The notes under the pieces: model-generated
The model's input: the letters and a program-made list of their open reading frames with translations, nothing else
Told to the model about the DNA's origin: nothing
The model's database searches: none
Shown: in pieces, positions 1 to 64,000 of the stretch
How positions within the stretch are numbered: the stretch's first letter is position 1
How the letters are laid out: the number at the start of each line of letters is the position of its first letter
From: Oopsacas minuta
Lineage: Eukaryota; Animalia; Porifera
Assembly (NCBI GenBank): GCA_024704765.1
Contig: JAKMXF010000351.1
Coordinates: 1 to 64,000, forward strand
Direction: 5' to 3'
DNA length: 64,000 nucleotides
Position numbers and translations under genes: made by a program

Positions 1-99
<99 letters not shown>
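1..99. repeat. (GAT)33 perfect microsatellite, probably extending upstream of the window
   Basis: Directly visible; decays into ATGATGTGATTG after position 99. Confidence 0.99.
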
Positions 100-199
100 A
101 ATGATGTGATTGTATGATTCTATACCTGGTATTTCAAACGCTTATATTTCTATGTTCTTTAATAGCTTTTGTTCCGGATTTGAAAATGTGGTCACATAA

Positions 200-1250
200 T
201 AGTTGAGGATGTTAAGAGACCAAAAGGTTAGCTGGAACAAAGGAGCAGCATATCTCAAACAGGCAGAGAAGTGAACTTCCAACATCTGCGACCTCCATCC
301 AGAAGAGAAAGGTTATCCATAGTGGGATTCAACGAAATCCGCAACGTTCGATGCAATAAATGGCGGTAGAACTCAATATTTCAGAGAATCGGTCCGAACA
401 AATGTGAAGAACGATATGGGCCTATTTCCTTAGAAAAAGAGGAAGGTTCACTATATTTCTGCACAGATTAATGAAAAGAGATTAATCAGGAGTAAGGCCT
501 TACTCACCCGTTCGCAAATTTTGGCCTTGATGAATATTTGTTTTCAGATGAGATATTATTCACGGTTGAACAGGCGTACAATCGTCAAAACGTTCGAATA
601 TTGTCTTCACCATCTTCCATACCACAAGAGTAGCGATGCGTCCAGAGTTCAGCATCCTCAGTCAGTGATGTTTAGGGCGGGTGTGTCCGCAAAAGACGGC
701 AACCCACTGGTTTTCATCCCACCGGCGCAAAAGTGAACGCTGTAAAGTTTCAGGAGCTCGTTTTAGACCTATTAGTGAGAGGAATTGATAAGACCATGTC
801 CAATAATCGTCCATTTGTATTTCAGCAAGACGGTGCGCCAGCTCACACAGCGAAAGTCAACCAACAGTGGTTATGAAACAATATCCCAGGCTTCATCTAC
901 AAGGAGGAATGGCTTCCTTCCAGCCCAGATCTCATTCCGATGGACTTCTCGCTGTCGTCGATATTGGAGACAAATGCGTGCTCTACTTTCCACAAGAGTA
1001 TCAAGTCTCTAAGAACCTCTTATCCCGAGGATGGGCAAAATCCCGCATGAAAAGTTGCAACCCGCTGTCGAGTCCGTCCCTAAGCGGCTAAGAACTCTCA
1101 TCAAAAAGAGAGGGGGCTATATCGAACAATTGAATTTAATATGAAACTATATTTAGTTTGCTAAGTTATAGCATAATTTCAAGTCAATATTTTAGTTGAT
1201 GGTTTAGTTGTAATAAATTTTCAATGGGACAGAACTTATTTATTACACTG
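200..1250 (+). mobile_element. 5'-truncated DD37D (maT) Tc1/mariner relic
   Basis: PFVFQQDGAPAHTAKVNQQWL*NNIPGFIYKEEWLPSSPDLIPMD gives D-37-D spacing; stops and frameshifts; right TIR AATGGGACAGAACTTATTTATTACACTG ends at 1250 and shares the ATAAGTTCTGT core with the 9817 element. Confidence 0.85.
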
Positions 1251-1299
1251 TTAGGTAGTAATGAATTTATGAAATCTTTCAAAAATTTTTCTGCAAAAT

Positions 1300-2996
<1,697 letters not shown>

Positions 2997-5070
2997 ATCT
3001 AACTTGTTGAAGATATCGTTTAATTTTACATGAATATATGAGAATTGAAAAAGAAACAAGGTAAATTTTAGAAATCTGCCTAAAGGTTATATTTCATTTT
3101 AGTTAGAATCCGTCGGTAGTAGGAATCCGTTGATAAACTGAACATTTTAGAGGGAATTTTACCTCAAAATAAGTCTACCAATTTTTTCTTTTTGAATAAT
3201 CTATTTTTGCGCTAACTTTGAAAATCACTTATTAGCGCTATGATCGCTATCTCATTCAAATGACATTTACATTTGAAATGAAAAATGGGGAATGTGAGTT
3301 TTATGAGAAAATTCGCCGGCCCGCCCCCTACATTTATAGGTGATGCTGTAGCAAGAATCCGTTTAAACACCTATATACCAATTTAGGCCAGTGGGTTAAC
3401 TACTTAATTTAAACACGTTAAACGACAATTATTTTCTGGACCAGGGATAAATACGAAGTGTATTGTAGTTGATTCGAATTATAAATAATTCATGATATTT
3501 GCAAATATACTGAAGCATATCATCCTATACACTAAGGCAATCGCAATCACTAATTTATATGGACCATGGATGCACTCATATATTCAAATCAAATGTAACA
3601 TTAAATATCATCTAGTTTCAATCAGTATTTAAAAGGCTAAGAAACGAAACACTATGCATGGATCTCGCTAAACTTTCACCAGAGATGCGTTTGCCGATGA
3701 ATTATTAATAACCCATGATGGTAAAATTCTCTATTCTACATATATACAAATACATTTAATTAAACCATAATCTTGGAATACATTACTAAGCATAATAGCA
3801 AAGTGAAATTTTATACTACTAGCACTAGGCCAAATATATTTAGCCTTTCAGTACAAATTGTGTTATATTTTATTACCTTTACGTGCATCTTTAACTTAGC
3901 TATTGTCATCTCATTTTTCTAACACCCTATGAGTTGTCTTGTTCTTGGGTATAATTCTAAATACAGACGTGCAGATTATATTCAAGATTTCAACTTTCCT
4001 AAAGACGAGGAATTGCGAAACAAATGGCTTAGAAGTATTCCTAGACCAAGGGAAGATTATGACAACAATAAGGAGTTGAAAGTAAATTATTTCGTTTGGT
4101 TTCAACTACGCTCAAATTTCGATTTGTAATAAATTTGATAAGACTGATGGCAAAAACAAAGATTAGAATTATTCGACTTCAGGCTAGCAGTTTATTTTAG
4201 TCAAGTAAAAACAATTCCTTGATTGTATATTTGGTGTATAGTTTGTGCTTTCTTTGACTTAATTTGGTTAATACTATGCCGATAACTATATTCTACCGCG
4301 TCATATAGGTATGTATCCATCACTTCCAAGAAGAGGATATTCAAAAACCTATCAAATTTTTGATGGTGTACAAATGGTGCATGCCTACGGGATCGTTACA
4401 TCCTAGCGAAGTCTGCTATCCCTTGTGTCTTTCCGAATTGTCCCAAGTATATGGCCAACACAACTGAAAACCAAAGAGGTTTACTATAGATCCTAAAGAG
4501 TTGACATCATTTAAAGCTGCATTCAACCAAAGCCGATTGGATAATGAAACAACAACAGCTAAGTTCTTAATTACACCTTTCATAGATATTGTTAATAAAT
4601 TGCCTTTGATCGAATTGACTAAGAGCTGGAGTACCCATAGACTTGATGATAATTTGTATTTTACCAAAATCGTTTTGTTAAAGGGCAAACCTTGTATTGA
4701 GAGATTACTTGTAATTGATACAAATATGTTTTTGAAGGCTCTTTCTAAGGAGGATTGTCAAATTCATTTTTTCAAAGACAAACTCAATAATATTCGTCAA
4801 TTGAGGCTATCATGATAGATGAGATTGAAATATTCTCGAAAAGTGACTTGATTTTACCTCTACCAACACTACCGTCGATTCGATAATATATTCAGAATGC
4901 CATTAATGAATTGGATTGTGTTATACCATTTGACGGGAGTGATGATGTAGATATTGCAATAGATTGTCCTGAAGTTGGCCCCATTTGTACTTTACAACCA
5001 ACACGTGTTCGCTTTTTACTCGATCAATTGAGCTATTTGATTATCCCTTAGCATGAACGCCGTTATAGTA

Positions 5071-6276
5071 CAGGGTGACCCATAAATACTGTTACCAATT
5101 GTTATATGTATAAAATATAAAATATTGAAGCTGTTGACACGAAATTTCTACCAATTGTCAGAATCTCTACATAGAAATATATTTCGAGTATCATTCGAAT
5201 ATACCGCCTCGACATTTAACACACCTAACAATACGAGTAGAGAAGGAGTCCACGCTAGAACGAATGTCACAGTCTGGAATATTCTTCCATTCTCGAGACA
5301 AGGTTTTCTTTAGCTCGTCAATACTATGGTGTTTTTTACAGTTGACCTTGCTCTCTCAAATGGACCATACTGAATAATCGAGAGAGTTAATGTCAGGAGA
5401 GCAGGAGGCCACTCTTCGGCAGAAATTAGCCCTGGAAAATTCTCTTTGCACCACTGTTGTGTCGCTTTCGCTTTATGAGCAGGTGCTGAGTTTTGTTGGA
5501 ATACCCATTTTCTATTTTGATAATGTTTTTTGGCCCAAGGTTTGACAACCTTCTTCAGTATCAAATCACGGTACTGTTTGATTGATTTTTAGCCCCTGGG
5601 GGATGAAAACGAGGGGTGTCCGACCATCAAATGTGATGCCTCCCCACACCATTACTGAAGCTGGCATATTGGCTCTAGAGACCTGGAAAGTGGATTTAGG
5701 GAGAGTATTTTTCGCAGTAGCAAGGATTCTATCGTTTTGGAAGTTTAACACTTGTTCCACAGTGAACAATTTCTCATCTGAGAAGAGGATATCTCTATGG
5801 GCGTGGTTTTTGTAACGCGAAACCAATTCTTTACATCTTTGTAACCGCTTGTTCTTATTTTGCTCGCTAAGAAGCTGGCACTATTCAATTTATAGGTTTT
5901 CATCTGAGATACACGACTTATCTTAGAAAAGGTCCTTACAGTTCGTGGGCGACCAGGTCTACGTCTGTCAGTTATCAATCCGGTATCATTGTAACTGGAC
6001 AATGACCGGTTTATGAACTTATTATTCATTTTCAGTAGTTTAGCGATTTTAACCTTGGAATTTCCCGCCTCATAAAGCTGTATAACAGCTGCTCGCCAAA
6101 GTTCCATTGCTAATCAGTAAAAAATCGATTGATTAGTGTCCAGATGCCATAATGAATAAATATCTTAGAGTATAAGATCTAGAATGAATTATAGCATAAT
6201 AATATAAAGAATTCCTATATGAAATATGGAATATTGTTAGATAGTATATCAGTAACAGTATTTATGGGTCACCCTG
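5071..6276 (-). mobile_element. DD37D (maT) element, 1206 bp, internally deleted and frameshifted
   Basis: Perfect 25-bp TIR CAGGGTGACCCATAAATACTGTTAC, TA on both sides; ORF pieces 5745-6107, 5566-5826 (FSDEKLF..SVMVWGGI), 5310-5564 (FQQNSAPAH..EWPP). Confidence 0.95.
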
Positions 6277-6984
6277 TATATTAACCCAAGTGTTTTCATT
6301 AAAAATACATGTGATATAACCTGCCTGTTCCCCTCTCGTTCAGTCTTCAAATTGTTTAGTATTACCCCACTAACATAATATCCAGAGAAGTAAGAATTTA
6401 ATTGGTTTAGACAGTGAATACTTTAATATCTTTAGAGAATTTTCATCTACTTTAAATGGAAAGAACGACATGTTGTACTCCAGATAGACGAGGGGCATAT
6501 ATGTAGTGATTCTAATTATAAGGGTGGTAGGGTTATTGGATCTATTGAAAATCCTCAAGACCCGCCTACCACAGTTTTCTCAATGATGGTGTCGGTCTGA
6601 TGAAAAATTCTCTACAATCGTTAGGTTAATACCCCTGGGTTCTAGCTCTGCTGCAGAATTGTTTCCCATTGTTACTAGAACAATATCTGACACTGAAAGT
6701 TGTAATTTTTATGTAGATGCAATGTGTACTGATAACTACCCACTCAATGTCTGTCTATATAAATTTTTCTCACCAGATTTAAGAACTTTATTACCTCAAG
6801 TTTAACACCCATGTAACCCAGGTGGATATATCATTTATTTTTGATTTTGTCGACATAATCAAGTCAAATAGAAAGGATTATGAAAAGGACTTCATCTTCC
6901 CGAAATTTGACGATTGTATTGACCAATTCTGTAGGCAAGAAAGTGCTCATTTTGATTCCAGAATTTCTATACCAACTGCTAATA

Positions 6985-8336
6985 CGGTGCCGGTCAAAAA
7001 GAATTGCTCAAAATGAATGTATACTACAGTATAGTAAATGTCAAATTGTATACACTGACCAAATGGTTGAGTTCTTGCGAAACTATACTCAGCCATATGT
7101 ATTATGACAAAGACACACCAACACAGTTAATCTACTCATTATATTTGGACAAGTTACAGATTTCATTTTGCATACTTTTTTTTCGAATTTATCTGTTTTT
7201 ATCGAATTTTCAATGCCTTTTAAACCCCGAATTTCCATTGAAAATCGAGCCAACCTGATACTACTTTCAGAAAGTGGACATACTCAGAGGGAGGTAGCTA
7301 AAATGGTTGAGTGTAGCCAAAAAGTGTAGTCGAGATCCTCAAGAAACACAGGCTAACTGGCTTGGTTAGAGACCTCGCTATTCCGGGTAGGCCTCGTGTC
7401 ACAACCAAAAGGCAAGACAATTTATTGGTCAGAAAATGCAAAAAGGATCGATTTAAGACTGCTACTCAGATCAAAGCTAGAGTATTGTCAGAATATTCGT
7501 TACAACCTTCCACTCCAACAGTCCAGAGAAGGTTACGAAAGGCTGGACTGTTCGGACGAAAAACCACGAAGGAAGGCCCGCCTTACTACCAAGCACAAAA
7601 GAAACCGACTTTCCTTCACAAGATCGCACAAGAAATGGAATACTGAAGAATGGGCAAGAGTTGTGTTCAGTGACGAATCTAAGTTCCTTCTGTATACTAA
7701 TGATGGAAGAGCCTATGTGAGAAGGATGAAAGGGGAGAAGTTCTCAGAGAGGTGTTTTCAAGAAATTTGCAAGCTTGGTGGAGGTGGCATCATGGTTTCG
7801 GGATGCTTTTGATGGATGACGGAGGAATCTTGTGGCAGGTATCTGGGAACCTCAAGACAAATTCTTACATTGATATTTGGAAATGTACTAATCCCAAGCG
7901 TTGATTTGCATTCTCTACATTCTAGATGGACCTTTCAGCAAGACAACGCCCCATGCCATAGGTCAAGGGTACTAAGCAATGATTTGGTGAGCAAAAATAG
8001 AGGTTATGAATTGGCCTGCTCAGTCACCTGATCTAAATTCGATTGAGAATCTTTGGGATCACATTTCCTTCAGAATTCAAGAGAAAAGCCCATCCAACCA
8101 CTTAGTGATGTGGAATTCCATATTAGGCACTTGGGATAGCATCGACATTGTCAGGCTCCATACTCTAATTGAGAGTATCCCGCAAAGATGTAAAGCCGTA
8201 ATTTTAGCAAGAGGAGGTTCTACTAAATACCAACGACAATTTACTTGATTATAATAAAGCATTATTGTTAAAATCAGTCATAGAGATAAGAATTTGGGGT
8301 AAATTTATTCTGAACAATTCCTTTTGACCTACACTG
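6985..8336 (+). mobile_element. Tc1 (DD34E) element copy A, 1352 bp, defective
   Basis: TIRs CGGTGCCGGTCAAAAAGAATTG / CAATTCCTTTTGACCTACACTG, TA TSD; motifs VFSDESKF, FQQDNAPCH, NWPAQSPDLNSIENLW. Confidence 0.95.
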
Positions 8337-9734
8337 TATATCTATTCATAAATATTCTTTAATAAATTCCACTTATCCTACAATGTGTTGTTGTATTTTT
8401 GAAGATATTCGGACATTATTCAAATCAGAACAGTGTAGCAAAAATAAACGGGCTCCGAACTTAACATCTAAATCTTGTTAGCCATCCAGGCTAGGGAGGC
8501 AAAGTGTTAAATTAACGCTTAAAATCTCTAATGACTCAATTTCAGCTGGACTCTAAGCCTTTAATTTGAGAAAAATATTGTCAACAAAAATCAAACTGTT
8601 GATATTTGAGATATAATATGGAGAATTTTTATGTGAGTTAGGTAGGTAAGGGTATACGTTTTAAGAACGAATTCAGTGCACCTTTATCCCCCAAGGATTT
8701 TCTATTGCAATTTTCAAAAAGTGGTATGTTGGTTAGATCGCTGGCAAGATATTCACACGATGTGAGGGAAATTCTCCCCACAGACATTCACTAGTAATAA
8801 ACACACTTTCCAGGCTTTACCCTCTCTTCTTGACTTACTTTATACAAATCATGGCTTCGAATACTTGTTGACACCTAAAATTCAAAACGATCCATTGGAA
8901 CACCATTTTGGTCTGTAGCGACACATATCAGGTTCCCACTATCAAATATCTTATTGCCAAATCTTAGAAAATGAGCGTAGACTACAAGTTTCTAATCTGC
9001 TCAATTTATTTGAGACTAAAACACAATCTGGCTCATGTGAAAAACAAACACTAATGGATTACTTTCGTAAATTTGCGAATGATGGTGAGGATGAGAAATG
9101 TAATTTTTCTTTAGAACTGTACCTCTAATTTAGAATTTATCGATCCCCTAGAATTGCCTATTTCCCAAATTAAGGCCCTTGTATTTGTCGCTGGTTATTC
9201 CGTATTTTCATATCTCAAGAACATAAATGGTTGTCAAATATATATATATATCTTTCTTAACAACTGATAAATTTATTCGAGTTATTGATGACGTGGAAGG
9301 TGAATTTAGATTAATAGAGTTATTGGATAGAGGTTCTCTAATGTGTCCGTCTGCTCAAGTAATTGAGATGACAAAGATTATAATAGAGTTATTTTGGAAA
9401 ATAGATAATGAGGAATTATTTCAAGATTTTTATAATGGCTCAACCCGAACAAAGCTTGTAAAATTATCTTGCGCTATAATAGAAAATGAGCACAGTGAAA
9501 TATGGAGGATTTGGTGTAAATGTAATGCGTCTCATTGGGAAATATTAAAGCAACTATTACGAACTCTTTCTAATTGCATTCTTTCTAACAAGGTTAAAAC
9601 ATTTAATGTGTTAGTGTCAAGCCACAACAACCCTAAGCTTAAGAAATATAAGAACTAATTTATTTTTGAATTCTTCTAGCTTTATCACTGACTTTCAAAT
9701 CTACAATCTAAGCTATGTGAAGAATGTAATGGTA

Positions 9735-9766
9735 TATCTATCTATCTATCTATCAATCTATCTATC
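9735..9766. repeat. (TATC)n microsatellite, imperfect
   Basis: tatctatctatctatctatcaatctatctatc. Confidence 0.9.
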
Positions 9767-9816
9767 CAAGTATCCATCTTCTATCTATCAGAAGTAGTAC
9801 TTAAGATATTAGCTTA

Positions 9817-11123
9817 CAGGGTGGCTCATAAGTTCTGTGACATTTTTTCGAATTCGTAAATTTTCATTTCTAATGCTACAACAATAATATTATCAAATGA
9901 ATATAATTACTAGATATTCAATAATAGTATTTCATTAGTTTCCTAGTATATTTCATTTTAGTGTTGAATAGCTTATGGAAAGCGATAGGTGTGCTGTGAT
10001 TAAATTATTTCAGGCGGGACATAAACCAAGGGAAATTTCTAAAATGCTCAAAATACCCAGGGAAAGAAGGATGTTTATTACTAGGGCCATTAAGAGATAT
10101 TTGGAGACTGGGAATGTTAAAGATAGGGGGAGGACTGGTCGTCCATGTTCTGTTGTGACTCCAAAGGTGCGAAAGGCGGTGCGGGAACAAATTCAGAGAT
10201 GTCCCCGACGATCAATGCGTAAAATGGCATCAGTCCTCAAAATATCCCATCGATCTGTCCAAAGAATCGTTAAAAATCAATTAGGAATGAGATCATTCAA
10301 AAGGAAGACAGTGTACTTCCTTTCTAGTAAGATCATGGGAAAGAGACTGGTTAGGTGTAAGGGTCTGCTAAAGCGGCACGCTGTTTACGGGATAAACAAC
10401 ATTCTCTTTCTGACGAGAAATTATTTACAAAAGAGGAAGCTAACAATGCTCAAAATTACAGAATAATAGCAACTAGTTCTCAAGCAATCCCAGACGAGCT
10501 GCATGACATCGGATGAGTTCAAAAACCACAATCTGTCATGGTTTGGGCTGGAATTTCGGTAACTGGTCGAACATCCCTGATATTTGTCCCAGCAGGGGCT
10601 AAAATTAATTCAATTTCATATCGCGAACTGATATTAGACCTGTACTGAAAGATATAAGCCAGTCCATGTTTTCTGGAGAGCCATTTCTGTTTCAACAGGA
10701 CGGTGCGCCTGCCCACATCTCCAAAGTCAATCAGGCATGGTTAAAAGAGAATATTCCCGATTTTATTCCCAAAGACGAATGGCCCCCATACAGCCCCGAT
10801 TTGAATCCAATGGATTACTCTATCTGGTCGATTTCGGAGACAAAGGCTTGTGCTAAGGCCCACACCAATGTAGAATCTCTTAAGGTGTCGTTGAGGAGAG
10901 AATGGGCTAAATACCTTAAGAAACACTGCGTGCTGCGGTTGAGGCCTTCCCTCGCAGATTAAGAGCTGTAATTGAGAAGAGGGGAGGGTATATAGAATAG
11001 TGGCTATTTCTAGCATATTATTAGCATATAGTGTTAGTCTAATTAGAACATCAAGCATGAATAGTACATTTTGAATATATAAATGGGTTAACATAAATGT
11101 CACAGAACTTATAAGCCACCATG
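9817..11123 (+). mobile_element. DD37D (maT) element, 1307 bp, frameshifted transposase (about 9975-11000)
   Basis: 29-bp TIR CAGGGTGGCTCATAAGTTCTGTGACATTT (2 mismatches), TA TSD; FQQDGAPAH...WPPYSPDLNPMDYSIW with D-37-D spacing. Confidence 0.95.
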
Positions 11124-12752
11124 TATGGTATTAGAACCAGTTAGATACTTTTTGATTTGTTTGTATTTCTTAAAAGACGTCATGTTATCGTCTTAAGGCT
11201 GATATGTTGGAAAATTTTCCAACTTTGAAACGCCATTAAACGGAAATTACTTATCTATGGTTTTATAGTTTTATTATATAATATTCGAAATATATTTTAC
11301 ACAAATTTTCAAAAGATTGTCATGAGAGTTGGCTAGTTATTGAGTTAGAACTGCATTTCTATGTCAATATTCACTTATAACTCGATAATTGTTACATTTA
11401 TAGTCAAATATAGACAGCCAATTTATAGTTCATATCCACTTCCTATACCTGATGATCATTATGATGAGGTATCGCGTATGTTTCCAACAGTATCAGCATA
11501 TTAGGCCATCACATGACGTCTAATTGACCTGAGGATATTTTATAGATATGGATCGTGTTATTCACTATGTCATATATGTGAAACTTGATGAAAGCTTCAG
11601 TCATAGCATTCAATACACTAAGGCAATGGCAGTCACTAATTGATATGGACCATGGATGCAATTATATATTCAAATTTATCCATTAAATATGTTATTGCAG
11701 AGCAAGAAAGCCTAAAACTGGTTAGAAGTTAATTGGATACCCCCTAATAGCTATTCTGACTAAACTCACAAATGCCTATTAGTACTACCACAAAATGTTA
11801 GTAAATGCTAGGTAGTGAGAGATTGTATATTTCTACAATATGATGACTCGAAAACCTTTAGTCTATTGGTGCTGAATATATGATTTTGAATAAGAAGTCA
11901 TGTATGGGGATTTTATTGGTCATACTGGCATATTTGAAATGCTTGTTGTTAGTGAGTTTTGTGGTTTTCACACCTTTTCATTTACATTGAAATAAACTAT
12001 ACCAAAAAACGCGATTTAACCTGTATTAGTACTATGTTTGTAGAAACTGTAAGAAAACATGGGCTGATTTTAGGCATAGAGGTGTATTAATTTCGGACAA
12101 ACTCGAGTCTCAGACTAAAACAAAACTATGACAAAATTATGACGTAATTGTCACTCTTGTGTTCACGAAAAATCCCATTATTAGCCACTCCATAGCCAAT
12201 ACATATGTTAGAAGTTTGAAATTTCAATCACGGATACAGCTCAATATGCAACACAATATGAAGCCAACACTTTTTCCAAATGCTTACTGATCATGACAAC
12301 ACAAAAATAGATTTTTTTGAGATTTTCTTAATATCTGATGCAAGCACTGCCGAGTTTACAACTACACTGCCTTATCACAAGTGTTCATACGTATGAAAAC
12401 TCCAACCCAAGGGAAATATTTAGCAGTCTTGAATTCAATTTTAAGGAATATTTCGATTCTGATTCATGTTTTACATATTAGAATGTCCATTTCGAAACAC
12501 CTGAACTCTATTAGCTATCTCTTAGGTATTCCAACAAACCGTATGGCATGGTACTGTTTCTATAGTAATATTTCAACTCCACCACTTTATTAGGGCTACT
12601 ACGGTTAAACCGGATCACTTAACAATCCGTGCCCCTAGGCCATATCAACGCATGAAAATTTTTGGTTATTTCAAAATACAAAATGTGATGTGTATGATAA
12701 ATGGAAATAGATATATATATATATACATATAATTTCCTGGGTAATGCTGAGT

Positions 12753-13373
12753 TTAAAATATTCTACCGGCATATTTAACTTTTGGATAATTAGTAGTCAG
12801 TTCATTCCACTGAACTAAGAAATGATCCGCTAGTGGGTATAAAATTCTTCCTGAGAGAGAAAGGGAAGTAACACGACATATACTTTCAATATACACTACA
12901 TGTATATAGATGAAGAATAGATTTCTAAGCAATACAGCGGACAAGCAAAGGGGCACACATGTTCCAGGGCCATTAGATATGATAATTTGAGGTCGAATAC
13001 GCAAAAGTAGGATCATTCCAAAGAATACAGAAGGGAGCGTATAAAATATAGAGGTTCCGTAGCTCTGACCAACTTCTCGAACACGTGGAACCCGTACAAT
13101 GTTAAATATATTACCAAAATAATCTTGCAATTTACACACACTCAAATTATCCATTTGCGAAACTACATAGGTACGAGGAGAATAATACATCAAGTCAAGG
13201 GTTGATAGAATCTTGATCATTTCTGTAGTGTGCCCTCCAGATCCTAGTATAATTAGCGTTGAAAGTGAAGAAACGTGTCGAAAAGGAAAACGTGAAATAG
13301 AAAACCATTTGTATAATTGTATAAAAACAAAATAACATGAAATTATCGTAATTACAAAAACAATAGGTGCCAT
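12753..13373 (-). CDS. ALG14: UDP-N-acetylglucosamine transferase subunit ALG14, single exon, 206 aa
   Basis: N-terminal hydrophobic helix, then LIILGSGGHTTEM, PRVREVGQS, NGPGTCVPLC, VYIESICRVTSLSLSGRIL, FLVQW; intact ORF. Confidence 0.96.
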   Translation of the reverse strand: MAPIVFVITIISCYFVFIQLYKWFSISRFPFRHVSSLSTLIILGSGGHTTEMIKILSTLDLMYYSPRTYVVSQMDNLSVCKLQDYFGNIFNIVRVPRVREVGQSYGTSIFYTLPSVFFGMILLLRIRPQIIISNGPGTCVPLCLSAVLLRNLFFIYIHVVYIESICRVTSLSLSGRILYPLADHFLVQWNELTTNYPKVKYAGRIF

Positions 13374-13546
13374 CTAATTTATAAAGGAGACAGTTAAATC
13401 TTGAAAATATCTCAATGGGTTTAATGTGCATGGAAGTGAAAAGGAAACAATCATTACAGTCAGGTACACATCATATGGAAATTCATCGCAGCAAAAAAGC
13501 TCTTTCAATAAAATGATAATAGAAGAGTATCAATAAATTATACTTC

Positions 13547-13746
13547 CAGGGGCGTAGGCAGGGGGTGATAAGGCGGGTTGCGTGCACCCCATTTTAATTC
13601 AATTACTTACTGATTATGTGGGACACATTATTTGCTTTTCATTCAATGGATCCAGGGGACATTGGAGGTTGAAACCTAAACCCCTTTGAATTCAAATAAC
13701 TTTGATATCCAAATACAATACATCCTAGCAAATCCAAACACCACTA
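13547..13746. mobile_element. Possible hAT-type MITE remnant upstream of ALG14
   Basis: Starts CAGGGGCGTAGGCAGGGGGG (hAT MITE-like end); right end only degenerate; no TSD confirmed. Confidence 0.35.
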
Positions 13747-16681
13747 TTCCAATTGCAAAATAATTCGTTCTGACTATTGAAATGAAATTATTCGGATTTT
13801 AGCGATATGCATTGCCATAAGGGAACATTTTTGAAGGTGTGCAAAAGATAAAAGGCTGCCAACATGCGTAATATAAAATATGTTTTGTCCACAGTATAAT
13901 GTGATACAATAACAGTGGATCTTTCTAATTTCCTCCTGCGGGCCATGAGAGTCGACTCGGACAATTAGAGAACCGTGTGTACAACTACAGAAGTCGAAGT
14001 GAATTACGAATAGTATGAAGAAGTGAACAATTACAGAGAACCAACTGTATTTACTAACGAGCATTTTAGGCTTGGTAAAAATTGGATAACATGTTACTCT
14101 GTTCGGATAAGCGAGGCGTACTGTACATTGACGATTAGTGTATAGTTGTTCCAGGTACTAAAATTACCTAATAGTAGTGCACAATGGGGACAAATAGGTT
14201 CTTTAGTGGAAATATACATGTATATAATATAAACAAGGGGATTTTGAGGAAATTTCTAGCTTCCAGTGTGAAATTGCACCCTAATCAATTTCAGTATACA
14301 AAAATAAGTTATGAAACGATGTACTTATTCAAAAACTATCAATTCCAATCAATACCTAGCCACTTGGGCTGAAAGAAAGGGAAATAATTCATTGTTGGTA
14401 TAAATAATCCATTGTTAACACTTTCAAGACAAAATATTTAGTCTATCTTCTACTATCAGAAAAAGAGCGTTAATAATAACAACACTCAAAGTTTAAGTCC
14501 TGTTATTATTAACGTCATATTTCTAATAATTTAAGATCTGGGGGCGATTATAAAATATTGACACCTATAGTTCTAAAATTTGCCATATATGGAGATGTAC
14601 ATGTATTGTATATATCCATAGTAAATGTGTACAAAAATTATTATCCATTCCAATTTATGGGAGTATATGAAACAATAGAACTTCTTTGCCCCTTATCCTG
14701 ATATCGTTGAAGTGTTCAAGATATGTTGACACCTATCGTTGCAATTAGGCATATATTTCCCTTTACATCAAGGCAATGAATAAGTAATATTTAAGAATAT
14801 ATAGAATTTGGAAAATCTGAATATTTTCTGAAATACTAGTTTGGTGACACTTCTGCATAACTTCTGTTCTTTAGGATGTTTCGGAAAAAACATTTTTTAT
14901 GTAATATGTAATATAATCACTTTGGGTGAAGTTGGTGAGGTCTAAACTACTATATTTCTTTGATTGTACCAACAAAGTATAGAATTTAATGTCATTAACA
15001 GTTCACTATACGAGACGGCACAACAAATTTCAGTATAAAATATCTTGCAGACAGCGAAAAATCTTTTGAGTAAAAGTCAAGTTTAGTTGGTTCGAAATTA
15101 GAAACTAAACCAATATGACTGCGTTCAAAACGTTAATTTGATACTTCAGTGTACATGTTTCAGGACCTTTAATAGAAGTTCTGCCTACTAAGCGACAATG
15201 CCTAAAAATGGAACAATGTTAATAGAGCTATTATGATAAATGGCAGAACAAAATTCTGAGGAACAGACTAACATTCCTTACAATTACAACTTTAGGTATG
15301 AGCGCGCCTCGCTTGATCGCGCTATGCGGTTGCAAACAATTCGTGTCCACACTCGGGGATAAGGCCCTCGAGTACATAAACCCATGATTTTAACCGAAGC
15401 AAACATGGTAGTGCCATGATCATTACTTTATGTCCCCAAAGATGAAAAATATTTATGATTTGTTGTTTACAATATTATATTTGGACTCAGCATATTAGAT
15501 TACCCTAATAAAGCCGTCGAAAATATCAATCTACTAAGAATTTGAAATTTGCTTGCATTTTGTACCAAAAGTAAACAAATATTCACAAAATGTGGCTTAC
15601 AATATCATATTTGTATTCAGCATACTCGAATACCTCAGAATAACCTTGAAAGCATGTTTCTAACAAATTTTGACGTTTGTATACTTTGTACTCATAAAAA
15701 CAACAATAAATTTACTTGTAATAAATCCAAAAGTGTGAAAGTCGGATTCAGGATCTTCGATATATTTAGTGTACTTTTATTGAATTGTATTCACTTCCTA
15801 GATAAACACCATAGATTCATAGTTATGCCACTATCCCAAAATTGCTTACCATATATCTTTTCCTTGATAACGGACAACAAACAGACAACATTTGAGATTG
15901 AATACTATACATTATCAGTATTCGGCTACGCAGCTATTCATGAATACGTACTGATAATTTTTGAACGATGAAAACCATGATAATATATATATTCCTGAAA
16001 AATTGGAAAATGGTAGATTAGCTTAAGCCAGTATATGCACTCAATTTTCAATTGCATAACCCAAATCGGCTAAATTATGCACCTTTAAACATTTTAGGGA
16101 AATTTCTAAGCCATAATTTTGAAAATTTTCGAGGAAATTTTTCAAAATATACATACAACTGCCTATGTGCGCACAAATATTAGATAAAATCTTAGGAAAA
16201 CCATTGGTGTGGAGAGATATAGAGTCATTAGGGCTTTCTACTGAAACTCAATCTAAACCTTCAGCATTCAAACGGGTCGAGTTATGAGCGTTTGGAGTTG
16301 CTAATCAGCAAATATTTTTCTGTCACATAAATTCAAACCGTCGGCAAGTTTCGAAGCTACAAGTTCAGACTGAAATCCAGCAGAAATCCCTAGTAATCCT
16401 CCATTTCTCTATACCATTGGCTTTACAATATTAATACATTCGTTTCACTATAATTATAAGCAGTGTTATTATATGAATAATTCACTGCCTCAAAACCGAA
16501 ATCTTGCCTGTAAATAATTGAAATATAGCTCACAACTTATATATTAGCTTTGAACGAACTAACAGAGTTCAAAATAGCATAAGAACAGTATTTTTCTGTA
16601 TTATGGGAAGAATTACTTTTCTAGTATAAATACCCGCTTATGACTTTGATTCTATAGGCATCATTTGGTCCCTATTTAGTA

Positions 16682-17219
16682 CAGTGGAAGCAACTTAATC
16701 GGGACAACTCGGGAGTCAATGTTTTGTCCCGATTACCCGATTATGATATATTCAAGAACTCAAAACTAGGTTTCAAGTTTTCAGTTCATAACCAGAAATA
16801 TCTTATTACACTAATACTAAATCTTGATTAATATAGCGAGTAGCAAAAGTTAATAATCTTGGTTTGTAAATTGAAATCGAATCGGCGTTGTATTGTTATG
16901 GTTGTAGAATATTAAAATTCCCAGTGTTACAAACAAATCATATTACAATGATTCTGAATAAATATGCAATTGTTTAATTGGGATAAAATCCCAATTAAAC
17001 GAATATAATTTTCATATTCGTTAAATCAGGATAAGAATTCCCGATTAATCAATTATGGACTTTCAAATAATCGGTTAATCGGGATAAAAAATCACGATTA
17101 ACCTATTCGATGTCCCAATTATCCGATGATTATTCTATGTAAAAAATCTGTTCCCAAACCTTTGTCCCGTTTAAGCGGATATCCCGATTATCTGAGTCCC
17201 GATTAAGCAGCTTCCACCC
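16682..17219. mobile_element. pogo/Tigger-type MITE, 538 bp
   Basis: TIR CAGTGGAAGCAACTTAATCGGGAC vs GTCCCGATTAAGCAGCTTCCACCC, TA both sides, repeated subterminal CCCGATTAA motifs. Confidence 0.85.
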
Positions 17220-17232
17220 TATAATTACTAAA

Positions 17233-17255
17233 TCTATATTATGGAATTTCAATGA

Positions 17256-17291
<36 letters not shown>

Positions 17292-17296
17292 TTGTT
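17233..17296 (+). repeat. (TGTC)7(TGTT)3 microsatellite preceded by TCTATATT; possible non-autonomous Helitron 5' end
   Basis: The repeat is certain; the Helitron assignment rests only on the TC start plus CAGA-type microsatellite resemblance. Confidence 0.5.
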
Positions 17297-19649
17297 CGTT
17301 GTCAAGGAAAAGATTAACGGTGTGCAATATTGAAATTGTCGCAACTATGATTAATCGTGTTAATCAAGGAGGTAAAAAATTCAATTAAACTTCACTAAAA
17401 TATATCGAACATGATGAATCGGATTTCACACTTTTGGATGAATCATATGTAAATTAACATTGACAAGTATTACAATTGGCATTCAAAAAGTTCCCAACCA
17501 ATCATATATATTTTGTAACTAAACAGAATACCAAGCTCTGTCTAAGTTCACATATTCTCGAAATAATCACCTTTATTATCTAGGATCGTTTTATACGAGC
17601 CAATCAGTCGAATAATTCATATTTATTGTATGCAGGTGGGATGGGGTCAGGTGAGTAGGGTGGATCTTCTACCTCGCTGACTCTCATTCTTTCCAGTTCA
17701 GACTTTACCAGCATGGTATTGCATGATGTATAGAATCGTGCTATAATCTCAAACCCGCACGCACTACTTTGGTATCCGCTCACAATAGTGTTTGTAAACC
17801 GTATATAAATATCTATTGACACAAAAGTCTCCAACTACCTCCTTGAAATTATTATGTGGGAAACCGACAAAAGGTTCCACTCAATATGTGCATCAAACAT
17901 ATTGTGTAGAACCTTATGATCCCTGAAATCAAGCCTCTAGTCAACTGGAAGCACTCCCCTTTTAAGCACCATACCAAATATATTTCCTTGGATAGCTGTT
18001 CATCGTATCGTTTCCAGGTTTCATCACCAGTACAGTAAACATTGGATTTAACGACACCCGTTTGGGCAGTCAAAAAAGGTCGCTATTTCCGATTTGTCGC
18101 TAAATCCGAAGAAGCTTTGAATATGCATTATATACCTGATAACACTCAAATTTATCCATGTCAAACGATGTAGTATACGAGGGGCTCTCAATGGGGCGCT
18201 GCCGCGCCCCCAGAGGGTGTTCGGAGAGCCCAAGTGGGCGATAGGTTCCAAAGGGCGAGGTGAGGGCGTGCTGGGAGAATATTTGAAATCATAAATATTG
18301 TCTAAATTTTGATAAATTATTTAATTTTATCAAGAGAGGGTTATATATAGTATAGTATTACATGAATAAACGATCCAGTTTTTCGATAGTCAAGCCAGTC
18401 AATTACTAAGGCACTTGTTTGAAATCAAAATACCGTGACTGTCATAAACAAATAATAATGAGTACTTAGCACAATGAAATTCAAACAGGATTCATATTAT
18501 AAATGCATCATTAGTGTCATAAATGACCAATAACAAACTCCTCCCGTCATTGATACTATTCGAATTAGTGTAAATAGGATTGGAGGAATATTGGAAATTC
18601 GAAATTGCCACTATATCTCAATTATAATTAATCACAAACTATATCATATTGCAAAATAGATAAATGGCTATTTCTGGTGAAAAGTAATGTCAACGATATT
18701 CCGTCGATTATTTGCGGTATGGCTTTATCCCTTCACCATCTATTTGTCAACTTCCTATGTGTCTGATTTGCGAACATGTTTTTCCAATGAAGCAATGAAA
18801 CCATCACGATTGAAAGAACATTTTTCGATAAAACATCCTGACTATAGCAACAAAGACATTGCTTTTTTGAAAATTTAAATGCTAAAATAGTGAAACGAAA
18901 TACCCTTTCTAACATGTCCAAGAAAGGAATACTAAAACAAAGACGGAATGTTAGCGCCATACAATATTTCCAATTTAATTGCAAAAGATGGGAAACCATA
19001 TAGTATTGGCGAGACACTCATTCTTCCTGCTATTTCAGAAGTTATCTCAACTGTGATGAACCAGAATGCCGCCGAGATTCTTAGATCCATCCCATTAAGT
19101 ACTGATACAGTTGCTAGGAGAATTGACGAGATGGCAAATGATGTGAAAACTCAGTTAATTCACATAGTCCAAACTACAGAATTTAGCCTACAATTAGACG
19201 AGTCAACTCTCTGTGACAATGAAGCACTATTACTAGGATACGCACGCTTTACAAAGACGGAGCAACATCAGAAGAGTTTCTATTTGCCAAATCACTAGTG
19301 ATCGATACGAGGGGAGAATCCATATTTAAAGTGGTTCAATCATTTTTTGAACACCACGAAATACCCTTGTCGAACATTATCGCATCCTCAAGGATGATGC
19401 TCTTTAAACGATTGGTTGCTATCGTGGAAGGCAGTTCCTAGCGTATTTTCCATACATTGTGTGATACACCGTCAACAATTGGTAACCAAGAAGCTTAGTG
19501 TTCAGCTAAATTCATCACTACAAGTAGTCATCAGTGCAATTAACAGTATCAAAACACGTGAACTAAAAGATCTTCTTTCTCGACAGCTTTGCCATGAGAA
19601 TGATGGACATTTCGAACAACTTCTCCTTCACACAGAAGTCCGATGGTTG

Positions 19650-22600
19650 CACAGTGGGCTATTATTGCGAATTACTAGTATTAGGGTTTTACGCGTTCAA
19701 TTTTAGAGATAGGCTTATAAAATACATTATTACTGTATAGTAAGTCGACTATTGCGGTTCTTTAGTTGATTTCAATTTTGTTGTATCACATCAGATTTTC
19801 AATATATGACGTAATCGTAATTACGATATACAGTAATACAGAAATCTAGATATTCACTAAACTGAGTTTTTATTAGAAGAAATAGAATATGAATATATAA
19901 TGGCTATGGTAACTGAAGAATAACTAACATACGAATATCTTACTGATGAATTAATGTTAAATGCAAGAAGAGTTCATCTATGGAATTTTGAAGGAGAGAA
20001 TCTCCATTATCAATATTATTTGTAACGTTCATTCAGAATTGGACAACCATAGATGTAGAGCCTCATTGCAACATCACTTAACCCACTTAGAAAAACTGAT
20101 TTCCTGCTCAAATGTGTTGAGAACTCTCGGATCAACTTATGTCCTTGTTCTAACCCTTTTTCAGAAAGACTACACAATCCTACCCTCTAATTTCTCTCAA
20201 TAAACTGATGGGCATGAGCCAAGAATTTGTGGAGTATTGCTAATAGATACCCAGGGAAAGGCTTGTAAGATTAGTATGTAGGTTTCTTGACTTAACACAC
20301 GAAATCTGTCTACATCGACAACTTCATTACTATAGCAACTCTGAGTAATGCAGATAGATTCCTGTGAATCTCTGTCAGAGCATCTCTATACACATTTGGT
20401 ACAAACGATAAAGCAATCCTAAAACACGGTTTTTTATATGAAAAAAATGTTCTTGCCATGTTGCCAGTGCTTGTGTTTCCACTTCCTCCTGGTTGGTCGA
20501 ATAATAAGTTCGTAAGCTCATGGATACGCTTGCATACTAAACCTCGATAATCTCGCACCATTTGATCTTCAGTCCACTTGGACTTTCCTGCTGCAATTCG
20601 GTAGATGAGGTTCAAAAACCAATCTACAATCCTTAGGTAAGAATGTAAAGGTGCTGCAGGAAATATATCAATGCCACTTGCAGATTCGTGTGTAATCCCA
20701 CACCGCTCCTTTGTATTGTAGCTCATCAGCTCTTTTCCATCAGAGGTTAATTGACGGATTGTCTCTTTGATATCCTCTATCGAACAATCTAAAGGAAACC
20801 CGCAAACCACTTTCGTAATGCTATTGATATCACTTCGGGTTGCTTTGCAGGCAATACATGGCGCTCCTCCTTTATCTGTCATTGTTGCTAAGGTTTTTCC
20901 GTCAAACATTGAAGCTTTGACTTCTACTTTAACATGGCCATTTAGGTGATCAAAACCATCCTCATTTAGTGAAACAATTTCAGGGTTTAGTAACTTGCTC
21001 AATTCTATCACAGTGTCAATAGTCTCCTTTTGGCTAATAAGTGCAACTGGTTGGTTGGAAAAACAGGAGTTAGGATGCCTATTTTCCCACAGAACATTCC
21101 CGAATCGATCTATTACCTGAAGGGGTGAAACCATGAAGACAATATAATTTGATTGGTCTATATTCAAGTCTGACAATAACCCAGGAGAGGAATGAGATCC
21201 AGAAGCATCCAGTCCATGCTTGATTTTGAGTGTTAATGGATAGAAGTGTGGTGCAGGAAAATTTAGCAAACATTCTTTTAACAACCGGTCAAAGAGAGAA
21301 ATTACATGTGATGAGTAAGATATATAGACCCCTATAGGATTGGAAACATTTGGATACCAGTCGAATGTTGGAACAATTGATTTTCTAATTTCACTAATTT
21401 TTTCCCAAGTTGCCAAAACGAGGCCTTCTGATTGGAGATAATATTTAAGATCTCTCCCTTTTCCTTTTCCCAGCTTAAGTTGCTATGCTAAGAATGTTGA
21501 TTTTTCTGGTGAAACTATGTTACTGAGGGTTGGTGTCGATTCTTCGTTATAGATTTTCCAAGCGATATTTGCGATGCCTTTAAAACCAATTTGTTCTACA
21601 GCTACAATATACAGGAGGAGAGCAACGTAGCGAATGACAGAAATATTTTCAAGTTGTGCTAACTGACGGATGGAAGTAAGTATCCCAGTCTGATCAAGCC
21701 TTATCTTCTTTGAACGAACTTGAATGTCATCAATTGATTTTCTCCTCTCTACATTTGGAACCAATATAGGACCGCTTTCTACATCACAGCCTGAAACAGA
21801 AAGGGATGATTGGGTACTCTTAGGTTTAACAAGCATCCATGGAATACTTGCACTCCACCATTCACCATCTAAGCTCTCAATAGATTTCTTACTCTTTCTG
21901 AAATTATGTGATACTTTAGACATTAGAGAGTATACAGAATGTCTCTTGTCTTCCTCGAGATTTAGTATACGCACCACTTCATCTGTTGCTTGATTGATAT
22001 CATAGTCGTGAACCTTTGATATGATAGCCAAGTCAAGACGTGTTTTCGGGCTTTCAGATACTATTGTTGCTTCAGCCATCTTTAAATTGATAATTAGAGG
22101 TTTAATAGGTTATCAAATTAATGAACTTGTATGCTAACTCGTAATATGCAGTATATATAAATAATTATTACGTTATATTGGTGTAAAATTACCATGTAAT
22201 TACATTACATTGTACCATAGCAACGTAGAAGTGAGAATAGAATTTGACAATATTTAATATGTTGCGCAATGAAGCGGTATTTGTACTTTAAATATAATGT
22301 TTATATTACTTGATAAGAATACATACTAAAAATTCAGGGTGAAACTAGTGGAAACAAATTTTGTTGCCAACAAGATGGCTTATGGCCGAGAGAAATTTCT
22401 ACAAAATTTTCATAGTATTGTATACGTAATATCTGATTAATCTTTTCGCTCCTGAAGAAATTCAACGATAGATTCAAATTTAGCGCACTCACTTTGCTTG
22501 GAAAGCATGTAAATGAACAATAGTATGCATCATAAATTCTACAGATTACTGAAATAGCTTCAAGCATTTATATAATGGATGTATAAACATAGAATACAGC

Positions 22601-22766
22601 AATGAAGTCCTACATTTGATTGACCACAAAAATAGAAATACTTAACTGTTTCATCTGATACTTTACATATAGCTTGTTGAATATATCTAGAATCTAATTC
22701 AAAATTCAAAATGGTATAAATTGAAGGTAAGAATTTGGGCCTAATGTACCCTAGTAGCCCACTGTG
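19650..22766 (-). mobile_element. RAG1-like / Transib-superfamily transposon, 3117 bp, both ends present
   Basis: Both ends begin CACAGTGGGCTA (12 bp identical, 14/15); TGGTTG duplicated on both flanks; removing it restores the hAT reading frame RWL-SKG. Confidence 0.95.
20016..22079 (-). pseudogene. RAG1-like/Transib transposase, about 690 codons, 2 in-frame stops and 2 frameshifts
   Basis: ORFs 21483-22079 and 20310-21416 are in the same frame, separated by one TAG; motifs KHGLDASG (D600-like), LWENRHPNS, SMFDGK (D708-like), CIAC, PLHSYL, GNTSTGNMAR, HKFLAH, LSEKGLEQGHK (E962-like). Confidence 0.92.
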
Positions 22767-24893
22767 TGGTTGTCAAAGGGAAACTTATTAAAACGGTCAT
22801 GAATTATTTGATACCATAGTCCAGTTTCTGGATGGCTTTAATCCCTAACTATCCGATGAAATCAAAATAAGAAAGCACGATATCGCTTATCTTGATGGCA
22901 TTTTGATAAGTTGAATTCGTTAAATCTACAACAGCAAGGCCAGGATGTAACTTGATCAAACGAAGTCTCTCGTTGTAGCTTTCATAAGTAAACTAGCTTT
23001 GTATAAGCAGAATATTTGTCGCAGAGACTTTTACCAGTTCCCTTCTCTGCAAGCAGTTCCTGATATAACTGATGTTCAACTAAGTACATATGCTTTGCAT
23101 CTCGAATCAATGAGTGAAGATATGTAAATCCGATTTAAGGACTTAACCCAGCTGATCGTACCAGATTGGGTAATGAACCTATTATATGTAGACCCACAGA
23201 TGGTAGAGTTAGAAATTCAAGAACAACTAGCTGACCTCCAAGCAGATATCGAAGCTCTAATAGAAATTAATCAACTTGGTTATTCGAGCTTTTAGGGTGT
23301 AAACGAAGAATATTTTGCGTATGCCGTTATTATGGCAGAGGATGAAGCTTCTAATTGTTGCATTTCCTACTTCCTACTTAGTTGAGAAGGGCTTTAGCGG
23401 AGTAACAAGGCTATATACCAAACAGCGAAATAGATTGCGGCACACGAAATCAGGCGATCTACGTTTAATGTTAACTAAACTTGAATCAGGTGTGGCAAAC
23501 TTGCAGGTAAGCACCAATGTCAGGGATCCCAATAATCAGGAACATCAGACATAATAATAAAAAACTGTTAATGAACTTTGATCTTCTATACACTATCATA
23601 ACTGATAATACTTTTACAAAGTAACGAATGTGTGGTCTAAATTTGTTGTAGTATGTTTAGTTAGTATTACGAGAAGGGGGCGCTGGAAAAATTTAAACTG
23701 CTTAAGTAGACAGTAAGTGGAAAAGGTTGAGAAACACTGTAGTATACTATGTTGTTCTATTATCATCATCATAATGTCATAAACATGATTAGTTTGACTT
23801 GAAAAGCTGAGTCGATTGCAGCAGGCCTCAATAACTACTGACTTTCTACCAATAAGTTTGCAGTTCGCTGACAAACTGAATCTGTTTCTCCGCACGAATC
23901 CATGACGATGAAATTTTAGCATTATCTTGTACGTACAATAGCTTCAAATTTGCATTTCGTAAGAAGCCAGGTGCTGTTGATTCAAAACAGGGGAGATTTT
24001 AATTGGTTTATAATTGAATTAATTATTTCAATCTGAATAATTTACTAATTACTACACTTTTCTGAAGTCCATGGTACAGACAGCCGAAAAGTCGTAATAT
24101 CCGATGGGATTTGCATGGAGCAGGCATAGAAAATATGTCGCTAAATGCATTGTGTCGTTATCTAACCGGTCGTTATACCCGAGGTATGGTGTGTGCAGAA
24201 TAATGCTGCAAGACTCTGGGCAAGCACAATGAGTCGTTATAAACGATTTGTCGTTAAAGCCGATGTCGTTAAACTCAATGTTTACTGTAAATATTCAAGT
24301 TAGAAGTCTGGGATCAGAATCCTCGTACTCTGAGAGTAGTTTTTTATCGCACATTTCCCGATTGTCATTTGGGAATTTATGAGGGATTGTGGGATCCACC
24401 TTGAAGATGTTTTCGTAACTTTTAGTCAATCTAAGAGAATGGTATAAGTAGCTCCCGTTGAAGACCCACACTTATAGATAGCCACTCAACTGTGATATGG
24501 GACCTATTCCACCATCTGGGCAATTTCGCGGTCATTCTGCTGATATAACTGCGGTTCTTTGTCGTCCGCTGCGATAGTCATCTTCTAACGACTGCTGCTC
24601 CTCACGAAATTGCTTGGACCACCCTCTCACACTGGCATATGAATGGCTAGCATCTGTATAAACTACTTCCAACCCGAAGCCTTTACAACCAAAACCAGGA
24701 AAAGTCCGAATTTTGATATATGCGAGGTGTTTGTTAAGTTCATGGGCTGATATAGAAACACCTAAGAAGCTTTAAACTCCATCTATGTAGCTATCAACAC
24801 TTTTATGCTTGTAAATTTACTATGCAGTCAAATCATTGAGTACTTTCGTTTCTTGCGATATATTTATGTCGTCAAGTAAGGAATAAGGTAGTA

Positions 24894-25074
24894 CAGGGTT
24901 TCATCCAGGCGTTGCGACGTGCCTTAAGGTGCATAAATTTCAGCGAAAATTGGTCTAGGCGCGTCAATCCTCCAGCAACACCCCATAACGTGATAAAACA
25001 CGTATACTCTGGGCGGGCGTAAAATGAGAGGGAAAACTTTAGGCATATGGTTCAGAAAGCTGGATGAAACCCTG
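24894..25074. mobile_element. 181-bp MITE with 15-bp TIR and apparent 5-bp TSD
   Basis: CAGGGTTTCATCCAG / CTGGATGAAACCCTG; TAGTA on both flanks. Confidence 0.85.
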
Positions 25075-25176
25075 TAGTAGAGCATGCACAAATTTGCATG
25101 ATATGAAATGATGAATTCAGTATATTGAGGAGTTTAACTTTACTATTACCTTACACTATAAAATGAAACTAATATA

Positions 25177-26333
25177 CAGTGCCAGTCAAAAAGAATTGCT
25201 CAAAATGAATGTATACAGTATAGTAAATGTCAAATTGTATACACTGACCAAATGGTTGAATTCTTGCGAAACTATACTCAGCCATATGTATTATGACAAG
25301 GACACACCAACACAGTTAATCTACTCATTATATTTGGACAAGTTACAGATTTCATTTTGCATGCTTTTTTTCGAATTTATCTGTTTTTATCGAATTTTCG
25401 ATGCCTTTTAAACCCCGAATTTCCATTGAAAATCGAGCCAACCTGATACTACTTTCAGAAAGTGGACATACTCAGAGGGAGGTAGCTAAAATGGTTGGGT
25501 GTAGCCAAAAAAATGCAGCCGAGATCCTTAAGATACGCAGGCTAACTGGCACAAGAGACCTCGCTATTCCGGGTAGGCCTCGTGTCACAACCAAAAGGCA
25601 AGACAATTTATTAGTCAGAAAATGCAAAAAGGATCGATTTAAGACTGCTACTCAGATCAAAGGTGAAGTATTATCAGAATATTCGATAAAACTTTCCACT
25701 TCACCAGTTCAGAGAAGGTTACGAGGGGTTGGACTGTTCGGAAGAAAACCGCGAAGGAAGCCCCGTTTACTACCAAGCACAAAAGAAACCGACTTTCCTT
25801 CACAAGATCGCACAAGAAATGGAATACTGAAGAATGGGCAAGAGTTGTGTTCAGTGACGAATCTAAGTTCCTTCTGTATACTAATGATGGAAGAGCCTAT
25901 GTGAGAAGGATGAAAGGGGAGAAGTTCTCAGAGAGGTGTTTTCAAGAAATTTGCAAGCTTGGTGGAGGTGGCATCATGGTTTCGGGATGCTTTTGATGGA
26001 TGACGGAGGAATCTTGTGGCAGGTATCTGGGAACCTCAAGACAAATTCTTACATTGATATTTGGAAATGTACTAATCCCAAGCGTTGATTTGCATTCTCT
26101 ACATTCTAGATGGACCTTTCAGCAAGACAACGCCCCATGCCATAGGTCAAGGGTACTAAGCAATGATTTGGTGAGCAAAAATAGAGGTTATGAATTGGCC
26201 TGCTCAGTCACCTGATCTAAATTCGATTGAGAATCTTTGGGATCACATTTCCTTCAGAATTCAAGAGAAAAGCCCATCCAACCACTTAGTGATGTGGAAT
26301 TCCATATTAGGCACTTGGGATAGCATCGACATT
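25177..26333 (+). mobile_element. Tc1 (DD34E) element copy B, 3'-truncated
   Basis: TA + CAGTGCCAGTCAAAAAGAATTG; collinear with copy A up to GACATT; flanks differ from copy A. Confidence 0.95.
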
Positions 26334-27332
26334 AACGGGATTAACTATGGTGCCAAAGGAGCCTTGGCACCCAGCCTCAACTTTAAACCGGCCTCGCAGT
26401 CTCAGCATATATGGATTAAATTTCCCTGTTTGTTAATAGGTTAGTACATCTTTATCCAAATGATATCGAAGACAGTCTCACAGACGAGCTGATCCAATTC
26501 AGTTCTTACCTAAAGTCAGAAATGGATAAAGCAGTAATCCTTGAATGTAGTATAGAACTATTTATGTATCGAATGCTATCGCAGCATGGTATTTGAGTAG
26601 CATTCCCAAACCTAAATATAACATTGTGCATATACAGTAGAACCTCCGAGATCCGGGCAGGACCGGAGGGTATCCGAATCTTAGAAATTGCCCGAATCTC
26701 GGAAATATCATTAACTCTATGGTAGTTACAACCCATAATGTACATATGAGTTCCCTTAGGTTTTCGAATTCTGTCATTAAGTTCACATACTGTGTACAAA
26801 CGTAATCCAATATGAAATGTAGTAACTGAAGTCAACGTTAGTATGAGGAGAATTATATGAAATGGTAAAATTCCTTTGGACCGATTTAAAACAAGGGTGC
26901 CTGGTTGAGGGAGGTACCCGTATCTTGGAGGTCCGGATCTCGGAGGTTCGACTGTACTTATGCCTTATGATTAGCAATTCTACCGGTGAGGGATTGTTCT
27001 CCAAAGTTAAGCGGATAAAAAGCGAATTGCGCTCAACAATGTCTGAGAGTCGCTTAAATATGCTTTCCTTGATGTCAATAGAACACGATTTGCTACGAAA
27101 ATTGACTTTAGAGAAACTATTGAAAGTTTAGTGATCGCAAATGTCGTAAAGATAAGGTTTTGTCGTTTATTTTATTCATATAGTAATTAATTAGTTGTGC
27201 TTTCTTTATTACTGGTAATTTTTCTGAATTATATTTGATTATGATGACTGTTTTTTAATGGATAGAGGCCAAAAATAACAGCCTCACAATCCTGATGGGC
27301 GTCCGGCCTCACAGGCCCTTAATCCGGCCCTC
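26334..27332 (+). mobile_element. Non-autonomous hAT derivative retaining the C-terminal dimerisation region
   Basis: FPNLNITLCIY-LCLMISNSTGEGLFSKVKRIKSELRSTMSESRL when the MITE is removed; right TIR TTAATCCGGCCCTC; left end degraded. Confidence 0.75.
26635..26954. mobile_element. pogo/Tigger-type MITE, 320 bp
   Basis: TIR CAGTAGAACCTCCGAGATCCGG (21/22), TA TSD. Confidence 0.92.
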
Positions 27333-27449
27333 CTATGGAATGTGTATCTTTGCCACATGAGTCATCACTACGTCGTTTATATTCTATTTGATTTTGGACA
27401 CAGAATTTCTAACATCCTTAAAAGCTGAGGCGGGTGCTATTAATCAATT

Positions 27450-27977
27450 AGAACTCTGTCTAAATATGGATGAGATACACATCAAATCGGGCATTTTATA
27501 AAAGGTTAGCTGAGTATAGTGACAGTATAAGTTTATAGAACTTGTATAGGAAAAAATATTGCAGTACATCATTTACAATTTAGGCTAAAGATCTATGGTG
27601 CAGAAAGTTCACAGCCTTTGAGTGTGATAGAACCTTCCAAACAATTCTATATTTTGTGGTATCTGGCTTGTCTAAGAAATGATCTCCGGTTGTACGATTA
27701 CTCCCGTTAGTCAACCCAAATCTTCTGATATATTCCCAATTACTCTGTAAGTTATTAAAGATAGGAACAGCTTGGCCTCTATGTTGATGTAATCGTATCA
27801 GACAACTATCCCCTGATGTTATCCATTCAAGTTGCTTGGAAATGGTAAAGAAATTTTGTCTTGTCTAGTGTACCCAAACAACGTTATCTCTACTTGATGT
27901 TCGATTTTGTGCACATCTTAAGACGATTCGATATAACTGGCTAAATCAAAAAGAAATTAACTGCACTTATGTTTACC
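27450..27977 (+). pseudogene. Second P-element/THAP9-like transposase fragment
   Basis: LNMDEIHIKS, VIVSDNYP, MFDFVHI..TIRYNWLNQK; heavily disrupted. Confidence 0.75.
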
Positions 27978-28609
27978 AATCTCTGAAGATATCTCACAAC
28001 TTAACTACAAATGAGATGGTAGTAGGCAACTTTTCATCGTAGTAGATTAAAGTGGCGTTCAAACTGGTTTAAAAGTAGGTATACCTCTTTGAAATATTCG
28101 CCAGAAAAGAACAGAACCCAAACGACCATGTTTAGTCACTTTTTTGCATCTCGCTCTCGGTCAATGCTAGTTGAACTTGCTCTCTAAAAACTTGAGAGCG
28201 AAGAGAACGATGATGTGATATATGGCTGTTCACAATGTATTGGAACCGGAAGAGAGATATTACATACCATATGATGATAGCAAGCAATCCACATCTCGAG
28301 TCCACGCCCCTGCCCCTGGATTACTGGGAATGCTGCCAATAACGCAACTGCACGGTCACCAAATCTTCAATATTTAGTAATATTCCCCTGGTCATTACAG
28401 ATTTGCTATACAAAATTTTTACATTTCAGTCTATTATACAATTTTGGAATTTCCCCTTTCTTACATTCCATGTTCTTATAGAATTGCTATTTAACATCTT
28501 TCATTCACTGTTCTCCCATCTTTACTTTTGTCCATCTCTCGCTATTCACATTTGATTTACTCCTTCCTAGAATATATAACGTTTGTTAAACCGGAAAGAG
28601 CTAGAGCTG

Positions 28610-29122
28610 TTGATTGTGGATGCAATTACTTAATCTATTGAAAACCTTGGTTTATCTTTAAGTGGCATACGTTGGCAGGGATATGATGGTGCATCAACAA
28701 TGAGTGGATAGAAAACAGGATTCAAGCAAGAATTCGCGAAATACAACCAAAAGCACTCTACATTCATTGTGTTGTCATTCAATAAACCTTGCGATAATAT
28801 ATCCTTACTCTGTTCCTACTATCAGATACTGTATTGATATCATTAATGGGATAACTAGTTGGGTAAAAAAACTCACCTAAACGAGAAGGACTACCCAAAG
28901 CTACTGTTCCACGGGGTAAACATAAATCAATTGCTACACTACAACTATTTAGTGCCCGTATGAGAAGTTTTTATCTGCTCTCAGACTACTAAACACTTAC
29001 TTGTGATCTACACAGACAGAAGAACGGCTCAGTTCCGATGCTTTGATTACAATGAATTGTGAAACTCAGCTAATTGTAGATGCAATTTAGAAGCTTTACA
29101 TTTCCATCTGGCGACGCCCATG
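28610..29122 (+). mobile_element. hAT (ZMYM1/THAP12-like clade) fragment with right TIR
   Basis: Frameshifted LGLSLSGIRWQGYDGASTMSG..QARIREIQPKALYIHC; TIR CTGGCGACGCCCATG 29108-29122. Confidence 0.7.
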
Positions 29123-29170
29123 ACTGTATACCCGTAAAATCACAGATAGGTTCCTTCGTTTTAAATTCAA

Positions 29171-30821
29171 TCATGATCTATCTTCGGGTAATAATGATGA
29201 AGTCGCCCACTTATTGAAATCCCTTTCATCAAGGATACATGATCGTGCAATATTCCCTGTAGGATTGGCACCTCCATTGAACGAAGAAAGATCTAAGTAT
29301 AAAAACCAGTTTTCTCCAATAAGAGATTTAGCATTTGAGACATTGAAGTTTAGACCGAAGGAGAAGTAGGTTTCCATTTTTAAGGCCAGCATTTAGGTGT
29401 TAATCAAAAACATAAACCTCTTAAAATAGCACAAATAGCTATGCAGTGGTGGAGCAGATATCATATCGACGTCTGAAACTGGTGGATGAGTTAATCCATG
29501 CATATTTGAAATGGAAGCTTTAAGAATTCTTCGATAGTAGTGTCATCATGAAATATATCAATTGCATCTCTGATGTGTCTGTTGATGGGAAAACAATTCT
29601 CGATTAACCCCACATCTCTAAGCTACTCGTGGTTGGCTGTAAACAACTGACAAGACGCACCTCCCGCTCCACTTAAGATGCCTGACATTTTTCAATCAAA
29701 CATTGTTCTCTTGATTGAATGATTGATTATTCCTTGACTAACCTCTAATCCATTCTTTGCAAGAAATTTGTTTCATCTTTGATCAGTTTCTGAAATAAGT
29801 ACTTGACATTCTCAATAATCTCCTTATGAGAAATTAAAGCAGCTGGAGGAGAAAAAAAGGGAAATTGTGGGATAAATTAGTCCAAATTTCTGTTCTGATT
29901 TATCTATAAGTGAGAGAACTGTAACGCGATCACAATATGTGATTTAGTGGAAAAATTAGGATTAGAGTGTATCTGATCATATGGCCTATGGCTTCCAGAA
30001 CCATCGAGTCCATAGGCTAGCTTGATGGTAATTGGGAATTTTAGACTCTTGCAAGGGAGGAAGAAATTGTAGTAGTCATTCAGCGGTTTTGTACTAACTT
30101 TCAATATGGTATGCCTGAGCCGGTTGATTCTCTCAGTTCATAATGAGTTAACTTGATCTCGTTGGCTGAAGGAATTTTACTGCAGAATGCTGCCACCCTC
30201 TTGTAACCTAGAAATGTTAGTTCTTCAGGCTTGCAAATGCGACGTAGATCTGTATATTTTCCAAATTCAAGGAAATGCAACATAAATGCTGTTTTTTGCT
30301 ATAGGAAACTCCTTAGATTTGGTACTAGTTGTTCCAGATAAACTCCGCCATAAAATTTTACTGCATCCATGTATAAGCTTCGTCACTAATCAACTGTAGT
30401 GTAAGAACTGCAATTGTTTAAGGTTTGTATTTCATTCTCAGCTAGTATGAGCTCAAATAGTACAGACAGGCGTGATCTTAATAACTAAGGAATAGGCTCG
30501 AATATAGACTTCTTGCTGTGATTATCAACAGATTCGTCGAATCTTACATAATCAAATTCATCAAAGTTCAGTGTTATTGAATGGCTAGCTACTTTGTCCT
30601 GAGAAAAATATTACCTTCCAAGCAAATAGATTATTTCACTTGATAAAGGGCCAGCACAGAGCAGCGAGCTCAAGGAATTTCCTATGCAGGGCCATGAAGT
30701 CAGGTTCTGGGAAATCAAATAATTCAAGGGTTTCACGGGCTGCATTTTGAGAATTATAGTAGACTTTTTCGAGGAAATTTCTTGCTTCAATCAAATTGAA
30801 TTCTATAGAACAAAGTATCAA
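29171..30821 (-). pseudogene. Second, divergent RAG1-like/Transib transposase relic, 3'-truncated
   Basis: AYGLDGSGSH, TMFD*K..GAGGASCQL, GLTHPP..APPLHSYL, GGANPTGNIAR; many stops and frameshifts. Confidence 0.85.
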
Positions 30822-32350
30822 TTATCTCTTCAATATAGAAAATATGTCCTAGCTAGGCGTATCTAGTTGCACAAGTGGTTACTGGAGTGGTAATTCTATA
30901 ACTATCGAATTTGAAATTAACACCTAACTAGCGCGCTTCGCTTGTTAGGTTGCTGTGGAAGAGCTTAGGGCCTCCTGTTAGCCTAAATATTCAACAAATA
31001 CATTTCTTGATGCTTTGGTCTGCACGCGACGGGGATATACTCGGCCCTAAGTGCCTCGAGAATAATTTTATAATTTGTATATTGTCCGGGCCCATCCATA
31101 TTCAATTTAATTGTCTTCCGTGGAATAATGGAATTGCTACGTGGCTTTGGTTAGAAATCTTGGCCTCTATACATCAGATATGCAAAATTTGAGATTTTGA
31201 AATTTGGAGAATTTTGATTCTTTTTGAACAGCCACGATGACGTAATAATCAAATGATGAGTTAGTCGGAATCATGACATGAGAACATTTGTGAAATCGAG
31301 GGGTGGCTGTGATTCAAATTTCAAACTTCTATCATGTATATTGGCTGAGATTGCGGTAAATTATACATTAAATTTTGGTTATATTATCTCCTAGAACTTT
31401 TAAAATACTAAAGTGTCTACATGTCACATATCCACAATTCTTACCTATCCAACTTGTTACAAAAATTCAAGCGAGGGGACAATTTGGTGGAATTTGGAGA
31501 CACCAAAATTCGAACCAATGCAAAACAATTTGGGTCACCTCTGGTCATTTCCAAACTGAAGAAAATGAATATGTAATAGAAATATTTACAGTCTAACACA
31601 GTTTAACATTAAGTCATGATATGAGATCAGAGTAGAGTCAACAAATTTCGTAAATTCACAAAACAAAATTCTGACAATTCAGTATTCCACATTAATTCCT
31701 TGATTAATCCAAAGTAATTGAAAAACATTCATTTAATTCTATTTGTTGCAAATGTTTAATCAAATTTAAGATGCATGTGCAGGTTTTCAAACTATAAATC
31801 TTCAAATATATTTGGATAAATGAAGTAATAACCAAAATCGAATTATAGCAATTATGTTGCTATAGTCAAAAGATGAAATATATGAAACAAATAAGTATAT
31901 TTATATAAATCTATATTCTAAGGTTTACGATAGAGCTGAATATGAATATGATATTCCTTTTCGGATATAACTACATCGAAAATTGGTCCTAAATCCCCGA
32001 TTGCCCACTATATATGCATATCTAGTAGTAAAAACGCTTTTAAATTGGCTAGAAAAAGGCTTGAAGTTTAATTGCAAAATATTTCACTTGCTACTTGCTA
32101 CATACTACTTGTATTTAATTGAAAGAATAAATGTACGATTAAATTTCCTGAGCGTCAGGCAAAAAGAATAGTAGCAAGCAAATTCCCTGGACGCCTTTAG
32201 AAACTGAAATAAGCAACTGGCAAACAAATAATATGAATAATTAGAATATAAGGTCACATACTCATAATTTTGAGTCGCATGACCCCCCCCAACCTCGATC
32301 CGAATGTGTGCCAAAAATGGAAGTAAATGTAAAAAGGTAGTGAGTAAATA

Positions 32351-34723
32351 CAGACATTCACCGACATACGAACAAAATATTTATTATCATATTTACTTAC
32401 TGTGTACAGAAAACTACAAACTTGTTGTCACTACTAAACCCGCACAGGGCTGTATCACATAGAAAATAAAGAATTAAGAACAGCTACAACAATGCAGCTT
32501 CATTATGATTAAACAATTGGCATTCACCTTACAATGCAGCAATGCATTTTTACAAAAAATTCGTTTTGCGTGTTTAGAAATTATTATATAGAGGTAGGCC
32601 TATTGTATTTTTGTAATTATTGTATATTTTAGAAGAAAATATACGGCATTGATCTTTATCAAATATTTGAGGCATCGTTTACTCAGAATGGATAATAAGA
32701 AGCGTAAGGCGAGTGATGCTAGTGGTAATGCTAAAAAACATCAGGCTATCTCGATGGAAACAAAAGTGGCAATAATAAAAAGCTAGATAGTGGTGAAAAA
32801 ATGGTGAAATAGCCCGCGCTTACAATGTGAATCGTTGCACCATCGGTACGATATACAAATTCAAAGATCGTGTTATGGAACACGTGAAAAGTGCAGTGCC
32901 TATGCAGTCTATTAATATTAGCAAGAAGAGGGGTAAACTATTAGAAGAAATGGAAAAGCTTCACGGTCTTTGGATGGAGCACCAGTGGTAGCAACATGTA
33001 AGACTTAGCCTCATACTGATTCAGGAGAAGGCTAAGTCAATTTTTGAAGATTTGAAGGCTAAAGCTGGTGAAAGTGCAGAAGAGGAGACTTTTGCTGCAG
33101 GTTATGAATGGTTCCAACGCTTCAAGAAACGAGCAAACTTGCATCATGTTTCTGTATCGGGTGAACCAAAAGTGCCAACAAAGTGGCTGCCGACAAATTT
33201 CCAGTCATCTTGAAAGATATCGTCAATGCCGGTGGTTATGCTCCTCAGCAAATTTCAATGTAGACGAGACTGGCCTTTTCTGGAAAAAATTCCTCAGAAA
33301 ACGTATATTAGCCGTGAAGAGAAGACGATGCCAGGCTTTAAGGCTGTGAAGGATAGGTTAACTTTGATGTTGGGCGGCAATGCATCAGGAGACTTCAAGC
33401 TTAAACCAGGATTAGTCTACAGAGCTGGGAATCCACGGGCATTCAAGAATATTACGAAAAGTTCACTCCTGTAATTTGGAAGTCTAATAAAAAGGCCTGG
33501 GTGACACTCGTTGTATTCGAGGACTGGTTTCTCAACCACTTCATTCCCGAGGTCAAGCTGTATTGCTGGAAAATGGAAATCCCTTTTAAGATCCTCCTGC
33601 TCTTAGATAACGCACCTGGTTATCTCCCACTCTTGGACGATTTTTGCCCTGATGTGAAAGTTGTTTACCTTCCCTCTAACACAACTTCACTCCTTCAACC
33701 AATGGATCAAGGTGTTATTGCAAATTTTTAAGAAATATTACACACGTCGTATCTTCAGGCAAGCATTGAAGGCAGTGGAAGATGATCATAATACGACCTT
33801 AAGTGACTTTGGCAAGACATTTAACATCTCATGTGTCAAGCACATTGATGTTGCATGGCATGAAGTTTCACAGACCAACATGAGCGGTGTTTGGAAGTTT
33901 TTGTGCCCACAGTTTGTCAACAATTTTCAAGAATTTCAACAAGAGGACAAGAAAATCCTTGAAAATCTTGTTGGAATATTTAAAAAGCTTGACATTAACC
34001 TGGACGAAGAGGGCTTCGAAAAGCTGTTCGAGCCACATTCACAGGAATTGACAAATGAGGAACCAATGGAATTGGAAACCATGCAAAGACAATCTGAGCA
34101 AGAAGACGACGAAGAGATTCTTCCTATAAAGAAATTTGAAACAAAGATGATGGCCAAGGGGTTTAGTCTTATCGAGAAAGCTCTAGCTATTTTCCAGAAT
34201 CAGGATCCAAATGATGAGAGATTTTCAAAAGTAGCAACAAGTGTCCGCGATTCCTTCGAATGTTATCGCATCATCTGGAATGAAAAGAAAAGAAAGACAG
34301 CGCAAACTTCCTTAGACCAATTCTTCAAGAAGCGTGATGATCCTCGTGAAAATTTCAAATCGGTGGTGGAAAATCTCCTTGAAAATGTAGAGGCAATGCC
34401 TTCAAGCATATGTGTTTCATCTCCACTGCCCTCTTCATTATATGATCCCTCCGATGTTGATGGACAGTTGTAACACTTTAATGTAGCCTACTGTAGTGTA
34501 TCCTGTATGTAAATATGTTCTGTTTTAAAATATTTATTTTTGTGTCTTTCAAATAAGATATCAAATATCAACTTGCATATCTGTTGTGTATAATGATGTA
34601 GAGGATGGTTTAGTAGGGATATATTGTGCTCAGGAACACAACAATACTGTATCAACTTACGAACAATTCGAGTTACGAACGTCCATACGGAACGTAACTC
34701 GTTCGTAAGTTGAGGAGTGTCTG
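32351..34723 (+). mobile_element. Tigger/pogo element, 2373 bp, transposase 32688-34473 with frameshifts
   Basis: TIRs CAGACATTCACCGACATACGAAC vs CAGACACTCCTCAACTTACGAAC (18/23); HTH-CENPB region WFQRFKKR, NVDETGLFWK, LLLDNAPG, QPMDQGVI. Confidence 0.92.
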
Positions 34724-34849
34724 TGTAAAGCTAAAAAGAATGGAATAAAAATACAGCAGCAAGTAAACCATTTGCAAAAAAATCAGTTTATTGCCTAGAA
34801 TAGAACCCATATAATTAATAAACGGTTTAAGTCAGGTCTTAAGCCCACA

Positions 34850-35350
34850 TAAAAGATGGCTTAAGTCTGAAATGGAAAAATGGCAAACGGACTTGGCCAC
34901 ATGCTTGAATTACACACAAAATATAGCGAAGAAACTGTGTACAATATAATGAAAACTAATTTTTTCTGACAAATGAAAATAAAAGTATTCAATCATATAC
35001 GGATTCAAGAATCCACTATAAAATCTCATATTTATAAGTCGAAGAAACCGGAGAAATTAGCGCTTCAGTATACCCTCGCTAACGCGAACACTACTGTATC
35101 GATTGAAAATAATACGTTTGGATTAGTAAAATGGTTCGGATTAGCGTAATGCATTCAAACAATTCTATAGAATTTGGGAGGACTTTTTCAAAAGTTGTAC
35201 AAAGGATGGAATGGAGAGCAACATGCGTGTTATAGTATTAGTTATTGATCTTAGTAGAATTGGATATAAATCGGATAGGTTTTCCATTTGAAACAAGTTT
35301 ACAAAGATTGTATCAGCTCTAGGCCAGTTCGATTATGGAGGGTCTACTGA
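34850..35350 (+). pseudogene. Highly decayed pogo-like relic
   Basis: YSEETVYN-like remnant only; weak. Confidence 0.3.
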
Positions 35351-36661
35351 ATTTTTGTCATAAATTTCCACTAAATCCGCTTGGATTCGATTTTAAGTTT
35401 AGTGAATTCATACATTAAATTACTTTGAACAGAAATAATGAAGAATTTTCATCAGTAGTGGAGGATTTCGAAAAGAAACTCTGTGGTAATGGCATTCACC
35501 AAATCCATGACAATGGGACATCAATACCTAAATAATAATTGAAAACGATGATGAACAAGTAGGGGATAGCTTGGGATGATCTAAGATATAAACAACTCAC
35601 AAATTACAATTAAAAACGATGACCAACAAATAGGTCCCAGTTTTTAGATAATCGATAGAAAATCACATAAAAATACCAAGAATTTGTGCAATAAGTATGG
35701 TCTAGAGTATTCCTTCCTGATCAATGATTAAAAGTTTTCATTTCTGACATAACTTCCACGTATAATGATTTAAATTATAATTCCGCTTAATTTTCAGGTA
35801 TAAATTTCGTATAATTTCTGATCAAAGTTTGCATATTCAGGGTCATTTATAAGGATTTGAATTGAGTGTATTTAGAAAGATAGAGTGTAAAGTGATGTTA
35901 TCCGTAATAAAAGATATTAGATCTGTATCTATGAGAACCTAAATAATGGACAATTGTATCCACATGTACCGAATGTAGCATTTTTCAGGCTTTCCACTGA
36001 TAAATGACTTCGAGCTAAGAAGGGAATTGCGAGATCTAGATCACTTTAGTTCTGACATAGACAAAGTGGTAACGTTAATTGAATGTCAAAATCCAATGAT
36101 TGTGTTATCAAGTAGGTATAATCGCACGATCAAGTAAAAAATATAGCGATATACATTAGATAATGGAAATAGCGATAATATCAGTAAAGGAAAGAAAAAA
36201 AAACACCTAGATAGTTGATAAAAATTAATGATTTTAAATCGTATCTAGCGAATAATAAGAAAATAAGAAAGATTCCATACAGGAAACTATTTACCCAACT
36301 TTGATACAATAGATTTACCGTAATTCACCGAACAGGAGCCGAGCTTGAAGAAGCGTCGGGTATTATTATGCAATACTTCACGGAAATATAATATCAGTGT
36401 ATTGTATATAATAATATTTGAAACTGTGTAACAGCGGAACATAGTGAATTTGAAAACGGTTAATGCCAATGTAAGGATAAAACGAACAAAATTTACACAT
36501 AATCGAGACCTTATAGTAGTTATTCAACTGGTATTACTCTAGTTAATATGAACGCGGGATAAGGCGAGCAAAATTCAACAATACTTTTTTGTGCATATTA
36601 ACGATGTTCCACTGTATGTATATAGATTAGAGAAATTTTTACCAAAATAAGTGCCCTAGCA

Positions 36662-38340
36662 CAGTGGTTCTCAACCTTTCCAAAATTGCGGACCCCTGTT
36701 GATATCAGGATTTTCTGGTGGCCCATTTGACAATAATCATAATTACATTTTCAATGATGATTGTTATTAATACTATAGAGATAGAATCGTCAAAATATCT
36801 GAAGTAGTAACTGTGGGTAAAATAATTAATAAGGTGGTTCTATATTCTGAACTTAATGGCTTCCCAGTCCTTGTGTATCATGAGCAAGGAGTTCAATATT
36901 TGGCTTAATAAGTTTTATCGCAATCCTGAGGTCATCATGGATATCCAGTATGTTATAGGTTTGGTTATCGTCACGACATTACTGAACGCACTCTCAGCTT
37001 GGTAAGTTGTTGTGAAAGGTAAAATGCATTCTTTCAAATCGATAGAAGATAATGTCTTCGCTATGATGTTCTTTTCAACCCAGAAGCAAGTGAATCTCCT
37101 CTTCTGTTCCGTTTGATAACTGTGAAACGTCTTCTGGTCTCGCTAGATAAGGGTCAATTACCCATGTTAATGAGCCTGCGTATTTAAACTCATCAAACCG
37201 TAGCGAAATTTCACCTTCTAAATTATGCATATGAACAAACATAGTTTCAATGTAATCTGTTGGTACCAAATCTGCCACAATTTCACTAAATAGAGGAAAC
37301 ATAGAGAAACCATTTTTCTTGACCTTACTAATCCAGCATACCAAACAAGCCCTTAGTGCATTCACTGAGTTAACTGTTTCAATTATTGTGATATTTTGTC
37401 CTTGAAGTCTCAGATTATAGGTGTTATATTTGTCAAAAAATATCTGCTTAGATAAGCAAGATATATCAAAAAATTACAATCACCGCTTTCAAAATACAGC
37501 AAATAAGTATCAGCATCATGGTCTTTAAGAAATTCTCTCACAGTATTTTGTAGTTCAAATAACCTCCCTAATACACTACCTCGCGATAACCAACGTACTT
37601 CTGTGTTCTCCATCGATACACAATTCGCTAAATATCCTAATGTTCAGTGACCTTGACTTAATGTAGGTAACATGTTTTAAGCAGGTTGACAGTAAATCAT
37701 TTACAATAGTGGAACATCTCTTCGCTACAAGCGCTAGTCGATGCAAAATGCAATGTATAAATTTGCAATTTGGGGTAATTGGATCATCCTAGCTACGAAT
37801 CCGTTCATAAAGGATTAACAATCATGGAAGCAGCACCATCTGAACAGCAACCTACGAGTTTTTGAAATCAAACTCCTGAAGCTGAATGAAATAAATCCAA
37901 AATTTGCCCAAATATATTTTCAACTCTCGTTGTTGTGGATAAATTAACAGAATACCATGGATCCATCTTAAACTGTTGTCATTCGTGTTTAGGTATCGAT
38001 CAAACACTAGTAGCAGGGCCTCAGTTGAAACTGTAGTACTTTCAACCAGTTGGATATCAAAATACGGACTTCTTGGATGAGTTGAATCTCACAGTCCATA
38101 CCCATTACATCGATTCTTCTCTTAACTGTATCTTTTGAAAGATGAATGAATTTGACCTTTTGTGCAGCGCTTTGACTGAATATTGTATCATTGATATCGA
38201 TGCAACATGGCTTTATTAATTCTTCTGCTATAGTAGGAGGTTTCTTGGCCTTCTCAATGACAAGGCATTTATTTAAACGAGTGTTATCTCAGCAGCCGAT
38301 TCAAATCCTCACTAAAACACCTTTTTCTCAAAAAGTATGG
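36662..38340 (-). mobile_element. hAT Buster-type relic with one TIR
   Basis: cccTAgca + CAGTGGTTCTCAACCTTT at 36662; TEVRWLSRGSVLGRLFEL (37410-37613); KAKKPPTIAEELIKP near 38240. Confidence 0.85.
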
Positions 38341-40721
38341 GTCCTATTTTGAAAAGAACCATACAGTGTAAAGAAGAAAGTTGGTACATTTCATATCATC
38401 ACTCATAATCGCCAAATTTTACATGATGAGTAAGCAATTTTGCATTAAATTTTGGTCGAGGTTTTTTATTAATATCTCATAAAATAATTATGATAACAAC
38501 TTATGATTTTAATCAGATTTACATCTCACTTGGTACATTGTGTATATCCAATTTGAAATTAAAATTATTATTTTTGAAAAAGTTATGAACGCCCGAACTT
38601 TACATAGGAATTACATAGACGACCAGTTTGTACTATAAATAATGAAGTATGTATGACATTACAGTGTACGTAAATTATGATAAGGATTTATTGTCATTTT
38701 CAATTCTATAGTTCCAATTCTATTGTGGTTTCTAGATATGAATCAGAAGATATTTGAAATATAATAAATAACACAACAACAATGTAATGACAGTCATCAT
38801 ACATTATACAAAACATTACTTTTTGAATAGAAAAGAGTAAGCAAATCGAAAAGTATTACAAGATACTAATTAACCAGATATTACAGTTTGTCTATCTATC
38901 TTTTCTGTATTGAACTGATTGATGAACTAATGAGAAATAATGATCGAATTTCCCTGAAACAGGTGGTACTATTTATGCAAAATCTTTACAGTTATATAAG
39001 GAAGAGTAACAAATGTCTTGAACAGATAAGAGTTGAAAAGACGATCAACACTTCGATTTGTAACTATAAATGCCAGAATGGTAAGAAAATCGAGAGTTAA
39101 CTCCAGGAGATGAGTCTCCAAATGAATGCTCCAAAAAATAGATAGTAACTTCTTTCTGATTCAAATTTGTACGAATTGTAAAATAAACATTTGTAAGAGA
39201 GATTTGGAGATATAATTCCTAGATTGATTAAGATAATAGTAAGGATAAGAATCCTGATTTCATGTTAATTGTTTACTTTAATATTTATATATCTCCCGAA
39301 CTTTGCATATTGGTGTTGTGTTAGTTTCCAAATCTTGCGTACTATAATCCAGCTTTTAAACGTATCTTGATTAGAGAAAAGGTCATATAATTGTTACATA
39401 TAATCCAACTGTCGATACATATACGTATATACTTGCATTTGTGATCTTTGTTACTATCAATTTACATATTTAGATGAGATATCAAAAATATTCAAGATTC
39501 ATTTATACAATTTTTTATGGTTTCACTAATAATCTTGTTAGTAAATATGTAATTTTCGCTGCCATAAATTAGAACCAATGACTAGGTTGCTTTTAATAAT
39601 AAAGTAGAGATAGTACGAGGTGGTAATGATTACCTAAATTCTGAATATATATACCATTTAACTCCGAAGTTGATTCGAATGCACAAGAGGGTATTCTACT
39701 TCCCAAAGGGCTTGTAAATGTGACATTTTACCATACCATGATAGATGGTAAGATGTCAGGGATTTAAGTGGAACAGGTGGCGCCCATTGAAAATTATACA
39801 CTGCCAATAAATCTGAATTAAAATACTTAGAAATTGTAAGGTCAGGATTTCCAATCAACAGGAGCTTTACTACTACTGAAGAAATCTTTTCTATAGATGA
39901 TGAAGAAGAATATCTCTTGCTCCCTTCTATACAACGCCATGGCTTGACTCATCTACCTCTATCAAGCATGAAGCATCCAGAATTTGTCAAACTAATAAGC
40001 ATGCTGCGTGCAGGTTACCCGCCACCAAGCCGCTATGATGTTTGTGGAAGTTGTTGGATAAGGTACAAGGTTCATTAATGGAAACCTGCAGTCATACACT
40101 CAAACATAAAACAATTTCTTTGTCTTTGGACTGGTGGAGCAATATTCACAACGAACCGGTTGTGTGCGACAGTGTCACAACTGATAAAGGAGATTAATTT
40201 CTGACAGATACTATTCACACATCTGGATATGCTCACAAGTCAGATACCTTACTCAGCTAGCAGAAAATCCATTAAGCCTTGTCAAGAAAAATTCAAATGT
40301 CGTGTCAGGAGCCTAGTTACAGACGAGGGTGAAGTGAGCAGACTATTTTGTATTCTATAATTCAATTCCCTTAAAAAAACAAGGGGTTGCTATCACTTTC
40401 TTTGAGACTTTTGTATTTTAAATATTCTGTTTAAATTATTTTCCACTTCTTTAATTAATAATTGTATTGCATATTTGTACTATGACCCGACTATCACACA
40501 TCCACGTAATCGGAAGTCAGATTATCATATTTATTATAGTTCCCATTCTAACTGTCTTTCATCAACAATTCGATTGTTTAGTGCTAAGATATGTTGAAAA
40601 TCGGAGGGAGACAGTTATGTACAAAACTAGTGCGACGTTGGCATACGAATAATTTTGTACATACCTTTTTGTAAGTGCCTGGAGGAGTGGGTAGGGGGCT
40701 CACTGGCTTAGTATCGCTGTA

Positions 40722-41163
40722 CAGTGGAACCTCTATATATGGGGGAGCATGGGACGGGGAAAATCTGAGCTGCTCCCCATTCCCTAGTTATAATTTGTAT
40801 TATGAAGTGCATTTTTATCAAATTGCCTCGTCTATTAACGGTGTTAATGTAAGTATTACACTTTTGGGATGAGTGTAGGTATTAAGAATCAACAATTGGG
40901 TATGAAACAGAGAAAAGTATGTATAAAATTTTCACCATCCTAAGCACCCTTAGATTTTTCAGTCAATTTGTGTAGTAATACAAATATGGATAAAAATAGA
41001 GGGAAAATGATCTCTACACCCCCAATTATAGAGGTCATTTTGTATGAGAATAATAACTTCTGGAAACTCTAGGCCATTCCCCACTTCCCCGTTTATAGAG
41101 GGTAATTTCTATGGAAATGAACCCAAGATGGTCTAAAATTCCCCACTTATAGAGGTTCTACTC
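40722..41163. mobile_element. pogo/Tigger-type MITE, 442 bp
   Basis: CAGTGGAACCTCTATA / TATAGAGGTTCTACTC, TA both sides. Confidence 0.8.
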
Positions 41164-41509
41164 TATCAGTAATACTTGATAAACTGTAACAAACAAACGT
41201 ATAATCATTTACTCAAATATCGTTGTAAGGATCAATACCTAATACCTATAATACAGAAATAATGACGGTAATGACGGTAATACTAATTCTAAAAAATGGA
41301 GATGCTAACAATACTGAAAGATTAGATGCTTAAATGGACACCTCAGAAGCATTACTTTAAGGTAGGTATGGATAGTCCACGTGTGATAGCTCATTACTAA
41401 TCCAACTAATACGAATACCCTTTCCAGTTATTTTTTAGACTTGGTTGGTGGCATGCCTGAATAATACCCTGCTATTTAAGTTCACACTTGATTGTTCAGT
41501 TTTATCGTT

Positions 41510-42867
41510 TCACAAAACTTCCAAAAGGTAGGATGGTGAGATGCAACCGTTGATGAGAAGGCACGATGCCGAGCTTCTACTGAATTGTTTTAATAGGTAT
41601 TCCATATGCCACCAGATGGTAATTGTTCCATATTGGAATTGGAAATACTGGTGATGATAAAGTCCGTGTTCATCATTTTTTCCAACATAGGAGTCTTGAA
41701 AAGATATATACACTGCTGGTGCTCAGTAGAAAATTGGCAATTAAGGGTTTCGAATGCTGTAAGAACATATTGAGGAGGTAAGTAAGCCAATGCTGTTAAC
41801 ATCCTAACAGTTATTGAGAAGTCGATATTATTAGAATATATTGTCTTCATTCCTGAATCTTGTACCTTTCTATAAATAGATTGTGAAAGATGGGAAAAAC
41901 AACCCTTAATGAATGTTCTTAGCCAGATTTCGGGGAATGTTTTTAGTGCAACTCTTTCGATGTCAACCAACAAATATTGTGGATTTGAATCTGGACACAG
42001 CTATTTAATGATATGCCAAATTTACAGTAGTAAAAAGAGCTCTTTCCCGGCAGTAGTATTTAAATAGATGGCAATAAGTGTCCATCTCGGAATGGGTAAA
42101 CTCCAAATAAAGCGTGTACTGTATAAAGTTATGCAAATATGCTAGGAACGACCTTTAAAGTGCCATCTGCCATCCAATACTAGAAAACGAAAGATCTTTT
42201 TGTTTTCTTCAGTAGCGAACATGATAATTCTATCTATTCCTGGCTGAGAATCATAAGCTAAGAAACTATTTCCACCTAAAGTTTTGATATTTTCATCCAC
42301 GTGGGGATCAAAAAGATCAGTAGGATTAGTTTGCCAGGGTCGTATACTTTGACAGATTTTTTTAAAACTTTTTTCACGGGGTAGAAGAGTTTTCGCAATT
42401 TGAGAGAGGTTTCCTGACGCTTCCACATTAAAAACTGTGAAGATTATCGTGGGATTCTAAAGCACGTCTCTTGACCCCAGAACGAAATTCCAGAACTTCT
42501 TCTTTGCCCATCTCTTCCCCATGGCAATGTTGGCCTATAATTTTCGATATAGATGTTGCAATAGTGTGAATACGGCCTTTGCGGTTCTTTATTCGACAAC
42601 GCCATTGTGGTGTACTATTTGATCAATTTGGAAATTGAAAATATAGCCACACTGTATGACAATTACCCGGGCTTTTGATGATTTTATTAGTTTAGAATCT
42701 GAGTTTTCAGCAAGTGCAGAAGTATATATAGTTGTTGCATCAATTGCTTCGGAGTAATAGTCAATTGAAGAGTTAATATTTTCTTCTTGTAGTTCATTCT
42801 CTGATGAAAAGATAGAGCTATCCGTAGCCGTGGGCATGTCTGGAATGATATTATCCAGATTAACCAT
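41510..42867 (-). pseudogene. FLYWCH + MULE transposase (Phantom-like) pseudogene
   Basis: LIKSSK..CGYIF, RIIMFAT, frameshifted W.MDGTFK, GCFSHLSQSIYRKVQ..RMLTALAYLP. Confidence 0.85.
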
Positions 42868-43392
42868 TGCGTTTTCAATTCTATTGCATTCTTTCTAATC
42901 TCTCTATGTAAGATGTCAGTCTGTTGTTGCCCACTTGTGGCAATAATTGTAGAAATCTGACAACTTCTCCTGTATTTCTACATTATCAATGATGGTGATA
43001 TCATCTTCTCCTGTCCACGTTAGCATTCCTTACATTCTTAAAAATCTCACCAACTTATCAATGCTACCTATAAACATTGAGTAGTCAATTTGAATCTGTA
43101 TTCAGCTATAAGAGACTTGGGGCTGTATTCACTAAGCATCTTAAACCGTATTCACTAAGATTGGTATTCACTAAGATTTAAGCTCATACTTAAGTATGTA
43201 CTTAAGTACAAAAGTTAAGTAACCTACCGAGGTTGATTAAGTTATTCAAGCTCTATTTTAAGTTTCCAAACATATTATATTTATCGATAATATTGATGTA
43301 ATCACTTCAATCACTCGTTTTCTTTGATTAATTCATACTTTCACTATGAATTGTGATTTTCTATGATGTTACAATATGACTAAATCCTATAT

Positions 43393-44119
43393 CTAAAGCT
43401 GCTGTTGTTGATCATTTTCTAAAAGTCTCTGCTTTTTATGACGATAATACTCCTTCTGCTCTTCAATCAGCTGTAGTTGAGCCGAGAAGACTTCCATCTG
43501 TTTAAGGAGCACTTCTCTTTGCAGAGGAAGTAAATCAGAGACCTTTGTTGACTGTTCGATGCTCCTCTTACGTCTACGCCTTCCCTCTGGACGACTGTTA
43601 ACTACAGTAACTTCTGGTCCCTCAAACACTGGTGTTACTTCTCTGCTTTCGCTAATCTCAGTGTGTGAAGGCAATGCTGTTGGGACTTGAAACATATCAA
43701 CACTACCACATATTCAGTGAACGCTGGTGTACTTGAGAACATCTGTGATACTCTCTCCGTCACAGATGTGGATAATTCCCTATCGGAGCTAAGGATCCGG
43801 ATGTCTTCATCCTCCACTTCACCAACTTCATTTGGCCCTCCTCCTGTCCTCCTCGCTTCCCTTCGACTGGAATCAACACGAGATTTTGCGGACCTTGTAA
43901 ATTGTTCCACTTCTTCTTTATATCTTTCACATCTCGGTTGTTGCCATGGATGGAATTGATTTTCTTCATAACGTTGTTCCAAAGCCTCGTCTTTTTCTTG
44001 TTTATCTCCGCGCACTGACCAGCAGTACCTCTCAATATATCTCCAGCATCCTGGATTGCCTCAATGAGTGCATACTCCTCCTCCTCCTTTGTCCAATTTA
44101 CTTTGCGACCTTTGTCCAT
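43393..44119 (-). pseudogene. Harbinger Myb/SANT-like DNA-binding protein (frameshifted)
   Basis: RKVNWTKEEE..LIEAI..KKTRLWNNVMKKINS..RDVKDIKKKWNNL, RRTGGG, C-terminal coiled coil. Confidence 0.85.
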
Positions 44120-44233
44120 ACTCTCGCTTTGGAATATCAATAACCTCCACCAATTTATAGTTTTCATAATGCAACAACTAGCTCCCAATTCAAGTGCGAT
44201 ACTTGATACATTTCACAAATAAATATCCCAACC

Positions 44234-44341
44234 ACAAAGACCAACATCCTACTTAGATGTTTCAAAACTACAAAGACCATCACCCTAATTAGATGTTTCA
44301 AAACTACAAAGACCAACACCCTACTCAGATGTTTCAAAACT
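44234..44341. repeat. 3 x 36-bp tandem repeat between the Harbinger genes
   Basis: Unit ACAAAGACCAACACCCTACTCAGATGTTTCAAAACT, head-to-tail, no spacers. Confidence 0.95.
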
Positions 44342-44384
44342 ACAGTTTCCATGTTACCTTATAATCACCAACTGTGCAAAATGT

Positions 44385-45465
44385 TTACATATCTACATCA
44401 CAACATACATACTGTGTGAATTTAGTTGCTGAAATTATGAATAGAAAATTGATCCCTGTAATGCTTGATGCCAAATGCCTAACAGTTTCTTCAAAGTCAA
44501 GAACATCATCCGGATAGAAATCATCGGAGACTTCATCCTCTAAGAGAGGTTGTTTCCACTGTATTGCTATGTTCTGCAATACTGCACAAGCAACTATGAT
44601 GGAACAAACTTTATCTGGACTCATCCTTAGCTCTCCATGAAGACAGTGGAATCTTCGTTTCCATCGTCCAAATGTCTGTTCAACAATAACCCTTGTCCTC
44701 TTATGGCATAGTTGTAGTTAAATTGGGGAGTAGATATTGGCTGGCGAAAAAGGAGTGAGTAAATATGGCCTCATCATGTAGCCGCTATCTCCTAATATAT
44801 GCCCCCCTATTGAAAAGCTATTTTCAACATGCATCCAACACCTGAATTCTTCGAAATCCGTGAATCGTAAACAGACCGAGGAAAACGTGCCAATACATCA
44901 CTAAATATTCCATCTGGTTGGCAAATAGCTTGGACATTAATTGAGTGGTAAAAATGCCGATTTTTATAATTTGCTTCATTTTCCGAGGGTCTTTGGATTC
45001 GTATGTGTGTTCCGTCAACTAATCCTACTACGCCTGGAAAGTGAGCAATCTCATAAAACTTGTTTGTGACTTCTACCCTCTTGAGACCAGCAGGCAAACT
45101 AACAAACTGATGGTATATAACTTGCAAACCCAGAGAAACATCTCGGATATAACGAGAGGCAGAAGCTTGGCTTACGTTTATCCCATCTCTACAAATTATC
45201 TGGAACATTCCAGAAGCGAAAAATTGAAGTGCCACACAAACTTGCAAGTGAGGGGAGCAGCACAAGAACGCTCGGTGAAATTCAAATAGTTAGCTATCAA
45301 CTCTGTAATTTTAGATATTGAAGCTCTAGAGAAACGGAAACGTCGAACAAGTTCCATATCATCATAACAATCTAGGAGATCATTGAGATCCCTGAAAACT
45401 CGTTGACGTGCCATTGAGGAAGAGGTTTCTTCTTCTGCGAGAAATAGTGGAATCATCTGTGCCAT
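44385..45465 (-). pseudogene. HARBI1-like DDE nuclease (frameshifted)
   Basis: RFRFSR, VGLVDGTHI, HSINVQAIC, LGDSGY, RVIVEQTFGRWKRRF. Confidence 0.92.
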
Positions 45466-46342
45466 TTGTTTATATTAAAATACTTGAATATTTATATATT
45501 ATATTTGATCATAAATTGATTTAGCAAAACAATCATTGTGTAACTTGGAATGGATAATTCAGAATGATAGCATTTAACATTACAAACAAAAGTAATGCAT
45601 TCCTTAGTAACAGATATGTTATATCATAAGCGTTCGAGGAATTCCTTGTAACATTAGTTGTGAAGTATTTCATGAACGTAAACCACAATATTATCGTGAG
45701 ATCATGCATAAAACATGAAAAGTTTTGAAAATATATTCCTGAATGATTGAAAGTAATTCTGTGAAGCAATCCATCAGAAACTCACAAATTCATGAATATA
45801 AGGGAAACTTAAGTTTGTACTTAGTTAAGTACATACTTAAGTACGACTTAACTCTTAGTGAATACGACTTAAGTACGTACTTAACTAAGTACATACTTAG
45901 TACTTAAGTACTAAGTATGCTTAGTGAATACGGCGACAGGTGTGGCAAGGGTTACAAAAGTATCATTTAGCCCATCAAAATTTGTCGGAGATCGAGTATA
46001 ACTTCTCTATATCGAAAAGGAATAAGAATCGCTATAAGCACTTCCAATGGTTTTTCCATCAGCTCAGAAATTAGTAGAGTATCATTACAATTGAAAGATT
46101 TCGGAAGCGCAATTTCATTAAGAAAAATCCATTTATCGCGATAGATAAATGCCTTGGAACAATTAAGTAATCCATCAAGTAGAATATATTAAAGAATACT
46201 AAGTGAAATTGTTATTATTTACTAGTGTTCTGCTATTATTCAATATTTATGATTTATGACTATTTTATTTGTCACACACGTCGCACTAACTTTGTACGCG
46301 AATGTCTCTTTACACAAAAGTCATACTCCCGTTGAAGATATA

Positions 46343-47252
46343 CAGTCAGGGGACAAAAGTATTCGAACACACAAATATATTGTCATAAATTGTATACTCT
46401 TTCCCGCTCCTATATATTGTGTAGTCTATATTCGTAGCTGCTATCTAATAATTTGTATGGAATAACATATGTTTTACAAGAATTTAAAAAAAATTTCGAT
46501 TTGCACGTTTTGAAGATGTTAATTATTAATAATTATTAGATAATTATTGATATTCAAAATATGTGGCAGTTCCGAACCTATTAAGAATCTATAATTTCTG
46601 ACTTGATATTTGAATTCTACGTAGGCGAGTTACCCCATATTGAAATTTCCAATCGGATTGAACAATTTTTACCAGAGTTATAGAAGAATTTCAATTTGTC
46701 CGCTTGTGCACTTTCTTCAATAAGTGGCACAGGTGGCAGGAAAAAGCGCCACTACAAGAAAATCAATTAGGGTTAGGAGGAATAAGTCGAAGTTTTTTTT
46801 TCCGAATGATATGACTATGCTAACCCTTGAATTCCAAAATAACCTCTTGGTAGCGGCCACCTGTGCCACTTTTTCCAAAAAGTGGCACAAGTGGGGCAAA
46901 TTGAAATTCTTCTATAACTCTGGTAAAAATTGTTCAATCCGATTGGAAATTTCGATATGGGGTAACTCGCCTAAGTAAAATTCAAATATCAAGTCAGAAT
47001 TATAGACTCTTAATAGGTTCGGAATTATCACATATTTTGAATATCAATAATTATCTAATAATTATTAATAATTAACATCTTCAAAAAGTGTAAATCGAAA
47101 ATTTTTTTAATATTCTTGAAAAACATATGTTATTCCATACAAATTATTAGATTGCAGCTACGAATATAGACTACACGATATATAGGAGCGGGAAAGAGTA
47201 TACAATTTATGACAATATATTTGTGTGTTCGAATACTTTTGTCCCCTGACTG
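46343..47252. mobile_element. 910-bp foldback MITE (Tc1-type ends), arms of about 396 bp
   Basis: TA + CAGTCAGGGGACAAAAGTATTCGAACAC ... GTGTTCGAATACTTTTGTCCCCTGACTG + TA; arms 46343-46738 and 46856-47252; spacer about 117 bp. Confidence 0.95.
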
Positions 47253-47619
47253 TATATATTTAATTACTTATTTAAATAGATCATAAATACATAATATAAG
47301 TTGAACCAGTTACATAAAAAAAGTTTCAGACGTAATTACTTAAAAATGTTGTTATATCTAGCAATGAGAGAAGCAGAGTCACGCTAATTGGTGGTCCTAT
47401 TTTAAGTTCTTCTATTTAATATCTAGAATCCAAAGCTCCAGTTTATTATTGTAAATCTGAATGTGTAGATGCTAAAAAGTAAAAACTATATTTAATTCTT
47501 CCATATATTTCCAACGGGACATTACGTAGATACAATACTGTACACATAATAATATTATACCAACATTTATACAGGTAATTTCTGAAATGCATTCATATAG
47601 ATTATATTCAGGATCAAAT

Positions 47620-47674
47620 TACACAAAAAAGAGTTGTTATATATACACAAAAAAGAGTTGTTATATATACACAA
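47620..47674. repeat. 24-bp tandem duplication (2.3 copies)
   Basis: TACACAAAAAAGAGTTGTTATATA x2 + TACACAA. Confidence 0.9.
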
Positions 47675-49213
47675 GTAATAAGAGAATCAATTTACACAAA
47701 CAATTAGATATTATAGTATTATCATACCACTCTCGTAGCATAAAAATTCTTCCTTAAGATGGTTCAAAGAGATAAATTTAGATTTAGTTTCCAGAGCTAT
47801 TTAAATCCATAAGTTAAATAATAATAAAATACCAACCATTTATCACCAATATAGAAATATCAGTTATCTTATTAATTCTACAGAACGAATGATTCTAATA
47901 TACTACACGAAAACTTTAGTAGTATGTGTAATACATATATTACACGTACTACTTGTATCTTCCACTTCAAAGCTTGATTTAACATGTAAGAACACTTTTC
48001 AACAATGTAGGTATTCAGAATTGAATTATTGACAACAAAGATAATTCTGTCAAGTAGGAGAATACTCTATCCTATCACTTAATCCATTAATCAATAACAT
48101 AAATAGAGAATGTACTATCTCATCCTCCAATCCTGAGATCCTGCAACTAGTTCCCATATGCCAAATTATGTTCTATACTTTGTACAAGACCTTATTTATA
48201 TATATATGTTTACAGTATACTGAACTATTAAATTATGGGATAACAATTACATTCGCCGATGTAGTGTACATCGATAAGACCCATTGATTAATAACTTGCT
48301 GACGAGACCTATAAAAGAATGAACTGTCGAGACCATTTCATATATCATTAGCCTGATGTCCCTTGTAATTCTTGAGACAAAGCAAATATATTTAAATGCA
48401 TGGACGTAAACACATTTTATTCGGTTCATATTATTCTCATCTTCGCATATAAACACAGTCGACGTTACCAAAACCGGATCCAAGAGATGGCCCAAATCCG
48501 CCGGATTGGCTATATGTGAGAATATTTCGGAACCAGATCAAGAGAAAAGCGTGACAGAAGGTAGTAATGAAGCTTATTTCCCCTAAAGACTAATGATTTA
48601 ATATTAATGAATTACCTTGTTTGGAATATGAAACTTGAGGTGGAGTTATCGGTCCTGGATTTATCTCGATACTACCAATGAAGAGTAAAATTGAATTACA
48701 TAGGCCCGCATAGTAGATATGAGTATAGACATCGAAATGAGAGAAATGAGAGAATCAGATGAAGTTTGGGAACAATTGGAGCATTTCCGAAGTGAGTGCA
48801 ATCCAATGTGAATACGCCACAACTCAATGGTAATCATGAATATGTCCGATCAATGAAAATATACTATAGGTAGACGAAATAATGAAGAGGAAGAAACAAG
48901 TAATATCAAATATGTGAAAAAATGCAAAAGTAAAAAGATGAAAAGCAAACAAAGCAAAATCAGGAAAACGAAACAATTATATCAAAAACTATTGTTATGG
49001 CAAAGGGGTGTGTCAATATGTCCTGTTAGTCGATAAATCTATTTCGTTGGATAGATCAAATAGACAGTTGCAATTTGGAATCATAACTATCTAAGCTTGA
49101 CGTCAATCATATTGTAAACATGACAAACATTTACTGGAGGCTATCGTACTTGTATGCACAAAAAATCGGTTGATATTAGTGAAGATCAGAAGTTTATAGA
49201 CGACAAAAGTCTA

Positions 49214-52200
49214 CGAGTGTGAAGTTGGCTGAATATTCGACCAGCAGTACTTCAACCATTTACTTGACCAACTTCCCATAGTCAGAATGTAAATATATTT
49301 AGGGCATTCGAAAGAAGAGATACGGACGTTTCTGAAAATAATTTATATTTTATAAACTCTAATTTTTCTAATAGAAATTGGTGCATCTAACCAGCAGTAG
49401 TTCACATAAGAGTTTAGTATACTTAAGCAAATTAATTTTTCCTGAAATCATGGACATGTATTCCTGCTGTATGGACGTTTACGTGTTTAAAATATTATGG
49501 TAAAATAAGCAAAACTTTTTGAGATATTTACATTTAAAACTGGCTTGTTAGAATCTAGTCTCTATTAGATTTGTACTAAGCACACAAATTTAATGAAACA
49601 TTCTAATCCATTCTAACTAAAGTAACGCATATAGGTTACTGCAATATCAACTGTTTGATCTCAGTTGACTCATTATGAATTACTCAAAGATCAGAATATA
49701 CTTTCAATTAATTACATAGCATTACTTTCCATATATTCCAAAATAGATTAAATAATAATCAAGTTTAAATGTCTAGTAAAATGAATAATTCGGAGTTATT
49801 TGCTAAATTTCAATGACTTAATCAACTAGTGTTAGATGTACCATGAAATGATTCTAATAATATATATATTCACATGATAACTTCCTTATTTGAAATACAA
49901 AACACTGTTGCTGAAGTGTAAACCTCTTGAAATAGTCCTTTGTTATTTGTATCAATATTATCTTATATTTGATCCATTCATTAACAAACTCTTTTACTTT
50001 TATCACTTTCATCAAAAAATCTTTCACGATTCTACAATTCCAAACTCTAATACAAGTCTTATTGACTTAGGTTTGTTGTCTATTTTCAATATACAGTTTT
50101 TCTCGAATAGTACTCCAAGACTATTATATATTTTGAGGTTCCTTCAGTGGGGCGATAATTCGAAGAAGGGCTACCTACTATTCTAGGAAAAAGGTATCTA
50201 AATTCTGCCCTATATCAAAGATTGTAGTATTTTCTCCACATTTAGAATCATACTTTCGTTTATAACCTCCTTCAATGGAACAAAATAGTTTCATTACTTC
50301 AAGTGGAATCAATATTTCAAAATGTAACTTCCTTTCTTCCTATTTAAATTATTTCCGTCTTATCGGAACACATGCTCGATGTGTAATAATCAATTACTAA
50401 AACAAAAGTTACATTTATCTTAACAAGTTTTCTGGTGAGTACTGCGCATATAGTATTTTTATGTTCCTTTTTTAGTCCCACGAGACCTTCAACTGTTACT
50501 TTTGTATATCGAATCTACTTTCAATTCATACAAAGAGTTTGCGAGTTCACTTTCTGTTGGTCCTAGCGTTAGTGATTCTATTTGGGGCACTATTTGTAAA
50601 AAACTACATGGCCGCAATAATCCGGATCAAAGAAAATCTATTTATTCGAAATGGAAAATAATTCACACAATATACGTGTGTTATTCGAGCGAATAATCGA
50701 TCTATCAGTCTCGCCTCAGCCATCTATAGATTTCATATCGTGTAAATCGCTTTCTCTATGTCCACCACCTCCACAAAGTACAACCAAATCATTGATTGTG
50801 AATTATAGTCTCGACTCTTTCTCAATAGTGGATTTGCCATCTCTTCAAACTGCCACAATTTATCGAGATATTGTCAATTGCCTGGAATGTGCGTCTTCTT
50901 TCCATTGTAATCATGAAGGAATATGTTGGGAGTCAATTGAACAGGATTTGTTGGATGATGGGCTAATGGTAATTGGTCTTCAGCTGCATCAGACCCATCT
51001 CATTACTATGATTTGAGAGATGAGCAATACAGTATCGACCTTTGCGGATGTAATAATAGTAGTTGTTTAGTCGAATATTATCATTACAACAATCATCAGG
51101 TGCAGTTGTGGATTAATGGTTGTAACTTACCGTTATCGGAGTCCAAATTCTTACGAATGTTATTGGGTATTTGAAAGCATTGAATTTGTACAGTGTAGTT
51201 CATTCGTAAATAATTTTCCAAAAAGTCAGTATGAACACAAGTCATTGAGCAGACAGCCATGTCGCTAATGTAGATAGTTCTACATAAAATTGATTGTAAA
51301 TCAACTATTTTGTTTGAGAATAAGTACTTGCTTCTGACCAAAGATCAGATGAGTTTATTTATTCATTGGGTAGTCAAATTGCGAGACCAGTTTTCCTGTA
51401 TTGGTATTGAGGTATTTAAAGCTCTCTATCCTAATTGCATTAATGCTAGGATATGCGGAATAGAAATTTCCCCGGATTGTCACCAACCCCTGGCTCTGAA
51501 AAATACTCCTCATCTTCCTGTTGATGAGGATTTTGAAGATGAAGATCCTACCAAATGCAACAATATTATCTCAAATACAGTTAATGACCAAATAGCCCCA
51601 TTATCTGATAAATCTGATGTATTTCTTGTGACACCAGAGTCAAACGTCAATGGAGAATTTCTTCTTGAGATTGGTGAATGGAATTGTATTCATTTTATCG
51701 ATTTATAAGGTAGAGATGTGTTGAATAGAGATTGGACAGCTGTGTTTAGCAATAAAACATCTAAAATATAACCAGCATGTGCTCTTAAATTCAACAATTA
51801 TTGGTTTAAAAGTATTCCAGCCGAAAAATAAATGTGCCCTACTTTCGAGCATCTGCTGAATGCAAGTTATATAATTGTTATAAATTTGACTTTTGTGTTG
51901 ACGAGCTTGTAACTACGAATACAATCACAATACAATATGTAGTAAGTGGTTCACTCTCCTTGCAACATTCTGATGGAGAGACTGTACATGCACGTCATAA
52001 ATCTGGTAGTTTGCGAAAAATTTATGGAGAAAGTCTTCAGCGCACATCTGTCGCAAATATTTTTCATAAACAGTTCAACTGTCAAAGTAGCTCAATGGAA
52101 TATTGTAGAGGTAATTTTTGTAACCTGAGGTCTCAAGAATGCTTAAGACAGATAAAAACTGAAGCTATATCATCTAATAGATTTTCTAATGATCTAATTA

Positions 52201-54230
52201 TGGATATTTCTATGACTCAAGAATATTATCCTAACTTATTGAGTGAAAAGCCAATACCTGGTTACATTCAATATTTTGCTAAGGAACCCTTCATTATGCA
52301 TCTATATATGAAGGTGCAGGTAGAGGTGTTGAGATATTTAACTAAAAATATGGTTTTGCATTTGGATGTGCAGGTTCCATTATACGTAAACCTCAGTTTT
52401 GCACCAAATCTATGTATTATTATGCTTTAACTCTACAACATCCCGACTACCACATTACACCTATCCTTGTACCAGAAATGATAAGTTTGGACCAAGGAAC
52501 TGCTGAGATAACCCACTTCCTTAACAAATGGTACTTGAATTCAAAGTTAATTCTACACAAAGAAAGCAATTATTGACAAAGATTCTGTAAGAAACACGAG
52601 CCCAGATGTTGTCCTCTCAGTTAATAACGTTGAAATTATAACAGATTTGGATGTAATGAAATTGTGACTTTAAAATATGATCTCCCAAGTTATAATCCCA
52701 TCTCCCACACAGGAAAGTTAGATATTTGTAACACGTTACTTAATGTCAGGGTAAGTCTAGGAATAAATAATATTAATAGTCAAATGAGCAGGCCGTTGAA
52801 TTATTATATAGCTGCAGAACTCAGTATATTCCTGGAGATGGGAACTACTTACTTCTTCCTTAGCATATTCCGTGTCAGGTTCGCCAGATAATTCTCATAT
52901 AATACCTAAATGCATTGTAGACAGTATGTCAAGTTCGCTAAAAGAAAAATGTGGAAAATTTATTACTAACAAATACCCAAATACTTATAGGAACACAATA
53001 GATTATATAATAAAACAAACATTGAAGGCAATAGAGTATGGGGTGAAGATTTGGAACTATTTACAACAGCGCTTCTATTTAAGACTGACATATGGGTGTT
53101 TATGAAAGAGACTGGAAATAGTTGGAATGTATTCTCCGGCAAAGGTTCTTCATTTGATGAGGTATTGAATTCGCCTCCCGCTAATGCTAATGGATCAATA
53201 TATATTTTACATACAGGTAATCACTATGAACCTGTTTTAGAAACTTTAGACAGGATTATGGTATAGGTACAACAATAGAGGTCTAGTAATATTTGATTCC
53301 TTAAATATAGCTTAGCTATAATACAGTTTTTCGTAATAATACAAAAACCCCATGTCAACAGAATAACGATTAAATTTGTGAATTGTTGGAAAGTAAATTG
53401 GAGGGCGCTCCTTTAATGCTCTGCAACACAGCGTATCTCTGAAGAATAATGTTACGCCCTACAAGCAATGAACATTGAAAGGGATAAGTAAGAACGATAG
53501 AAATAAACTTTGATGACAGTAAAAGTGAAGGTAATATGATCTAACCTAGAATATATACATGAGTCATTATGGCTTCAAAACTTCTGCTGCCTACTTGAGA
53601 GGTACACAACCAAATACATCAACTCAACTCGTAACACCACAAATCAAGACTATGCAAGGATCATATAATTTTATAATCTGATGTATTCTGTGAATTTTGA
53701 TCAATGTTTTCGTATTTATTGAACTGAATACCAATTCAGCAATAAATAAAACTATATTTAGATTCACAAATCATTTCGTAATACATCAAACAGTTGATAT
53801 TGCAGTAACCTATATGCTTTACTATAGTTTGAATGGATTAGAATGTTTCATTAAATTTGTGTGCTTAGTACAAATCTAATAGAGACTAGATTCTAACAAG
53901 CCAGTTTTAAATGTAAATATCCCAAAAAGTTTTGCTTATTTTACCATAATATTTTAAACACGTAAACGTCCATACAGCAGGGATACATGTCCATGATTTC
54001 AGGAAAAATTAATTTGCTTAAGTATACTAAACTCATATGTGAACTACTGCTGGTTAGATGCACCAATTTCTATTAGAAAAATTAAAGTTTATAAAATATA
54101 AATTATTTTCAGAAACGTCCGTATCTCTTCTTTCGAATGCCCTAAATATATTTACATTCTGACTATGGGAAGTTGGTCAAGTAAATGGTTGAAGTACTGC
54201 TGGTCGAATATTCAGCCAACTTCACACTCG
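49214..54230 (+). mobile_element. Long-TIR MULE/Foldback (NOF-like) element, 5017 bp
   Basis: 446-bp TIRs 49214-49659 and 53785-54230 with about 7 mismatches; candidate 11-bp TSD ACAAAAGTCTA / TCGAAAGTCTA (9/11). Confidence 0.92.
50502..53266 (+). pseudogene. NOF-like MULE transposase (internally deleted) with C-terminal OTU-like domain
   Basis: GYIQY..EPFIMHLY..LHLD-GSIIRKP..YYYAL..EMISLD; OTU-like IPGDGNYL-SLAYSVSG and ELFTTALL..HTGNHYEPV. Confidence 0.72.
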
Positions 54231-55007
54231 TCGAAAGTCTATAAAAAGTACTAAGGGAATTGAATTATAGAATACCAAAGAATGCATAGGTAAATTTTGG
54301 GACCATTCTGCGGCTAGATAATTTCCAGAATTGAGTTCAAAGGTGGAGCTCGTGTTTCACAAATTAATCAGAAATTATTGATATTGAGAAGGTTGATGCG
54401 GGGGATAAATTTCAGTATTTTTGGATAAATTTGATATTGTTATAAATGTTTACATCTCACCTATTGATAAATATCTAAATATTTGAGATTCAGTTATAGT
54501 TAGGATAAGAATTAGTATAAGCTAGCCTTACATTATGTAGTATCCCTTAAATGCCCACTACCGTCTAAAATTTTGAATTGCCATAACTCCGCGAGTTTTC
54601 CATATTTTTTAATGAAATTTACATATCATAAACGTTCATATGGCACAGATGTTTATACGAATTTTCAGAATCGAATTCTGACTTTCAGGTGGGGTATTAT
54701 AATTAATTTGTATTAATGGGTAAATGATCAAAAAATTACTATAAAAAGTACGAACTTAACACAAAAATCATAATGCGAAAACGTTTAACTCTCCTGAATC
54801 GAATGAGACTAATTTCGTTATAATCTGATAAGTTGAAGTAGGTTAAATTAGTGATTGAAGTATGCATGATCGAATAGTCTGCTTACTTCACACTCGTAAT
54901 TACAGACAATGCTGTGAACATGGCCAAAATGAGGAGACAGTTAGAAGAAAATATATCAAGTGATTTGAGAACATACGGATGTTCAGCCCATCTGCTATAT
55001 CTATGGG

Positions 55008-55321
55008 CAGTGGCAATGGAACCACGGGGGCTACGGGGGCTAGCGCCCGCCTGAATATAATTGGGGGGGGGGCTTAGCTGCCGTAAATATACCAGGCTTG
55101 TTTATATAAAATATTTCCCTGTATAAAAGCTAATTTCGTATTTGCAGATTAAATTCAGAAATGCTGTATATTGCCACTGAAACCTGTTAAAGTGAACTGT
55201 TCGATATGCTTGTCATTGATATAAAACTTTTGAAAATCCAACGCCCTTCAAATCAATAATATAACCCGTCAATTTTACGATTTCAGCCCCCCCTGAAAAA
55301 TAATTCATTCCGCCTCCACTG
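55008..55321. mobile_element. hAT-type MITE, 314 bp, inside the hAT transposase
   Basis: Perfect 8-bp TSD TCTATGGG; CAGTGG...CCACTG ends; removing it restores AHLLYLWGQDVQIP. Confidence 0.9.
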
Positions 55322-56958
55322 TCTATGGGGACAAGATGTTCAAATCCCAGAAGCAAAGAACAAGTGCTCTAAATAATTAAATATTTTCGAAATACCCATC
55401 TACCGGCTGCAAAATATAGAGTTTCTAGAGGTAAACCTCTTATTCTTCCACATGCGTGCGATGGAATCACGTTAGTGATTGTTTGGAGAGCTGTAATGCG
55501 AATTGGCCAATACTGATTAAGATTTACGAAGAATATCGTGATCAAATTAATCTTAACATAGCAAACAAGGTAATGAATTACTCCATACAACGAAATGCCG
55601 GGAATTTCTAGTTAGATTAAAGCCGATTTCAGTAGCTTCGGATTGGATTCAAAGAGATAGTGCTCTATCAGCGATACTGTAGAAACTTGGAAAGGTTACA
55701 GGGAGATTAAATTAATACATGATTGCCTACGAATGTATCAACCAAAGTACACAATAGAGCTGTATAAGCCATTACCCCTGCACACCTTTGTAAAAACTTA
55801 ATCCATCCGAGATAGAGGAAAAAAGTTAGTGAGTACAGCGAAGATTGATATAGTCATGGAGCATTTGAGTGATTGGAACTAGGAAATAATGGGAACTTTG
55901 GTAAAGTTCAAAGCAGACCGCGAACTTTTCAAACCCTATATGTTCAAGCAAAGGATAATTGAAAACGCAACACCATCCTGTTGGTGGAGATCTCTAGATT
56001 GAAAAGTGGAAAAGGAGTGTGCAGCGGTAGCAGAAAGGTTCTTGACAGCTGTGGCATCAAGTGCAGGAGTTGAGCGCATATTTTCAACATTTGGATATAT
56101 ACATTCCGATTTAAGGAATAGACTTGGAATCAAGAAGGCGGAAAAACTAATGTTTATCTACAGAATGTTCAATTTACATCCAAACAAAACTCCAAAAATA
56201 TTCAAATATTATTATATTTTCATACTCACACTAAGTTTAGAGTTAGCAAAAAGAACTATGAGACCATATGATTCTCAGTATATTTGATGTGTTAGTCAAA
56301 AGATCTGATATATATTACAAAAAATAATCAAAATCAAAAAATTCTGACATAAATACAAAATCCGATTTTTTTGATATTATTCAAAAGGACTTTTATCAAC
56401 CCTGCGATATAAGTGACATAACCTGACTACATGAAGGGATAGAATGTCGAAAGTTTGAGGGTATTCTCGATAAATATAGAGGTTGTAATGTACAAATTTT
56501 CCAAATGATTTTGGTGGAGGAAATTTTGGTTTGGGTGAAATGACATTTATTGGGCTTAGGTTTGGTGACACTGGAGCTCCTACTTTTTGTTAATAATCTC
56601 GGATAGTCGTGATTCGAGTACATAGAAACGCTGAAACTTTTCTAAATTAGTAAAATTGTTTTTCTTCATGATGAGTCTTCACTTTGTCAAAATCGAGTCA
56701 GAACCTGTGGCTTATTTAGGGGCATTTTTGAATAAATTTCATATTTCAAACTTCAAACATGCATTTTGGCTGAGCCCTGTTGAGTAGGATTTTGACCCGC
56801 AAGTAGCAATTGCAAATCAAGTAATATCAACATTTCATCCCTAGTCACATAGTATTCGTATTTATACATGTGTGACTTCCTGAATGCACACACTAACATT
56901 TTACTTTATTTCTAGATTTCAACATCGACACTTATATTTACTCTTGACATTTTTCATT

Positions 56959-59900
56959 ATGGATGCAACAGAGTATGAAGCAATTCGTGGATACCTCCAG
57001 ACGATATTATCCCACCAGAAATCAAGAGTGATCGCTACAGAAAGAAGAATTTTGTCAGAAAGTGCAAGGGGATTTACTTTCAAGAGAATAAGCTAATGAA
57101 GGTATATTCCTGAATGATATTTTTGATTTATACATATTTCCAAGACATAATTAGAAATCTTGAGGTAACTACATACCTGCGAGGAGGCAGATATGTAGTT
57201 GCCTCATTAAATTTGCGTACAATGGGGAGATGAGAAGGGCGAAAACGCTAGGGGGCTCCTCTGCCCCTCAATGCTACCTATAACCTCAGCGTTTAACTAG
57301 AATAAGTTTCTTGTAGATTTTCAGAAAGAAGAATGGCTGTGTGAAATACTTGGAGATTCCACTAGTCTCAGAAATTAACAACATTATCGGATTCTATCAC
57401 AATGTCACTCATCCTGGAATCAACACTACCATCGATGGAATCCGAAACAAATATGATTGGAATGGTATATACAATGATGTTGGATCCTACGTGAGTTACT
57501 AAATTACGTATTTCTTTCATATATGATTTCCAAGAAAATGTGGCTGAGAACACAGACTTACCAACCCTCCAGGGATACCTGGATTACAAATTTTGAAATC
57601 CAGGGATTTAGCAACGATAAAATCCAGGGAAATTTGCAAAAGGGGTTGGTAAGTCTGAGAACAGGATGTATTTTATAGTTTGAGGTTATTCACCTTGTAA
57701 TTATTCTACTGTATACACCATTATTTGTGCGATCTGATGATATTTAGTATACCGGTATACAATTTTATCATATGGAAATCTATTTGTGCGGTACAACCAA
57801 CCAATCATGTATCTAACAACTAATGATCCTTGCGGTAGTTAGTAATTGGGATAGGTAGTGGGAGTATTTCACATAAACATATTTGCCAACCTGAGTGAAG
57901 AAAAAGCGGGACGGAATGCTAATTTAGTGGGACATCTGGGACGTAGCAAATTACATTAAGACAGGACTGCAAACTGACAATTAAATCATTTCCCGTCCTA
58001 GATCCGAACTTGCCATGACTGTCAAACCTCTGCTGCTCTACCTCCTCAGCCACAACGAGAGCTTCAACCTATTCCTCCTCCTGAAGAACCATGGTGTCAT
58101 TGTGGAATTGATCTCATATGTAATATGTCTCGCACTGTACTTGGATTTCAGCACATTCTTGTCATCGTGTGCTACCTGAGTAAATTTGTAATTGCCCGAC
58201 CACTCAAGACTAAAACATCTAAAGAAATATTGGATTGTTTACAGGAAATTTATCTCTCATTCGGTGTGCCTAACATCCTCCAACATGATCAGGGAACAGA
58301 ATTCTCAAGCAAGGTAACTCATATTTTTACATACTCGAGATTAGTAATTGTAAATACACCAAAGAATTATTCCTGATACACAATGCAACTTACTATATTG
58401 GATATACGTACGTAACAAGTTGCATTGTCAATTGTCAACGCATTGCTTCAATATATACCCTGGTAGGAAATTATGCGTCCTGATCGCTATATTTAAGAAA
58501 CCGTGTGGAAAATTGGATTATAATTTATGTTAAATACTAATAAATAAGAATTTACGAATTAATGCTACTAACTTCGGGAGGAAAATTTACCTTATTAATC
58601 GTTTTATCTTTCTTACTATTGTTGTACAAGACTAAATACATGCGCGTAGTAGATTGTCATTGTTCTCTTATTTACTTTCAAAATAGCAATTTCAGGAATT
58701 TCACAAGAAGATAAATATCAACACCAGAAGAACCACATCATACCACCTACAAAGTAACGGACTTGTTGAGTCACACAACAAAATATTGAAAACGTAAGTA
58801 TTGATGCTAAATATAAATATATATCTATTCAAAGCCTTACATACGTTTAATACACGTCGTTTATAATTAGATAGCTTTGAATCAATTTAACACTTTTACA
58901 AATAGAAAAATCAACAAGATGCAATCTGAAGGGGACACTGAATGGACAGAGAAATTACAGACAGCAGTACTAGCAGTAAATACTCAAACCAAAATCTCTA
59001 CAAGCTACACACCCTTTTATCTCATGTTTGGGAGAGACTCTGATTCATCTAACCTTCTCAATCTTATCACTTCTCCAACTAACCCCGGATTACTAACCGA
59101 AGCTGATGTCTCAGAGGCAGAAGTATCAGAAGATGAGAATATTCAAATGGATGCAAACGAACCACGCCCATTTGACTTGCCTATAACTGATAACGAATGG
59201 ATAGAGAATCTTTCTTCCACACGTAAAGCTGACAGAATGAATGCTATTGAAAACATCAAGGCAGGCCAGAAAGTTCAAAAGAGAACATATAACGGCAAAG
59301 TTAAACACAACAGGTATGAAATAACGGAACACATTCTTTTGTGATGTAACATGTTGGAATTTCATACATCATCTCTTACTAAAATTAAATTAAATTCACT
59401 GACTGTTGTATAATCAGGTAAATATGAAATAGTCTTGAATCGGAACTAATTTATTGTTTCCTCAATTATATGAATTCTTAAATTCCAAAACACTTACTTT
59501 TAGTTATATAATTATCATCATTACAAACTGTACGTAATTGGCACATTATAATTCTTTGTATAATCATTGTGTAAACTTTAGATCAGAATTTGTGGAAGGA
59601 GATGAGGTACTTGTACATAATATAAAGAAAGCCAAGCGACTCCCAGGAACAAAAGATGCAATGAAATATTTGGGACCATATATGATAGAGGAAGTTAAAC
59701 CAAGCGACCTAGTTGCTCGCAAAGACCCAGATAGCAAAACAACAAAATTACCTATCCATCTATCAAGAAAATATCATTCTCGCATGAGCGAAAAACGGCA
59801 GGTTCGAACGAAGACAGGCAAATCAAAGAAGCCCAAAAGATCTTGCAAATTCCCTTCTAGCGGTAAATATATTAGCAAGACAATATTGTACTGAACTATA

Positions 59901-60920
59901 ACTAATTGACTCAGCCCATGATTAAGTACATATAAACTAGCTGTGTTCTGTATTGATTCGATTAATACGTAATAGCAATCCTACATTTCACATATTTATT
60001 ATGTATTTAGATTCTTTGGATGATATATTGAACCTGGATACCATGGAAGAAACATTTGAAACACCGCAACAACACTCAATCTATGAAAATATCGACTCTG
60101 AGCTACTTCAATTGAAACCTCGAATACTATCAGCTCTTGTCAATAACACATACTTAACCCAACTACATGAGAAACTCGCTACAAAAGCTGCATCTCTAAC
60201 TTCATTGAATTTACTATATTCTTACCATCCACCCAACGAACTAAATTTTGAGATTAAGGAGAAACTTGCTGTATCAGCCGGTAATTGGTACGCAGAATAT
60301 CGTTCCTCCTATCCTACTGAAATACCTGAAGAGACACGAAGAGATCTTGACTATCCAATTGCTGTTCTATTACCAGTAATAATTGAGTTAATATTCCCAA
60401 CTGAGCAAGTTCATGAGATCATTGAAATACCAGAACAATCTATACAAAATGCATCAGATCTTATCCCATATCCTAAATGGGGAGGAGAGTATAACAACAT
60501 CGTGCAATCTAACACCTGTTCTATCGACAATATATTGGCTATTCTTAGTTCGAATAAAGCAACCATCATAGACTCACTGAAGTTAATCGGAAGTACACAT
60601 ACTGAAGCTGAATTCCATTACATATTCCAATTGGCTGCTAATTGTGAATTTGAGAAACTTCGAGAATATTGCCAGACATTTTTGCAGGTGATATTGACAA
60701 ACACTTTACCATCAGTCACAACCAACGGACACTTCACTACCAACTTGCTGGCTTTAGCATATTGAGCAATAGACACTTCTATTCAATCCTTTACCAAAAC
60801 GGGCAATTCTATAAATATGACGGAATGAGAGAACCAATTATCCAACTTTGGGACTGTGACACTTTCATCGGGTCACTCAATACTGTTTCTACCTCTTGCA
60901 CTCTTCTGACTAATTCTTAG
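56959..60920 (+). pseudogene. 7-exon Ginger transposase: H2C2 + DD35E integrase + GPY/F + cysteine-protease-like tail; two frame breaks
   Basis: Exons 56959-57101, 57317-57490, 58002-58313, 58687-58793, 58906-59313, 59582-59862, 60011-60920; all introns GT-AG with matching phases; HNVTHPGI..CHDC, GIDLI, QHDQG, QSNGLVE (D-35-E), YLGPY. Confidence 0.9.
57553..57657. mobile_element. 105-bp MITE in Ginger intron 2 with apparent 6-bp TSD
   Basis: 15-bp TIR CAGACTTACCAACCC / GGGTTGGTAAGTCTG; AGAACA on both flanks. Confidence 0.88.
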
Positions 60921-62093
60921 CGGTTCACGACTCTTTTCCATCATTCAAAAGCGCTCAAAGGCAAGGTACGTCAAACTTTGTGGGGACCTCTACCCGAGGT
61001 TATTCAGGCAACGCAATCCCTATCATGGTGAGCCCAGATAATGGAAACGCGACCTGCAACAGCACATCCCCAGTTACGAATATCATCACTCTACCATCTA
61101 AGTATATTGCGAGAAAGGCAGCGCAACTGACGAGTCTACGCCGAGACGAAATACAGCATGGAATCAGATACAAGCGAGTTTCTTATCTATTTTTTATTAT
61201 TTAATGTCTCCTTGTCTGTGGCCGTTCGGGGTCCGTTAGCTCCTCGTGTGTCTGTTAACTTGCGATTTATTGTACGTATTCGTTTATGTTGCAGCTTAGA
61301 GTCAAATTTGGTGTGATCGCAATCACATTAAACTCGCTCCAACATTGCACACATAAACAAGGTCAGGTTAACGTTAAACGTTTAGCGTTAGGGGGTGGCT
61401 GTAAGGGGAAGGAGGAGGCCACCGCAGCTGACTTGTTTTGTTTATAGAAATCTAGTGTTTTCCGGGAGTATGCAGCGTGCCAGAGGCTCGCGGTTTTCAC
61501 CTCAACTCTATATGTGTATCAACATTATACCAAGACTCCTTTAACAAATGCATAGTCTACGCTTGTCCACTAGATGAACATATTTCAGTGGTTATTCCTT
61601 AAAGTTTGTATCAAGTATAGAGAAATGGGAAAAGATGAACTCGCCTACAATTCGTACTTAAGATATTCCGAATATTCATTATCATGCTAATGCTTGCAAA
61701 ATTTTTATATTTGATAGAATATATTGCAATATATAGATTGACATGTTAAATTATATTATTTATTATGAGTTATTAAATATAATTATCAAATACCAACCAC
61801 CTTCTGTACAAGTAATATTATTATATAATATTTATATACACTGTCTATTATTGGCATTTTGGATAATTATACATATTGTAAATTTGTAATACGTAGTGGG
61901 AATATAGATTACAAGTTATCAAACAAATTCACTACTTTCTAGAATCCAACTCTAAATTGACTTGTTTATCCAGTTACGTATACGTATGGCAAGTCTAAAG
62001 TTGAATTACATTGTGTATATTTAGTGGTAATTACGTAATGAAAGTGTATGGAAATCGAAAAACTCAAATGCCAGAGAAGATTACTTTAGGGAC

Positions 62094-62314
62094 AAAATCC
62101 TATGACAATAATACATTATATGCGGGTCAAAATCCTACGATAATAATATATTATATGCGGGTCCAAATCCTACGACAATAATATATTACATGCGGGTCAA
62201 AATCCTACAACAATAATACATTATATGCGGGTCAAAATCCTACGACAATAATATATTATATGCAGGTCAGAATCCTACGACAATAATACATTATATGCGG
62301 GTCAAAATTCTACG
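62094..62314. repeat. 6.3 x 35-bp subterminal tandem repeat containing the Ginger TIR core
   Basis: Unit AAAATCCTACGACAATAATACATTATATGCGGGTC; unit junctions form GCGGGTCAAAATCCTAC, the TIR core. Confidence 0.95.
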
Positions 62315-64000
62315 GCTGTAATTAGTGTAATACATTTTGATGCAGGTCAAAATCCTACACATATATTACATCGTAGGATTTTGACCCGCACCATGGATAT
62401 GCTATTAGGATTTTGTACTGCTGGTCAAAATCCTACGCAACAGCTCTATCTAATAATGTTATTTTTGAAATTCCAAAAAGTTGAGAATGACATCAAAATT
62501 CTGTCATAAGTGTCAATTTTATTACAAGTCTATAATTTCCTGAGCCAAGGCCAAAATCAGCCTGGGGTCTTCAAGTTTCTTCAATCAATCCCGAACATAC
62601 AATAGATATATACTCGAATACACAGATACATGCCGATTAATCACGTTTTAATAGTTTAGATGTGTATACAGCATAGTTGTCAAGTCTCATGGATCTGAAG
62701 TGAGTTTTCACAAATTGTAACCGAATGCCACTTTAACTTTTGCGTGAATCAATACTGCATAGGGAACTTAAAAAGTAGCAAACGAATAAGTTTTCAAATA
62801 TATGGCCATGCAACTGAGACACCCTTATGTACATTGGTATTTTCGTAATCGATTGAAAGAACCCCTAGGGCAATATTTCCCAATAAAGGGGTATTTTCGG
62901 CCTTTGCGTCAAGTTCGAGTCTTGTACGAAAATACACAGCAATGACGAAATTATGACGTAAGTGTCGTATTTTAGATTTTGGAAGAATCACAGTATTAAC
63001 CGCTGCTCAGATATTACGTATGATAGAAGATTGAAAATGGATCACAGGCACTATTCGATATGCGAAATACCCTTGAAGGCATGATTTTGAAAATTGCAAG
63101 CTCATCATGGAATCATTACGTCACCATGACTGAACCAAATATCGCAAATTGGTAAATTCCCAAAGTTTGATAATTTCGAATTATCAGAGTTTGGAAGCAC
63201 GCGAAAAGTGCCTGCTACTAAAAATACATGTTTGCAAGCAGAGCAGCTCAAGTATGCTCAGGGGACCGAAGTTTGAATGTATCATATGTTATTATAAGTA
63301 CAAACGGCAGAAGCAAGAATAGATTGGCCGTTTAAGGGAGGAGATTTCGGCCTAGAGATACTCCGTGTCTACTGCCTATGTGGGCCTAATATATACAAAG
63401 GTAAAATGAAAGACACGGTAGCTTCCATTTCTTCAGACTGTCTCATCAAATGTATAAATGTCTAAAAGTACTTAAGTAGAGAATCTCTAACTGAGTATCT
63501 TAACCTGTGGTTATATTCCCAAACATGACCACAGTATGCTTACAGAGATTTGTATATGGATTTTGGGTCAAGTTGAAGCTCAATGACCAATTTGACCAAA
63601 CGGGGCCAAATATGACCTAACATGGCAAATTTGACCAAACCTGTCGATCTGGGTGTAGTCATGGTAAAATGTTCTAAACAATGCTACCATATCTCGTGAG
63701 AGTTTGAGCACACCCTGATCTAGAAGAATATGAATACACTGACCAAAATTATTACTTAAACATCACTAAAAATACAATTGCTTAACCTGGCTATATAGAG
63801 ATTATGTAAATATACATACAATACCTAAGAGAACTATTTGACTAGGGTAGGTAATATTGTTCGTGCTAAATCTATGAATATTATCAAATTGGATATTTTC
63901 TAGAGAGATTCAGCTCCTTAAATGTATAATGAACTTATTAATTTTTCAATTGCTAATTGCACAAATTTCAAATTAGATGGAACAATTCTGATGGTAATTC

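Follow-up and report, generated by a model that had tools for sequence, protein, structure and literature searches.

An inactivated, probably Transib-type transposon with CACAGTG ends in the glass sponge Oopsacas minuta

RAG1, the recombinase of antibody genes, descends from the Transib family of transposons. In a 64,000-nt stretch of the Oopsacas minuta assembly GCA_024704765.1 (contig JAKMXF010000351.1, positions 1 to 64,000; the whole stretch is referred to below as the window), a decayed RAG1-like gene lies between ends that begin with CACAGTG. This raises the question of what kind of element it is and whether it stands closer to RAG1 than other Transibs do. Analysis of its ends, gene, relatives, and insertion site leads with good confidence to the following answer: the element is an inactivated member of a family of autonomous Transib-superfamily transposons; the family encoded a 741-residue transposase without a RAG2 partner, the copy is nested in a hAT-like element, and the clade appears to have a 6-bp stagger.

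The ends and the gene of the element

The element is 3,117 bp long, is bounded at positions 19650 and 22766 of the window, and has perfect 12-bp inverted ends beginning with CACAGTG. The identical ends claimed in the first-pass annotation were indeed found, the sequence CACAGTGGGCTA occurring at 19650-19661 (plus strand) and 22755-22766 (minus strand) with no other exact match in the window. The contigs of other copies part from the window precisely at 19650 and 22766, where they leave loose ends. Inward of each heptamer is a second conserved box, and the ends are asymmetric, the distance from the heptamer to this box being 12 nt at one end compared to 21 nt at the other. CACAGTG is present at both ends of the window copy and in all relatives, and the end boxes are kept not only among the copies but also in L002, L007, and L005, relatives of ~72% identity, whereas the spacer and the interior have diverged. 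The end features are as follows.

19650-19661, plus strand: terminal inverted repeat at the gene's 3′ end, heptamer CACAGTG at 19650-19656
19678-19686, plus strand: long-spacer end, with the second conserved box GTATTAGGG lying 21 nt inward of the heptamer
22739-22747, minus strand: short-spacer end, with the second conserved box ACATTAGGC lying 12 nt inward of the heptamer
22755-22766, minus strand: terminal inverted repeat at the gene's 5′ end, heptamer at 22760-22766

The element carries one gene, on the minus strand, whose series of ORFs spans 20019-22079. The remaining 0.37 and 0.69 kb contain short ORFs only, with no RAG2-like kelch ORF and no room for one. The gene has the following parts, all on the minus strand.

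20019-22079, minus strand: Transib-type transposase pseudogene, ATG at 22079, family ORF of 741 codons
21840-22043, minus strand: N-terminal three-helix domain (residues 13-80), weakly HTH-like, pLDDT >90
21540-21755, minus strand: NBD-like domain (residues 109-180), starting VERRKS, with a VIA match to RAG1
21207-21209, minus strand: first Asp of the catalytic triad, matching RAG1 D600 and located at the G.DGSG column in Transib alignments
20901-20903, minus strand: second catalytic Asp, RAG1 D708 equivalent, invariant alignment column D194
20847-20858, minus strand: CIAC zinc ligands, RAG1 C727/C730 equivalent, with C209 invariant and C212 at least 90% conserved in the Transib alignment
20214-20231, minus strand: HKFLAH zinc ligands, RAG1 H937/H942 equivalent, by alignment and codon check
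20148-20150, minus strand: catalytic Glu, RAG1 E962 equivalent, by HMMER alignments

The catalytic residues and zinc ligands that had been proposed from the letters alone all proved to be in place. The D600 equivalent is a GAT Asp in GLDASGSH, the D708 equivalent a GAC Asp in MFDGK, and the E962 equivalent a GAA Glu in GLEQGHK, and both CIAC and HKFLAH were found; the D-D-E triad and the C2 and H2 ligands occur in the RAG1 order. In HMMER alignments the catalytic Glu pairs with the E of "GNES" in RAG1 and of "GNEA" in BbRAG1L. A lysine at 20157-20159, considered as a replacement of the catalytic Glu, was dropped because this position corresponds to RAG1 E959, not E962.

The N-terminal likeness to the RAG1 nonamer-binding domain (NBD), previously seen by eye, held up in the structure model: the top VIA match of model residues 109-180 was zebrafish RAG1 408-476 (6dbw_C; rmsd 2.7 Å over 68 residues, with a Z of 5.8, which is middling for a helical domain). 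In alignments this segment pairs with the part of other Transibs that contains GRPK/RRK, and the motif at its start reads ERRK(S/P) in each of the three sponge families, not the GRPR/K of RAG1 and RAGL family A. Searches of the N-terminal region against PDB sequences, by sequence and by profile, gave no match, and Foldseek gave none that was significant. The three-helix domain had weak structural matches only (Nab2 N-terminus at Z 3.8, POU, and SANT). At the other end of the protein, a C-terminal CCHC (CCGHC-type) knuckle, CSTCGQVGHQKNC, is found in copy L004 (7614-8198), with related sequences in L002 and L003, and the knuckle region has a weak zf-CCHC match in Pfam.

Relationship to Transib and RAG1

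Sequence searches pointed to HzTransib first. The single sequence matched HzTransib (6PQN) with an E value of 4.8e-11. Separate regional profiles were then used for the N-terminal, core, and C-terminal parts; against PDB sequences the family core profile matched HzTransib only (6.8e-13) and no RAG1 or RAG1L, and the C-terminal profile matched HzTransib (4e-8), BbRAG1L (1.1e-7), and RAG1 (4e-4). A profile search aimed at named RAG1/RAG1L proteins returned krill-type relatives only. The window copy's own pieces had no RAG1 match in Pfam. The open C-terminal piece of L004 scored 24.4 bits against Pfam RAG1 and the core pieces none, compared to several other Transib lineages at 44 to 48 bits across the core. 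Identity was 19 to 21% with HzTransib, 16 to 18% with BbRAG1L, and 13 to 15% with RAG1. By sequence the family is nearer to HzTransib than to RAG1.

The first-pass annotation had suggested a structure comparison with RAG1, BbeRAG1L, and HzTransib, and the core model (pLDDT 88.8) matched all three folds (Z 19-23). The VIA Z values were 22 to 23 for RAG1, 19.9 for HzTransib, and 19.2 for BbRAG1L, and all 49 Foldseek matches at an E value of ≤1e-10 were RAG1, RAG1L, or HzTransib, the next match being at 0.015. Of the 390 residues of the core model, 371 to 375 were aligned by RAG1, 372 by BbRAG1L, and 331 by HzTransib. The spacing from the C2 to the H2 zinc ligands is 207 residues, identical to that of RAG1 (C730 to H937) compared to 165 in HzTransib, and about 37 extra residues follow the CxxC relative to HzTransib.

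These likenesses bring up the alternative that the element is of the RAGL type, or is a Transib lineage specially close to RAG1/RAG1L, that is, a missing link. The RAG1-length zinc-binding domain, the CCGHC-type tail, the NBD-like domain, and the asymmetric ends would all fit this, as would the larger number of model residues aligned by RAG1 than by HzTransib, and Tao et al. placed Subgroup I Transibs with such features nearer to RAG1L (PMC9435367). However, no RAG2-like ORF fits in a 3.1-kb single-gene element, the core profile and the highest identity both lead to HzTransib, and other Transib lineages score on Pfam RAG1 across the core where this family's core pieces do not. In addition, the same long spacing and knuckle are common to most long Transibs in the database. 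An unrooted tree of the database matches, which did not include RAG1, places the family among this long-spacing majority and separates an HzTransib-like short-spacing clade with a support of 100/100. A special closeness to RAG1 is therefore improbable; there is no sign that the element is closer to RAG1 than the other long Transibs, and, apart from its apparent 6-bp target duplication, it is an ordinary Transib.

The claim of a RAG2-less RAG1-like family, possibly undescribed, stands in part: the element is single-gene and RAG2-less. A RAG2-less, single-gene, RAG1-like transposon is a Transib. The type of element is not new, because NBD-like domains, CCGHC tails, and asymmetric ends have already been described in Transibs (PMC9435367; 10.1101/2023.08.20.553239; PMC1131882). 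As for the lineage, a search of the literature library found no paper on Transibs in sponges, in agreement with the claim.

Comparison with known systems places the Transib copy more finely. First, the family has the features of Subgroup I Transibs (Tao et al. 2022, PMC9435367), an assignment judged by features and not by a tree: a single transposase gene, asymmetric ends, the zinc-binding-domain segment (alpha11-alpha12) that is lost in Subgroup II and retained here (by spacing and alignment length), an NBD-equivalent domain, and a CTT1/CCGHC-type knuckle tail, although the tail is deleted in the window copy. It differs from them in a 6-bp instead of a 5-bp duplication, in ERRK instead of GRP(R/K), and in its host, a hexactinellid sponge, whose phylum is unnamed in the survey text (PMC9435367). 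Second, HzTransib of Helicoverpa zea is the best sequence match and shares the fold, the D-D-E and C2/H2 zinc site, and CAC-heptamer ends. However, it has about 500 residues, lacks ~40 zinc-binding-domain residues, the NBD-like N terminus, and the knuckle tail, and makes 5-bp duplications. Third, BbeRAG1L/ProtoRAG (RAGL-B; 6B40) resembles the element in fold, in the C-terminal match, in the CCGHC tail, and in a heptamer followed by a conserved adjacent region, but it has a RAG2L gene, ends that are nearly symmetric and lack a distal box, and a 5-bp duplication, compared to the one gene of the sponge element. Finally, vertebrate RAG1 and its 12/23 RSS share the exact CACAGTG, the NBD-like fold, the zinc-ligand spacing, the catalytic D, D, and E, and two-box ends with a spacer asymmetry of about one helical turn (12/21 here compared to 12/23). 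The sponge element, in contrast, is without RAG2 and the RING N-terminal region, is far from RAG1 in identity, has an ATTAGG-like distal box rather than an A-rich nonamer, and is a mobile element rather than a host recombinase.

The copy family, its lesions, and its target duplications

The family is a multicopy Transib of O. minuta or a very close relative. The best protein matches are O. minuta fragments, and sibling proteins from O. minuta already bear the UniRef labels of RAG1 RNase H domain protein or of DNA-mediated transposase. Six further copies in GCA_024704765.1 are 90 to 95% identical to the window copy. The family numbers tens of copies, of which at least seven sequenced ones were examined; reads cover the element 15 to 25 times as deeply as its flanks, and the family includes deletion derivatives. 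As had been anticipated, the family can be reconstructed on paper, the majority consensus of seven copies being one open 741-codon frame, from which the window copy is 2.1% diverged. However, an intact copy was sought among the family copies and none was found; every copy examined has stops, frameshifts, and deletions. Long members of this Transib family were not found in protein-cluster look-ups, nor did searches recover the right tip of L004 or the other ends of copies L005 and L011.

The window copy itself has the following lesions.

21483-21485, minus strand: premature stop TAG, Tyr in other copies
20332-20334, minus strand: 1-bp deletion (near 20333) and frameshift, an extra T behind 20332 in many copies
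20233-20237, minus strand: 2-bp deletion (near 20236) and frameshift back to the first frame, GT behind 20233 elsewhere
20187-20189, minus strand: premature stop TAG where nearly every other copy has GAC (Asp)
20028-20030, minus strand: 83-bp deletion private to the window copy, loose ends at 20028/20029

Only four lesions in an ORF of about 690 codons had been counted earlier. The two stops and two frameshifts are real, most other copies being open or in frame there; for example, at the stop at 20187-20189, practically the whole read depth (~100%) of the other copies carries 20187 C>G and 20189 A>C. The count is nevertheless five, as the 83-bp deletion at about 20030 had been missed, and the family ORF is the longer one given above. 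This deletion, at which every other copy has about 80 extra bases, causes a frameshift and the loss of the CCHC knuckle at the C terminus. The window copy is a dead, inactivated transposon. Like the look for an intact copy, a search for RNA data found none, so the activity of the family is historical only.

The insertion site has the following features.

19416-19649, plus strand: insertion host, a fragment of a FAM200/GTF2IRD2-like (hAT-type) transposase ORF, broken between EVRWL and SKG
19644-19649, plus strand: left 6-bp target-site duplication copy TGGTTG, identical to the hexamer at the right flank
22767-22772, plus strand: right 6-bp target-site duplication copy TGGTTG, identical to the hexamer at the left flank

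The nearest ESM Atlas clusters of the host ORF are FAM200/GTF2IRD2-like (score 0.93, 170 shared features); Pfam gave no match for it. In a paralogous empty site of the hAT-like host, the sequence up to 19649 runs straight into TCAAAG, so TGGTTG is single there. Perfect 6-bp duplications were found at four insertions (TGGTTG in the window, CCTTTG in L002, CCTTAG in L007, and CGACTA in L010) and decayed ones at three (5/6 in L001 and L003, 4/6 in L009), whereas L006 and L008, two of the nine copies with both ends, showed no duplication at all. As regards the preference of Transibs for GC-rich targets, the few duplications here are ~33 to 50% GC in a 35% GC window. On this small sample of nine insertions and the empty site, the family appears to duplicate six target bases and not the canonical five of Transibs.

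A 5-bp duplication is characteristic of Transib, RAGL, and RAG (PMC1131882; 10.1101/2023.08.20.553239), and in L003 a perfect 5-mer, TACAG, has its mismatch at the outer position, which would agree with a real duplication of 5 bp and a sixth match that is due to chance or to a terminal base of the element. However, at each of the four independent insertions the 6 bases that end one flank recur as the 6 that open the other, and the 5-base register matches in 0 of 4. The extra base would be T, C, C, or G depending on the copy, which means that it lies outside the element, and the flanks of other copies diverge precisely at 19650 and 22766. A control is the different lineage L012, with an intact 703-residue ORF, which by the identical reading gave an exact 5-bp duplication, AAATC. 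A 5-bp duplication is thus unlikely for this family, and a duplication of six bases is the preferred reading.

A duplication other than 5 bp is atypical for Transib, and CA...TG termini and zinc motifs also occur in CMC-group elements (PMC12730594). Both could suggest a member of a neighboring superfamily (Chapaev or CACTA-Mirage-Chapaev) that shares the C2C-H4H DDE core. However, the direct sequence matches to HzTransib, BbRAG1L, and RAG1 are significant, the fold match is full-length, and CMC duplications are 2 to 4 bp, not 6 (PMC12730594; 10.64898/2026.08.26.747230). On these comparisons, with HzTransib, BbRAG1L, and RAG1 as the reference sequences, this reading is very improbable. Even less credible is a domesticated RAG1-like gene that serves its host and is not a transposon; homology alone would favor such a gene, but the terminal repeats and target duplication, the many copies at different loci, and the lesions in every copy are those of a transposon. 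The Transib reading is therefore retained. A labile duplication length with a conserved catalytic core is also known from Nozomi-related insect Transibs (bioRxiv 10.64898/2026.08.26.747230), although their duplications are shorter (3 bp or TA) and their ends start with G, compared to 6 bp and CACAGTG here.

Proposed transposition and its meaning

The intact 741-residue protein of the family consists of the three-helix N terminus, the NBD-like domain, the RNase H/zinc-binding core, and the CCHC knuckle. By analogy with the related systems, the chemistry and the pairing of ends may have been as follows. A transposase dimer would pair one short-spacer with one long-spacer end, as suggested by homology with HzTransib, BbRAGL, and RAG, each end presenting the heptamer CACAGTG, separated by 12 or 21 nt from the second box (G/A)(T/C)ATTAGG. 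Also by homology, a nick at the heptamer border would be followed by hairpins on the flanking DNA. The excised element would then be inserted by staggered strand transfer, with a stagger of 6 bp in this clade instead of the canonical 5 bp. The window copy was inserted into the hAT-like element, presumably in this way, and later decayed through its two stops, two frameshifts, and the 83-bp knuckle deletion.

We lean, by a little, toward the view that a sponge-associated Transib clade moved its stagger from 5 to 6 bp while retaining the CACAGTG heptamer, the 12/21 two-box ends, the NBD-like domain, the RAG1-length zinc-binding domain, and the CCGHC tail. If true, the RAG/Transib/CMC group would for the first time include a duplication of more than 5 bp. 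Transib, RAGL, and RAG are regarded as a 5-bp group, the number reflecting the geometry of the strand-transfer complex, and a clade that makes a clean 6-bp duplication but in all other respects has a textbook, RAG1-like architecture would demonstrate that this geometry can lengthen as well as shorten. Among the relatives in the data, the nearest full-length one (P0243, L012) makes 5 bp, and the two form a natural pair for mapping the determinants of the stagger. Finally, the element extends well-preserved Transibs with two-box asymmetric ends to glass sponges, which are among the earliest-branching animal lineages, and this occurrence bears on the age of the 12/23-like arrangement.

Ends, gene and lesions of the element

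The 3,117-bp element (window positions 19650 to 22766) runs from CACAGTGGGCTA to the exact reverse complement of that sequence, confirming the inverted ends of the first-pass annotation; these two ends are the only exact matches to CACAGTGGGCTA in the 64-kb window, which has 35% GC and is eukaryotic in character. Inward of the heptamer and a common GGCTA, each end has a second box, (G/A)(T/C)ATTAGG(G/C):

22739-22747, second box of the gene-5′ end, 12 nt from the heptamer
19678-19686, second box of the gene-3′ end, 21 nt from the heptamer

The box and both spacings were conserved in relatives of ∼72% identity, the interiors of which have diverged, and the unrelated lineage at locus L012 has its own box with the same 9-bp offset between ends. 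Such asymmetric, 12/23-like Transib ends were reported in 2005 (PMC1131882), with a further description in 2022 (PMC9435367). The L012 element itself (positions 1173 to 4237, ENA assembly ERZ25071281) is an apparently intact Transib with a 703-residue ORF (P0243), ends CACAGTGGCACGA, and a second box of its own, GGAAATTTG, spaced 11 and 20 nt from the heptamer; an end matching it was found at L004 4398 in Oopsacas minuta.

The single gene lies on the minus strand with its ATG at 22079. In a single frame it reaches a stop at 21483-21485, is then open for 390 codons (20313 to 21482), and continues as frame fragments. A majority consensus of seven copies (3,204 bp, 97.9% identical to the window copy) has one 741-codon ORF. 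Measured against this consensus and the reads, the lesions were as follows:

21483-21485, minus strand, premature stop (Tyr in other copies)
20187-20189, minus strand, premature stop (GAC Asp in virtually every other copy)
near 20333, minus strand, 1-bp deletion
near 20236, minus strand, 2-bp deletion
near 20030, minus strand, 83-bp deletion, private to the window copy
5′ untranslated part, 1-bp deletion

Because of the 83-bp deletion and the comparison with the consensus ORF, the earlier count of four lesions in about 690 codons becomes five coding lesions in 741. This deletion takes away a C-terminal knuckle, present in the L004 copy as CSTCGQVGHQKNC, which has a weak zf-CCHC match.

Transposase core and place among Transibs

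The 390-residue core matched the Helicoverpa zea Transib transposase (HzTransib, 6PQN) at E = 4.8e-11, and a family-core profile did so at 6.8e-13, HzTransib being its only match among the PDB sequences. The C-terminal region, searched as a profile, matched HzTransib (4e-8) and amphioxus RAG1L (1.1e-7) and, at 4e-4 to 5e-3, vertebrate RAG1. When the AlphaFold core model (pLDDT 88.8, pTM 0.83) was compared by Foldseek, every match down to E = 1e-10 was a chain of RAG1, RAG1L, or HzTransib, and the next match came at 0.015. VIA gave Z scores of 22 to 23 for mouse RAG1 473-899 (371 to 375 of 390 residues aligned), 19.9 for HzTransib (331 aligned), and 19.2 for BbRAG1L (372 aligned). The catalytic and zinc residues had been assigned correctly: Asp 21207-21209, Asp 20901-20903, Glu 20148-20150, CIAC 20847-20858, and HKFLAH 20214-20231. 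Glu 20148-20150 aligned with the E of RAG1 "GNES" and of RAG1L "GNEA"; in published numbering the GNES Glu is E962, followed by S963 (10.1101/2023.08.20.553239). Glu is the residue at 20157-20159 in nearly all other copies, but the window copy encodes Lys there (SEEG to SEKG). As a substitute for the catalytic Glu this Lys is ruled out, since its position is that of RAG1 E959, three residues ahead of E962.

The N-terminal 198 residues were modeled with confidence as two helical units (pLDDT 83.7). The likeness of this region to the RAG1 nonamer-binding domain (NBD), previously drawn by eye, found modest support in structure and held in position and order, but a profile search of PDB sequences with the segment gave no matches. 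Residues 109-180, from VERRKS, had the NBD (6dbw_C 408-476) as top match (Z 5.8, rmsd 2.7 Å, 68 residues; next match, Z 3.8) and aligned with the GRPK/RRK-containing segment of other long Transibs; the predicted match is modest, with the right position and order. Residues 13-80 (21840-22043, minus strand) are confidently predicted to fold as a bundle of three helices, whose weak matches (Nab2 N terminus, POU, SANT) are HTH-like; this bundle may serve as an additional DNA-binding domain, and a segment occurs at the same place in other long Transibs.

The second Cys of CxxC and the first His of HxxxxH are 207 residues apart, the same spacing as in RAG1 (C730 to H937), compared to 165 in HzTransib. 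Database Transibs fell into two classes, one with short spacing (161 to 172) and no knuckle and one with long spacing (207 to 230), often with a knuckle. In an unrooted tree the short-spacing class formed a 100/100 clade, and the window family lay within the long-spacing majority, paired with P0243 (93/90) on a long branch. Tao et al. (PMC9435367) give the name Subgroup I to Transibs that combine long spacing with a CCGHC-type tail, an NBD equivalent, and asymmetric ends, and describe them as closer to RAG1L than is the HzTransib-like Subgroup II; all four traits were therefore known beforehand and are widespread among the database matches. Identity was 19 to 21% with HzTransib, 16 to 18% with BbRAG1L, and 13 to 15% with RAG1. 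Krill-type Transibs scored 44 to 48 bits with Pfam RAG1, whereas the family's core scored nothing. Judged by sequence, then, the family is not especially RAG1-like.

Copies in the glass sponge

The closest proteins were fragmentary gene models of O. minuta (61 to 89% identity); more remote O. minuta proteins carry the UniRef labels "RAG1 RNase H domain-containing" or "DNA-mediated transposase." Assembly GCA_024704765.1 holds six further copies (L001, L003, L004, L006, L008, and L009; 89 to 96% pairwise identity), and two ENA assemblies hold the ∼72% relatives (L002, L005, L007, L010, and L011). The earlier proposal to look for intact copies with the same ends yielded none: every copy found was a pseudogene, and protein records contained no long protein of the family. 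In public-run contigs, depth within the element was 15 to 25 times that of the flanks, the flanks parted from the window exactly at 19650 and 22766, and internal-deletion derivatives were present. Derivatives keeping both ends (read joints at 19999-22404, 21162-21978, and 19846-20602; also L001 4309-6436) are candidate non-autonomous elements. Pieces 85 to 90% identical to the Transib ORF occur in two gene models, "Fibronectin type-III domain-containing protein" (KAI6658842.1, P0005; L003 6001-12643) and "Out at first protein" (KAI6659434.1, P0007; L006 6001-6824), which look like transposon sequence taken into host gene predictions. At L004 8487-10821, an insertion with a pogo/Tc5-like transposase (DDE_1, HTH_Tnp_Tc5) splits a family copy 24 to 32 bp from its gene-3′ tip; the other tip is absent.

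Target site and nature of the family

The element breaks a decayed host ORF (...HTEVRWL|SKG...) without a Pfam match, the nearest Atlas clusters of which are FAM200/GTF2IRD2-like, that is, hAT-derived. TGGTTG stands on each side, and in contigs of uninterrupted host-element paralogues 19649 runs directly into TCAAAG; therefore, the empty site holds TGGTTG once. Perfect 6-mers also flanked the relatives at L002 (CCTTTG), L007 (CCTTAG), and L010 (CGACTA), with no 7-bp extension and no match in a 5-base register. Five of six bases matched at L001 and L003, and four of six at L009. The full-ended copies at L006 (4146-7342) and L008 (4152-7311) had no matching flanking bases and no recognizable duplication, possibly through recombination between copies or flank rearrangement.

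A duplication of 5 bp has counted as a hallmark of Transibs (PMC1131882); the same procedure gave an exact 5-bp AAATC around the intact 3,065-bp P0243 element. For the window family, a 5-bp reading would put an extra base inside the element, and this base varies among copies, which counts against that reading. For the wider group, duplications of 2 to 5 bp are cited (PMC12730594), and for insect Transibs a 2026 preprint (10.64898/2026.08.26.747230) describes variants of 3 bp and of TA; no report of a 6-bp Transib duplication was found in the literature searched. The 6-bp duplication, which rests on a small sample of insertions, is the sole departure of the element from the known pattern. A second, more decayed Transib(-like) element lies at 29171-32310; one end reads CACACATTCGG, present as its reverse complement at 32310, and no opposite end was recognizable.

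The RAG2-less, RAG1-like element of the first-pass annotation is borne out as a single minus-strand gene with a Transib fold, and its caution that the element is not shown to be closer to RAG1 than other Transibs are still stands, the core being nearest HzTransib in sequence. The window element is an inactivated copy, in a glass sponge, of a Transib family that is itself new but of a known, Subgroup-I-like kind; the family has no RAG2 partner and no demonstrated special closeness to RAG1.
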